From an uncultured Pseudomonadales bacterium (GTDB taxonomy: Bacteria; Patescibacteriota; Microgenomatia; UBA1400; PJMF01): 27,963 bases of DNA. The position numbers were made by a program, and so were the translations under genes. This document shows, piece by piece, positions 1 through 27,963 of this stretch. The stretch spans positions 1 through 27,963 of the forward strand of contig CAZFIY010000001.1 of NCBI GenBank assembly GCA_964519685.1, given 5' to 3'. The notes below the pieces were generated by a model that was given only the letters and a program-made list of their open reading frames with translations, did no database searches and was not told the DNA's origin. How positions within the stretch are numbered: the first letter of the stretch is position 1; each line of letters begins with the position of its first letter.

Positions 1-1
1 T

Positions 2-886
2 ATTGCTATGGGTTTGATGTCTGATGGTGAAAAATTTGTCGTTCTTTCAGATATTCAAGGTTTAGAAGATCACGTTGGCGACATGGACTTCAAAGTAGCT
101 GGTACCAAGGAAGGTATTACTGCTATTCAAATGGATATCAAACTTAAGGGTATTCCAAAAGAAATTTTAGTTCAGGCTTTAGGTCAAGCTCGCGAAGGTC
201 GTTTGCATATTATGGGCGAAATGATGAAATGCATTGCGCAGCCGAGAACGACCTTAAGTCCTTATGCTCCAAAAGTTGCTCAAGTCACTATTCCAGCGGA
301 AAAAATTGGTGCCGTGATTGGTACTGGTGGCAGCGTCATTAAAGATATCATTGAAAAGTCTGGTGCAGAGGTCAATGTTGAAGAAGACAAAGAAAACAAG
401 ACTGGCGTCATTAATGTTTCTTCTCCAGATCAAGCTGCCATTGATAAAGCAATGAAGATGATTGAAGACATCACTAGAGAAGTCAAAGTTGATGATGAAT
501 TTGATGGTACCGTCACTCGTGTTGAAGGATACGGCGTTTTTGTCGAATTTTTACCAGGACGCGAAGGTTTGGTGCATGTTTCCAATATGTCTTCTGAATA
601 TGTTAAAGATGCCAATGATCTCTATCACGTCGGTGACAGTGTTCACGTGCGTGTCAAAGAATACAATCCAGAGGGAAAAATTGCTTTAACCATGCTAACT
701 GCAGAACAAGAAGCCGAGCAGAAAGAAAAAGCAGCTGCTCGCGGTGACAGAGAAGACAATGGTCGCGGCAATGGAGGCAATGGTGGTTATGGCGGTCGCT
801 CAAATTTTAATGGTCGAGGTGGAGATCGTTATCAAAGACGTCCTTCTTTTGGAGGTCGTGGTAATGATGGTGGCAGAAGATACTAA
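2..886 (+). CDS. pnp: Polyribonucleotide nucleotidyltransferase (PNPase), 3' part; gene starts before the window
   Basis: GDMDFKVAGTKEGITAIQMDIK (RNase PH domain 2), KH motif IGAVIGTGGSVIK, S1 domain (GVFVEFLPGREGLVHVS), then a Gly/Arg-rich tail. The frame is open to the window edge. Confidence 0.97.
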   Translation: MAMGLMSDGEKFVVLSDIQGLEDHVGDMDFKVAGTKEGITAIQMDIKLKGIPKEILVQALGQAREGRLHIMGEMMKCIAQPRTTLSPYAPKVAQVTIPAEKIGAVIGTGGSVIKDIIEKSGAEVNVEEDKENKTGVINVSSPDQAAIDKAMKMIEDITREVKVDDEFDGTVTRVEGYGVFVEFLPGREGLVHVSNMSSEYVKDANDLYHVGDSVHVRVKEYNPEGKIALTMLTAEQEAEQKEKAAARGDREDNGRGNGGNGGYGGRSNFNGRGGDRYQRRPSFGGRGNDGGRRY

Positions 887-906
887 ACTTCTCTAAAAGA
901 AAATTT

Positions 907-938
907 AAAAAGCCCCAAGTAAAATTGGGGCTTTTTTT
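907..938 (+). terminator. Intrinsic terminator after pnp
   Basis: AAAAAGCCCCAA-gtaaaa-TTGGGGCTTTTT hairpin ending in a T run, 20 nt after the pnp stop. Confidence 0.9.
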
Positions 939-975
939 GAGGCGTGTAGCTTTTGTATCGTGTATACTAAGAATC

Positions 976-1842
976 ATGCGTGTTGCTTCTTTACTTAATT
1001 CTGCTGGCTTTATTAGCATCTTAGAACTTGATAATAATCGTCATTTAGCTGAAAGTTTGGGTTTGGATTTAACTTTGCAAGACAATATTCAATTGCTGGA
1101 TGAAATCAATGGCTACATTTTGCAATTAAGCAAAGAAGTGACTGGGGTGATTTATGATCCGATTTATACTTTTAAATTTCTGTCCCAAAATAATAAAAAA
1201 ACCAGCGCCTTAATTCGTTTAGAACAAGATAAAGAGACTTTGCCAGATAGTTTACCGCTATTGTTTCCCAACTTTAGTTTGGAAGAGATTAGTAATAATT
1301 ATGCTTTAGCTAAGTTGGAATTAAACTATCACCCTAAAGAACAAAAAGCATTGGAAAAGAAACAATTATTGGCAGAAATTAGAGAATATTCAAAAATTCT
1401 GAACATGGATGTTTTGTTAAAACTAAATATTTATGATCCCAATCAATTGCTTGTAGAAAAGGACAAACAAGTTAAATTTTCTTTTGACGATGGTCAATTA
1501 TTGGCGATTCAAGAATTAAGGTCTTTCAGTGACGTTCTAGTCATCCAAAATCCCTCTGATCCATTAGCAATGGCGACTATTATTAGCGAATTAGACATTC
1601 CTTGTTTGATCATGGCTAATAAAGAAGATCGTTATGAGCAATTTAAAGATAAATTTCGCATGGCGATGGAGAATGGAGCCAAGGGCTATTGTTTGTCTCG
1701 AGTCTTGTGGCAAGAATTGAGTAGCTATCGCCAAGAAAATCAAAGTTTGGATTTACCAAATATACAAAAATACTTTAATACTACTGTTAGAGATCGCTTG
1801 ATTGAACTTAATAGAATTGCTTCAGAAAGTTTAGTTTCATGA
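976..1842 (+). CDS. Tagatose-1,6-bisphosphate aldolase (LacD)-like class I aldolase-fold protein, probably degenerate
   Basis: GFISILELD (cf. LacD GIISALAFDQRG), AKLELNYHP, SDVLVIQNP, GAKGYCLSRVLWQ (cf. GVLCGRATW). ATG 976 preferred over TTG 925, which lies inside the terminator. Confidence 0.7.
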   Translation: MRVASLLNSAGFISILELDNNRHLAESLGLDLTLQDNIQLLDEINGYILQLSKEVTGVIYDPIYTFKFLSQNNKKTSALIRLEQDKETLPDSLPLLFPNFSLEEISNNYALAKLELNYHPKEQKALEKKQLLAEIREYSKILNMDVLLKLNIYDPNQLLVEKDKQVKFSFDDGQLLAIQELRSFSDVLVIQNPSDPLAMATIISELDIPCLIMANKEDRYEQFKDKFRMAMENGAKGYCLSRVLWQELSSYRQENQSLDLPNIQKYFNTTVRDRLIELNRIASESLVS

Positions 1843-2714
1843 AAATAAGAAAAGCACTTATTACTTGCGCTGGTTTTGGAACTCGCTTTTTACCGATTAC
1901 CAAAACTATTCAAAAAGAAATGTTGCCGATTATTGATAGACCACTAATAGATTATGTAGTGGAAGATTGTATCAGGGCAGGAATTGAAGAAATCATTTTT
2001 GTAGTTGGTGAACATAATTACCAAATTATGCACTATTACAGAGAAAATCAGCGTTTATATGAATACTTGAAAAAATTTAATAAAGTCCATTTGTATGAGC
2101 AAATTGCTCATCTTCATGAGCAAGCCAATTTTCATTTTGTGAAACAAAAAGACAGCGATCCTTATGGCACAGCTGTGCCGGTTGTTTTGGCCAAAGACCA
2201 TCTTCAAGATGAGGATGCTTTTTTAGTACTAATGGGTGATGATTTTGTTTATCAATCTGTAGGTAGAAGCGTTGTGGCAGACATGATTAATGCTTATGAA
2301 AAATCTGGAGCTAAAGCTTTACTGACTTGCGTAGAAAAACCAGAAGATGTTCTGAGCAAGTACGGCGCGATCAAAAGTCACCAAGAAGGTGCTTTTCAAT
2401 TTTTAGACGAGATTGTTGAGAAACCAGCAGAAGGTTTGGCGCCATCCAATTTAGTCAATATTAGTAAATATATTTTTAGTCGAGAAATTTGGCAAATCTT
2501 AAATCAACAAAGTATTAACCCTAAGTCTGGCGAATTTTATATCACTGATAGTTTGCAAACTTTAGCCAAAACAGACCCAGTTTTAGTTCATATTCCTCAA
2601 GGAACATATCTAGATGGAGGCTATCCTCTCGGCTGGTTGTTGGCAAATCTCACTGTTGCCAAAGATCATCCAGAACTTTGGTCAGAAATAAAAAACTTTG
2701 TGAATCGTGCTTGA
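1839..2714 (+). CDS. galU: UTP--glucose-1-phosphate uridylyltransferase
   Basis: KALITCAGFGTRFLPITKTIQKEMLPIIDRP signature, VLMGDD, VEKP. ATGA overlap with the upstream stop. Confidence 0.9.
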   Translation: MKIRKALITCAGFGTRFLPITKTIQKEMLPIIDRPLIDYVVEDCIRAGIEEIIFVVGEHNYQIMHYYRENQRLYEYLKKFNKVHLYEQIAHLHEQANFHFVKQKDSDPYGTAVPVVLAKDHLQDEDAFLVLMGDDFVYQSVGRSVVADMINAYEKSGAKALLTCVEKPEDVLSKYGAIKSHQEGAFQFLDEIVEKPAEGLAPSNLVNISKYIFSREIWQILNQQSINPKSGEFYITDSLQTLAKTDPVLVHIPQGTYLDGGYPLGWLLANLTVAKDHPELWSEIKNFVNRA

Positions 2715-2747
2715 TTTCAATGAACATATAGATTACTATCTATATGT
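2711..2747 (+). promoter_or_regulatory. sigma70-type promoter of the SOD gene overlapped by a perfect 10-4-10 palindrome
   Basis: TTGATT (2711-2716), 17-nt spacer, TACTAT (2734-2739). Inverted repeat ACATATAGAT-tact-ATCTATATGT at 2724-2747. Confidence 0.65.
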
Positions 2748-2778
2748 AATTAACATTAATCAGTAAAGGATTTACTTT

Positions 2779-3408
2779 ATGCACCAATTACCCAATTTAC
2801 CTTATGCTTATGAAGCTCTGGAGCCTTATTTTGACCAAGAAACCATGAAGCTTCACCACGATAAACATCATCAAGCTTATTTAGACAAATTCAATGCGGC
2901 TTTGACTGATTATCCACAGTTAGCAGCTATGTCTGCAGAAGATTTACTTTGGCAATTTGCTGATTTGGCTAAACAAAATGTTCCAGTCGATATTCAAACT
3001 GCGCTGAAAAATCATGGCGGTGGCTATGTGCACCACAATATTTTGTGGGAAACTTTGTCGCCCAGTGGACCAAGGGAGGCAGTGGGCGAACTAGCCAGCG
3101 CCATCTCTCAACAATTTTCATCTTTTTCTGAATTTAGAAAACAATTTACAGATTTAGCCTTGAAACATTTTGGAGCTGGCTGGGCGTGGTTGGTTTTAGA
3201 TGAAAATAAAAAGCTAGTTATTTATTCACTGCCTAATCAAGATTCACCGCTACTTAAGCAACATCACCCACTAATGGGGATTGATGTTTGGGAACATGCT
3301 TATTATCTGAAATACCAAAATCGCCGTCCAGAATATTTGGAAGCAGTATGGCAAGTTCTTGATTGGCAAAAAATTGAAGAGCGCTATCAGTTGGCTTTGA
3401 CCAAATAA
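2779..3408 (+). CDS. sodA: Superoxide dismutase, Mn/Fe family (Mn-type signatures)
   Basis: LPYAYEALEPY, HHDKHH, NHGGGYVHH, FGAGWAWL, NQD, DVWEHAYYLKYQNRRPEY. Confidence 0.95.
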   Translation: MHQLPNLPYAYEALEPYFDQETMKLHHDKHHQAYLDKFNAALTDYPQLAAMSAEDLLWQFADLAKQNVPVDIQTALKNHGGGYVHHNILWETLSPSGPREAVGELASAISQQFSSFSEFRKQFTDLALKHFGAGWAWLVLDENKKLVIYSLPNQDSPLLKQHHPLMGIDVWEHAYYLKYQNRRPEYLEAVWQVLDWQKIEERYQLALTK

Positions 3409-3459
3409 TTTTAAACAAATCATAGACTTTGCTAGTAAATTGTTTTAGTATGTTTGTTT

Positions 3460-4044
3460 ATGCTCGAAGTTATTCTCGATGTTGAAACCAAGCAGATTTT
3501 TGATGATGTTGGTGGTTATTTTCCTGAAAAATTAGGGATTTCTTTTGTGGGGGTTTGTGTGCGTAGTGATCGTTCTCAAAAAGGTGAGATGCAGTCTTAC
3601 TTTGAAAAAGACTTGCCCAAATTGTTTCCTCTTTTAGAACGAGCCGATGTGGTAGTGGGCTTTAATATTGATGGTTTTGATATGCCAACCTTTATTCCTT
3701 ATTATCAAGCGGATATTAGTCGCATTCCCACTTTGGATGTCATGGATCGTATTAAAAAAAGTACCGGACATCGCATCGGTCTTGATGCAGTAGCCAAGGA
3801 AACTTTGGGAGCTGGCAAAAGCGGTGATGGTTTGGATGCGATTAAGTATTATAAATCTGGCAACTTCGAGGCATTAGAAAAATACTGTTTACGCGATGTT
3901 GAAGTTACAAGAGATGTTTATGACTATGGTTTGAAAAACGGCAAAGTGAAATTTCGTAATAAATGGAATCGTTTGATTGAGGCTCCAGTAGATTTCTCTT
4001 TTATTAGCTCCAAGACTAATGGCACACAGATGAGTTTAATCTAA
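3460..4044 (+). CDS. RNase H-like / DEDD 3'-5' exonuclease family protein (YprB-like)
   Basis: VILDVET (Exo I), VGFNIDGFD (Exo II), YCLRDV (Exo III). Confidence 0.8.
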   Translation: MLEVILDVETKQIFDDVGGYFPEKLGISFVGVCVRSDRSQKGEMQSYFEKDLPKLFPLLERADVVVGFNIDGFDMPTFIPYYQADISRIPTLDVMDRIKKSTGHRIGLDAVAKETLGAGKSGDGLDAIKYYKSGNFEALEKYCLRDVEVTRDVYDYGLKNGKVKFRNKWNRLIEAPVDFSFISSKTNGTQMSLI

Positions 4045-4092
4045 AAGCTTTTGAACTTGCCAAGTCGAGTCATTCTTGAGAGAATAGGATTT

Positions 4093-4590
4093 ATGTTTAT
4101 CAAACATCAGTTGACTGAAAATGTGAAACTTTTGCAAAAAGCGGTGATTATTCGCTCTGGAGATATTGGTAGAGAGGTTTTAATTTTGAAGCGTAGCAGC
4201 GAATCAGTTTCGAGACCTTCTTGTTGGGATTTGCCTGGAGGAAACAGTGAGTGGCCAGCAGAAAATCAAATGTCCAGTGCTAATCTTCATTTAACTGATC
4301 TCCAAAGAGAAATTCTTGAAGAAACTGCACTGACAGTTAATATTAATGATCTAAGTTTAGATAAGCTAGTGCATTTTTCGACTTATTTTGAGAGTGAAAA
4401 ACAAATTTTTACTATGATCGCTGGCTGGCTCATTGATTACGCCACTACCGATCAAAACGAAGTGAGAATTTCTAACGAACACCAAGAATATGCTTGGGTC
4501 AGCGAAGCTGATTTGCCTAATTATGATTTCGGCGGAGCTAAAGGTAGTTTTATTTTAGAGATTATTCAAAATTCTTTTGCTAAAATTTAG
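4093..4590 (+). CDS. NUDIX hydrolase with an atypical, elongated Nudix box
   Basis: VLILKRS, WDLPGG...REILEETAL, ISNEHQEYAWV. ATG 4093 is preceded by AGGA. Confidence 0.8.
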   Translation: MFIKHQLTENVKLLQKAVIIRSGDIGREVLILKRSSESVSRPSCWDLPGGNSEWPAENQMSSANLHLTDLQREILEETALTVNINDLSLDKLVHFSTYFESEKQIFTMIAGWLIDYATTDQNEVRISNEHQEYAWVSEADLPNYDFGGAKGSFILEIIQNSFAKI

Positions 4591-4599
4591 AATTAATTC

Positions 4600-5190
4600 A
4601 TGAAATTTTTTGTAGCTTCAATAAATCCGGTAAAAATTAATGCCGTTAAACATGCTGTTAGTCAAAAATTTTCACACACACTCGTTAGGGGTTTGGAGGT
4701 GGAAAGTGGCGTAGCTGCTCAGCCTATGAGCGATCAGGAAACTAGGCAAGGAGCTTTAAATCGAGCTAAAGCACTCAAAAAACTTGCTTTGCAAAAAAAA
4801 CTAATCAAAGCAAATGAAGACGGATTATTTATTGGTTTAGAAGGTGGAGTTTTTCATCCTGATTTTGCAAAAAACAAACAAGAGTTGTGGTCAACGGTTT
4901 GGGCGGTGGCTCTTGATCAAAATGATCAAAGTTATTTTAACAATGGAGCACGTTTTCCTTTGCCTCCATTTATCAGTCAAATGTTATTAGATGGCAAGGA
5001 AATGGGTCCTACCTTAGGAGCTTATTTAGGTGATCCAAACTTAAAGAGCAAGGATGGAGCCATTGGCTTCTTGACTAAAAACTTTACCAATCGCACTGAT
5101 GAATATGAAAGCATTGTCAAAATTGCTATTGGCCTCTGGTACAAAGTATATTTTGATAATCTTTTTCCAGACTGTGACTTGACAAAGTAA
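4600..5190 (+). CDS. yjjX: Inosine/xanthosine triphosphatase (non-canonical purine NTP phosphatase, YjjX family)
   Basis: ASINPVKINAV, VESGVAAQPMSDQETRQGALNRA, IGLEGG, GAIGFLT. Confidence 0.85.
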   Translation: MKFFVASINPVKINAVKHAVSQKFSHTLVRGLEVESGVAAQPMSDQETRQGALNRAKALKKLALQKKLIKANEDGLFIGLEGGVFHPDFAKNKQELWSTVWAVALDQNDQSYFNNGARFPLPPFISQMLLDGKEMGPTLGAYLGDPNLKSKDGAIGFLTKNFTNRTDEYESIVKIAIGLWYKVYFDNLFPDCDLTK

Positions 5191-5207
5191 AACTTTCTCG
5201 GCAAAAT
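5179..5207 (+). promoter_or_regulatory. Predicted sigma70 promoter
   Basis: TTGACA (5179-5184), 17 nt, CAAAAT (5202-5207). SD-like AAGGA precedes ATG 5239. Confidence 0.55.
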
Positions 5208-5238
5208 GGGATCATAGTAATACTTATTGCAAGGAAAT

Positions 5239-5748
5239 ATGTCAAAAAAACTGCAAAGTCTTCTCCCTTATCTTTTTCCACTTATTGCCGTCATTTTGGT
5301 AGTAGTGATGTTTGCTCGTTGGTACAAAGGCAAAACTGCTGATGCTCCAGTCAGTTTACTTGACTCACAATTGGAAGTGGAGAGTTTATCAGCTCAAATG
5401 CAAGACAGTATTATTAAAGGAGCTACTGATTACAAGATGATAAATATGATTGGTGTTGATCAAGCTGTAGGTGAAGTGCGTTACCAAATTAAAGATGATA
5501 AGTTAAGTTTTACGGTAACTGCTAACCTACCAAGTTCTAAAGAAGATTATGCGGTTTGGTTATCCGATGTAAATGGTGCAGCTAAAAAAAGAGTTTTTAA
5601 TTTGAAATATTCCAAAGCTGGTTATGTGGGTAGTGCTATGGTTTCTGATGATATCTTGCCAGTCAAAGTTTTGGTGAGTAAAGCTTCAGACTTAATGTTG
5701 GAAGATATCTTATTACAAGCAGAAATCCTTGCACCAGAGGCAAATTAA
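5239..5748 (+). CDS. Hypothetical single-pass membrane protein; C-terminal beta domain weakly reminiscent of the RskA anti-sigma C-terminal domain
   Basis: N-terminal hydrophobic span LLPYLFPLIAVILVVVMFA, beta-rich soluble part with YAVWL. AAGGA SD. Confidence 0.75.
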   Translation: MSKKLQSLLPYLFPLIAVILVVVMFARWYKGKTADAPVSLLDSQLEVESLSAQMQDSIIKGATDYKMINMIGVDQAVGEVRYQIKDDKLSFTVTANLPSSKEDYAVWLSDVNGAAKKRVFNLKYSKAGYVGSAMVSDDILPVKVLVSKASDLMLEDILLQAEILAPEAN

Positions 5749-5802
5749 AACTATTTTTGATTTGTTTTGATGTACATTGATATAAAAAAATGAAAACTGC
5801 TT

Positions 5803-5905
5803 CTTGATTAGCTAGTCAAGTATGCTAATCTAAAAGCAGACTTAAATAATAAGTCTATTAATAAAAATTATTCTCTATGATTCATAGAGAAAGAAGGGTT
5901 ACCAT
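5803..5905 (+). promoter_or_regulatory. Promoter and structured 5' leader of the 67-aa gene
   Basis: TTGATT (5804-5809) with extended -10 TGc-TAATCT (5823-5831). Inverted repeats at 5803-5820, 5838-5856 and 5871-5891. Confidence 0.55.
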
Positions 5906-6109
5906 ATGGCTAGTGCCTATAGTTACACAAACTCCAAAGGTCAGACCTATTACCTTCACACCAGAGACGTCACCTTGAAGAATGGTAGAGTTCAAACCAT
6001 CTACTTCTTCGCTCGCGATGTCCGTGATGGTTCTTTAAGTGCTGTACCAGCTGCTTACCAAGTAGTTGAAACCAGCAGAACTGGCATGCCAGTTTTGAAG
6101 AAGAAGTAA
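5906..6109 (+). CDS. Small basic beta-rich conserved hypothetical protein (67 aa), probably highly expressed
   Basis: Clean ORF between its own promoter and terminator, with C-ending codon bias (TAC, TTC, ACC) in an AT-rich context. Confidence 0.9.
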   Translation: MASAYSYTNSKGQTYYLHTRDVTLKNGRVQTIYFFARDVRDGSLSAVPAAYQVVETSRTGMPVLKKK

Positions 6110-6135
6110 GCTCTTTTACTTTTTTGTGAAAAAAT

Positions 6136-6161
6136 AGCCCCGCTTAAACGCGGGGCTTTTT
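6136..6161 (+). terminator. Intrinsic terminator
   Basis: AGCCCCGC-ttaaac-GCGGGGCT followed by TTTT. Confidence 0.9.
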
Positions 6162-6187
6162 ATTGTCTATAATGTTATATTAAAGAT

Positions 6188-6649
6188 ATGAAAATTTATT
6201 TAGGTGCCGATCATGGTGGTTTTGAACTCAAAGAAAATTTTAAAGATTATATTAGTCGCAATGATCAAGATTTAGAGATAGAAGATTGTGGAGCGCTTGT
6301 GAATGATCCGACAGACGATTATCCGTTAATTGCTTTTCGCGTTGCGCAAAAAGTTGCTGCTGATTCAGCCGACGATTGTTTGGGAATTTTATTGTGTCGT
6401 TCTGGTTCTGGTGTAGTAATAGCAGCCAATAAAGTTAAAGGAATTAGAGCAGTAGAGCTTTATAATGAGAAAATCGCTATTCATGCCAAGAGTCACAATC
6501 ATGCTAATGTGATTGCTTTTAGCGGTGATCAATTATCTCTTTTAGAAATGATGGACTTGTTTGAGGTCTTTATCAAAACTACTCAGGATTCAAGTGATAG
6601 GCATGAACGTAGAATTCAGCAAATTACAAATTACGAAAATCAAAGATAA
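6188..6649 (+). CDS. rpiB: Ribose-5-phosphate isomerase B (RpiB/LacA/LacB family)
   Basis: IYLGADHGG, DDYP, LLCRSGSGVVIAANKVKGIRA, HNHANV, RHERRI. Confidence 0.92.
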   Translation: MKIYLGADHGGFELKENFKDYISRNDQDLEIEDCGALVNDPTDDYPLIAFRVAQKVAADSADDCLGILLCRSGSGVVIAANKVKGIRAVELYNEKIAIHAKSHNHANVIAFSGDQLSLLEMMDLFEVFIKTTQDSSDRHERRIQQITNYENQR

Positions 6650-6664
6650 TTTAAAAAAGGAATT

Positions 6665-7333
6665 ATGAACTTAGACGTTAGCGCCAATGTTTTAACTGGC
6701 AATTTAGAATTAGCTAAAAAACAAATTGAATTGGCAAAGAGCACGAATTTATTAGAGGCGATTCAAATTGATATTGTCGATGGGATTTTTGCTGATAATC
6801 ATACTTTTACCCCCCAAGATTTAGCAGATATTGATTTTGGTGATTTACAAATTGATTTTCATTTAATGACCGAAGAACCAATGGACTATGTTTGGGAACT
6901 TGAGGAATATTGTCGTCATTTACCGATCAGAGCAGTTTTTGGTCAAATTGAAAAAATGACTTATCAAGAAGCTTTTTTAGAAGAGGTAAAGAAGCAAGAG
7001 TGGCGAGCTGGTTTGGCTTTGGATTTATTTACGCCGATTGAATCCATTGATACAAATAGTTGGGAATGGATGGATGCTTTGCTCCTTTTAGGAGTCGAAG
7101 CTGGTGCTTCTGGTCAGGAACAGAATTCATTTTTGTTTGAAAAAATCAAAGCTGTACGCCAAAAAGTTATGAAGAATGAACCGCTGAAAATTTTTGTTGA
7201 TGGCGGAGTAAATCAACAAAACATCGAACAACTGCAGAGAAGTGGGGTTGATGGTGTGACGGTTAATTCTGCATTTAATCAGGCTGTAAATTATAAACAA
7301 GCTGTAGAAGAATTTTTGTCTTATGTCAAATAA
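6665..7333 (+). CDS. rpe: Ribulose-phosphate 3-epimerase (divergent)
   Basis: QIDIVDGIFADNHT, DFHLM, LGVEAGASGQ, IFVDGGVN; adjacent to rpiB. Confidence 0.85.
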   Translation: MNLDVSANVLTGNLELAKKQIELAKSTNLLEAIQIDIVDGIFADNHTFTPQDLADIDFGDLQIDFHLMTEEPMDYVWELEEYCRHLPIRAVFGQIEKMTYQEAFLEEVKKQEWRAGLALDLFTPIESIDTNSWEWMDALLLLGVEAGASGQEQNSFLFEKIKAVRQKVMKNEPLKIFVDGGVNQQNIEQLQRSGVDGVTVNSAFNQAVNYKQAVEEFLSYVK

Positions 7334-7943
7334 AAAAGTTTCTATTCCCAAAGCCAATCATTTTTACAAAATCAATAAAATTGCTTTTTATGGTAGTGCT
7401 GATATTAGTGAAACAGATCCAGCTTACAAAGCGACCTACGAGGCAGCTAAATATGTAGCCAAAAAAGGAAAGACTGTGATCAATGGTGGTGGTCCTGGAG
7501 TGATGGAAGCTGCGACCAAAGGAGCCAAAGCTGGTAAGGGTAAAACTTTGGTAGTAACTTTTTATCCAGAAAATTTACCAGAATTTGAAGGTCGAGCTGA
7601 GCAAAATGTAGCAGATAAAGAGATTAAAACAGCTAATTATATTGAAAGAATGTTTAATTTGATGGATAACGCTGATTTATTTGTTTGTTTCAAAGGAGGA
7701 ACTGGCACTCTCAGTGAATGGGCGACTGCCTGGTTATTGGCTCATCTTTATTATGGCAATCACAAGCCTTTGATTTTATACGGAGAGTTTTGGCATGAAT
7801 TTATGGATGTGATACACAAGCATTTTTTAATTGGGTATAAAGAAGCTCAGGTTTATCGTATCGTCAATAGTTTAGAAGAATTTAAAATAGCTTTGCGTAT
7901 TTTTGAAGAGGAAATGTCTGCTCGTCGCTTGAAATTGAATTGA
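7323..7943 (+). CDS. LOG-family protein (nucleotide monophosphate phosphoribohydrolase-like)
   Basis: IAFYGSA, NGGGPGVMEAATKGA, KGGTGTLSE (PGGxGTxxE variant), KPLILYG. Confidence 0.85.
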   Translation: MSNKKVSIPKANHFYKINKIAFYGSADISETDPAYKATYEAAKYVAKKGKTVINGGGPGVMEAATKGAKAGKGKTLVVTFYPENLPEFEGRAEQNVADKEIKTANYIERMFNLMDNADLFVCFKGGTGTLSEWATAWLLAHLYYGNHKPLILYGEFWHEFMDVIHKHFLIGYKEAQVYRIVNSLEEFKIALRIFEEEMSARRLKLN

Positions 7944-7980
7944 GTTTTAAGTTAAGATAAATAAAGAAAGTCTGCCCAAT

Positions 7981-8916
7981 ATGTTCGATGTTATTTCTAT
8001 CGGCTCGTCACTCTTGGATATTTTTATCAGATCCGATGATTTGGAAGCTGATCGTGATGGCGATCGTCAGATTCTCACGTATGGTGATAAATTAGAATTA
8101 TCCGATTTTCAAATTGTGACTGGTGGTGGAGCTAGTAATACCGCAGTTGCCTTTGCTCGCTTGGGTTTACACGCAGCTGTTATTTCAGAAACTGGTCGCG
8201 ATGCTTTTGCTAGCTTGATTACCGATGATTTTCAGAGAGAAGGTGTGGCGACTAATTTACTTATCCAAGAAAAGTTGGAGAAGACTGGCGGCTCTGTAGT
8301 TTTAGTTGCTCATAATTCAGAGCGAGTCATCATGGTGCATCGTGGAGCAGCTTCTATGTTAGATCCATTTGATATTCCTGCTTTTTGGTTAGCCAAAAGC
8401 AAGTGGGTTCATCTTTCTAGTATTGGTGGTAATGTGGAAACTTTGGCTAAAATTTTTAAGACTTTAGATAATAATCAAACTACCAAAATGTCTTGGAACC
8501 CTGGTAAGAAAGAACTACAGCTATTAGTTGAAGAAAAATTTGAAGTAGCGAAAATTCCTTGCGAAATCTTTTTCGTTAATCAGGAAGAATGGGCAATGAT
8601 CGAACCATTACATGAAGATATTTTGCTCAATTTTCCACAGGTAATAATTACCAAGGGTAAGGATGGTGGTGAAGTGCATCTTTTTGGTAAGAAAAAGTTT
8701 GAGTTTGTGGGTGAGGCAGAATCTTTCACTGATAGTACTGGAGCTGGCGATGCTTTTGCAGCTGCTTATACGACTGCTATTATATCTGGCCATGATGTTT
8801 CCACTGCCATCAGTTGGGGAGTTAAAAATGCTGGTAACGTGGTTGCTTATTTTGGAGCAAAACTTGGTTTATTGCGCCAGACTCAAATTTTAGAGTTAAC
8901 AAAGGTTAAAAATTAG
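7981..8916 (+). CDS. PfkB/ribokinase-family carbohydrate kinase
   Basis: GGGASNTAVAFARLG (PfkB signature 1), FVNQEE, TKGKDG, DSTGAGDAFAAAY (signature 2). Confidence 0.93.
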   Translation: MFDVISIGSSLLDIFIRSDDLEADRDGDRQILTYGDKLELSDFQIVTGGGASNTAVAFARLGLHAAVISETGRDAFASLITDDFQREGVATNLLIQEKLEKTGGSVVLVAHNSERVIMVHRGAASMLDPFDIPAFWLAKSKWVHLSSIGGNVETLAKIFKTLDNNQTTKMSWNPGKKELQLLVEEKFEVAKIPCEIFFVNQEEWAMIEPLHEDILLNFPQVIITKGKDGGEVHLFGKKKFEFVGEAESFTDSTGAGDAFAAAYTTAIISGHDVSTAISWGVKNAGNVVAYFGAKLGLLRQTQILELTKVKN

Positions 8917-8935
8917 TGTTTAATAGACTAGCTAT

Positions 8936-9442
8936 ATGAAAAAACTATTTTTTCTTTTATCTTTTTTGTCGTTCACCTTTTTATTTGCAGGTGCAGCTCG
9001 TGCTTTGGAATTAACTAAAATTGGTACAACAGATTTAACTGGTCAGGGTATTGGTTCGACTGTTTCTGCTTATACTTATAATCTACGTTCTTTTAGTCTT
9101 TATGGTTTATCGACGGCATCTAGTTCAGTGGCGATTAAAATTGATGATGTTACTTATAACGCTACGGCTAATCAAGCAGGTGAATGGTCCACTTATTTAT
9201 CAAATCTTACCTATGATGATCACGTTGCAGTAATTAGTGCTCCAGATCAAACTAGCTTAAATTTTACTTTGAAAATCAGTTCTGCCGCAGCCACTCCCAC
9301 CGCTACTCCAACTGCTACGCCAACGGTAGCCACTACTACTAGTTCTTTACCTAGTGCTGGTACCACAGAAAATACTTTCTTAATTGCAGCTTTGGCTTTA
9401 CTGTCCCTAGGACTAGGTGTGGCGATCAAGTATAGAGATTAA
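8936..9442 (+). CDS. Secreted Ig-like (Big) domain protein with Pro/Thr linker and C-terminal LPSAG sortase-type sorting signal
   Basis: Signal peptide MKK-hydrophobic-ARA; Ig-like beta pattern (VAIKIDDVTYNATANQAGEWS); ATPTATPTATPT; LPSAG at 9347-9361, hydrophobic helix, KYRD tail. Confidence 0.8.
   Translation: MKKLFFLLSFLSFTFLFAGAARALELTKIGTTDLTGQGIGSTVSAYTYNLRSFSLYGLSTASSSVAIKIDDVTYNATANQAGEWSTYLSNLTYDDHVAVISAPDQTSLNFTLKISSAAATPTATPTATPTVATTTSSLPSAGTTENTFLIAALALLSLGLGVAIKYRD
9292..9340 (+). repeat. Degenerate 12-nt tandem repeat encoding the (TPTA)n/Thr-rich linker
   Basis: Three copies of TPTA/TPTV followed by ACTACTACT. Confidence 0.7.
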
Positions 9443-9453
9443 TTTTTATAAAT

Positions 9454-10512
9454 ATGTCAGATTTCCGCGAACTTCTCAATCAAGAGATTGCTTCTTTGTC
9501 AGCAAAAATTGAACAAGGTGAATTGCCAGATGAAATGCGCTATCAATTAAAAAAAGAGGTAGTAGCTTTGGAGCGTAGCGTAGAAATAGGTAATTATGAT
9601 GAGAAATATGAAAAAGTTTCTCGTTACATAGACTGGTGTTTGCGCATTCCTTTTGGTAAGAAAACCGAAGATACGTTAGACGTAGTCAAAGCTCAAGAAA
9701 TTTTTGATCAGCACCATTTTGGCATGCAGGAAGTGAAGAATCGTTTTTTAGAATATCTAGCAGTGCTCAATTTACAGAAAAATAATCTTCAGGATGAGAA
9801 ATTTTCTGCTCCAATTTTATTTTTGGTTGGTTTAGTGGGTACTGGTAAGACGACTTTTGCTTATTCGTTAACTGAAGCTTTGGGTCGTAAACTAGTGCGT
9901 ATTCCTTTTGGTGGTATGGGTAGCGCTAAGGAATTAAGAGGCAACTCGCGTTTATTACTTGGTTCTGAACCAGGAAAAATCCTTAAGGGTGTCTGTGAAG
10001 CTGGAGTAATGAATCCGATTATTTTACTTGATGAAATTGATCGTGCAACTGATGAATCCAACATGGATATTATGGGTGTTTTAGTTGAGTTATTAGATCC
10101 TGCTCAGAATCATGCTTTTACTGATGATTACATTAATTATCCAATCGATCTTTCACAAGCTATCTTTTTAGCTACAGCCAATAACACTCGTAAAATTGCT
10201 ACAGCAGTGATGGATCGTATGGAAAAGATTGATATGCCTTCTTATACCGATGATGAAAAGGTAGCAATTGCTAAGAAATACGTAATGCCGAAAGTGCTAA
10301 AAGAAGTCGGTTTGAAATCAGAACAATTTGTCATTCGCGAAGAAATGTGGCCCAAAATGGTTCGTCCATTAGGTTTTGATGCTGGTATTCGTACCTTGCA
10401 ACGCACTATTCAAGGTGCAGCTCGTAAGGCGGCACGTATTATTGTGGAAGGTAAATACGATAAAGTAGAAATTGGTCCAGATAATTACAAAATTTTCTTA
10501 CCATCTTACTAA
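9454..10512 (+). CDS. Lon-type AAA+ ATPase lacking both the N-terminal LAN domain and the C-terminal protease domain
   Basis: YIDWCLRIPFG, HHFGMQEVKNRFLEYLAV, Walker A GLVGTGKTT, Walker B ILLDEID, LLDPAQNHAFTDDY, ATAN, Arg finger DRME, GIRTLQR. Ends at 352 aa. Confidence 0.9.
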   Translation: MSDFRELLNQEIASLSAKIEQGELPDEMRYQLKKEVVALERSVEIGNYDEKYEKVSRYIDWCLRIPFGKKTEDTLDVVKAQEIFDQHHFGMQEVKNRFLEYLAVLNLQKNNLQDEKFSAPILFLVGLVGTGKTTFAYSLTEALGRKLVRIPFGGMGSAKELRGNSRLLLGSEPGKILKGVCEAGVMNPIILLDEIDRATDESNMDIMGVLVELLDPAQNHAFTDDYINYPIDLSQAIFLATANNTRKIATAVMDRMEKIDMPSYTDDEKVAIAKKYVMPKVLKEVGLKSEQFVIREEMWPKMVRPLGFDAGIRTLQRTIQGAARKAARIIVEGKYDKVEIGPDNYKIFLPSY

Positions 10513-10521
10513 GTTTTTTCT

Positions 10522-10530
10522 TGATATAAT
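10522..10530 (+). promoter_or_regulatory. Extended -10 promoter of udg (probably leaderless)
   Basis: TGaTATAAT ending 8 nt before ATG 10539, no SD. Confidence 0.6.
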
Positions 10531-10538
10531 CTTTTTTA

Positions 10539-11162
10539 ATGTATTTTACTGATTTAAACACACTCAAAGCTGATCTAGAAAAGAATTTTCAAAATTTCCC
10601 TCTGGTAGAAAAAGTGACAGACTTAGTTCATGGTGAAGGCAATGAGTCAGCTGATATCATGCTGATAGGTGAAGCTCCTGGATATTACGAAAGCGTTGAA
10701 AGGCGACCTTTTGTTGGTCGCTCTGGACAATTACTTCGCAAAGTTTTGGCAGAAAGCGGTTTAAAAGCTGGTCAAGTTTATATTAGCAATATTGTTAAAG
10801 TTAGACCGCCAGACAATCGCGATCCACTACCTCATGAAATTTTAGCCTTTAAACCTTATTTAGATGCGGAAATTGATTTGATTAAACCCAAATTAATTGT
10901 CACTTTAGGTCGTTTTAGCATGGCCAAATTTTTACCTGAAGTAAAAGCTTCTCAGGTTCATGGACGCTTGCACAAGATTAAATGGAATGAAAGAATCCTT
11001 TTTATTTTGCCTATGTATCACCCAGCAGCTGCTTTGCGGGCGACAAAAATCAAAGAGTCTTTTATCAATGATTTTGCTAAAATTGAGAAGATCATTACTT
11101 TTGTACAAACTGCCAAAGACACCGAGGTTTTTAAAGAAACAGTTAAAGAGGCTTTATTATGA
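10539..11162 (+). CDS. Uracil-DNA glycosylase, family 4-like (no cysteines)
   Basis: HGEG, IMLIGEAPG, PFVGRSGQLL, NIVKVRPPDNRDP, IVTLGRFS, MYHPAAAL. Confidence 0.92.
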   Translation: MYFTDLNTLKADLEKNFQNFPLVEKVTDLVHGEGNESADIMLIGEAPGYYESVERRPFVGRSGQLLRKVLAESGLKAGQVYISNIVKVRPPDNRDPLPHEILAFKPYLDAEIDLIKPKLIVTLGRFSMAKFLPEVKASQVHGRLHKIKWNERILFILPMYHPAAALRATKIKESFINDFAKIEKIITFVQTAKDTEVFKETVKEALL

Positions 11163-11192
11163 AGATTATTAAAACAAGAAAGTAAAAAATTT

Positions 11193-12866
11193 ATGATGGA
11201 AAATATGAACAAATTAAAACTTCTTCCTTTAGGTGGCATGGGTGGTGTGACTCAAAACATGTACCTTTATCAATACGAAGAAGAAATTTTACTGGTGGAC
11301 TGTGGAATTGGTTTTCCAGATATGTACATGCCTGGAGTAGATACGCTGATTCCTGATATTAGTTATTTGCAAGATCAGGTAGAAAAAGGTGCCAAAATCG
11401 TTGGTATGATTTTAAGTCATGGTCACGATGATCATATTGGAGCTCTGCCTTATTTATTAGACGATTTACCAGAATTTCCTATTTATGCTTCTCCATTAAC
11501 AGCTGGTTTTGCTCGCGATCGTTTACTAGATAAAAAGCTTGATCGAGAGATTAAGGTAGTGCCTGATAAAGAAATGGTCCAAATTGGTAGACATTTTTCT
11601 TTTGAATTAATTGCCATGACTCATTCAGTACCAGATACGCGTCACATTGTGATTCAAACTCCAGTGGGCAAAATCTATCATGGCAGCGATTTCAAACTTG
11701 ATAAGGCTCCTGTGGATGGGGTTTTATCAGATCTTGATGAGGTTAAAAGAGTGGCAGATCAAGGAATTTTATTAGGCTTAATTGATTGTCTGCGGGTAGA
11801 ACAGGAAACTTGGACCAAATCTGAGTCTTCTATTAAGTCATCACTTGAGGAAGAAATGGCCAATGTCAAAGGCAAGATCTTAGTGACTTTGATGAGTTCG
11901 CACATTCACCGTATTCAACAAGTGATTGATGTTTGTGAGCAGATTGGTCGCCAGGTTGTTTTCGTGGGACGCAGTGTAGAACAAAATGTAGTAGCAGCTA
12001 CTTTACTCAAAAAACTACATATTGAGTCAGGTACGCAGGTTGATAAAAACCACATTAGTGAAGTGCCAGATAATCGACTATGTGTAATTATCGCTGGTAG
12101 TCAGGGGCAGGAGGGTTCTTCGCTGGTGCGAGCCGTTTACGGCGAGCACAGAATTATTCAGATTACTCCTGAAGATAAGGTCATTTTTTCAGCTAATGTG
12201 ATTCCTGGCAATGAGATTAACTATTATGCGGCTATCGACGAATTATCTGCCAACAATGTGGATGTGGTTTATCCAGAAATCAATCGTGGCATTCATGCTT
12301 CTGGTCACGCCAGTAGTCCGGAACAAAAAGAACTTGCCCAACTTTTACAAGCCAAATATTTAATGCCAATTGGTGGCGCTGATCGTCATCGTGCTCTTTT
12401 TGAGAAAAGAGTGGCAGCGGCTTTGAATTATGATCATCGTCATGTTTTATTGCCAAAATCTGGAGAAGTCTTAGGTTTTGATGAAAGCGGAGTCAAAGTG
12501 ATTGATGAAGTTCTGCTCAATGCCAAAGCAGTCGATGGATTAGGCATTGGTGATGTGGGGCCGGTGGTTTTATCTGATCGTTTATCACTTTCCAAAGCCG
12601 GCATCATCGTTTTGGTTATTCCCAGAATTGCTGGCGAATTTGATTTTATGGAAATGAAAGTTGTTTCCAGAGGTTTTGTCTTCATGAAAGAGGCTGATGA
12701 AGTGATTCAATTTATAAAACAGGCAACTGCTGAAATTGTTGGTGAAGACAAACAAAAAATCAAAGATGATGAGCTGAAGAAAAAAATCGAGCGTCGTTTG
12801 GCGAAAAAACTCTACAAAGTTATTCGTCGAGAACCCATCATTGTTCCAGTCTTTATCGAGATGTAA
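11193..12866 (+). CDS. rnj: Ribonuclease J
   Basis: LLPLGGMGGVTQN, SHGHDDHIG (HxHxDH), HSVPD, GSDFKLD, GSQGQ, IHASGHA. Start could also be 11196 or 11205. Confidence 0.95.
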   Translation: MMENMNKLKLLPLGGMGGVTQNMYLYQYEEEILLVDCGIGFPDMYMPGVDTLIPDISYLQDQVEKGAKIVGMILSHGHDDHIGALPYLLDDLPEFPIYASPLTAGFARDRLLDKKLDREIKVVPDKEMVQIGRHFSFELIAMTHSVPDTRHIVIQTPVGKIYHGSDFKLDKAPVDGVLSDLDEVKRVADQGILLGLIDCLRVEQETWTKSESSIKSSLEEEMANVKGKILVTLMSSHIHRIQQVIDVCEQIGRQVVFVGRSVEQNVVAATLLKKLHIESGTQVDKNHISEVPDNRLCVIIAGSQGQEGSSLVRAVYGEHRIIQITPEDKVIFSANVIPGNEINYYAAIDELSANNVDVVYPEINRGIHASGHASSPEQKELAQLLQAKYLMPIGGADRHRALFEKRVAAALNYDHRHVLLPKSGEVLGFDESGVKVIDEVLLNAKAVDGLGIGDVGPVVLSDRLSLSKAGIIVLVIPRIAGEFDFMEMKVVSRGFVFMKEADEVIQFIKQATAEIVGEDKQKIKDDELKKKIERRLAKKLYKVIRREPIIVPVFIEM

Positions 12867-12959
12867 GTTCGCTTGCTACTTGATGAAGATTGTGTGATAC
12901 TTGACTTGTATAAGTGTTTTATGTTATATCCTATAATAATATAAATAAAGTCTTTATTT

Positions 12960-15152
12960 ATGGCAAAATTGTTCAAATCAAGAAAAAGAAAAAAGCGCCA
13001 AGGCATTCGCCTGAAAATGCGCACTGACACCAGCTATTCAGTGGTGGCAGTTTTATTGATTTTGCTTGGCTTATTGGTGGTAATTTCTTTTACTGGTCAA
13101 GGTCAGCTGTTAGTTTTTATCAATGATTTCTTATCTTTGAAATTTGGTTTATCGATGTTTTTTTTGCCCTTTGTTTTTATTTCTGCCGGATTAGTGATGC
13201 TACGCAGCAAACATGCTTGGTCTAAGCCAACTATTCTTTTGGGCACAATTTTATTAATGTTGGGTACTATGGGTATGACCAAGAGTGGTCATCTTGGGGT
13301 CAATATTTTTCATAATTTTGCCAGACTCATCACTGAATCTGGAGCCTATGCTTTCTTTTTAGCGGTGGCTTTGATTGGAGTTTTGGTTTTATCTCAGTCA
13401 TCTTTATTGGAAATCTTTGCTCTTTTGGGTAAATTATTTAAACGTAGCGATAAAGAAAAATTGCCACAAAAAGATCTTTTTGCTGATCAAGTTTCTGAAA
13501 AAGAAATTGCTAAAGCGAAAGGCTTTTCAATTCCCAATTTTGGTTTTGGTTTGCACAAAGACAAAGATTTGAAAACAGGCGAAGCTTTTGCTAAAGAAAT
13601 TGAGCAGGACAATACTTCTGCCAAAGCAATTATTGAAGATGAAGTCAAAAAAGAAGTTGGTGCGGGTTTAGATCAAAAAGAAACTCTCAATGTTTCTTCA
13701 GTACCAATGATGTGGGATTATCCACCTTTGTCTTTGCTTTCCCAGAAATCTGGTGGCAAAGCTGATCGTGGCGATGTGAAGGGCAATGCTTCGATTATTG
13801 AAAACACTTTGGAATCATTTGGTATTCAGGCCAAGGTAGTGGAATATAACCCTGGTCCAGCGGTGACACAGTATGCTTTGGAAATTAACAAAGGTACTCG
13901 TTTGGCTAAAATTACCGCTCTTTCGACTGATTTAGCTTTGGCTTTATCTGCGCCGACTGGGCAGATTCGTATCGAAGCTCCAATTCCTGGTCGTAATTTA
14001 GTCGGTGTAGAAGTGCCAAATCGCAGTGCAGAATATGTCACTCTCAAAACTATGTTGTCAGCCCCAGCGATGAAGAAGCATAAATCTAAATTAGCTGTGG
14101 CTTTAGGTATTGATGTAGCTGGCAATCCAGCGATTGTAGATATTGCCACCATGCCTCATTTACTGATTGCTGGTTCAACTGGTTCTGGTAAATCAGTTTG
14201 TATTAACTCTTTCATGTGCTCGATTCTTTTTAGAGCTACTCCTGAAGAAGTTAAATTTATTTTGGTTGATCCTAAACGTGTCGAGCTGACTGGTTACAAC
14301 GATATTCCTCATCTTTTGACTCCAGTTATTGTCGAGCCTAATAAAGTAGTTTCATCCTTGAAATGGGCTTGTCAAGAAATGGATAAACGCTACAAAATGC
14401 TTTCTGAAGTTGGAGTCAAGAATATTAGTGAATATAACGAATTGGCTGGTTTAGCGACCATGCCAAATATTGTGATTGTGATTGATGAATTGGCTGATGT
14501 GATGCTTTTTGCTCCAGCTGAAGTGGAAGAAAGTGTGACTCGCATTGCTCAAATGGCTCGTGCCGTGGGTATTCACCTGGTTTTAGCCACTCAGCGTCCT
14601 TCAGTTGATGTTTTGACAGGTTTGATCAAAGCTAATGTCCCAACTCGTATTGCTTTTAATGTGGCTTCGATGATGGATAGTCGTGTAATTTTGGATAGTC
14701 CAGGAGCAGAAAAATTACTGGGTCGTGGTGATATGTTATTTCAAGCCACGGATAAACCCAAGCCAGCTCGTGTGCAAGGTACTTTTGTCAGTGCTTCGGA
14801 GACCAATAATTTGATTAGCTTCTTGAAATCTCAGGGTCAAAAACCTCATTATGAAGAAGATATTCTTAATAAGTTTCAATCTGGTAAAGTCAGTGGAGGT
14901 AGTTTGGGCATGGATGCTGGAGGCAACGACATCGATGATAAATGTATTGAGGCCGCTAAGTTATTTTTAACTGCTGATAAAGCTTCCTCTTCTCTGATTC
15001 AAAGACGCCTGTCTGTTGGTTATGCTCGTGCAGCTAGAATTCTCGATCAGTTATATGAAATTGGTCTCGTTGGTCCTCCAGATGGTAGTAAGCCAAGAGA
15101 CGTCAATAATAATAAGATTAGAGAATTTTTGATGAGTAAAGAACAGAGCTAA
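12960..15152 (+). CDS. ftsK: DNA translocase FtsK/SpoIIIE
   Basis: Four N-terminal TM helices, PHLLIAGSTGSGKSV, VDPKRVEL, IDELAD, LATQRPSVDV, gamma domain IQRRLSVGYARAARILDQL. Confidence 0.97.
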   Translation: MAKLFKSRKRKKRQGIRLKMRTDTSYSVVAVLLILLGLLVVISFTGQGQLLVFINDFLSLKFGLSMFFLPFVFISAGLVMLRSKHAWSKPTILLGTILLMLGTMGMTKSGHLGVNIFHNFARLITESGAYAFFLAVALIGVLVLSQSSLLEIFALLGKLFKRSDKEKLPQKDLFADQVSEKEIAKAKGFSIPNFGFGLHKDKDLKTGEAFAKEIEQDNTSAKAIIEDEVKKEVGAGLDQKETLNVSSVPMMWDYPPLSLLSQKSGGKADRGDVKGNASIIENTLESFGIQAKVVEYNPGPAVTQYALEINKGTRLAKITALSTDLALALSAPTGQIRIEAPIPGRNLVGVEVPNRSAEYVTLKTMLSAPAMKKHKSKLAVALGIDVAGNPAIVDIATMPHLLIAGSTGSGKSVCINSFMCSILFRATPEEVKFILVDPKRVELTGYNDIPHLLTPVIVEPNKVVSSLKWACQEMDKRYKMLSEVGVKNISEYNELAGLATMPNIVIVIDELADVMLFAPAEVEESVTRIAQMARAVGIHLVLATQRPSVDVLTGLIKANVPTRIAFNVASMMDSRVILDSPGAEKLLGRGDMLFQATDKPKPARVQGTFVSASETNNLISFLKSQGQKPHYEEDILNKFQSGKVSGGSLGMDAGGNDIDDKCIEAAKLFLTADKASSSLIQRRLSVGYARAARILDQLYEIGLVGPPDGSKPRDVNNNKIREFLMSKEQS

Positions 15153-15154
15153 TG

Positions 15155-15553
15155 TGGAGATGGCGGGTTATGACCCCGCGTCCGTAGCCAGCTGTTTAAA
15201 TAATTTCTACAGATATAGTTTAGTTTTGATTAAAAATCAGCAAGTTACCTAAACAAACTTTTGTTGATTTATCTGCGTTATTTTCTTAGAACTATTTGCA
15301 ACGCAAAGTCAAATAATCCGCCAAGTGACTGAGTTTTCACTTAAATACCTGCATCACTTACACAAATAAATAAATGCCTAAATTAGCAATAAGCTAAAGC
15401 AGGAGCGCGGAAACTGGCAACAAAATTGCTGACAGCAGTCTTTGCTTTTGAGATTATGTTATCGACATTTATTGTCTGGATCTTTTTAACGTCTTTGGTC
15501 CAAAGACAATCTGCCACTATCTAAAAGATGTTACGTCAAAGCAATACATCCCC
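15155..15553 (-). ncRNA. ssrA: tmRNA
   Basis: 5' GGGGAUG pairs with 3' CAUCUCC-A, giving G3.U70. T arm GCGGG/CCCGC preceded by GGAC; 5' UUUGAC. UAAAU-G resume context, then a 27-codon tag ORF (15466 down to 15383) ending PALAYC*. CCA is not encoded. Confidence 0.95.
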
Positions 15554-15590
15554 TTTTTAAAGTACGAGACTTATATAAATCTCAGAGAGG

Positions 15591-15599
15591 ATTATAGCA
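15591..15599 (-). promoter_or_regulatory. Extended -10 promoter of ssrA
   Basis: Minus-strand TGcTATAAT about 37 nt upstream of the mature G1. Confidence 0.7.
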
Positions 15600-15624
15600 T
15601 AAAAAACGCTGTTTGTCCCATGAA

Positions 15625-16284
15625 TCACTCCATTTTTGATGCCACGACAAGCCCAATTATGGCTTTAACATGCGCCTTTTTTAGAGTTTGACTGACTGCA
15701 TTTAAAGTCGCACCGGTAGTTAAAACATCGTCAATTAAAATAATTCTTTTGCCTTGAATCAAATTTTTATATTTTGCCCTAACTTGGAAAAGCCCCTGCA
15801 TTCTTTGGAGGCGTTCTTGTTGATTTTTAATTTGTGCTTGGGCTTTGGTATTTTCTTTTTTCTCTAACAAATTTTTCACTGGAATTCGTAGAATCTTCCC
15901 AAGTTCTAGGGCAATTTCTTGGCCTTGATTATAACCTCTTAGGTGCAATTTACTTCGATGTAAAGGGATAAAACTGATTATATCAGCTGGCGGAATAATT
16001 AAATGTTGCCAGAGCATTTTGGCTAAAAAAGGTGCAATGTTTTTACTATCATGATACTTAAGAGCTTTCAGCAATTTCATTAAAGAGCCAGTAAATTTCG
16101 CCATGATTAATAAATCATCGAAATAAATTTCTTGGAAGTGAGCTTGAATTTCTTGGATTTTGTTTTGAGAAGAGTAGAACTGCAGACCATGATAACAATT
16201 TGCACAAAGTGGAGGGCCAAGCTTTTGACAATTCAGGCAAAAATCCGGAAAAAGTAATTCTAAGAAAAAATCATTTATTTTCAG
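15625..16284 (-). CDS. comF: ComF family phosphoribosyltransferase-like competence protein; extends 5' of the ORF-track start, start codon uncertain
   Basis: RGYNQ, ILIDDVLTTGATL. The frame stays open to 16293 and encodes LFPDFCLNC...LCANC (N-terminal Zn ribbon). No in-frame ATG/GTG/TTG upstream of 16104; CTG 16284 assumed. Confidence 0.85.
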   Translation of the reverse strand: MKINDFFLELLFPDFCLNCQKLGPPLCANCYHGLQFYSSQNKIQEIQAHFQEIYFDDLLIMAKFTGSLMKLLKALKYHDSKNIAPFLAKMLWQHLIIPPADIISFIPLHRSKLHLRGYNQGQEIALELGKILRIPVKNLLEKKENTKAQAQIKNQQERLQRMQGLFQVRAKYKNLIQGKRIILIDDVLTTGATLNAVSQTLKKAHVKAIIGLVVASKME

Positions 16285-16336
16285 ATCAATTGATTATTAC
16301 AGAGCAAGTTAGCAAGAAGCGTAGCCTTGTCTTTTC

Positions 16337-16345
16337 TGATATAAT
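16337..16345 (+). promoter_or_regulatory. Extended -10 promoter of tRNA-Val
   Basis: TGaTATAAT ending 13 nt before the tRNA. Confidence 0.7.
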
Positions 16346-16358
16346 CCCTATCTGATGA

Positions 16359-16432
16359 GGACAATTAGCTCAGTTGGTTAGAGCGCACGATTCACATTCG
16401 TGAGGTCACAGGTTCGAGTCCTGTATTGTCCA
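16359..16432 (+). tRNA. tRNA-Val(CAC)
   Basis: Cloverleaf: GGACAAT/ATTGTCC, D arm GCTC/GAGC, anticodon arm CACGA-TTCACAT-TCGTG, T arm ACAGG-TTCGAGT-CCTGT, discriminator A. CCA is not encoded. Confidence 0.97.
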
Positions 16433-16466
16433 CACATAAATATATTTATAATCAAGAAAGGCTAAT

Positions 16467-16898
16467 ATGACTTTAAAAGAACAACTAATGGAAGATATGA
16501 AAAATGCGATGAGAGCGCACGAGACTCTTAAACTCGATGTGGTACGCATGATTCGCTCAGAGGTGAAAAACTTTGAAATCGATAATGGTGAGGCTGATGA
16601 TGAAAAAGTACAGAAAATTATCAAGACTATGCTCAAACAACAAAAAGATGCTTTACTTGATTTTGAAAAAGCTGCTCGTCAAGATTTAATTGAGGAGACC
16701 AAGGCTAAAATTGCTATTTTTGCTTCTTATTTACCTACCGAATTATCTGATGAAGAACTAGAAAAAGTAGTCGCGGAAGTGATCGCCACTGCGACCAACA
16801 AGGACTTTGGACCTTTGATGGGTCAAGTAATGAGACAAGTTGGCAATCGTGCTGACGGTGGTCGTGTGACCGCAATGCTGAAAAAAGCTTTAGCCTAA
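16467..16898 (+). CDS. GatB/YqeY domain protein
   Basis: LKEQLMEDMKNAMRA, YLPTELS, DFGPLMGQVM, ADGGRV. Confidence 0.92.
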   Translation: MTLKEQLMEDMKNAMRAHETLKLDVVRMIRSEVKNFEIDNGEADDEKVQKIIKTMLKQQKDALLDFEKAARQDLIEETKAKIAIFASYLPTELSDEELEKVVAEVIATATNKDFGPLMGQVMRQVGNRADGGRVTAMLKKALA

Positions 16899-16932
16899 TT
16901 GTTCTTGGCGAAGCTGTTGTAAAATAAAATCA

Positions 16933-17577
16933 ATGCAAACTCAAACGGTTGGCGATCTACTGCGTAGTGCTCGAGAAAAAGCTCATTTTACTTTGGAAGA
17001 TTTAGCTGAGAGTACTCACATTAAACTAGAGTATTTAGTTGCACTCGAAGAGAATAATTTTGATATTTTGCCGGCAGCTACCTTTATCAAAGCCTACATT
17101 CGCAATTACGCGAGAGTTTTCAAATTGGATGAAAAACCTTTATTTGCCATTTTGCGTCGTGATTATGAAGAAAGTGTTAAAGGTCAATTAATTCCTCGAG
17201 AATTTCTTTATCCGCAACTGAAGAAAAAAACCCTCTGGTCGCCAATTCATTTGGTTTTCGTTTCTGTAATGTCGATTTTTGTTATTTTCTTTGCTTACGC
17301 GCTTTGGCAGTGGTTTCAGCTTAGTCGACCACCGGCTTTGGTTTTGACTACTCCAGCAGAAGATGCCGAAGTTTCTTCGAGAGTAATTTTTCAAGGCCAC
17401 ACTAAAACCGATGCTATTTTGACAATCAATGCGACCCCAGTGGCGCTGCGTGAAGACGGTTCCTTCGAAACAGAACTTTATCTTCCTCAAGAAGGAACTA
17501 ATACAGTCACCATTAAAGCCAGTGACAAAAACGGTAAAAATACTGTTTTGCAAAGAAATCTCCAAGTTAAGTTTTGA
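16933..17577 (+). CDS. RodZ-like protein: XRE-type HTH, one TM helix, C-terminal Ig-like domain
   Basis: VGDLLRSAREK...LEENNFDILPAATFIKAYIRNYA; TM SIFVIFFAYALW; GTNTVTIKASD. Confidence 0.8.
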   Translation: MQTQTVGDLLRSAREKAHFTLEDLAESTHIKLEYLVALEENNFDILPAATFIKAYIRNYARVFKLDEKPLFAILRRDYEESVKGQLIPREFLYPQLKKKTLWSPIHLVFVSVMSIFVIFFAYALWQWFQLSRPPALVLTTPAEDAEVSSRVIFQGHTKTDAILTINATPVALREDGSFETELYLPQEGTNTVTIKASDKNGKNTVLQRNLQVKF

Positions 17578-17608
17578 AAAAAATCTCAGTCTGTGCCACA
17601 ATGTTTGT

Positions 17609-17944
17609 ATGATGAATGAAATTTTACCCATTGTTTTAGTTGTTTGTTTGGTGGTGCTCACCATTGTTTTAGTGGTGGTGGCTATTAATTTGATTAGTGT
17701 TTTGATGGAAAGTAAAAAAATCCTCAAGAAAACCAATCTAGTAGTTGATAAAGCTAATGAGGTGATTGATACCACTCAAGATAAAATTACTGGTATTCTC
17801 AATCCTTTCCATAGTTTGAGCGCTTTTGTGACCAACTTCACCGCTGGTTTGAAGGTGGCTGAAGGTTTTATGTCTTTTGTTAATAAAGATAAAAATAAAG
17901 ATGTGATCGATGCAGAAAAATCAGACAAAAAAGACCGAGACTAA
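17609..17944 (+). CDS. Small membrane protein, DUF948/YtxG-like
   Basis: Long N-terminal TM followed by an amphipathic coiled region. Promoter TTGAAA(17574)-17-TGcCACAAT directly upstream, so the 17429 start is rejected. Confidence 0.7.
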   Translation: MMNEILPIVLVVCLVVLTIVLVVVAINLISVLMESKKILKKTNLVVDKANEVIDTTQDKITGILNPFHSLSAFVTNFTAGLKVAEGFMSFVNKDKNKDVIDAEKSDKKDRD

Positions 17945-18266
17945 CCCCTTATTATTGTTTGTTGGCGCCTTTAGTTTGGGCGCCATTTTTTCTTATTTTG
18001 CCAGTCCTTCAGGGAGTAAAAAATGGCGTCAACTCAGTGAAAAATGGGATGAAGTCAAAGAGTATCTTTGGAAACAAGGTTTGATTGAAAATAAACATAT
18101 TTCTTTGGAAGATTTTCGCCAACAATATTTGAAAAAATTAGCCACTTCTTTTCAGGACATGAAAAATACTTTTGAAAGTAAAAGTGTGGAAAAAGAACTG
18201 GCTCATCTTGCTAAATTGAAACGTCGTCGCCAAAGAAATCGCAAGGCAAAGTTCAAAGGTGTCTAG
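17910..18266 (+). CDS. Small membrane-anchored protein, YtxH-like
   Basis: LLFVGAFSLGAIFSYFASPSGSKKWRQL resembles the YtxH GxxxGxxxxxLxAPxxGxxxR pattern; basic tail. Confidence 0.6.
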   Translation: MQKNQTKKTETNPLLLFVGAFSLGAIFSYFASPSGSKKWRQLSEKWDEVKEYLWKQGLIENKHISLEDFRQQYLKKLATSFQDMKNTFESKSVEKELAHLAKLKRRRQRNRKAKFKGV

Positions 18267-18292
18267 GCTAGAGATCAGGTATAATAAAGCTC

Positions 18293-20194
18293 ATGTCAGA
18301 TTTATCTCTCATTCGACAAAAATATCTAACTTATTTAGGTGGTTTGGGGCACGCCATTGTGCCTTCCGCTCCTTTGGTGCCAGAAAATGATCCTACGACG
18401 CTTTTCACCAGTGCTGGCATGCAATCGATGATTCCTTATTTTTTTGGTGCTGCTCATCCGGAGGGTAAGAGGGTGGCGAATTCCCAGAAATGTTTTAGAG
18501 CCGATGATATTGATGAAGTGGGTGACAACCGTCACACTACTTTTTTTGAAATGTTGGGCAATTGGTCTTTTGGTGATTATTTCAAAAAAGAGCAGATTAC
18601 TTTGTTGTTTAATTTCTTGACTCAAGAATTGAAATTAGATCCTAACAAGCTTTATGTGTCAGTCTTTGCTGGTAATCAGGAATTGGGAATCAAGAGAGAT
18701 GATGAGGCGGCTTTATTGTGGCAAAAACTATTTACTGATGCCGGAGTAGAGGCCAAAATCATTGACAATCCTGAAGCTGGTTTGCAAGACGGTCGCATTT
18801 TCTTTTATGGTGAGCAAAAAAATTGGTGGTCTCGTTCTGGAGTGCCAGCTAACATGCCGGAAGGTGAGCCAGGTGGTCCAGACAGCGAAGTTTTTTATGA
18901 TTTTGGGGAAGTGACTAGTGTTGAAGCCGCAAAAATGCATCAAGAACACCCGTGTCACATTAACTGTGATTGCGGTAGATTCTTGGAGATTGGGAATTCT
19001 GTTTTCATGCAGTACCAAAAAACTGCTGACAAGTTTGTACCCTTAGCTCAAGCTAATATTGATTTTGGTGGAGGATTGGAAAGAATTTTAGCTGCTTATC
19101 AGCATCAACCAGATATTTTTAAAACGGTGGCTTTTTGGCCAATCATCGACAAAATTCAGTCTTTGACGTCTTTATCATATGAGGACGATGCCAACAAAAA
19201 ACACTTCCGCATTATCGCTGATCACATGAAAGCCGCGGTGATGCTCATGTCTGATGGGGTTTTCCCTTCGAGTAAAACTCAGGGTTATGTTTTGCGTCGT
19301 TTATTGCGTCGAGCTCTGCGTCAAGCTAATTACTTGAGCATTGAACAAGAAACTTTAGTGGAATTGGTGCCAATTATTGTCGAGATTTATGCAGATTTTT
19401 ATCCCGAACTCAAAACTCAGCAAGCCAACATTTGTCAATTAATTCAAGCTGAGCAACTTAAATTTAGTCGCAGTCTCAGTAAAGGTTTGAAGGAATTTGA
19501 TAAATTGTTGGAAAATCAAAGTGTGTTTACCGCAGAAATAGCTTTTTATTTATATGAAAGTTTTGGTTTTCCTTTCGAGATTTCTCTTGAGGAAGCGCAA
19601 AATCGTCACTTGCAAATTGAGACTGATTTGGAAAAAAAATATCAACTCAAAAAATCTGCTCACGCTCTCACTTCCAAACAAGCCAATCAAGCTCAATTCA
19701 AGAGTGGTTTGGCAGATGAGAGTGAAACTACCACTAAATATCATACCGTGACTCATTTGTTACATGCAGCCTTGCGTCAAGTGCTTGGCGAAAGCGTGCA
19801 ACAAAAAGGTTCTAATATTACTGCTGAGCGTTTGCGTTTTGATTTTTCTTATCCACGAGCCTTGAGTGAAGAGCAAAAGCAACAAGTGACTGATCTTATC
19901 AATCAATGGATTGAGGCTGATTTTCAGGTTGATAAACAAGTTTTAGCAAAAAAAGAGGCTTTAAACTTGGGCGCAATTGCTTTATTTGTCGATAAATATC
20001 CAGATGTCGTTAATATGTATTCAATTGGCCCCAACCCTCAAGGCAATCGCCAAGGCATTGACTACATTTCTCGTGAACTTTGTTCTGGTCCTCACGTTGA
20101 GCGCACTGGAGTGATTGGTCAGATTGTTTTAGCCAAAGAAACAGCAGTGGCTGATGGAGTGAGAAGAATATACGCTCTTCAAAAAATGCTTTAA
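18293..20194 (+). CDS. alaS: Alanine--tRNA ligase, short form lacking the C-Ala domain
   Basis: DPTTLFTSAGMQ, HTTFFEMLGNWSFGDYFK, EIGNSVFMQY, IDFGGGLER, editing motifs HTVTHLLH and CSGPH, GVRRI. Confidence 0.97.
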   Translation: MSDLSLIRQKYLTYLGGLGHAIVPSAPLVPENDPTTLFTSAGMQSMIPYFFGAAHPEGKRVANSQKCFRADDIDEVGDNRHTTFFEMLGNWSFGDYFKKEQITLLFNFLTQELKLDPNKLYVSVFAGNQELGIKRDDEAALLWQKLFTDAGVEAKIIDNPEAGLQDGRIFFYGEQKNWWSRSGVPANMPEGEPGGPDSEVFYDFGEVTSVEAAKMHQEHPCHINCDCGRFLEIGNSVFMQYQKTADKFVPLAQANIDFGGGLERILAAYQHQPDIFKTVAFWPIIDKIQSLTSLSYEDDANKKHFRIIADHMKAAVMLMSDGVFPSSKTQGYVLRRLLRRALRQANYLSIEQETLVELVPIIVEIYADFYPELKTQQANICQLIQAEQLKFSRSLSKGLKEFDKLLENQSVFTAEIAFYLYESFGFPFEISLEEAQNRHLQIETDLEKKYQLKKSAHALTSKQANQAQFKSGLADESETTTKYHTVTHLLHAALRQVLGESVQQKGSNITAERLRFDFSYPRALSEEQKQQVTDLINQWIEADFQVDKQVLAKKEALNLGAIALFVDKYPDVVNMYSIGPNPQGNRQGIDYISRELCSGPHVERTGVIGQIVLAKETAVADGVRRIYALQKML

Positions 20195-20206
20195 TTTTGC
20201 TTTAAT
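20178..20206 (+). promoter_or_regulatory. Predicted promoter for the intergenic RNA
   Basis: TTCAAA (20178-20183), 17 nt, TGc-TTTAAT (20198-20206). Predicted +1 near 20213 coincides with the first base of the long stem. Confidence 0.5.
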
Positions 20207-20212
20207 AGAGAC

Positions 20213-20378
20213 ATAAAGTTCTGCACTTTAATACAGTCACATTCAACTAAAATTGTTTGCTTTTTGTAAGTTAACAATCTTTGTCTCATTCAGTGAAGTC
20301 GCTGTTTACTTAGTGAGTGCCAACCTTTGCTAATCAGTCAGCTCCTTCAATGGACTGTATCAAAGTGCAGAACTTTAT
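20213..20378 (+). ncRNA. Candidate structured ncRNA (6S RNA-like rod); alternative: MITE-like element
   Basis: 20213-20238 pairs with 20353-20378 (25 of 26 bp), extended by CATT/AATG. Encloses an open central region and apical stems. Confidence 0.55.
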
Positions 20379-20397
20379 ATAATAAAAACTACACGAT

Positions 20398-22590
20398 ATG
20401 CCCGACCAAGAGAAGCATTATTTTTTTACTGTTCTATTGACTGATAAGTATTTACAGTCTTCTCTAGTGTCCAATAATGGCCAGGGTATTCAAATCAAAG
20501 AATTTTCAGAAATTAAAGCTTATTTTGATCGTAAAGATTTACTAGAACAACTTGACAAAAGCCTGCAGCAACTAGGTGAAGAATCTCAGGATGTGGTAGA
20601 AACTATCTTTGCCTTTGATCAGGATTGGTTGGAGGACGGTGAACTAAGTGACACTAAGAAGCCGATTGTCAAAGAAATTTCTGAAGAATTAAGCTTGCAT
20701 GCTATCGGTCAGTTCAGCATCCCAGAGGCCTTGGCGGAAGCGCGTCTGATCGGCGATGAAAATGATTCTTGTTTACTATTGATCTTCAAAGAAGACAGTT
20801 TCAGTCTGGTCTTTCTCAAACATGGAGAGTTCGTTGATTTGATTAATGTTGGTCGTTCTGATGACATTATCAACGATTTTACTGAGGCTTTGGCAAGAGC
20901 TGCCAAAAAACTTGGTCACGAAGGCAAGTATTTCCCCAATAAAATTCTCATGACTTCGATGGCTTTGAGACAAAAAGAGCTAGATTCACTACATGAAAAA
21001 TTAATTAAGGTCGATTGGACTAGTAATCCAGGTTTTACCCAGACACCCAATATTGTGGTACTAGAAACTGATTACATGATCAAATCAGCCAGTTTGAGTG
21101 CTGGCAAAATTTTTACCAAAGAAGCTTTTTTAACCACTTTGCCCAAAAACAAGCCAGCGAGTTTGGAAACTGATGAGTTAATTGATCAAGCAGAACTTCC
21201 TTCTGTGGAAGCGCCTGTAGTGCCATCGCCTCAAACACCTGAGTTAGGCGCAGTTTCAGCTGACGAATACGCGATTGAAAAGCCGACCGCGTCTAGTTTT
21301 GGAATTAACTTCGATCATAATTTTGTTGATAATTCAAGCAAAAACCAGACAAATCCATCTCTTGGTGTAGAAAATAAGGAGCAAGTTGAGTCGATCACTT
21401 CTCACAAAGATCATCGCAAGCGTTCACCCCTGCTTAGATTTTATTTGAATCATCAAAAAATTATTCTCATTGGTATGGCTACTGGTTTGCTGGGAATTTT
21501 ATCTATTTTTACTATTTTTGCTATCTTTTTTTCCAAAGTGAGAATAGTTTTAACTCCTCAGCAAATTTTATTGCAAAAAACTGCCACTATTGCACTTGAC
21601 CCCAACATTGCCAATTCAGATTTCAGCAAAAATTTACTCAAAGCTTCTTTGGAAAACAAAGAAATCAATGGTCAAGATGTGACTGCTACTACTGGAATTG
21701 GTTTGGTGGGAGACAAGGCTAAAGGAAAAGTAATTATTTACAATAAAACTTTAGAAAAAGTGAAACTTAAGCAAGGAACGATTCTGACTAGCAACAACAT
21801 TAAGTTTTTGCTTGATGAAGAGGTGGAATTACCAGCAGCTGAAGAAAAAGACAGTGGTTTAAATTACGGAAAACTAGAAACCACCGTCACAGCTAACGAC
21901 ATTGGTTCGGAAGCCAATTTTAACAAGGACACAAAGTTTAGAGTGGCTGATTATTTTGATGATAAATTTTCAGCAACAGCAGAAGATAATTTTTCTGGTG
22001 GTTCCAGCCGTGAAGTGAGAGTGGTGGCAGAAGTTGATTTGAATCGTTTGACCAAGAGTTTAAGTGACAAGCTATTCGAAGAAGCCAAAAAAGAACTAGA
22101 TCAGTCTTCCAAAGATGGGGTTTATCTAGTCCCAACTGGTAAAATCAAAACTCTTAAAAGCGATTTTTCTGCGCAATTAGGAGCTGAGACGGAATCACTT
22201 ACTCTAGATTTAACTTTGGAACTAGAAGTAGTTAAATATTTTTCAACCGATCTTAAAGATTTAGCTGCTTCGGTTTTGGAAAAGGAGCTGCCAGAAGGGT
22301 ATGTTTTCAAAGATGAGCCGTCTCTGATGAGTGACAAAGCGCAAACTGCTTCAGATTCTAGTAGAGTGAAATTAAATGCTGAAGTTAGTTCCAAAGCAGT
22401 AGCTAGTCTTGATGTGGATGATCTTAGAAAAGAAACTCTTGGAAAAGATTTGTTGGAAGCAAAAAACATTTTAGAAAACAAAGAAGAAATTAAACAAGTT
22501 GATTTTATTTTTACTCCGCCATTTTTAGCTAATATGTTGAAAAAATTACCTACTGATGAGTCTAGAATTGTGGTGCAAATAACTAAATAA
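20398..22590 (+). CDS. Single-pass membrane protein with C-terminal baseplate-J/gp47-like domain and uncharacterised N-terminal (possibly actin-like) domain
   Basis: TM IILIGMATGLLGILSIFTIFAIFF near aa 355-378. KAKGKVIIYN...GTILT...F...V.LP...G...VTA...G...N...FSGGS matches the baseplate-J N-terminal pattern as recalled. Confidence 0.7.
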   Translation: MPDQEKHYFFTVLLTDKYLQSSLVSNNGQGIQIKEFSEIKAYFDRKDLLEQLDKSLQQLGEESQDVVETIFAFDQDWLEDGELSDTKKPIVKEISEELSLHAIGQFSIPEALAEARLIGDENDSCLLLIFKEDSFSLVFLKHGEFVDLINVGRSDDIINDFTEALARAAKKLGHEGKYFPNKILMTSMALRQKELDSLHEKLIKVDWTSNPGFTQTPNIVVLETDYMIKSASLSAGKIFTKEAFLTTLPKNKPASLETDELIDQAELPSVEAPVVPSPQTPELGAVSADEYAIEKPTASSFGINFDHNFVDNSSKNQTNPSLGVENKEQVESITSHKDHRKRSPLLRFYLNHQKIILIGMATGLLGILSIFTIFAIFFSKVRIVLTPQQILLQKTATIALDPNIANSDFSKNLLKASLENKEINGQDVTATTGIGLVGDKAKGKVIIYNKTLEKVKLKQGTILTSNNIKFLLDEEVELPAAEEKDSGLNYGKLETTVTANDIGSEANFNKDTKFRVADYFDDKFSATAEDNFSGGSSREVRVVAEVDLNRLTKSLSDKLFEEAKKELDQSSKDGVYLVPTGKIKTLKSDFSAQLGAETESLTLDLTLELEVVKYFSTDLKDLAASVLEKELPEGYVFKDEPSLMSDKAQTASDSSRVKLNAEVSSKAVASLDVDDLRKETLGKDLLEAKNILENKEEIKQVDFIFTPPFLANMLKKLPTDESRIVVQITK

Positions 22591-22595
22591 CTGTT

Positions 22596-23537
22596 ATGTC
22601 AAAAAACCTCAAGATTAATAAGCGTGAATTATTAGGTGTTTATAGACAAGCTTTACTTAAGAATGTTCCATTAAGTGAATTGGATGAAAAAGTGGTGGAT
22701 CTCACCAAACGTAATCTTGCCAATCAAAAATTTGAGCATAAATTAGATGAGAAAATTAAATCTAATTTTTGGCAACGTATCCCTAAATTTATTAAATTGA
22801 GTGCAGCCGTTATGCCTTTATTGCTGATTTTGATAGGCATCGCACTGGCTGGTTCTGCGGCTTGGCCCATCATTGGCCAACTTTTACCTCGGGATAATCA
22901 CAATTCCCAACTTTTATCTCCCTTATCCAATACGCAATTAGCTCATGCCAATAATTTAGTTTTTGCCAAAGCCAATTTGGTAGAAGAAAATACTGCTAAA
23001 GAAAATGTCTTGGATGAGCCAATTATTTTAGATTACAATTTGGACTACACCAATTTAAGTAATTGGTTTGATGAGCAAAGCACTTCTTTTACAGATGTTG
23101 ATTATCAGGCAGAAGAATATAGACTGGATATTCCAGCAGTAGAAATTAGTAACGCCAAAGTTAGAGTTGGTGGGACTGATTTGAATAAGAGTTTGATTCA
23201 ATATCCTGGTACTGCTTTGCCAGGAGAACCTGGAGCTCCGGTGATTTTTGGTCATTCTGTCTTACGACAATTTTATAATCCAAGCGAGAAAAATTCTCGT
23301 CGCTATACTTCCATCTTCAGCAAAATTATGACTCTTAAAAATGGTGATAAAATTTATCTGACTTACAATAACGTCAAATATACTTATCAGGTGCAAAGCA
23401 ATACTGAGGTCCAACCAACTGACACTTTCATTTTGGCACAGCGTCATGATGCTAGACAGCTTAAATTAGTTACCTGTGTACCGGAAGGAACAGTTTTGCG
23501 CAGAGGAGTAGTAATAGCTCAACTCATTAAGGAATAA
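22596..23537 (+). CDS. Sortase
   Basis: N-terminal TM; catalytic His in IFGHS, Cys in LVTC, Arg in LRRGVV; PGTALPGEPG. Confidence 0.92.
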   Translation: MSKNLKINKRELLGVYRQALLKNVPLSELDEKVVDLTKRNLANQKFEHKLDEKIKSNFWQRIPKFIKLSAAVMPLLLILIGIALAGSAAWPIIGQLLPRDNHNSQLLSPLSNTQLAHANNLVFAKANLVEENTAKENVLDEPIILDYNLDYTNLSNWFDEQSTSFTDVDYQAEEYRLDIPAVEISNAKVRVGGTDLNKSLIQYPGTALPGEPGAPVIFGHSVLRQFYNPSEKNSRRYTSIFSKIMTLKNGDKIYLTYNNVKYTYQVQSNTEVQPTDTFILAQRHDARQLKLVTCVPEGTVLRRGVVIAQLIKE

Positions 23538-23953
23538 TGGAAAATTTTTTAAGCATCGATTATGGAACTAAGAGGATTGGTTTGGCTTTTAATATAGCGA
23601 GCTTAGTCGAGCCTCTTTTAGTTTTAAATAATCACGTTAGCCAACAAGAACCAATAGTTAATGAATCTGTAGTTGATCAGATTTCCCAAATTTGCACAGA
23701 GAAAAAAATCGCCAAAATTATTTTGGGTTACTCTGAGGCAGTCATGGCAGAAAAGACCAAGTTTTTTGCCGAAATTTTACAAAAAAAGATTGATTTACCA
23801 ATTATTTTTTCAGACGAAACCCTTTCTTCTTATGAAGTTGGACAGAGAATGAAAGAAGCTGCCTTTAGTTTAAAGAAACGCCAAGGACCCATCGATCATT
23901 ATGCCGCTGCTTTAATTTTGGAAGATTTTCTGGAGAGTAATCCCAGGCTATAA
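23537..23953 (+). CDS. ruvX: YqgF/RuvX family nuclease (pre-16S rRNA processing / putative resolvase)
   Basis: LSIDYGTKRIGLA, DETLSS, IDHYAAALILEDFL. TAATG overlap with the sortase stop. Confidence 0.92.
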   Translation: MENFLSIDYGTKRIGLAFNIASLVEPLLVLNNHVSQQEPIVNESVVDQISQICTEKKIAKIILGYSEAVMAEKTKFFAEILQKKIDLPIIFSDETLSSYEVGQRMKEAAFSLKKRQGPIDHYAAALILEDFLESNPRL

Positions 23954-24001
23954 TTTCCTTCTCATTAGCTTTTATGCTACACTTTAGTCTCATTTTAAAA
24001 T

Positions 24002-24982
24002 ATGCTTAAAAAACTGCCAAAATTTTTTCTTTTATTATTTTCTTGCCTTGTCATCTTAGTGCTTTTATTTGTTTTCTTTGTCAATCTTTTTCAAGCTCCC
24101 TCAAGCACTGACCAGCAAGCAACGCGTTTTGTCATTCCCAAAGGTCAAGCTTTATCAATCATTGCAGAAAGACTTGAGGAGGAAAACTTGATCAAAAATA
24201 AATGGGCTTTTCGTCTTGCGGTTTATAAAAATAATTTGTCCAATAAAATCCAGGCAGGTAGTTTCGAACTGTCAGCTGGCATGAACACTTGGCAAGTCGC
24301 TCAAGCTTTAACTGTTGGTACCAATGATTTGTGGATTACTTTACCAGAGGGATGGCGTAGGGAAGAAATGGCAGAGAGTTTAGCCAAACAAGGTTTAAAT
24401 AATTTCAAAACAGAGGAATTTCTTAGTTTGAGTAAAGGTTTGGAGGGTCAATTATTCCCAGACACTTATTTAGTACCAAGAGAAGTAACTAGTGCTCAAT
24501 TAATATCTTTGCTTAAAAACACTTTTGCCACTAAAGTGACTACCGCTATGAGCGAGGAGCTTGCAAATAATAAAATGAGTTTAAATGAAGTTCTAAGCTT
24601 GGCTTCTCTAGTACAGAGAGAAAGTGCCAATGACATAGAAATGCCACTTGTGGCGCAGATTTTGCTTAATCGTTTAGAAATTAATATGCCTTTACAAGTC
24701 GATGCAACCCTACAATACGTCAAGGGTTATAACAAAATAGAAGAATCTTGGTGGCAAACTCCGTTGGCAGATGACAAAAAATTAGAGTCTCTTTACAACA
24801 CTTACAAATACGCAGGTTTACCTCCTGGACCAATCTGTAATCCAGGTTTAGCAGCTATTAAAGCTGTACTTAAACCCAGTGCCACTAAGGCCTTTTATTA
24901 TATTCACGATAAAAGTGGTAAAATTCATACAGCCAATACTTTGGAAGAACACAATACTAACGTAAATAAATACTTGCGCTAG
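24002..24982 (+). CDS. mltG: Endolytic transglycosylase MltG
   Basis: N-terminal TM, ITLPEGWRREE, LEGQLFPDTY, ASLVQRES, LQVDAT, YNTYKYAGLPPGPICNPG. Confidence 0.95.
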   Translation: MLKKLPKFFLLLFSCLVILVLLFVFFVNLFQAPSSTDQQATRFVIPKGQALSIIAERLEEENLIKNKWAFRLAVYKNNLSNKIQAGSFELSAGMNTWQVAQALTVGTNDLWITLPEGWRREEMAESLAKQGLNNFKTEEFLSLSKGLEGQLFPDTYLVPREVTSAQLISLLKNTFATKVTTAMSEELANNKMSLNEVLSLASLVQRESANDIEMPLVAQILLNRLEINMPLQVDATLQYVKGYNKIEESWWQTPLADDKKLESLYNTYKYAGLPPGPICNPGLAAIKAVLKPSATKAFYYIHDKSGKIHTANTLEEHNTNVNKYLR

Positions 24983-25002
24983 AGATTTTTTACTGTTATA
25001 AT
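24974..25002 (+). promoter_or_regulatory. Strong predicted sigma70 promoter for rpoB
   Basis: TTGCGC (24974-24979), 17 nt, with extended TGtTATAAT (24994-25002). Confidence 0.8.
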
Positions 25003-25008
25003 AGCCAA

Positions 25009-25230
25009 TTGTCTAAAAAGACTTAAGTAAAAAGCTAGCAGAAAAAACAAAGAGATTGGTGCCTTTAGTTTTTATAAAACAACTAAGTAAGTAGTTCGTT
25101 TCACACAGCGTTATCGAGCATAAGCTGTGTTTTTTTGCTTTGTTCATCTGATTTTACTTAGATCTTTCTAGAAACTTAAAAGTAGCAATTGAGGAAATAA
25201 TTAAGCATTTAAGCTAAAAAGGAATTTTTC
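25009..25230 (+). promoter_or_regulatory. Structured rpoB 5' leader containing a terminator-like hairpin
   Basis: ACACAGC/GCTGTGT hairpin (25103-25130) followed by T6. Nested helices 25024-25032/25152-25160 and 25046-25052/25138-25144. Confidence 0.6.
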
Positions 25231-27963
25231 ATGCCACAAAAAGCAAAACGCCAAAATTGGGGTCAAAAACATCAGATTTTACCAATCTTAGATTTAATCA
25301 AACTCCAAAGTGAAAGTTATCAAGACTTTTTAGATCATGGCATTGCAGAAGCTCTCAAAGAAGTTAACGGCGTTAAGGGCATTGAAGATTTTACCGGTAA
25401 AAACTGGTCACTTACTTTTGGTCAATATCGTTTTGGCGAAGCTAAATATACTCCAGCTCAAGCAAAATCAAAAAATGTTTCCTATGATATGCCTCTTTAT
25501 GTTGAAGCTACTCTTTTAAATAAGAGAACAGAAGAAGAGCGCACTCAAGAAGTTTTCCTTGGTGATATTCCTAAAATGACTACCACAGGTAATTTTATTA
25601 TCAATGGTATCGAAAGAGGAATCGTTACTCAATTAGTTAGATCTCCTGGTGTTTTCTTTTTAGGTGAGGAAGATTCTGCTAGTAAACAATTGTTATATAA
25701 AACTGAACTTCGTCCAATGCGTGGTTCTTGGCTAGAAATCACTGTTTCTCGTCGTAATGTCATCACTGTCAAAATTGACCGTCGTCGCAAGATGCCTGTC
25801 ACTGTTTTACTGAGAGCTTTTGGCTATGAAAGTAATGATGATATTGCTAACTTATTCACTGATGTCCTTAAGAAAGACAAGTTAGATTTGCTTAATAACA
25901 CTTTGAAAAAAGATTCCACCACCAATCAAGCTGAAGCTTTGATTGAGATTTACGAAAAAATGAGACCTGGGGAGCCAGCTGTTCTCGATACTGCTCGTGA
26001 ATTTTTGAATCACATGTTCTTCGATGAGAGACGTTACGATCTTGGTGAAGTTGGTCGTTACAAAGTTAATCGTCGTTTGAAAATTGAAGTTGATAAGAAA
26101 AAAACCATTTTAGATCCTCAAGATCTAGTTGCTGCAATTGGCTACTTAATTGCTTTGCAAAATGGCGAAGGCAAAGTTGATGATATTGACCATTTGTCTA
26201 ACCGTCGCGTACGTCGTGTGGGTGAATTAGTTGCCGGCAACGCTTTCCGCATTGGCTTGATTCGTTTGGAGAGATCTATCCGTGAAAAAATGTCTTTAAC
26301 CAAAACTGATGAAATTTTAACTCCATCAGCTTTAGTTAATGCTCGTCCTTTAATTGCGGCTGTGTCTGAATTTTTCCGTCGCAACCGTTTATCTGCAATT
26401 TTAGATCAGACCAATCCTTTGTCTGAAGTCGATAACTTGCGTCGTTTATCCGTGATGGGTACTGGTGGTGTGACTCGTGAACGTGCCAGTTTCTCTATGC
26501 GTGATATTAACGCTTCTCAATACTCTCGTATTTGTCCAATTCGCTCCCCTGAGGGTCCAAACATTGGTTTGGTGACTTATTTGTCACTCTATACCAGAGT
26601 TAATGACTATGGTTTCTTAGAAGCTCCTTATCTTAAAGTTGCGAACATTAAAGGTAAGATGAAAATCACTGATGAGATCGTCTATTTAAGTGCTGATGAA
26701 GAAGAAGATTATCACATTACTCACGCTAGTATTGGAATTAGTGATGATAACTACATCACCGAAGATTGGATTCCAATGCGTTTCAGAAATGAATTCATTG
26801 AAAGCAGCGTTGAAGAAGTTGAATACATCGACGTTGTCCCAAGACAAGTTGTCGGTAGTTCTGCTTCCTTAATTCCTTTTATTGCTCACGATGAAGCTAA
26901 CCGTGCTTTGATGGGTTCTCATATGCAATGTCAGGCTGTGCCTCTAGTTAAAGCTCAGGCTCCAGTAATTGGTACTGGCATGGAAGCAGAAATTGCTGCT
27001 GCCATGGGTCGTACTATCTTGGCTCCATTCGACGGTGTCGTTGATTACGTTGATAGCAGTAGAGTAGTTCTTAAATTAGATAAAAAATTCCACGACAAAG
27101 CTAAGTCTTTTGTCGAAGTAACTAATAACGAATTAATCACTCTTGATAAAGGATCTATTGCATATAAGTTGTCCAAATACATGAGAACTTCTCAAAGTAC
27201 CTGTTTCTCTCAAAAGCCAGTGGTTAAAATTGGTCAAGAGGTGAAAAAAGGTGATGTTTTGATTGATGGTCCAGCTACTGATCAAGGTGAATTATCTTTG
27301 GGTACTAACTTACTCATTGCTTATACCTCATTTAATGGCTTGGGTTATGAAGATGCTTTGGTTATTTCAGACCGTTTGGTTAAAGAAGATACTTTAACTT
27401 CTATCCAAATCAGTGAACACAAATCCAAAGTTATGGATACTCGCTTAGGACCGGAAGAATTAACTAATGATATTCCAAATGTTAGCGAAACTTTCTTGGC
27501 TAACTTGACTGTCGACGGTATTATCCGTATTGGTAGTCACGTTAAATCAGGTGATATCTTAGTTGGTAAAGTTGCTCCCAAGGGTGAAACTGAACTTTCT
27601 CCAGAAGAGAGATTACTTAGAGCTATCTTTGGTGAAAAATCTAAAGAAGTTCGTGATACTTCCTTACGTATTCCTCATGGTGAAGAGGGTGTAGTTATTG
27701 ACGTTCAAGTGCTCGATCGCGATTTGGGTGACGAACTTGATCCAGGTACTATTAAAGAAGTGATCGTTAAAATTGCTGAAATGAGAAAAATTACCGTTGG
27801 TGATAAGCTCGCTGGTCGCCATGGTAATAAGGGTGTTATTTCCAAAATTGTTCCAGCAGCTGACATGCCTCATTTAGAAGATGGCACAGCAGTTGATATC
27901 ATTATTTCTCCACTTTCTGTCTTGGCTCGTATGAACCTTGGTCAGCTACTTGAAACTCATTTG
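25231..27963 (+). CDS. rpoB: DNA-directed RNA polymerase subunit beta, 5' part (runs off the window)
   Basis: My translation: LDLIKLQSESY, GDIPKMTTTGNFIINGIER, DQTNPLSE, ICPIRSPEGPNIGL, DEANRALMG, GDKLAGRHGNKGVIS, RMNLGQ. AAGGA SD upstream. Confidence 0.98.
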   Translation, partial: MPQKAKRQNWGQKHQILPILDLIKLQSESYQDFLDHGIAEALKEVNGVKGIEDFTGKNWSLTFGQYRFGEAKYTPAQAKSKNVSYDMPLYVEATLLNKRTEEERTQEVFLGDIPKMTTTGNFIINGIERGIVTQLVRSPGVFFLGEEDSASKQLLYKTELRPMRGSWLEITVSRRNVITVKIDRRRKMPVTVLLRAFGYESNDDIANLFTDVLKKDKLDLLNNTLKKDSTTNQAEALIEIYEKMRPGEPAVLDTAREFLNHMFFDERRYDLGEVGRYKVNRRLKIEVDKKKTILDPQDLVAAIGYLIALQNGEGKVDDIDHLSNRRVRRVGELVAGNAFRIGLIRLERSIREKMSLTKTDEILTPSALVNARPLIAAVSEFFRRNRLSAILDQTNPLSEVDNLRRLSVMGTGGVTRERASFSMRDINASQYSRICPIRSPEGPNIGLVTYLSLYTRVNDYGFLEAPYLKVANIKGKMKITDEIVYLSADEEEDYHITHASIGISDDNYITEDWIPMRFRNEFIESSVEEVEYIDVVPRQVVGSSASLIPFIAHDEANRALMGSHMQCQAVPLVKAQAPVIGTGMEAEIAAAMGRTILAPFDGVVDYVDSSRVVLKLDKKFHDKAKSFVEVTNNELITLDKGSIAYKLSKYMRTSQSTCFSQKPVVKIGQEVKKGDVLIDGPATDQGELSLGTNLLIAYTSFNGLGYEDALVISDRLVKEDTLTSIQISEHKSKVMDTRLGPEELTNDIPNVSETFLANLTVDGIIRIGSHVKSGDILVGKVAPKGETELSPEERLLRAIFGEKSKEVRDTSLRIPHGEEGVVIDVQVLDRDLGDELDPGTIKEVIVKIAEMRKITVGDKLAGRHGNKGVISKIVPAADMPHLEDGTAVDIIISPLSVLARMNLGQLLETHL

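Follow-up and report, generated by a model that had tools for sequence, protein, structure and literature searches.

Lon is the textbook AAA+ protease, in which motor and peptidase are fused in a single chain. A split into separate ATPase and peptidase subunits is the rule for the Clp and Hsl systems, and some AAA+ unfoldases, such as ClpB/Hsp104 and ClpX where ClpP is absent, act without any peptidase. A published classification assigns both an ATPase and a protease domain to every Lon (PMC9569914). The ATPase part can nevertheless be isolated in the laboratory, as a fragment of E. coli Lon (residues 235-584) produced by limited proteolysis is stable, binds ADP and crystallises as an open helical hexamer (PMC6722904). 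For substrate processing, MtaLonA needs a pore-1 Tyr and a pore-2 aromatic residue (PMC8503904), and human LONP1 has an anti-aggregation activity that needs its ATPase and not its protease activity (PMC8368198). In full-text literature searches we found neither a description of a protease-less Lon family nor a curated model for one, though such an absence does not prove that none exists.

Here, we describe a short, free-standing Lon-type gene (hereafter short Lon) in a window that comprises the whole stretch of DNA analysed (27,963 nucleotides). The open reading frame (Table 1) encodes 352 aa between an ATG start and a TAA stop, with just six further open codons 5' of the ATG. Residues 11-336 match positions 253-570 of the 795 in NCBIfam model TIGR00763 (endopeptidase La; E 9e-91), and the score of 305 bits falls under the 608-bit cut-off because the N-terminal and protease parts are absent. 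Pfam recognises AAA (PF00004) and Lon_lid (PF22667) in the protein, and neither Lon_C (PF05362) nor LON_substr_bdg (PF02190), which bears out the sequence-only reading of a free-standing Lon ATPase lacking both protease and N-domain. The frame stops in the lid-protease linker, where the S16 Ser-Lys protease domain of LonA would follow the AAA+ module, and the TIGR00763 match begins only at position 253, leaving out the N-terminal LON domain and the full HI(CC) coiled coil. What remains at the N-terminus is a three-helix bundle, whose alignment covers 8-70 of B. subtilis Lon and starts at position 253 of TIGR00763, and the E. coli proteolytic fragment begins where this bundle begins (PMC6722904). 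LonA chains in the PDB match the protein at E-values of 1e-71 to 1e-55, and its AF2 model (pLDDT 90.3) compares with LonA chains at TM 0.8-0.87 and, by Foldseek, with the E. coli AAA+ fragment 6n2i at TM 0.85/0.88. As had been supposed, no Lon protease remnant lies nearby: tblastn of the N-domain and protease domain of this genome's own LonA against the 28-kb window found none anywhere (best E 0.5).

Table 1. The short Lon gene, its sequence elements and its conserved neighbours, in window coordinates
Feature	Position	Strand	Basis or comparison
pnp (PNPase), 3' part; context, ancestral upstream neighbour	2..886	+	TIGR03591 positions 460-686, E 7e-89
Stand-alone Lon-type AAA+ gene (three-helix bundle, nucleotide-binding domain and lid; without N-domain and protease domain)	9454..10512	+	ORF, TIGR00763, PF00004 and PF22667, PDB LonA chains, AF2, Foldseek
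N-terminal three-helix bundle (residues 1-64), equivalent to C-terminal part of LonA HI(CC) domain	9454..9645	+	Model helices 2-21, 26-45, 48-64
Walker A GLVGTGKT (residues 126-133)	9829..9852	+	G126, G129, G131, K132 and T133 in 50/50 short forms
Pore-1 loop RGNSRLLLGSEPG (residues 162-174)	9937..9975	+	Invariant Thr-Tyr of LonA is Leu-Leu in the window protein
Walker B ILLDEID (residues 189-195; D193, E194)	10018..10038	+	D193 and E194 in 50/50 short forms
Pore-2 loop region (residues 197-209)	10042..10080	+	S-N-M-D-I-M in place of LonA [FYW]-R-G-D-P
Sensor-1 Asn243	10180..10182	+	N243 in 50/50 short forms, 61/61 LonA
Arg finger Arg255 (in VMDRME)	10216..10218	+	R255 in 50/50 short forms, 61/61 LonA
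Signature R-P-L-G-F-D-A-G-I-R (residues 304-313), ending in sensor-2 Arg313	10363..10392	+	Replaces LonA x-x-Y-T-R-E-A-G-V-R
udg (10539-11162), rnj (11193-12866), ftsK (12960-15152); context, conserved downstream block	10539..15152	+	Pfam

The ATPase machinery is intact, as the comparison of 50 short forms from 50 genomes with 61 LonA proteins indicates. A Lon-type AAA+ module with Lon lid, Walker A and B, sensor-1, Arg finger and sensor-2 is present, and the catalytic elements that had been read as intact (Walker A/B, sensor-1 and the Arg finger) are each invariant among the 50 members. Arg255 is taken here as the trans-acting Arg finger by E. coli Lon numbering (R484). Other positions set the family apart. 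Leu127 in Walker A is family-specific (49/50, vs Pro in 58/61 LonA), and in the segment that ends at sensor-2, R304, P305 and D309 occur in 49/50 short forms each and G307, [FY]308 and R313 in all of them, where the LonA columns read Y59/T59/R44/E61. Together, the signatures G-L-x-G-x-G-K-T, E-P-G after pore-1, M207 and R-P-x-G-[FY]-D before sensor-2 hold in 49-50 of 50 members, and the window protein carries every one.

The pore loops differ from those of LonA. Pore-1 reads RGHRRTY[IV]GAMPG in B. subtilis, M. taiwanensis and own-genome LonA, with Thr and Tyr in 61/61 LonA, and an alignment to these three confirms the Tyr-to-Leu change that had been noticed from the sequence. The motif SR-L-[LIV]-L-G is kept in 110 close relatives of the window protein; across the short family, positions 167-169 vary, and the tip is hydrophobic in 50/50 members and F/Y/W in 24/50, with residues that depend on lineage. 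The pore-2 loop, which the sequence-only reading had not remarked on, is altered as well: G204, D205 and P206 occur in 61/61 LonA, and the window protein has Ser-Asn-Met-Asp-Ile in place of an aromatic followed by R-G-D-P, with Ser202 aligned to Trp431 of MtaLonA. Among the short forms, 49/50 have no aromatic here and 49/50 have M207.

Homologues are abundant: over 7000 matches come close to the window protein in length, and the majority of the top-ranking ones have precisely 352 aa. NCBI records label members 'AAA family ATPase', and the family is uncurated. Its members have about 350-410 aa and end within 8 residues of the lid, as does the window protein; in all 50 sampled short forms the C-terminus lies 0-8 residues past the lid. 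Pfam searches of the N-terminal extensions of five longer members (P0132, P0133, P0139, P0144 and P0147) revealed no domain hinting at function. In a tree, a branch with SH-aLRT 100 sets the short family apart from the LonA clade of Patescibacteria and from the other sampled LonA, and the window protein falls within the short clade (SH-aLRT 100). Short Lon is only 36% identical to its LonA paralogue, and in the same genome pairs its identity averages 52%, vs 60% for the AAA+ part of LonA. The gene is under purifying selection: measured on relatives at 94% and 89% identity, its dN/dS of 0.029-0.046 is as low as that of the neighbouring RNase J (0.027-0.08). It was found in about 90 of 401 sampled Patescibacteria genomes, and carriers include Microgenomatia-type lineages and Dojkabacteria. 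Family f29, which carries a Dojkabacteria-type short Lon, belongs to Dojkabacteria/WS6 and not to Saccharibacteria, the group for which transposon-fitness measurements exist. Judged from these sequences, short Lon is an old protein family of Patescibacteria, distinct from LonA.

The LPSAG gene stops at 9442, 11 nt 5' of short Lon, and the udg ATG lies 26 nt 3' of it, spacings that agree with those first given. A perfect extended -10 (TGATATAAT, 10522-10530) stands 8 nt before the udg ATG, and a consensus promoter scan omitted it because there is no -35; a promoter of udg's own is plausible from this element. The suggestion that short Lon serves the neighbouring surface protein did not survive, and we rejected the LPSAG protein as a partner, as its gene precedes short Lon in the same family alone (L009 and the 88-94% relatives), while PNPase lies upstream in 23/30 carrier loci. 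A role as a defence-system component was likewise rejected, with generic AAA matches only in PADLOC (E ~1e-9).

The conserved neighbours could instead point to an AAA+ motor directed at nucleic acids and linked to PNPase, UDG, RNase J and FtsK, whether as a component of an RNA-degradation assembly or as a DNA-bound remodeller. Bacterial Lon binds DNA, and in most carrier lineages short Lon is flanked by pnp and udg-rnj-ftsK, all on one strand, with PNPase directly upstream or one gene further in 23 of 30 carrier loci and udg, rnj or ftsK downstream in 24 of 30. We consider this reading unlikely, however. In unrelated families of this phylum the pnp-udg-rnj(-ftsK) block also occurs with no short Lon, so that the adjacency amounts to inherited housekeeping synteny and not to a dedicated operon. 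In the window itself about 8.5 kb of other genes separate pnp from short Lon, and the position is not universal: it is absent in Dojkabacteria, and in Dojkabacteria and family f14 the neighbours are a VirB4/TraC-like ATPase, a cysteine desulfurase (class-V aminotransferase), dCTP deaminase and MetRS, none of the neighbours at these loci being shared with other lineages. UDG taken singly was rejected as a functional partner, being far commoner than short Lon (277/401 genomes, vs about 90) and absent from at least 11 carriers, with udg-rnj adjacency also found where short Lon is not.

The protease content of carrier genomes bears on two further explanations. The search that the sequence-only reading had proposed, for a full-length lon and a separate Lon_C, found an intact LonA on a different contig, unlinked to short Lon, and no separate Lon_C gene in this genome, a second weak match being a ComM/YifB-like Mg-chelatase-type protein. 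FtsH is present too, and ClpP and Clp/Hsl ATPases were not found in this genome (95.6% complete). For the tmRNA-tag role in this genome, the full-length LonA is the obvious candidate. Among all carriers, about 40 of about 90 have both LonA and short Lon, including nearly the whole class of the window, and LonA was not seen in the other approximately 50. Five complete carrier genomes encode ClpP together with Clp ATPases, and neither Lon_C nor a Lon N-domain, with just weak 18-23-bit matches in 436-470-aa frames, while in the window's class, whose genomes nearly all have short Lon, ClpP was not found in 21/25. Short Lon thus exists independently of LonA, Lon_C and ClpP.

Given the split build of Clp and Hsl, short Lon might be the ATPase half of a two-gene protease that docks on a separate peptidase (free Lon_C, ClpP, FtsH or another), in the manner of ClpX-ClpP and HslU-HslV. 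ClpP in the five complete carriers without LonA, FtsH in this genome and an LGF within R-P-L-G-F-D that superficially resembles the ClpP-docking IGF/LGF loops would all fit. Against it, neither this genome nor the five complete carriers has a free Lon_C, and with ClpP not found across most of the short-Lon-bearing class, ClpP is not a general partner. Docking on ClpP through the LGF was rejected for the same want of ClpP and for the position of the motif, which lies beside the nucleotide site in the sensor-2 segment of the lid, where LonA has YTRE, and not in an exposed docking loop. The idea of half a split protease, raised from the sequence, is accordingly quite improbable, although FtsH or an unrecognised peptidase may act as a partner. 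We give similarly little credence to short Lon as a modulator of full-length LonA that would alter its substrate choice or activity through mixed hexamers or ring capping. Co-occurrence in this genome and class, and ring-interface elements common to both proteins (Arg finger and sensor residues), are in its favour, but the paralogues are parted by a long, fully supported branch and encoded on different contigs, and the roughly 50 carriers without LonA mean that modulating LonA is not the conserved function of the family. The five complete carriers without Lon protease or N-domain support neither half of a split protease nor an obligate LonA partner. That a normal lon was recently truncated, became a pseudogene or was misassembled, for which the missing domains speak and nothing more, has practically no chance of being right, in view of the clean start and stop at domain boundaries, the absence of N- and P-domain remnants in the window, the separate intact LonA, relatives without a full-length lon at this locus, ATPase motifs invariant among the 50 sampled members, an identical architecture of near-fixed length shared by 50 genomes and by thousands of metagenomic proteins, and a dN/dS of 0.03-0.05, far below the value near 1 that would mark the decay already doubted at first reading.

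Since short Lon is present whichever protease the cell has, protein remodelling is most likely its task, and not protease feeding; the repurposed remodeller or chaperone first suggested for this gene remains the best reading. The full proposal, a functional free-standing Lon-clade ATPase that remodels proteins without proteolysis, we put at about even odds. Short Lon would be an ancient LonA paralogue that retained the three-helix bundle, nucleotide-binding domain and lid, and is predicted to assemble into an oligomeric, probably hexameric, ring with ATP hydrolysed at inter-subunit sites. An invariant trans-acting Arg finger makes sense only in an oligomer, and this residue and the helical crystal hexamer of the equivalent E. 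coli fragment are indirect signs of a hexameric AAA+ ring. Lon hexamers are stabilised largely by their protease and N-domains, and with both missing, the bare module may not form a ring. A modelled pair of short Lon copies with ATP, built on the family alignment, scored 0.00 vs a mark of 0.42, and, coming without control runs, counts neither way.

The energy of ATP in such a ring would go into remodelling client proteins, unfolding them or taking them apart, and not into their degradation, in a mode like that of ClpX or ClpB without peptidase, or like the ATPase-dependent, protease-independent chaperone-like activity of LONP1. Counting against this remodeller reading, one recent preprint holds that the N-domain drives the chaperone-like activity of LonP1 independently of the ATPase (10.64898/2026.05.06.723147), and short Lon has no N-domain. 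Pore-1 keeps a lineage-specific hydrophobic tip (Leu-Leu-Leu in the window) with the pore-2 aromatic lost, and the changed loops suggest that the grip on the substrate, or the substrate itself, differs from that of LonA. With the pore-1 Tyr and the pore-2 aromatic absent and the tips dependent on lineage, classical polypeptide threading is uncertain. Short Lon may act on a single co-evolving client, from which a pore tip conserved within lineages and different between them would follow.

From a strongly conserved natural Lon motor lacking a peptidase it would follow that the ATPase of Lon is able to do a job of its own, independent of proteolysis. Such a motor would also offer a clean natural system in which to part the disputed 'chaperone' activity of Lon from degradation. 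Its altered pore loops pose the question of how the ring grips a substrate, or what that substrate is. Ultra-small, host-dependent CPR bacteria have a minimal proteostasis repertoire, and for them short Lon, present in about a quarter of sampled Patescibacteria, many without any Lon protease, marks an unstudied core component. More tentatively, and with the balance of our judgement slightly against it, the family could represent a new kind of Lon-clade unfoldase or disassembly chaperone that stands alone, works through non-aromatic pore loops particular to each lineage and has no chamber for degradation. It would then be a core proteostasis factor across a large Patescibacteria branch (Microgenomatia-type lineages and Dojkabacteria), whichever of LonA and ClpP the cell has kept.

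Among known systems, LonA (MEROPS S16; B. subtilis 3m6a, M. taiwanensis 4ypl/7fd4, E. coli 6u5z and human LONP1) runs collinear with short Lon through the bundle, the nucleotide-binding domain and the lid (34-41% identity; E 1e-71 to the B. subtilis chain), and shares with it Walker A/B, sensor-1, the Arg finger, sensor-2 and the Lon lid. Short Lon differs in lacking the N-terminal substrate-binding domain, most of the HI(CC) coiled coil and the entire Ser-Lys protease domain, in having the pore-1 Tyr and pore-2 aromatic replaced, and in its own signatures GLxGxGKT, EPG, M207 and RPxG[FY]D. The E. coli fragment 6n2i has near-identical boundaries (query 13-348 aligns to chain 12-338 of 344), but it is a laboratory fragment of a protease, whereas short Lon is naturally encoded, evolves independently and has altered pore loops. 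ClpX, ClpB/Hsp104 and LONP1 resemble it as HCLR-clade ring ATPases with remodelling as output instead of degradation; ClpX and ClpB belong to other families, however, and LONP1 is a full-length Lon, while short Lon is a natural Lon without a protease domain. To our knowledge, the pore-1 aromatic is kept in all three, and a natural Lon that lacks the protease domain is not among them. ClpX, ClpA and ClpC are marked by an IGF/LGF docking loop that is exposed and by occurring together with ClpP, whereas the LGF of the window protein lies in the sensor-2 lid segment and ClpP was not found in its genome. Finally, LonB, LonC, LonBA and Lon-like proteins (BrxL, ComM/YifB and RadA/Sms) are also variations on Lon with one module lost, degenerate or recombined, but these retain a protease(-like) Lon domain, with the ATPase varied or lost, and short Lon is the reverse.

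The short Lon encoded here, a stand-alone protein representing a family of Patescibacteria, is a Lon-type AAA+ module with all catalytic residues conserved, under strong purifying selection and tied to no particular protease. Its residues 11-336 align to positions 253-570 of 795 in the NCBIfam Lon model TIGR00763 (E 9e-91), scoring 305 bits, far below the 608-bit cut-off, because both model ends are unmatched. Two Pfam domains were matched in the protein, AAA (PF00004) and Lon lid (PF22667), whereas Lon_C and the substrate-binding domain of Lon gave no match. The top solved-structure matches were all LonA (the Lon protease with N-domain, AAA+ and Lon_C protease domain), led by B. subtilis 3m6a (E 2.7e-71) and followed by M. 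taiwanensis, T. thermophilus, E. coli, Yersinia, and human LONP1. AlphaFold2, given a 57-sequence family alignment, confidently predicted three helices at the N-terminus, followed by an alpha/beta domain and a lid of helices (pLDDT 90.3), and Foldseek matched this model to LonA chains (query-normalised TM 0.8-0.87) and, over full length, to 6n2i, the AAA+ fragment of E. coli Lon on its own (TM 0.85/0.88). Since this fragment, residues 235-584, is what remains of E. coli Lon after limited proteolysis (PMC6722904), the natural short Lon is bounded like a stable structural unit. The sequence-only reading had placed the gene 11 nt after its upstream and 26 nt before its downstream neighbor and had seen no Lon protease remnant; both gaps are correct, and tblastn with the N-domain and protease domain of LonA from the same genome (G000) found nothing in the 28-kb window.

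The short form is not a truncation. A word-indexed search returned 7446 proteins of comparable length at E <= 0.001, the best 120 of which were nearly all exactly 352 aa long. Those that carry a name are annotated as "AAA family ATPase" (Woesebacteria, Pacebacteria, Patescibacteria group) or, in JGI records, as "ATP-dependent Lon protease". Short-form reading frames from 50 genomes end 0-8 residues past the match end, and LonA frames run 185-247 residues further. The sequence-only view that the gene does not look decayed is borne out by dN/dS values of 0.029 against a 94%-identical relative and 0.046 against an 89%-identical one, ratios that are approximate because dS is high (0.9-1.5); they lie below those of udg, pfkB, LOG, and the LPSAG gene (the surface-protein gene just upstream) on the same contigs and near that of RNase J. 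A quick IQ-TREE maximum-likelihood search (LG+C20, 306 columns, 111 rows, unrooted) separated all 50 short forms from all LonA by a single branch (SH-aLRT 100), with 19 Patescibacteria LonA, G000's own included, and one unlabelled representative forming a clade (98% support). Grouping within the short-form clade tracks genome taxonomy, as expected under vertical descent. Over the same columns and genome pairs, mean identity was 52% for the short form and 60% for the AAA+ part of LonA. Separately, one complete genome from the window's class has its short Lon (locus L082, G059:C1:553500-558000, ~2150-2170) broken by one frameshift at ...LDPKQ(N)F...; each half still shares 82-87% identity with the protein of a congener, and the break resembles a sequencing error in a homopolymer or a lesion of very recent date.

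Distribution was assessed in 401 Patescibacteria genomes, with approximate counts that hold among the matches listed. About 76 had a full-length short-form match and about 14 more, mostly of family f29 (Dojkabacteria/WS6), a ~400-aa short form with an N-terminal insertion; one sampled genome carries a short Lon with a single frameshift, about 31 have LonA without the short form, and ~279 had no match at E <= 1e-20, where not found in a draft does not mean absent. An intact short form was present in 23 of the 25 genomes from the window's class. Among the ~90 carriers, a LonA-length match was listed in ~40 and none in ~50. G000 is an assembly of 700 kb in 79 contigs, with 95.6% completeness; contig C13 codes for a complete LonA of 795 aa whose loop is the canonical GHRRTYVG, and the sole other Lon_C-like match in the genome is a 527-aa ComM/YifB-like protein on contig C48 (L002 1339-2922) that joins a Lon-protease-like N-terminal domain to a Mg-chelatase-type AAA+ domain. 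FtsH is present; ClpP and ATPases of the ClpX/A/B/C/HslU or ClpB_D2-small types were not found in this 95.6% complete assembly. ClpP was found in 349/401 genomes of the phylum (a tally that takes in G154, a genome flagged unpublished on which no individual finding depends) versus 4/25 of the window's class.

Profile searches of five single-contig carriers without a LonA match (G352, G174, G191, G198, and G116) recovered no real Lon_C (just 18-23-bit matches in 436-470-aa frames) and no Lon N-domain; these genomes have ClpP and 700-900-aa Clp ATPases. The short form co-occurs with LonA without ClpP, or with ClpP without LonA, so that no single one of these two surveyed soluble proteases accompanies it in every carrier, which argues against an obligatory LonA partnership and, together with the missing Lon_C in the five complete carriers, against the sequence-only suggestion of a split-protease half. 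That the protein feeds a separate peptidase is accordingly improbable: FtsH or some unknown peptidase could be the partner, but neither LonA nor ClpP is shared by all carriers. We hold it just as doubtful that it modulates LonA, as many carriers showed no LonA match.

Synteny points to no functional partner. Only the same family (L009) and the 88-94% relatives have the LPSAG gene upstream of short Lon. Flanking-ORF clustering at 30 carrier loci placed PNPase upstream on the same strand, directly or one gene away, in 23, and downstream udg then rnj in 16, rnj in 6, and ftsK in 2. The window fits this pattern, its pnp 3' end being followed by ~8.5 kb of other genes (aldolase-like, galU, SOD, rpiB, rpe, LOG, pfkB, the LPSAG gene, and others) and then by short Lon, udg, rnj, and ftsK. 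Among 20 complete or near-complete genomes without short Lon, pnp-udg-rnj are directly adjacent in 5 (families f35, f22, and f58) and udg-rnj(-ftsK) in 5 further. Because this order occurs without short Lon, it is a housekeeping cluster ancestral to the phylum; short Lon simply lies between pnp and udg in the lineages carrying it. The full pnp-udg-rnj-ftsK order spans unrelated Patescibacteria families, with or without short Lon (L085, L088, L091, L099, and L101). In Dojkabacteria and family f14 the gene has different neighbors, and UDG, present in 277/401 genomes (G154 again included), was not found in at least 11 carriers. Gene order thus favors a single ancient origin followed by vertical inheritance. 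A perfect extended -10 with no Shine-Dalgarno sequence before the udg ATG in the window predicts that udg mRNA would be leaderless or nearly so; no terminator-like site lies between the LPSAG gene, short Lon, and the udg start.

Coordinates of features at the short Lon locus
Feature	Position	Strand	Sequence	Remark
pnp 3' end	2-886
short Lon ORF	9454-10512	+		352 aa
extended -10, perfect	10522-10530		TGATATAAT	ends 8 nt before udg ATG
udg, rnj, ftsK block	10539-15152			order after short Lon
terminator-like site	10908-10925	+		inside udg; sole one before rnj on its strand
tmRNA	15152-15553	-		full-length, Rfam 84 bits

Catalytic motifs were compared in an alignment of 61 LonA sequences with 50 short forms, each from a different genome. 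All 50 short forms keep Lys132/Thr133 of Walker A, Asp193/Glu194 of Walker B, Asn243 (sensor-1), Arg255 (Arg finger), and Arg313 (sensor-2). The Arg finger acts in trans. Given this, and the packing of E. coli Lon 235-584, the counterpart of short Lon, as a helical hexamer (PMC6722904), the short form would be an oligomeric ATPase. The pore loops differ: the pore-1 Thr-Tyr pair, invariant in LonA (61/61), is variable in short Lon, being Leu-Leu in the window protein and Leu-His, Gln-Tyr, Ala-Phe, Tyr-Ala, His-Glu, Ala-Ile, and more besides in others. This variation is not decay, the tips being uniform within groups: SR-L-[LIV]-L-G with hardly an exception in 110 close relatives, and PR-[HY]-E-[IM]-D in 120 Dojkabacteria-type proteins. 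Positions 167-169 hold at least one hydrophobic residue in 50/50 sampled short forms, and F/Y/W in 24/50. The pore-2 [FYW]-R-G-D-P of LonA is replaced throughout the family (aromatic in 1/50), with a family-specific Met207 in this region in 49/50. In M. taiwanensis LonA, Tyr397 (pore-1) and Trp431 (pore-2) touch substrate and are needed for degradation (PMC8503904); they align to Leu168 and Ser202 of the window protein. The family is also marked by Leu127 in the P-loop, Glu172-Pro173 following pore-1, and R-P-x-G-[FY]-D directly before sensor-2, where LonA has Y-T-R-E. Dojkabacteria-type short Lons (L058-L072 and L077, Dojkabacteria and relatives) are 377-442 aa long, their N-terminal stretch being longer and poorly conserved and their pore-2 region having two inserted residues, and the metagenomic short Lons P0132, P0139, P0144, and P0147 have 100-330-aa N-terminal extensions without a Pfam match.

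With its hydrophobic pore-1 tip retained, the protein could grip a polypeptide, and the lost pore-2 aromatic, like the tips that differ by lineage, suggests that the grip is weaker and more generic or else that a specific client co-evolves with it. The short form would act on proteins without degrading them, and we give about an even chance to its being a protease-independent protein remodeller. Action on nucleic acid is unlikely, about as unlikely as the feeding of a separate peptidase or the modulation of LonA, and what chance is left beside these four readings falls to something outside them.

The tmRNA of the window was recovered with Rfam, and ARAGORN reported none anywhere in the window. 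G000, with LonA and FtsH and with no ClpP or Clp/HslU-type ATPase found, resembles Mycoplasma/Mesoplasma, which have no soluble AAA+ protease other than Lon and a 27-residue ssrA degron (PMC10695633); by analogy, LonA without ClpP may account for a long putative tmRNA tag in G000.

Pfam and NCBIfam hold no dedicated model for the short-Lon family, and full-text literature searches found no description of it. One report describes a chaperone-like anti-aggregation activity of LONP1 that needs ATP hydrolysis and not proteolysis (PMC8368198); this precedent is contested, because a recent preprint ascribes the chaperone-like activity of LonP1 to the N-domain, which short Lon is missing, independently of ATPase (10.64898/2026.05.06.723147). 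The highest-scoring matches in a 50%-clustered representative library, P0121, P0123, and P0126, are proteins of 990-1110 aa in which a Lon-type AAA+ module (AAA and Lon_lid) occurs two or three times in tandem ahead of one Lon_C. A review of Lon subfamilies gives every Lon an ATPase and a protease domain (PMC9569914). LonA has an N-domain, a protease domain, and a pore-loop signature; short Lon has none of the three and for this reason is not a LonA by membership, while its sequence points unmistakably to derivation from the Lon AAA+ module.

Follow-up and report, generated by a model that had tools for sequence, protein, structure and literature searches.

The mechanism that sets the level of RNA polymerase (RNAP) is, to our knowledge, understood in very few bacteria, and we know of none for the CPR/Patescibacteria, whose members cannot be cultivated on their own. 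In Escherichia coli, rpoBC output responds to the performance of the polymerase. A different use of terminator read-through is seen at sib/tI of phage lambda, where the terminated RNA lacks the full stem and read-through RNA alone completes a long substrate of RNase III, an enzyme whose usual minimum is about two helical turns. The rplJL-rpoBC transcript of E. coli is subject to attenuation and RNase III processing, according to the account of Barry, Squires and Squires (1980) as cited in PMC5371410. In Streptococcus pyogenes, the Lacto-rpoB RNA lies between pbp1b and rpoB, where a promoter and a terminator of its own are predicted (PMC4829319), and yields an RNase III–dependent fragment (PMC4829319; PMC5389636).

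Here, we analyzed a 27,963-nt stretch of DNA from an uncultured bacterium of the Patescibacteriota (contig CAZFIY010000001.1; hereafter, the window), following up a reading made from its letters alone (the sequence-only reading), which had proposed a large nested RNA structure with an internal terminator in the rpoB leader. Comparison with the sequences of relatives indicates that a real, conserved, and structured cis-regulatory leader with a terminator-like hairpin lies upstream of rpoBC. We lean, with moderate confidence, toward the interpretation that this leader of the rpoBC mRNA is a cis-acting, leaky attenuator of transcription, enclosed by a stem that would form only on read-through.

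Locus, promoter, and distribution of the leader

The genome to which the window belongs (G000) comprises 0.70 Mb in 79 contigs and is 95.6% complete. A 248-nt gap separates its YceG/MltG gene (24002–24982) from rpoB, whose ATG is located at 25231; both genes were identified with Pfam. The features of this region are as follows:

24974–25002, plus strand: rpoBC promoter, with the −35 element TTGCGC (24974–79), a 17-nt spacer, and the extended −10 element TGT-TATAAT (24997–25002)
~A25008, plus strand: predicted transcript start, placed from the −10 element only
25008–25058, plus strand: A-rich 5′ arm (AUUGUCUAAAAAGAC UUAAGUAAAAAG CUAGCAGAAAAAACAAAGAG...), partner of the 3′ arm in minimum free energy (MFE) and duplex folds
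25059–25094, plus strand: conserved core, ~45 nt, with a frame from GUG 25059–61 to UAG 25092–94
25103–25136, plus strand: intrinsic-terminator–like hairpin (lower stem ACACAGC/GCUGUGU, upper stem UUAU/AUAA) and U7, −10.2 kcal/mol
25137–25172, plus strand: 3′ arm of the long-range stem (GCUUUGUU, UCUG, UUUUACUUAG, UCUUU, UAGA), transcribed only on terminator read-through
25181–25233, plus strand: rpoB-proximal block of the 5′ untranslated region (5′ UTR), conserved in the alignment, with the Shine-Dalgarno sequence AAGGA (25219–23) and the ATG (25231–33)

The promoter that the sequence-only reading had placed ahead of the leader is present. Its −10 element is consensus and carries the TG extension, but its −35 element matches at only three of six positions, which is why a simple promoter scanner did not call it. 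All 19 leaders that we collected contain TGnTATAAT or TGnTACAAT at a fixed distance of 17 nt from TTGCGY, and the overlap of the −35 element with the last mltG codons is seen again in several further genera of the family. At loci L038, L041, L042, and L043, for instance, TTGCGY coincides with the last mltG codons (Tyr-Leu-Arg, then stop), and an extended −10 element is found exactly 17 nt downstream. Since the −35 element is built from these codons, protein and promoter both constrain how mltG ends. Neither a promoter scan nor the leader alignment revealed a conserved second promoter between the terminator and rpoB, in agreement with what had been surmised; each genome may have a weak promoter of its own in its AT-rich 3′ arm. 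In the window, most genes lack a recognizable Shine-Dalgarno sequence, rpoB with its AAGGA being an exception, and some (e.g., those starting at 18293 and 20398) have TATAAT only 8 to 15 nt before the ATG and look leaderless.

BLAST found the leader DNA as a single copy in its own genome. All 12 congeners with an assembled locus have the leader between mltG and rpoB; three other congener genomes have a contig break at the locus and are therefore outside the 12. A pattern scan of metagenomes added 3 further close relatives, one of them from activated sludge. When a covariance model built from the leader was run on 140 genomes of the family, it matched once per genome in the same genus and in four of the eight genomes of a second genus, with no match elsewhere among the 140. 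The second-genus element is again arranged as mltG-leader-rpoB, and the two genera have in common the promoter, AUUGUCUAAAAAGAG, UAGCAGAA, GUG.CUUU.GUU, AAAACAACUAAUUAA, and the hairpin followed by U7 and GCU. The 19 leaders comprise 15 at the genus level (12 from congeners and 3 from metagenome contigs) and 4 from the second genus. A dispersed palindromic repeat or MITE is ruled out by the finding of one copy per genome with both BLAST and the covariance model.

With the outlying species G012 and G014, the G011 5′ arm, and the near-identical G010 3′ arm omitted, identity to the window sequence within the genus is 85 to 100% for the promoter, 5′ arm, core, and hairpin with U7; ~93 to 98% for positions 1 and 2 of rpoB codons; 61 to 76% for third positions; and, in most congeners, 41 to 62% for the 3′ arm, i.e., the stretch after the terminator. 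The corresponding values for the omitted parts are 68% for the G011 5′ arm, which carries a 22-nt insertion, 93% for the G010 3′ arm, and 27 to 35% for the 3′ arms of G014 and G012. The insertion in G011 (L009, ~424–445) is a perfect hairpin of its own (AGACUUGU GCG ACAAGUCU), and the remaining leader is intact. Pairing alone does not account for how strongly the sequences of the 5′ arm and core are conserved. The 3′ arm could not be aligned by MAFFT; a reading of the MAFFT result in which the outer helices are spurious and the 3′ arms unconserved was discarded, because separate folds show that the pairing is retained.

No Rfam family reached its gathering score in the window or at 18 related loci, and cmscan of positions 24900–25330 with E values up to 10 gave no match to Lacto-rpoB, a T-box, a riboswitch, or 6S RNA. 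The lack of a Lacto-rpoB covariance-model match even at this threshold bears out the earlier view that the two elements are unrelated, and the leader is indeed undescribed for this lineage as far as Rfam and the literature searched are concerned. Several other identities were considered and rejected. For 6S RNA, there was no RF00013 match in the region or the genome, and the fold is multibranched with an internal terminator. SRP RNA was considered because none was detected in the genome; two features argue against it, the restriction of the element to two genera and the absence of the domain IV motifs. A 44–amino acid open reading frame on the minus strand (25013–25147) has 1- and 2-nt indels inside it among congeners.

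As a side result, searches of G000 gave no match to RF00169 or RF01854 for SRP RNA or to TIGR00959 or PF00448 for an SRP54-type GTPase (Ffh or FtsY). The DTAGR motif is absent from all frames longer than 200 amino acids, and tblastn with E. coli Ffh yielded a best E value of 0.37 compared to 1e-25 for the RplS control. With PF00448, all 14 control genomes were positive, whereas no match was obtained in 41 genomes sampled from the order, 81 from the class, or 61 from the phylum.

Pairing between the two arms of the leader

Each of the four nested helices proposed from the single sequence was found where it had been placed: AAAGA 25017–21 with TCTTT 25163–67, TAAGTAAAA 25024–32 with TTTTACTTA 25152–60 (nine of nine), CAGA 25039–42 with TCTG 25147–50, and AACAAAG 25046–52 with CTTTGTT 25138–44. 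These helices surround the hairpin ACACAGC 25103–09/GCTGTGT 25124–30. Of the two hairpins said to be enclosed, the one at 25103–25130 is kept among relatives, but the one at 25077–25101 is broken in several congeners. The inner hairpins UUUAGUU/AACUAAG and AACUA/UAGUU, which are disrupted in some genomes or in the second genus, were rejected as conserved parts. A small 5′ hairpin, GUCU/AGAC, is a possible alternative for the 5′ arm in terminated RNA. Folded alone, the leader of the window has an MFE of −46 kcal/mol (z = −1.12), and 29 of 200 shuffles were equally good. Since A- and U-rich runs pair readily and the single-sequence fold is unremarkable, support has to come from the leaders of relatives.

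In the MFE folds of 13 of the 15 genus-level leaders, the 5′ end (nt 2 to 47) closes onto the stretch directly past the terminator. The 3′ sequences used for this closure differ from genome to genome: the stem is formed by AAAGA/UCUUU and UUAAGUAAAA/UUUUACUUAG in G000, by UAAAAGGGAC/GUUCCUUUUA and GAGUAGAAA/UUUUUACUU in G004, by GAAAAAACAAAG/CUUUGUUUUUUC in G009, by UCAAGUAAAA/UUUUAUUUGA in the metagenome leader M176, and by CGAAGUACUGAC/GUCAGUAUUUCG in G012. Within the second genus, G083 and G084 have the long-range stem in their MFE folds; G082 and G088 keep the inner helices only. The energy of the duplex between the 5′ and 3′ arms was then compared to that obtained with 300 dinucleotide shuffles of the 3′ arm. 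The arm duplex was better than the shuffles, with z values from −2.3 to −5.7, in 11 of the 15 genus-level leaders; taken singly, it was not significant in G006, G007, G012 (p ~0.05 in a repeat test), G014, and all four second-genus leaders. Because the test fails there, we regard the outer stem as firmly supported only for the core of a single genus.

Compensatory changes were counted in two alignments, whose pair counts lean toward structure because the alignments were fitted to it. In the 14-sequence alignment, 90.4% of cells were paired and 10 pairs had changed on both sides, compared to 3.1 in shuffles; in the 19-sequence alignment, 88.7% of cells were paired, and 23 of 41 pairs had changed on both sides, compared to 7.2 ± 2.0 in shuffles. 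Nineteen of these 23 pairs are located in the three helices that join the two arms. None of 500 shuffles reached any of the five pair-count measures, and slid controls were 34 to 58% paired. Covariation, on which the sequence-only reading had made its proposal depend, thus supports the nested outer helices, and the pair counts are higher than in all shuffled and slid controls. The 19-leader alignment contains many G-U pairs, and covariance models score the reverse strand at 26 to 34 bits compared to 204 to 212 bits for the forward strand, indicating a plus-strand RNA and not a DNA palindrome.

The G000 stem has ~30 pairs in all, and its outer 19 pairs are broken only by two 1×1 mismatches. The long stem requires the 3′ arm, which is encoded past the U-tract, and can therefore form only in read-through RNA. 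The genome encodes RNase III (249 bits, above the cutoff), RNase J, and RNase Y. Because the stem offers approximately two nearly uninterrupted turns of double-stranded RNA and the genome has the enzyme, the stem is a suitable candidate substrate of RNase III; cleavage itself is a prediction. Long AU-rich stems of unrelated sequence around a hairpin and U-tract are also found at L041 (genus g9) and L045 (genus g8). As this architecture is the same, stems of the enclosing type may exist in more genera than the two with model hits.

These results bear on a reading in which the hairpin is simply the terminator of an alaS-ruvX-mltG operon, the stem reflects chance AT-rich complementarity or the remnant of a palindromic mobile element, and there is no leader function. 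There is no other terminator between the mltG stop codon and the hairpin, so the hairpin would also stop transcripts coming from upstream, and the single-sequence fold is, as such a reading would have it, not significant. However, it leaves unexplained the extended −10 promoter conserved in two genera between mltG and the hairpin, a noncoding core better conserved than synonymous sites, and the compensatory changes between the arms, and we consider it very improbable. The remnant version also conflicts with the single copy of the element in every genome and with the finding of only 7- to 10-nt chance matches to the repeat of this genus at 20213–20378.

The conservation pattern could also be taken to mean that the promoter and terminator bound a stand-alone small RNA (sRNA) gene. 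The ~128-nt product would act in trans, its single-stranded 5′ arm and core binding a protein or other RNAs, and rpoB would depend for its transcription on read-through or an unrecognized promoter. The promoter-to-terminator unit is the most conserved part of the locus, the 5′ arm and core are conserved beyond the needs of pairing, and attenuator-derived RNAs can work in trans, as exemplified by what PMC6614838 states on rnTrpL. Yet the element is always located directly upstream of rpoB, in the same orientation and with no conserved promoter after it, and its 3′ arm coevolves with the 5′ arm, which is sensible only if the read-through RNA matters. We therefore regard an sRNA gene as quite unlikely to be the explanation; moreover, an sRNA function would add to attenuation and not exclude it.

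The terminator and the short GUG frame

The 7 + 4–bp hairpin followed by U7 has the stem-loop and U-tract of an intrinsic terminator and is kept in 19 of 19 leaders. The U-tract, given as U6 in the sequence-only reading, is part of a run of seven T residues (25130–36), the first of which closes the stem. The lower stem is invariant (98.5% paired across the 19 sequences) and, since it never varies, provides no covariation, while all four pairs of the upper stem have changed on both sides. Canonical GC-rich terminators are present at gene ends of the window (21 compared to 13.1 ± 3.7 in shuffles). A strong bidirectional one, with an 8-bp stem containing seven GC pairs and A- and U-tracts on both sides, is found at 6136–6157 after the gene of a 67–amino acid basic protein. 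Given that the genome uses intrinsic terminators and that no conserved second promoter follows the hairpin, attenuation is a plausible reading.

An antiterminator had been suggested in which the A-tract (25037–49) pairs with the U-tract. This pairing, AGCAGAAAA with UUUUUUGCU, does occur in MFE and consensus folds, but it is nested with the terminator hairpin and not exclusive of it. Being nested, and needing GCU (25137–39), which is made past the release point, it cannot compete with termination, and we abandoned this part of the model. A search for upstream partners of either arm of the terminator found no RNA antiterminator. The duplexes were mostly weak and varied from one genome to another, with energies of −3 to −6 kcal/mol for partners of the 5′ hairpin arm and −4 to −8 kcal/mol for partners of the 3′ hairpin arm; the sole duplex to reach the −10.2 kcal/mol of the hairpin, at −10.7 kcal/mol, was in one second-genus leader. 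Thus, the antiterminator helix mutually exclusive with the terminator stem that characterizes riboswitches and trp-type attenuators was not found in these leaders. With no RNA structure found to compete with the terminator, it is probably the transcription and translation machinery itself that sets the efficiency of termination. Either the performance of the polymerase and Nus factors or a ribosome on a short frame could play this part, which would result in homeostatic feedback.

Such a frame is present. All 19 leaders contain an invariant GUG (25059) and an open frame of 11 to 12 codons, whose stop is located 5 to 10 nt before the terminator stem; in G000, the frame has 11 codons (MPLVFIKQLSK, GUG 25059–61 to UAG 25092–94). 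Just ahead of the terminator, at 25083–94, a cluster CUAAGUAAGUAG has stops in all three frames and could keep translating ribosomes away from the terminator. At the corresponding site, leaders of the second genus carry CUAAUUAA or CUAAUUGA.

The coding status of the GUG frame is equivocal. If the frame is translated, a ribosome at its stop codon might cover the foot of the stem and cause read-through, in which case RNAP synthesis would follow translational capacity. The frame is open in 19 of 19 leaders and its stop is kept as UAG, UAA, or UGA; the few synonymous changes in it (AGU/AGC, AAG/AAA, and CUA/CUC) and the 3-nt length of the indel in G012 are also what would be expected of a coding sequence. 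A possible ribosome-binding stretch, AAAGAG, is located in the 5′ arm and would be free only before the long stem forms, and its weakness is no objection because most window genes are without a strong Shine-Dalgarno sequence. However, zero synonymous change is found in the first nine codons within the genus, whereas third positions of rpoB are 61 to 76% identical, which argues for a constraint on nucleotides. Furthermore, the conserved AAAACAACUAA falls in a different register of the frame in the second genus, and a 1-nt shift in G088 rewrites the C-terminal half of the peptide. With the all-frame stop cluster and with two of the three frames from the GUG open in G000, a frame of 10 codons is expected, by our estimate, in approximately 4 of 10 AU-rich stretches. 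The distance from stop to stem is likewise two-sided: a spacer of 5 to 10 nt suits a ribosome that covers the stem foot, but at 8 to 10 nt, a terminating ribosome would reach only 0 to 2 nt of the stem. Overall, we consider ribosome-mediated attenuation possible but doubtful.

Terminator-like hairpins upstream of rpoB are not confined to these two genera. In a crude scan of 18 further regions upstream of rpoB, taken from other genera and families of the order, 15 had a hairpin and U-tract. The 15 hairpins have different sequences, and the enclosing covarying stem and conserved core are found only in this genus and one neighboring genus. Several of the hairpins are only 11 to 30 nt from the ATG, which leaves no room for a promoter. 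Just past the promoter, loci L047, L048, L051, L052, and L053 from other families have a conserved hairpin, AGGCRUA...UAYGUCU, followed by AUUUUU, with compensatory changes between GCGUA/UACGU and GCAUA/UAUGU; this hairpin is probably an order-wide terminator of rpoB leaders. Together with the leader described here, the order-wide hairpins suggest that attenuation in the rpoBC leader may be a general CPR strategy, which, if true, would replace the rplJL coupling of model bacteria.

Proposed mode of action and comparison with known systems

In the attenuator model that we favor, RNAP would start at the promoter overlapping the mltG stop codon and produce the ~128-nt conserved leader. A fraction of polymerases would stop at the hairpin and U7 (25103–25136) and release a short RNA, which would cap rpoBC output; the leader probably limits polymerase synthesis. 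Polymerases that read through would synthesize ~35 nt more, and this stretch would zip onto the A-rich 5′ arm from approximately nt 2 to 5 of the transcript. The resulting imperfect stem, of ~30 pairs in G000 and nearly continuous over two full turns, would enclose the core and the terminator hairpin and would mark full-length transcripts only. Most likely, it would be an entry site for the encoded RNase III, separating the leader from the rpoBC message. Alternatively, it may hide the 5′ end from RNase J, since in several genomes, the stem starts at nt 2 to 5 of the transcript and would shield that end.

The two possible control points could be combined. A ribosome on the leader frame would mask the terminator, and RNase III would cut the stem of read-through RNA as at lambda sib; we regard this two-checkpoint control of RNAP as unlikely. 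If true, it would mean that RNAP output follows translational capacity and that the RNase III cut sets the lifetime of the rpoBC message and frees the core as a small RNA, in bacteria whose rpoBC is separated from the ribosomal-protein operon.

Whichever agent sets the efficiency of termination in the attenuator model, the element is a well-delimited candidate RNA family, with a promoter, a core, a terminator, and a coevolving closing stem, and is fit for inclusion in RNA databases. The kind of control that we propose is already known from E. coli and streptococci, and its form here is undescribed in Rfam and the literature searched.

The closest parallel in position is Lacto-rpoB, a family recorded in Rfam for Lactobacillales. 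Both are structured RNAs in the rpoB 5′ UTR in the same orientation (here, 25008–25230, with the ATG at 25231), both are located downstream of a gene of a cell-wall enzyme (pbp1b there and mltG here), and both have their own predicted promoter and terminator as well as double-stranded regions, RNase III processing having been shown for Lacto-rpoB. They differ in sequence, which is unrelated, and in lineage, and here a long-range stem encloses the terminator.

In its proposed function, the leader resembles the rplL-rpoB attenuator of E. coli, where a partial terminator before rpoB is also coupled with RNase III processing of the read-through RNA, as we propose here. However, the E. coli attenuator lies within the rplKAJL-rpoBC operon, whereas the rpoBC genes studied here have a promoter of their own. 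In E. coli, moreover, a separate local hairpin serves as the RNase III site, whereas the stem of the leader is made of the 5′ end of the transcript and a stretch past the terminator. The logic of a stem completed only in read-through RNA is that of lambda sib/tI retroregulation. While sib is located 3′ of int and destroys the upstream message, the stem described here is located in a 5′ leader and has no homology to it.

Follow-up and report, generated by a model that had tools for sequence, protein, structure and literature searches.

The window, the whole 27,963-nucleotide stretch of DNA analysed here, closes with the gene for the β subunit of RNA polymerase (rpoB), which lies on the plus strand at 25231..27963 and runs past the window end, the window holding its 5' four-fifths. 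The full open reading frame encodes 1132 amino acids (L001:1501-4899), and its product is matched by the β chains of solved bacterial structures in the PDB at E-values of 4e-275 to 1e-225 (phmmer). PF04565 is present in the gene, and close homologues of the protein carry PF04563, PF04561, PF04565, PF10385, PF00562 and PF04560, the closest of them being named Candidatus Woesebacteria, Microgenomates or Patescibacteria group. The next open reading frame, directly downstream, is rpoC, with PF04997 (Rpb1 domain 1), and both the E813/D814 catalytic motif (window 27343-27357) and the lysine-rich G-D-K...N-K-G motif (window 27799-27834) are kept. The gene is the single rpoB match in a 0.70-Mb genome that is 95.6% complete, and relatives likewise have one rpoB per genome, split contigs aside. 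By its full-length homology, single copy, neighboring rpoC and conserved catalytic motifs, the gene is the housekeeping rpoB, and its product is the sole, essential β subunit of an ultra-small, Woesebacteria-like bacterium of the Microgenomatia. A second, drug-resistant paralogue or a horizontally acquired copy, standing beside a sensitive housekeeping copy, would be suggested by the divergent pocket described below and by nothing further, whereas the single match in this genome and in those of relatives, the position immediately upstream of rpoC and a tree that recovers the class once the pocket is removed leave such an origin with next to no probability.

Rifamycins bind a pocket of the β subunit beside the RNA-DNA hybrid and block the extension of a transcript of 2-3 nt. 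The gene was aligned to the E. coli K-12 reference (L031, taken from NC_000913) with MAFFT and to PDB chains with phmmer, and by both methods residues 505-575 of E. coli RpoB align without a gap, with invariant register anchors flanking every disputed residue on both sides (FF505-506, D516-Q517, N519-P-L, R528-R529, G536-G, R540-E-R-A, R548-D and P564-E-G-P-N-I-G-L). On the plus strand, the equivalent of the N-terminal Rif cluster (E. coli 142-146; 25612..25626) carries V144G and retains R143 and V146, and the equivalent of Rif cluster I (E. coli 507-533; 26377..26457) carries G507R, S508R, S509N, Q510R, Q513A, F514I, M515L, N518T, I524V, T525D, H526N, K527L, I530L, A532V and L533M, while L511, S512, D516, Q517, S522, R529 and S531 are retained. 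Fork loop 2 and the conserved block that follows it (E. coli 534-556; 26458..26526, plus strand) retain G534 and R540 and show P535T, L538V, G544S, E546S, V547M, V550I, H551N, P552A, T553S, H554Q and G556S. Further along the same strand, the region of Rif cluster II at the edge of the i+1 site (E. coli 562-572; 26542..26574) has E562R, T563S and I572V with P564 and E565 retained, and Rif cluster III at the i+1 NTP site (E. coli 681-688; 26911..26934) has A683S, N684H and R687C with M681, M685, Q686 and Q688 retained. An initial annotation of this DNA had read a rewritten rifamycin pocket from a translation of 26377-26931, and every string that it quoted (including RDINASQYSR, IRSPEG and GSHMQCQ) is reproduced. 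Alignment with CPR and reference RpoB sequences shifted none of its positions, and its Q510R, Q513A (26395) and H526N (26434) are borne out, coordinates included, by the ungapped alignment and by the codons, which read GCA at 26395-97 (Ala513), AAC at 26434-36 (Asn526) and TGT at 26929-31 (Cys687). To its list the alignment adds G507R, S508R, S509N, F514I, M515L, T525D, K527L, A532V, E546S, T563S, I572V, V144G and N684H.

Metagenomes of bioreactors, anaerobic digesters, wastewater and farms, from several studies, contain near-identical DNA, and no RNA run was found among the public runs with near-identical sequence. Window positions 26300-27000 are covered by contigs from four independent studies whose differences are nearly all synonymous, hence the stretch is neither a chance product nor an assembly error. 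The synonymous variants include AAC/AAT at Asn526 and CAT/CAC at His684, codons 513, 526, 684 and 687 encode the same residues throughout, and the pocket residues are thus now held by purifying selection.

The same pocket is found in 30/30 sampled relatives from the genus, family and order, whose RpoB proteins are 59-95% identical overall; in 11 genomes of the same genus it is identical at an overall RpoB identity of 85-95%. It also recurs in 37/39 other sampled Microgenomatia genomes, drawn from about 38 families (the class-wide tally took in one unpublished genome, G108, of which no sequence was used). At position 526 these 39 genomes have Asn (34), Leu (2), Thr (1) or His (2); I514 and L527 are each present in 36, Thr, Ala or Ser513 in 34, H684 in 32 and C687 in 34, and V532, S546, Q554 and Arg or Lys562 in 39/39. 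Among 64 genomes from other classes of Patescibacteria, H526 is kept in 54, Q513 in 56, F514 in 58, K527 in 51, H551 in 58, H554 in 57, N684 in 61 and R687 in 51, and the median identity to E. coli over residues 505-575 is 54% in the order, 56% in the rest of the class and 77% in the other classes. The pocket is an inherited, class-level signature of the Microgenomatia and not a strain mutation, so that the rewriting first noticed in this genome stands as a set of substitutions but not as a feature of this genome in particular. Some of the substitutions also lose weight by comparison: L533M is real, yet together with I572V and N518T it is usual among Patescibacteria whose pockets are otherwise canonical, and P535T, equally real, falls at a position that varies freely between T, S, P and R inside the order. 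A recent resistance mutation of this strain, driven by antibiotics met in wastewater or digesters, would suit an organism that occurs in bioreactor, digester, wastewater and farm metagenomes, but the residues are common to genus, family, order and class despite divergent RpoB proteins (60-70% identical), and the rewrite amounts to more than 10 coordinated substitutions, several requiring two nucleotide changes each, so that this origin is improbable in the extreme. As an acquired change in the resistance-determining region (RRDR), the candidate was rejected: the resistance codon does not differ from that of close relatives, and the class-wide distribution refutes it.

The order in which the pocket was assembled can be read from a maximum-likelihood tree of 111 RpoB segments from which all pocket columns had been removed. 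A single branch (SH-aLRT 87) sets the Microgenomatia apart from the other sequences, and they are nested in a clade (support 98) with 13 sequences of sister classes. K527L, E546S, E562K/R and the loss of R687 go back to the stem that the class has in common with these sister classes, whose sequences have L527, mostly S546, a basic residue at 562 and no R687, and keep Q513, F514, H526 and N684. H551N and H554Q arose on the stem of the Microgenomatia, the earliest branch of which (L065 and L067) adds N551 and Q554; in the core Microgenomatia there followed Q513T/A, F514I, M515L, H526N, N684H and Cys687, and all later branches add T/A513, I514, L515, D525, N526, H684 and C687. Q510R arose in the source organism's order, to which it is mainly confined. 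The state at position 526 (His or non-His) changes at least 8 times on the tree, with 6-8 independent contrasts, and Asn526 is seen in several unrelated classes, a repeated appearance that agrees with its status among the commonest natural variants of the pocket. By itself, 526N often confers only low-level resistance.

The earliest of these steps concern a set of charged residues. In 105/105 sequences R687 and K527 are either both kept or both missing, and a basic residue at 562 is found in 49/53 sequences without R687 and in 0/52 with R687, although in both cases the tree provides only 2-3 independent contrasts, hence the co-occurrence of 687, 527 and 562 is to be taken as a lead only. R687C, confirmed by its TGT codon, is accompanied by K527L in every sampled sequence and by E546S and basic 562 in nearly all, and, travelling with these partners, it should not be counted as an independent resistance hit. 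Judged from this pattern of sequences, R687C may be a compensated charge swap, in which the positive charge is relocated, rather than an added resistance change.

Lineage-specific change is concentrated in the pocket. The conserved set comprised 408 RpoB positions at which at least 75% of 23 full-length sequences from other classes have the E. coli residue; at 20/408, at least 90% of the order has switched to another residue. Within E. coli 501-550, 9/34 conserved positions are switched, compared with 11/374 elsewhere (odds ratio 12, Fisher p = 6e-6), and the concentration in the pocket is not the general drift of a fast-evolving symbiont protein. Further switches of the signature (F804Y, N811G and L1238M) adjoin catalytic motifs. 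That the switches center on cluster I and that 526N originated repeatedly is consistent with pressure from natural inhibitors that bind the pocket, which may have been ansamycin-like compounds. Alternatively, the pocket may have been rewritten for reasons intrinsic to the polymerase, such as initiation, handling of the RNA-DNA hybrid or tuning of the NTP site in a reduced genome, in which case any change towards rifamycins would be a by-product and could be small, compensating residues restoring the shape of the pocket. Several observations favor such retuning: the derived set includes H551N, H554Q and N684H, which replace near-universal residues that are not contacts (their conservation being judged from E. 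coli, the PDB alignments, the 64 Patescibacteria of other classes and a published survey), along with the linked charge set; the changes accumulated stepwise over class-level time; other switches lie beside catalytic motifs; and non-antibiotic or neutral origins are allowed for in the literature. However, the switches concentrate exactly in Rif cluster I and include the most frequently selected resistance residue, 526N, as expected under inhibitor pressure; 526N originated repeatedly within the phylum; the co-occurrence within the charge set has few independent contrasts; and two functional drivers, the sigma finger and the loss of RelA/SpoT, were tested and not supported. On balance, retuning for intrinsic reasons is a possible but rather unlikely account of the pocket.

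The two functional drivers were as follows. Co-evolution with the sigma finger was rejected, as the acidic finger of region 3.2, which extends in the direction of the pocket, is canonical in the primary sigma factors of the genus and order (L150:1099-2208; L147:1006-2103, minus strand). The idea that the pocket makes up for an absent stringent response was rejected as well: 21 genomes of the order, each at least 95% complete, yielded no RelA_SpoT domain, but the domain is present in 82/111 sampled Patescibacteria and missing from several families with canonical pockets, and in two Microgenomatia (G042 and G103) it occurs together with a rewritten pocket (Ile526 and Cys/Gly687), so that the rewritten pocket is found with and without a RelA/SpoT gene and there is no consistent link.

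The consequence that we consider probable, reading from sequence, is that the Microgenomatia as a whole class are intrinsically insensitive, or much less sensitive, to rifamycins. Rifamycin B is bonded by the side chains of Q510, Q513, S531 and R540 and by the main chain of F514 (PMC13404664), and the list of resistance substitutions in E. coli includes Q513L/P, H526Y and R687H (PMC5890747), in line with the initial annotation's naming of Q513 and R687 as resistance sites. Its naming of H526 agrees with a survey of 18,127 species for rpoB resistance residues (Bolourchi et al., PNAS 2025; PMC12337354), the main text of which gives 526N as one of 57 cross-species panel resistance substitutions and as the residue naturally present in Mollicutes, Erysipelotrichales and Bifidobacteriales. 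In Staphylococcus aureus the corresponding H481N is the most often selected rifamycin-resistance change and has little fitness cost (PMC5784246). With Asn526 (codon AAC, 26434-36) the present gene has at least one of the 57 substitutions, which is the panel criterion as the survey's main text presents it (PMC12337354), and Asn526 is shared across the clade by inheritance, not peculiar to the strain (30/30 order members and 34/39 other Microgenomatia); 526N being a panel resistance residue, intrinsic insensitivity to rifamycins is a reasonable prediction. The replacement of His526 by Asn, a validated resistance substitution, would weaken rifamycin binding, as would the loss of Gln513 and Gln510 with their hydrogen-bonding side chains; binding is predicted to be much weaker, and the remodelled pocket and adjoining active-centre cleft, ancient and fixed in the clade, would render the class insensitive or much less sensitive.

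Against this prediction stands the retention of main contacts (D516, R529, S531, L511, P564, R540 and V146), and Ala/Thr513 and Ile514 are not themselves catalogued resistance substitutions. According to the survey's main text, Bifidobacteriales carry 526N, yet they are not enriched under rifampicin (PMC12337354), which suggests that epistasis can silence 526N. Against a reading in terms of drugs, the changes also take in H551N, H554Q, N684H and the charge set at 527/546/562/687, well beyond the sites that rifamycins contact, a spread that fits functional retuning as well as it fits drug pressure. No paper tying the rpoB of Patescibacteria or Microgenomatia to rifampicin was found in the literature searched, and a study of the CPR resistome reports, for rifamycins, only rifamycin-modifying enzymes (PMC8651080). 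The selective rifampicin enrichment proposed in the initial annotation is doubtful, as the organisms probably depend on rifampicin-sensitive partners.

The predicted insensitivity could extend to other inhibitors of the active centre. Residue 684 of the β subunit is a contact of pseudouridimycin (PUM) and yields PUM resistance in Streptococcus pyogenes (10.1101/106906), hence, by analogy, N684H may alter the sensitivity to inhibitors of the i+1 site. A more far-reaching reading of the sequences is that, in the Microgenomatia and their sister classes, the nearly universal network of charges that surrounds the rifamycin pocket and the i+1 NTP site was rebuilt stepwise (first K527L, E546S and E562R/K with R687 lost, next H551N and H554Q, and last Q513T/A, F514I, H526N and N684H), which would make the polymerase insensitive to rifamycins, sorangicin-like compounds and GE23077/pseudouridimycin together and would leave in the pocket the record of a long chemical conflict with antibiotic-producing neighbors or hosts; in this full form the proposal is speculative and distinctly unlikely. 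Were it true, it would serve as a natural template showing which of the "immutable" residues of the active centre tolerate joint exchange. For RNA polymerase biochemists, the pocket provides a natural example of the coordinated replacement of the near-invariant H526, R687, N684, H551 and H554. If insensitivity to rifamycins is true of the class, transcription in thousands of uncultured ultra-small species, common in digesters, wastewater and groundwater, would be blind to these drugs, the reading of rifampicin-based experiments on mRNA half-life or activity in such communities would be affected, and a large clade would be added to a map of intrinsic resistance that has so far consisted mostly of cultured taxa.

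Natural variation of the rifamycin pocket is known from several systems. Spirochaetes and actinomycetes are intrinsically resistant to rifampicin through 531N, and like the Microgenomatia, for which it is predicted, they have a target-based natural insensitivity fixed in a clade; the residue, however, is a different one, and S531 is retained here (Ser or Thr across the class). Nocardia, Nonomuraea and Actinomadura have a duplicated, resistant rpoB2 or rpoB(R) beside the sensitive gene, and these copies share with the present gene multiple pocket substitutions that include 526N, but here the gene is the single essential copy and no duplication is found in the genome or in relatives. Clinical H526N (H481N in S. 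aureus, H445N in Mycobacterium tuberculosis) is the same replacement at the same position of the pocket, and in S. aureus it is repeatedly selected at a low fitness cost (PMC5784246); the clinical changes are, however, recent single steps on a canonical background, often conferring low-level resistance, while the change described here is ancestral and part of a remodelled pocket. Target-site resistance to PUM and GE23077 involves β residues 565, 681 and 684; most of the class has N684H, but E565 and M681 are retained and His684 is not among the verified resistance substitutions. The closest likeness is to the 526N lineages described in the main text of the survey (Mollicutes, Erysipelotrichales and Bifidobacteriales), where Asn526 is likewise fixed across a clade of high rank in the only rpoB copy and intrinsic resistance is likewise predicted from a validated panel mutation (PMC12337354). 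In contrast to these lineages, 526N is here joined by the loss of Q513, F514, M515, K527, H551, H554, N684 and R687, a far wider rewrite, and CPR, Patescibacteria and Microgenomatia are absent from the main text of the survey of 18,127 species (PMC12337354). The pocket is hence not a new resistance mechanism but a known kind of natural variation, here in an unsurveyed lineage and in an unusually extensive form.

The rifampicin-binding pocket of RpoB has been altered more than once among Patescibacteria (residues are numbered as in E. coli RpoB). In a family of the phylum other than that of the window, represented by loci L138 (G265:C18) and L141 (G193:C101), position 526 holds Asp or Gln, Thr/Gln and Phe substitute for R528 and R529, residue 687 is Gly, and Gln-Gln stands at 685-686 in place of Met-Gln. 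This pocket is a second, independent rewrite within the phylum, and it is even more radical than that of the window. The pocket of another family (L139, G203:C1; L140, G252:C1) is a further independent variant, which carries Q510A, Q513S, H526N, R529K, S531T and L533G and retains R687 and K527. Asn526 also occurs singly, namely at loci L088, L098, L116, L131, L134 and L135. Within Microgenomatia, the two loci of family f20, L076 (G042) and L077 (G103), both from closed genomes, have Ile at 526 and Lys at 529, and these two genomes retain a RelA/SpoT gene, in contrast to the 21 genomes sampled from the order to which the window belongs.

Full-length alignment revealed additional switches, shared across the order, at RpoB positions that are otherwise conserved and that adjoin catalytic motifs, namely F804Y and N811G just ahead of E813/D814 (window 27343-27357), L1098I and N1099S, L1238M, which adjoins H1237, and Y1281H. 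Past the window end, the protein finishes in a tail of ~70 residues very rich in Asp and Glu (L001:4650-4896, in the locus holding the full reading frame). Four residues shortly past the window end read as X because of masked bases.

In the source genome assembly (G000, 79 contigs), Sigma70 region 3 had no match, and the sole match to Sigma70 region 2 is a 192-aa ECF-like sigma factor on the minus strand (G000:C22:10452-10646; L144:1216-1794). Same-genus genomes encode a normal primary sigma factor of 370-410 aa, hence rpoD of the source genome probably falls in an assembly gap. Upstream of rpoB, the preceding genes are not rplJ-rplL, but instead ruvX and mltG (YceG), followed by a 248-nt spacer (window 23537-25230).
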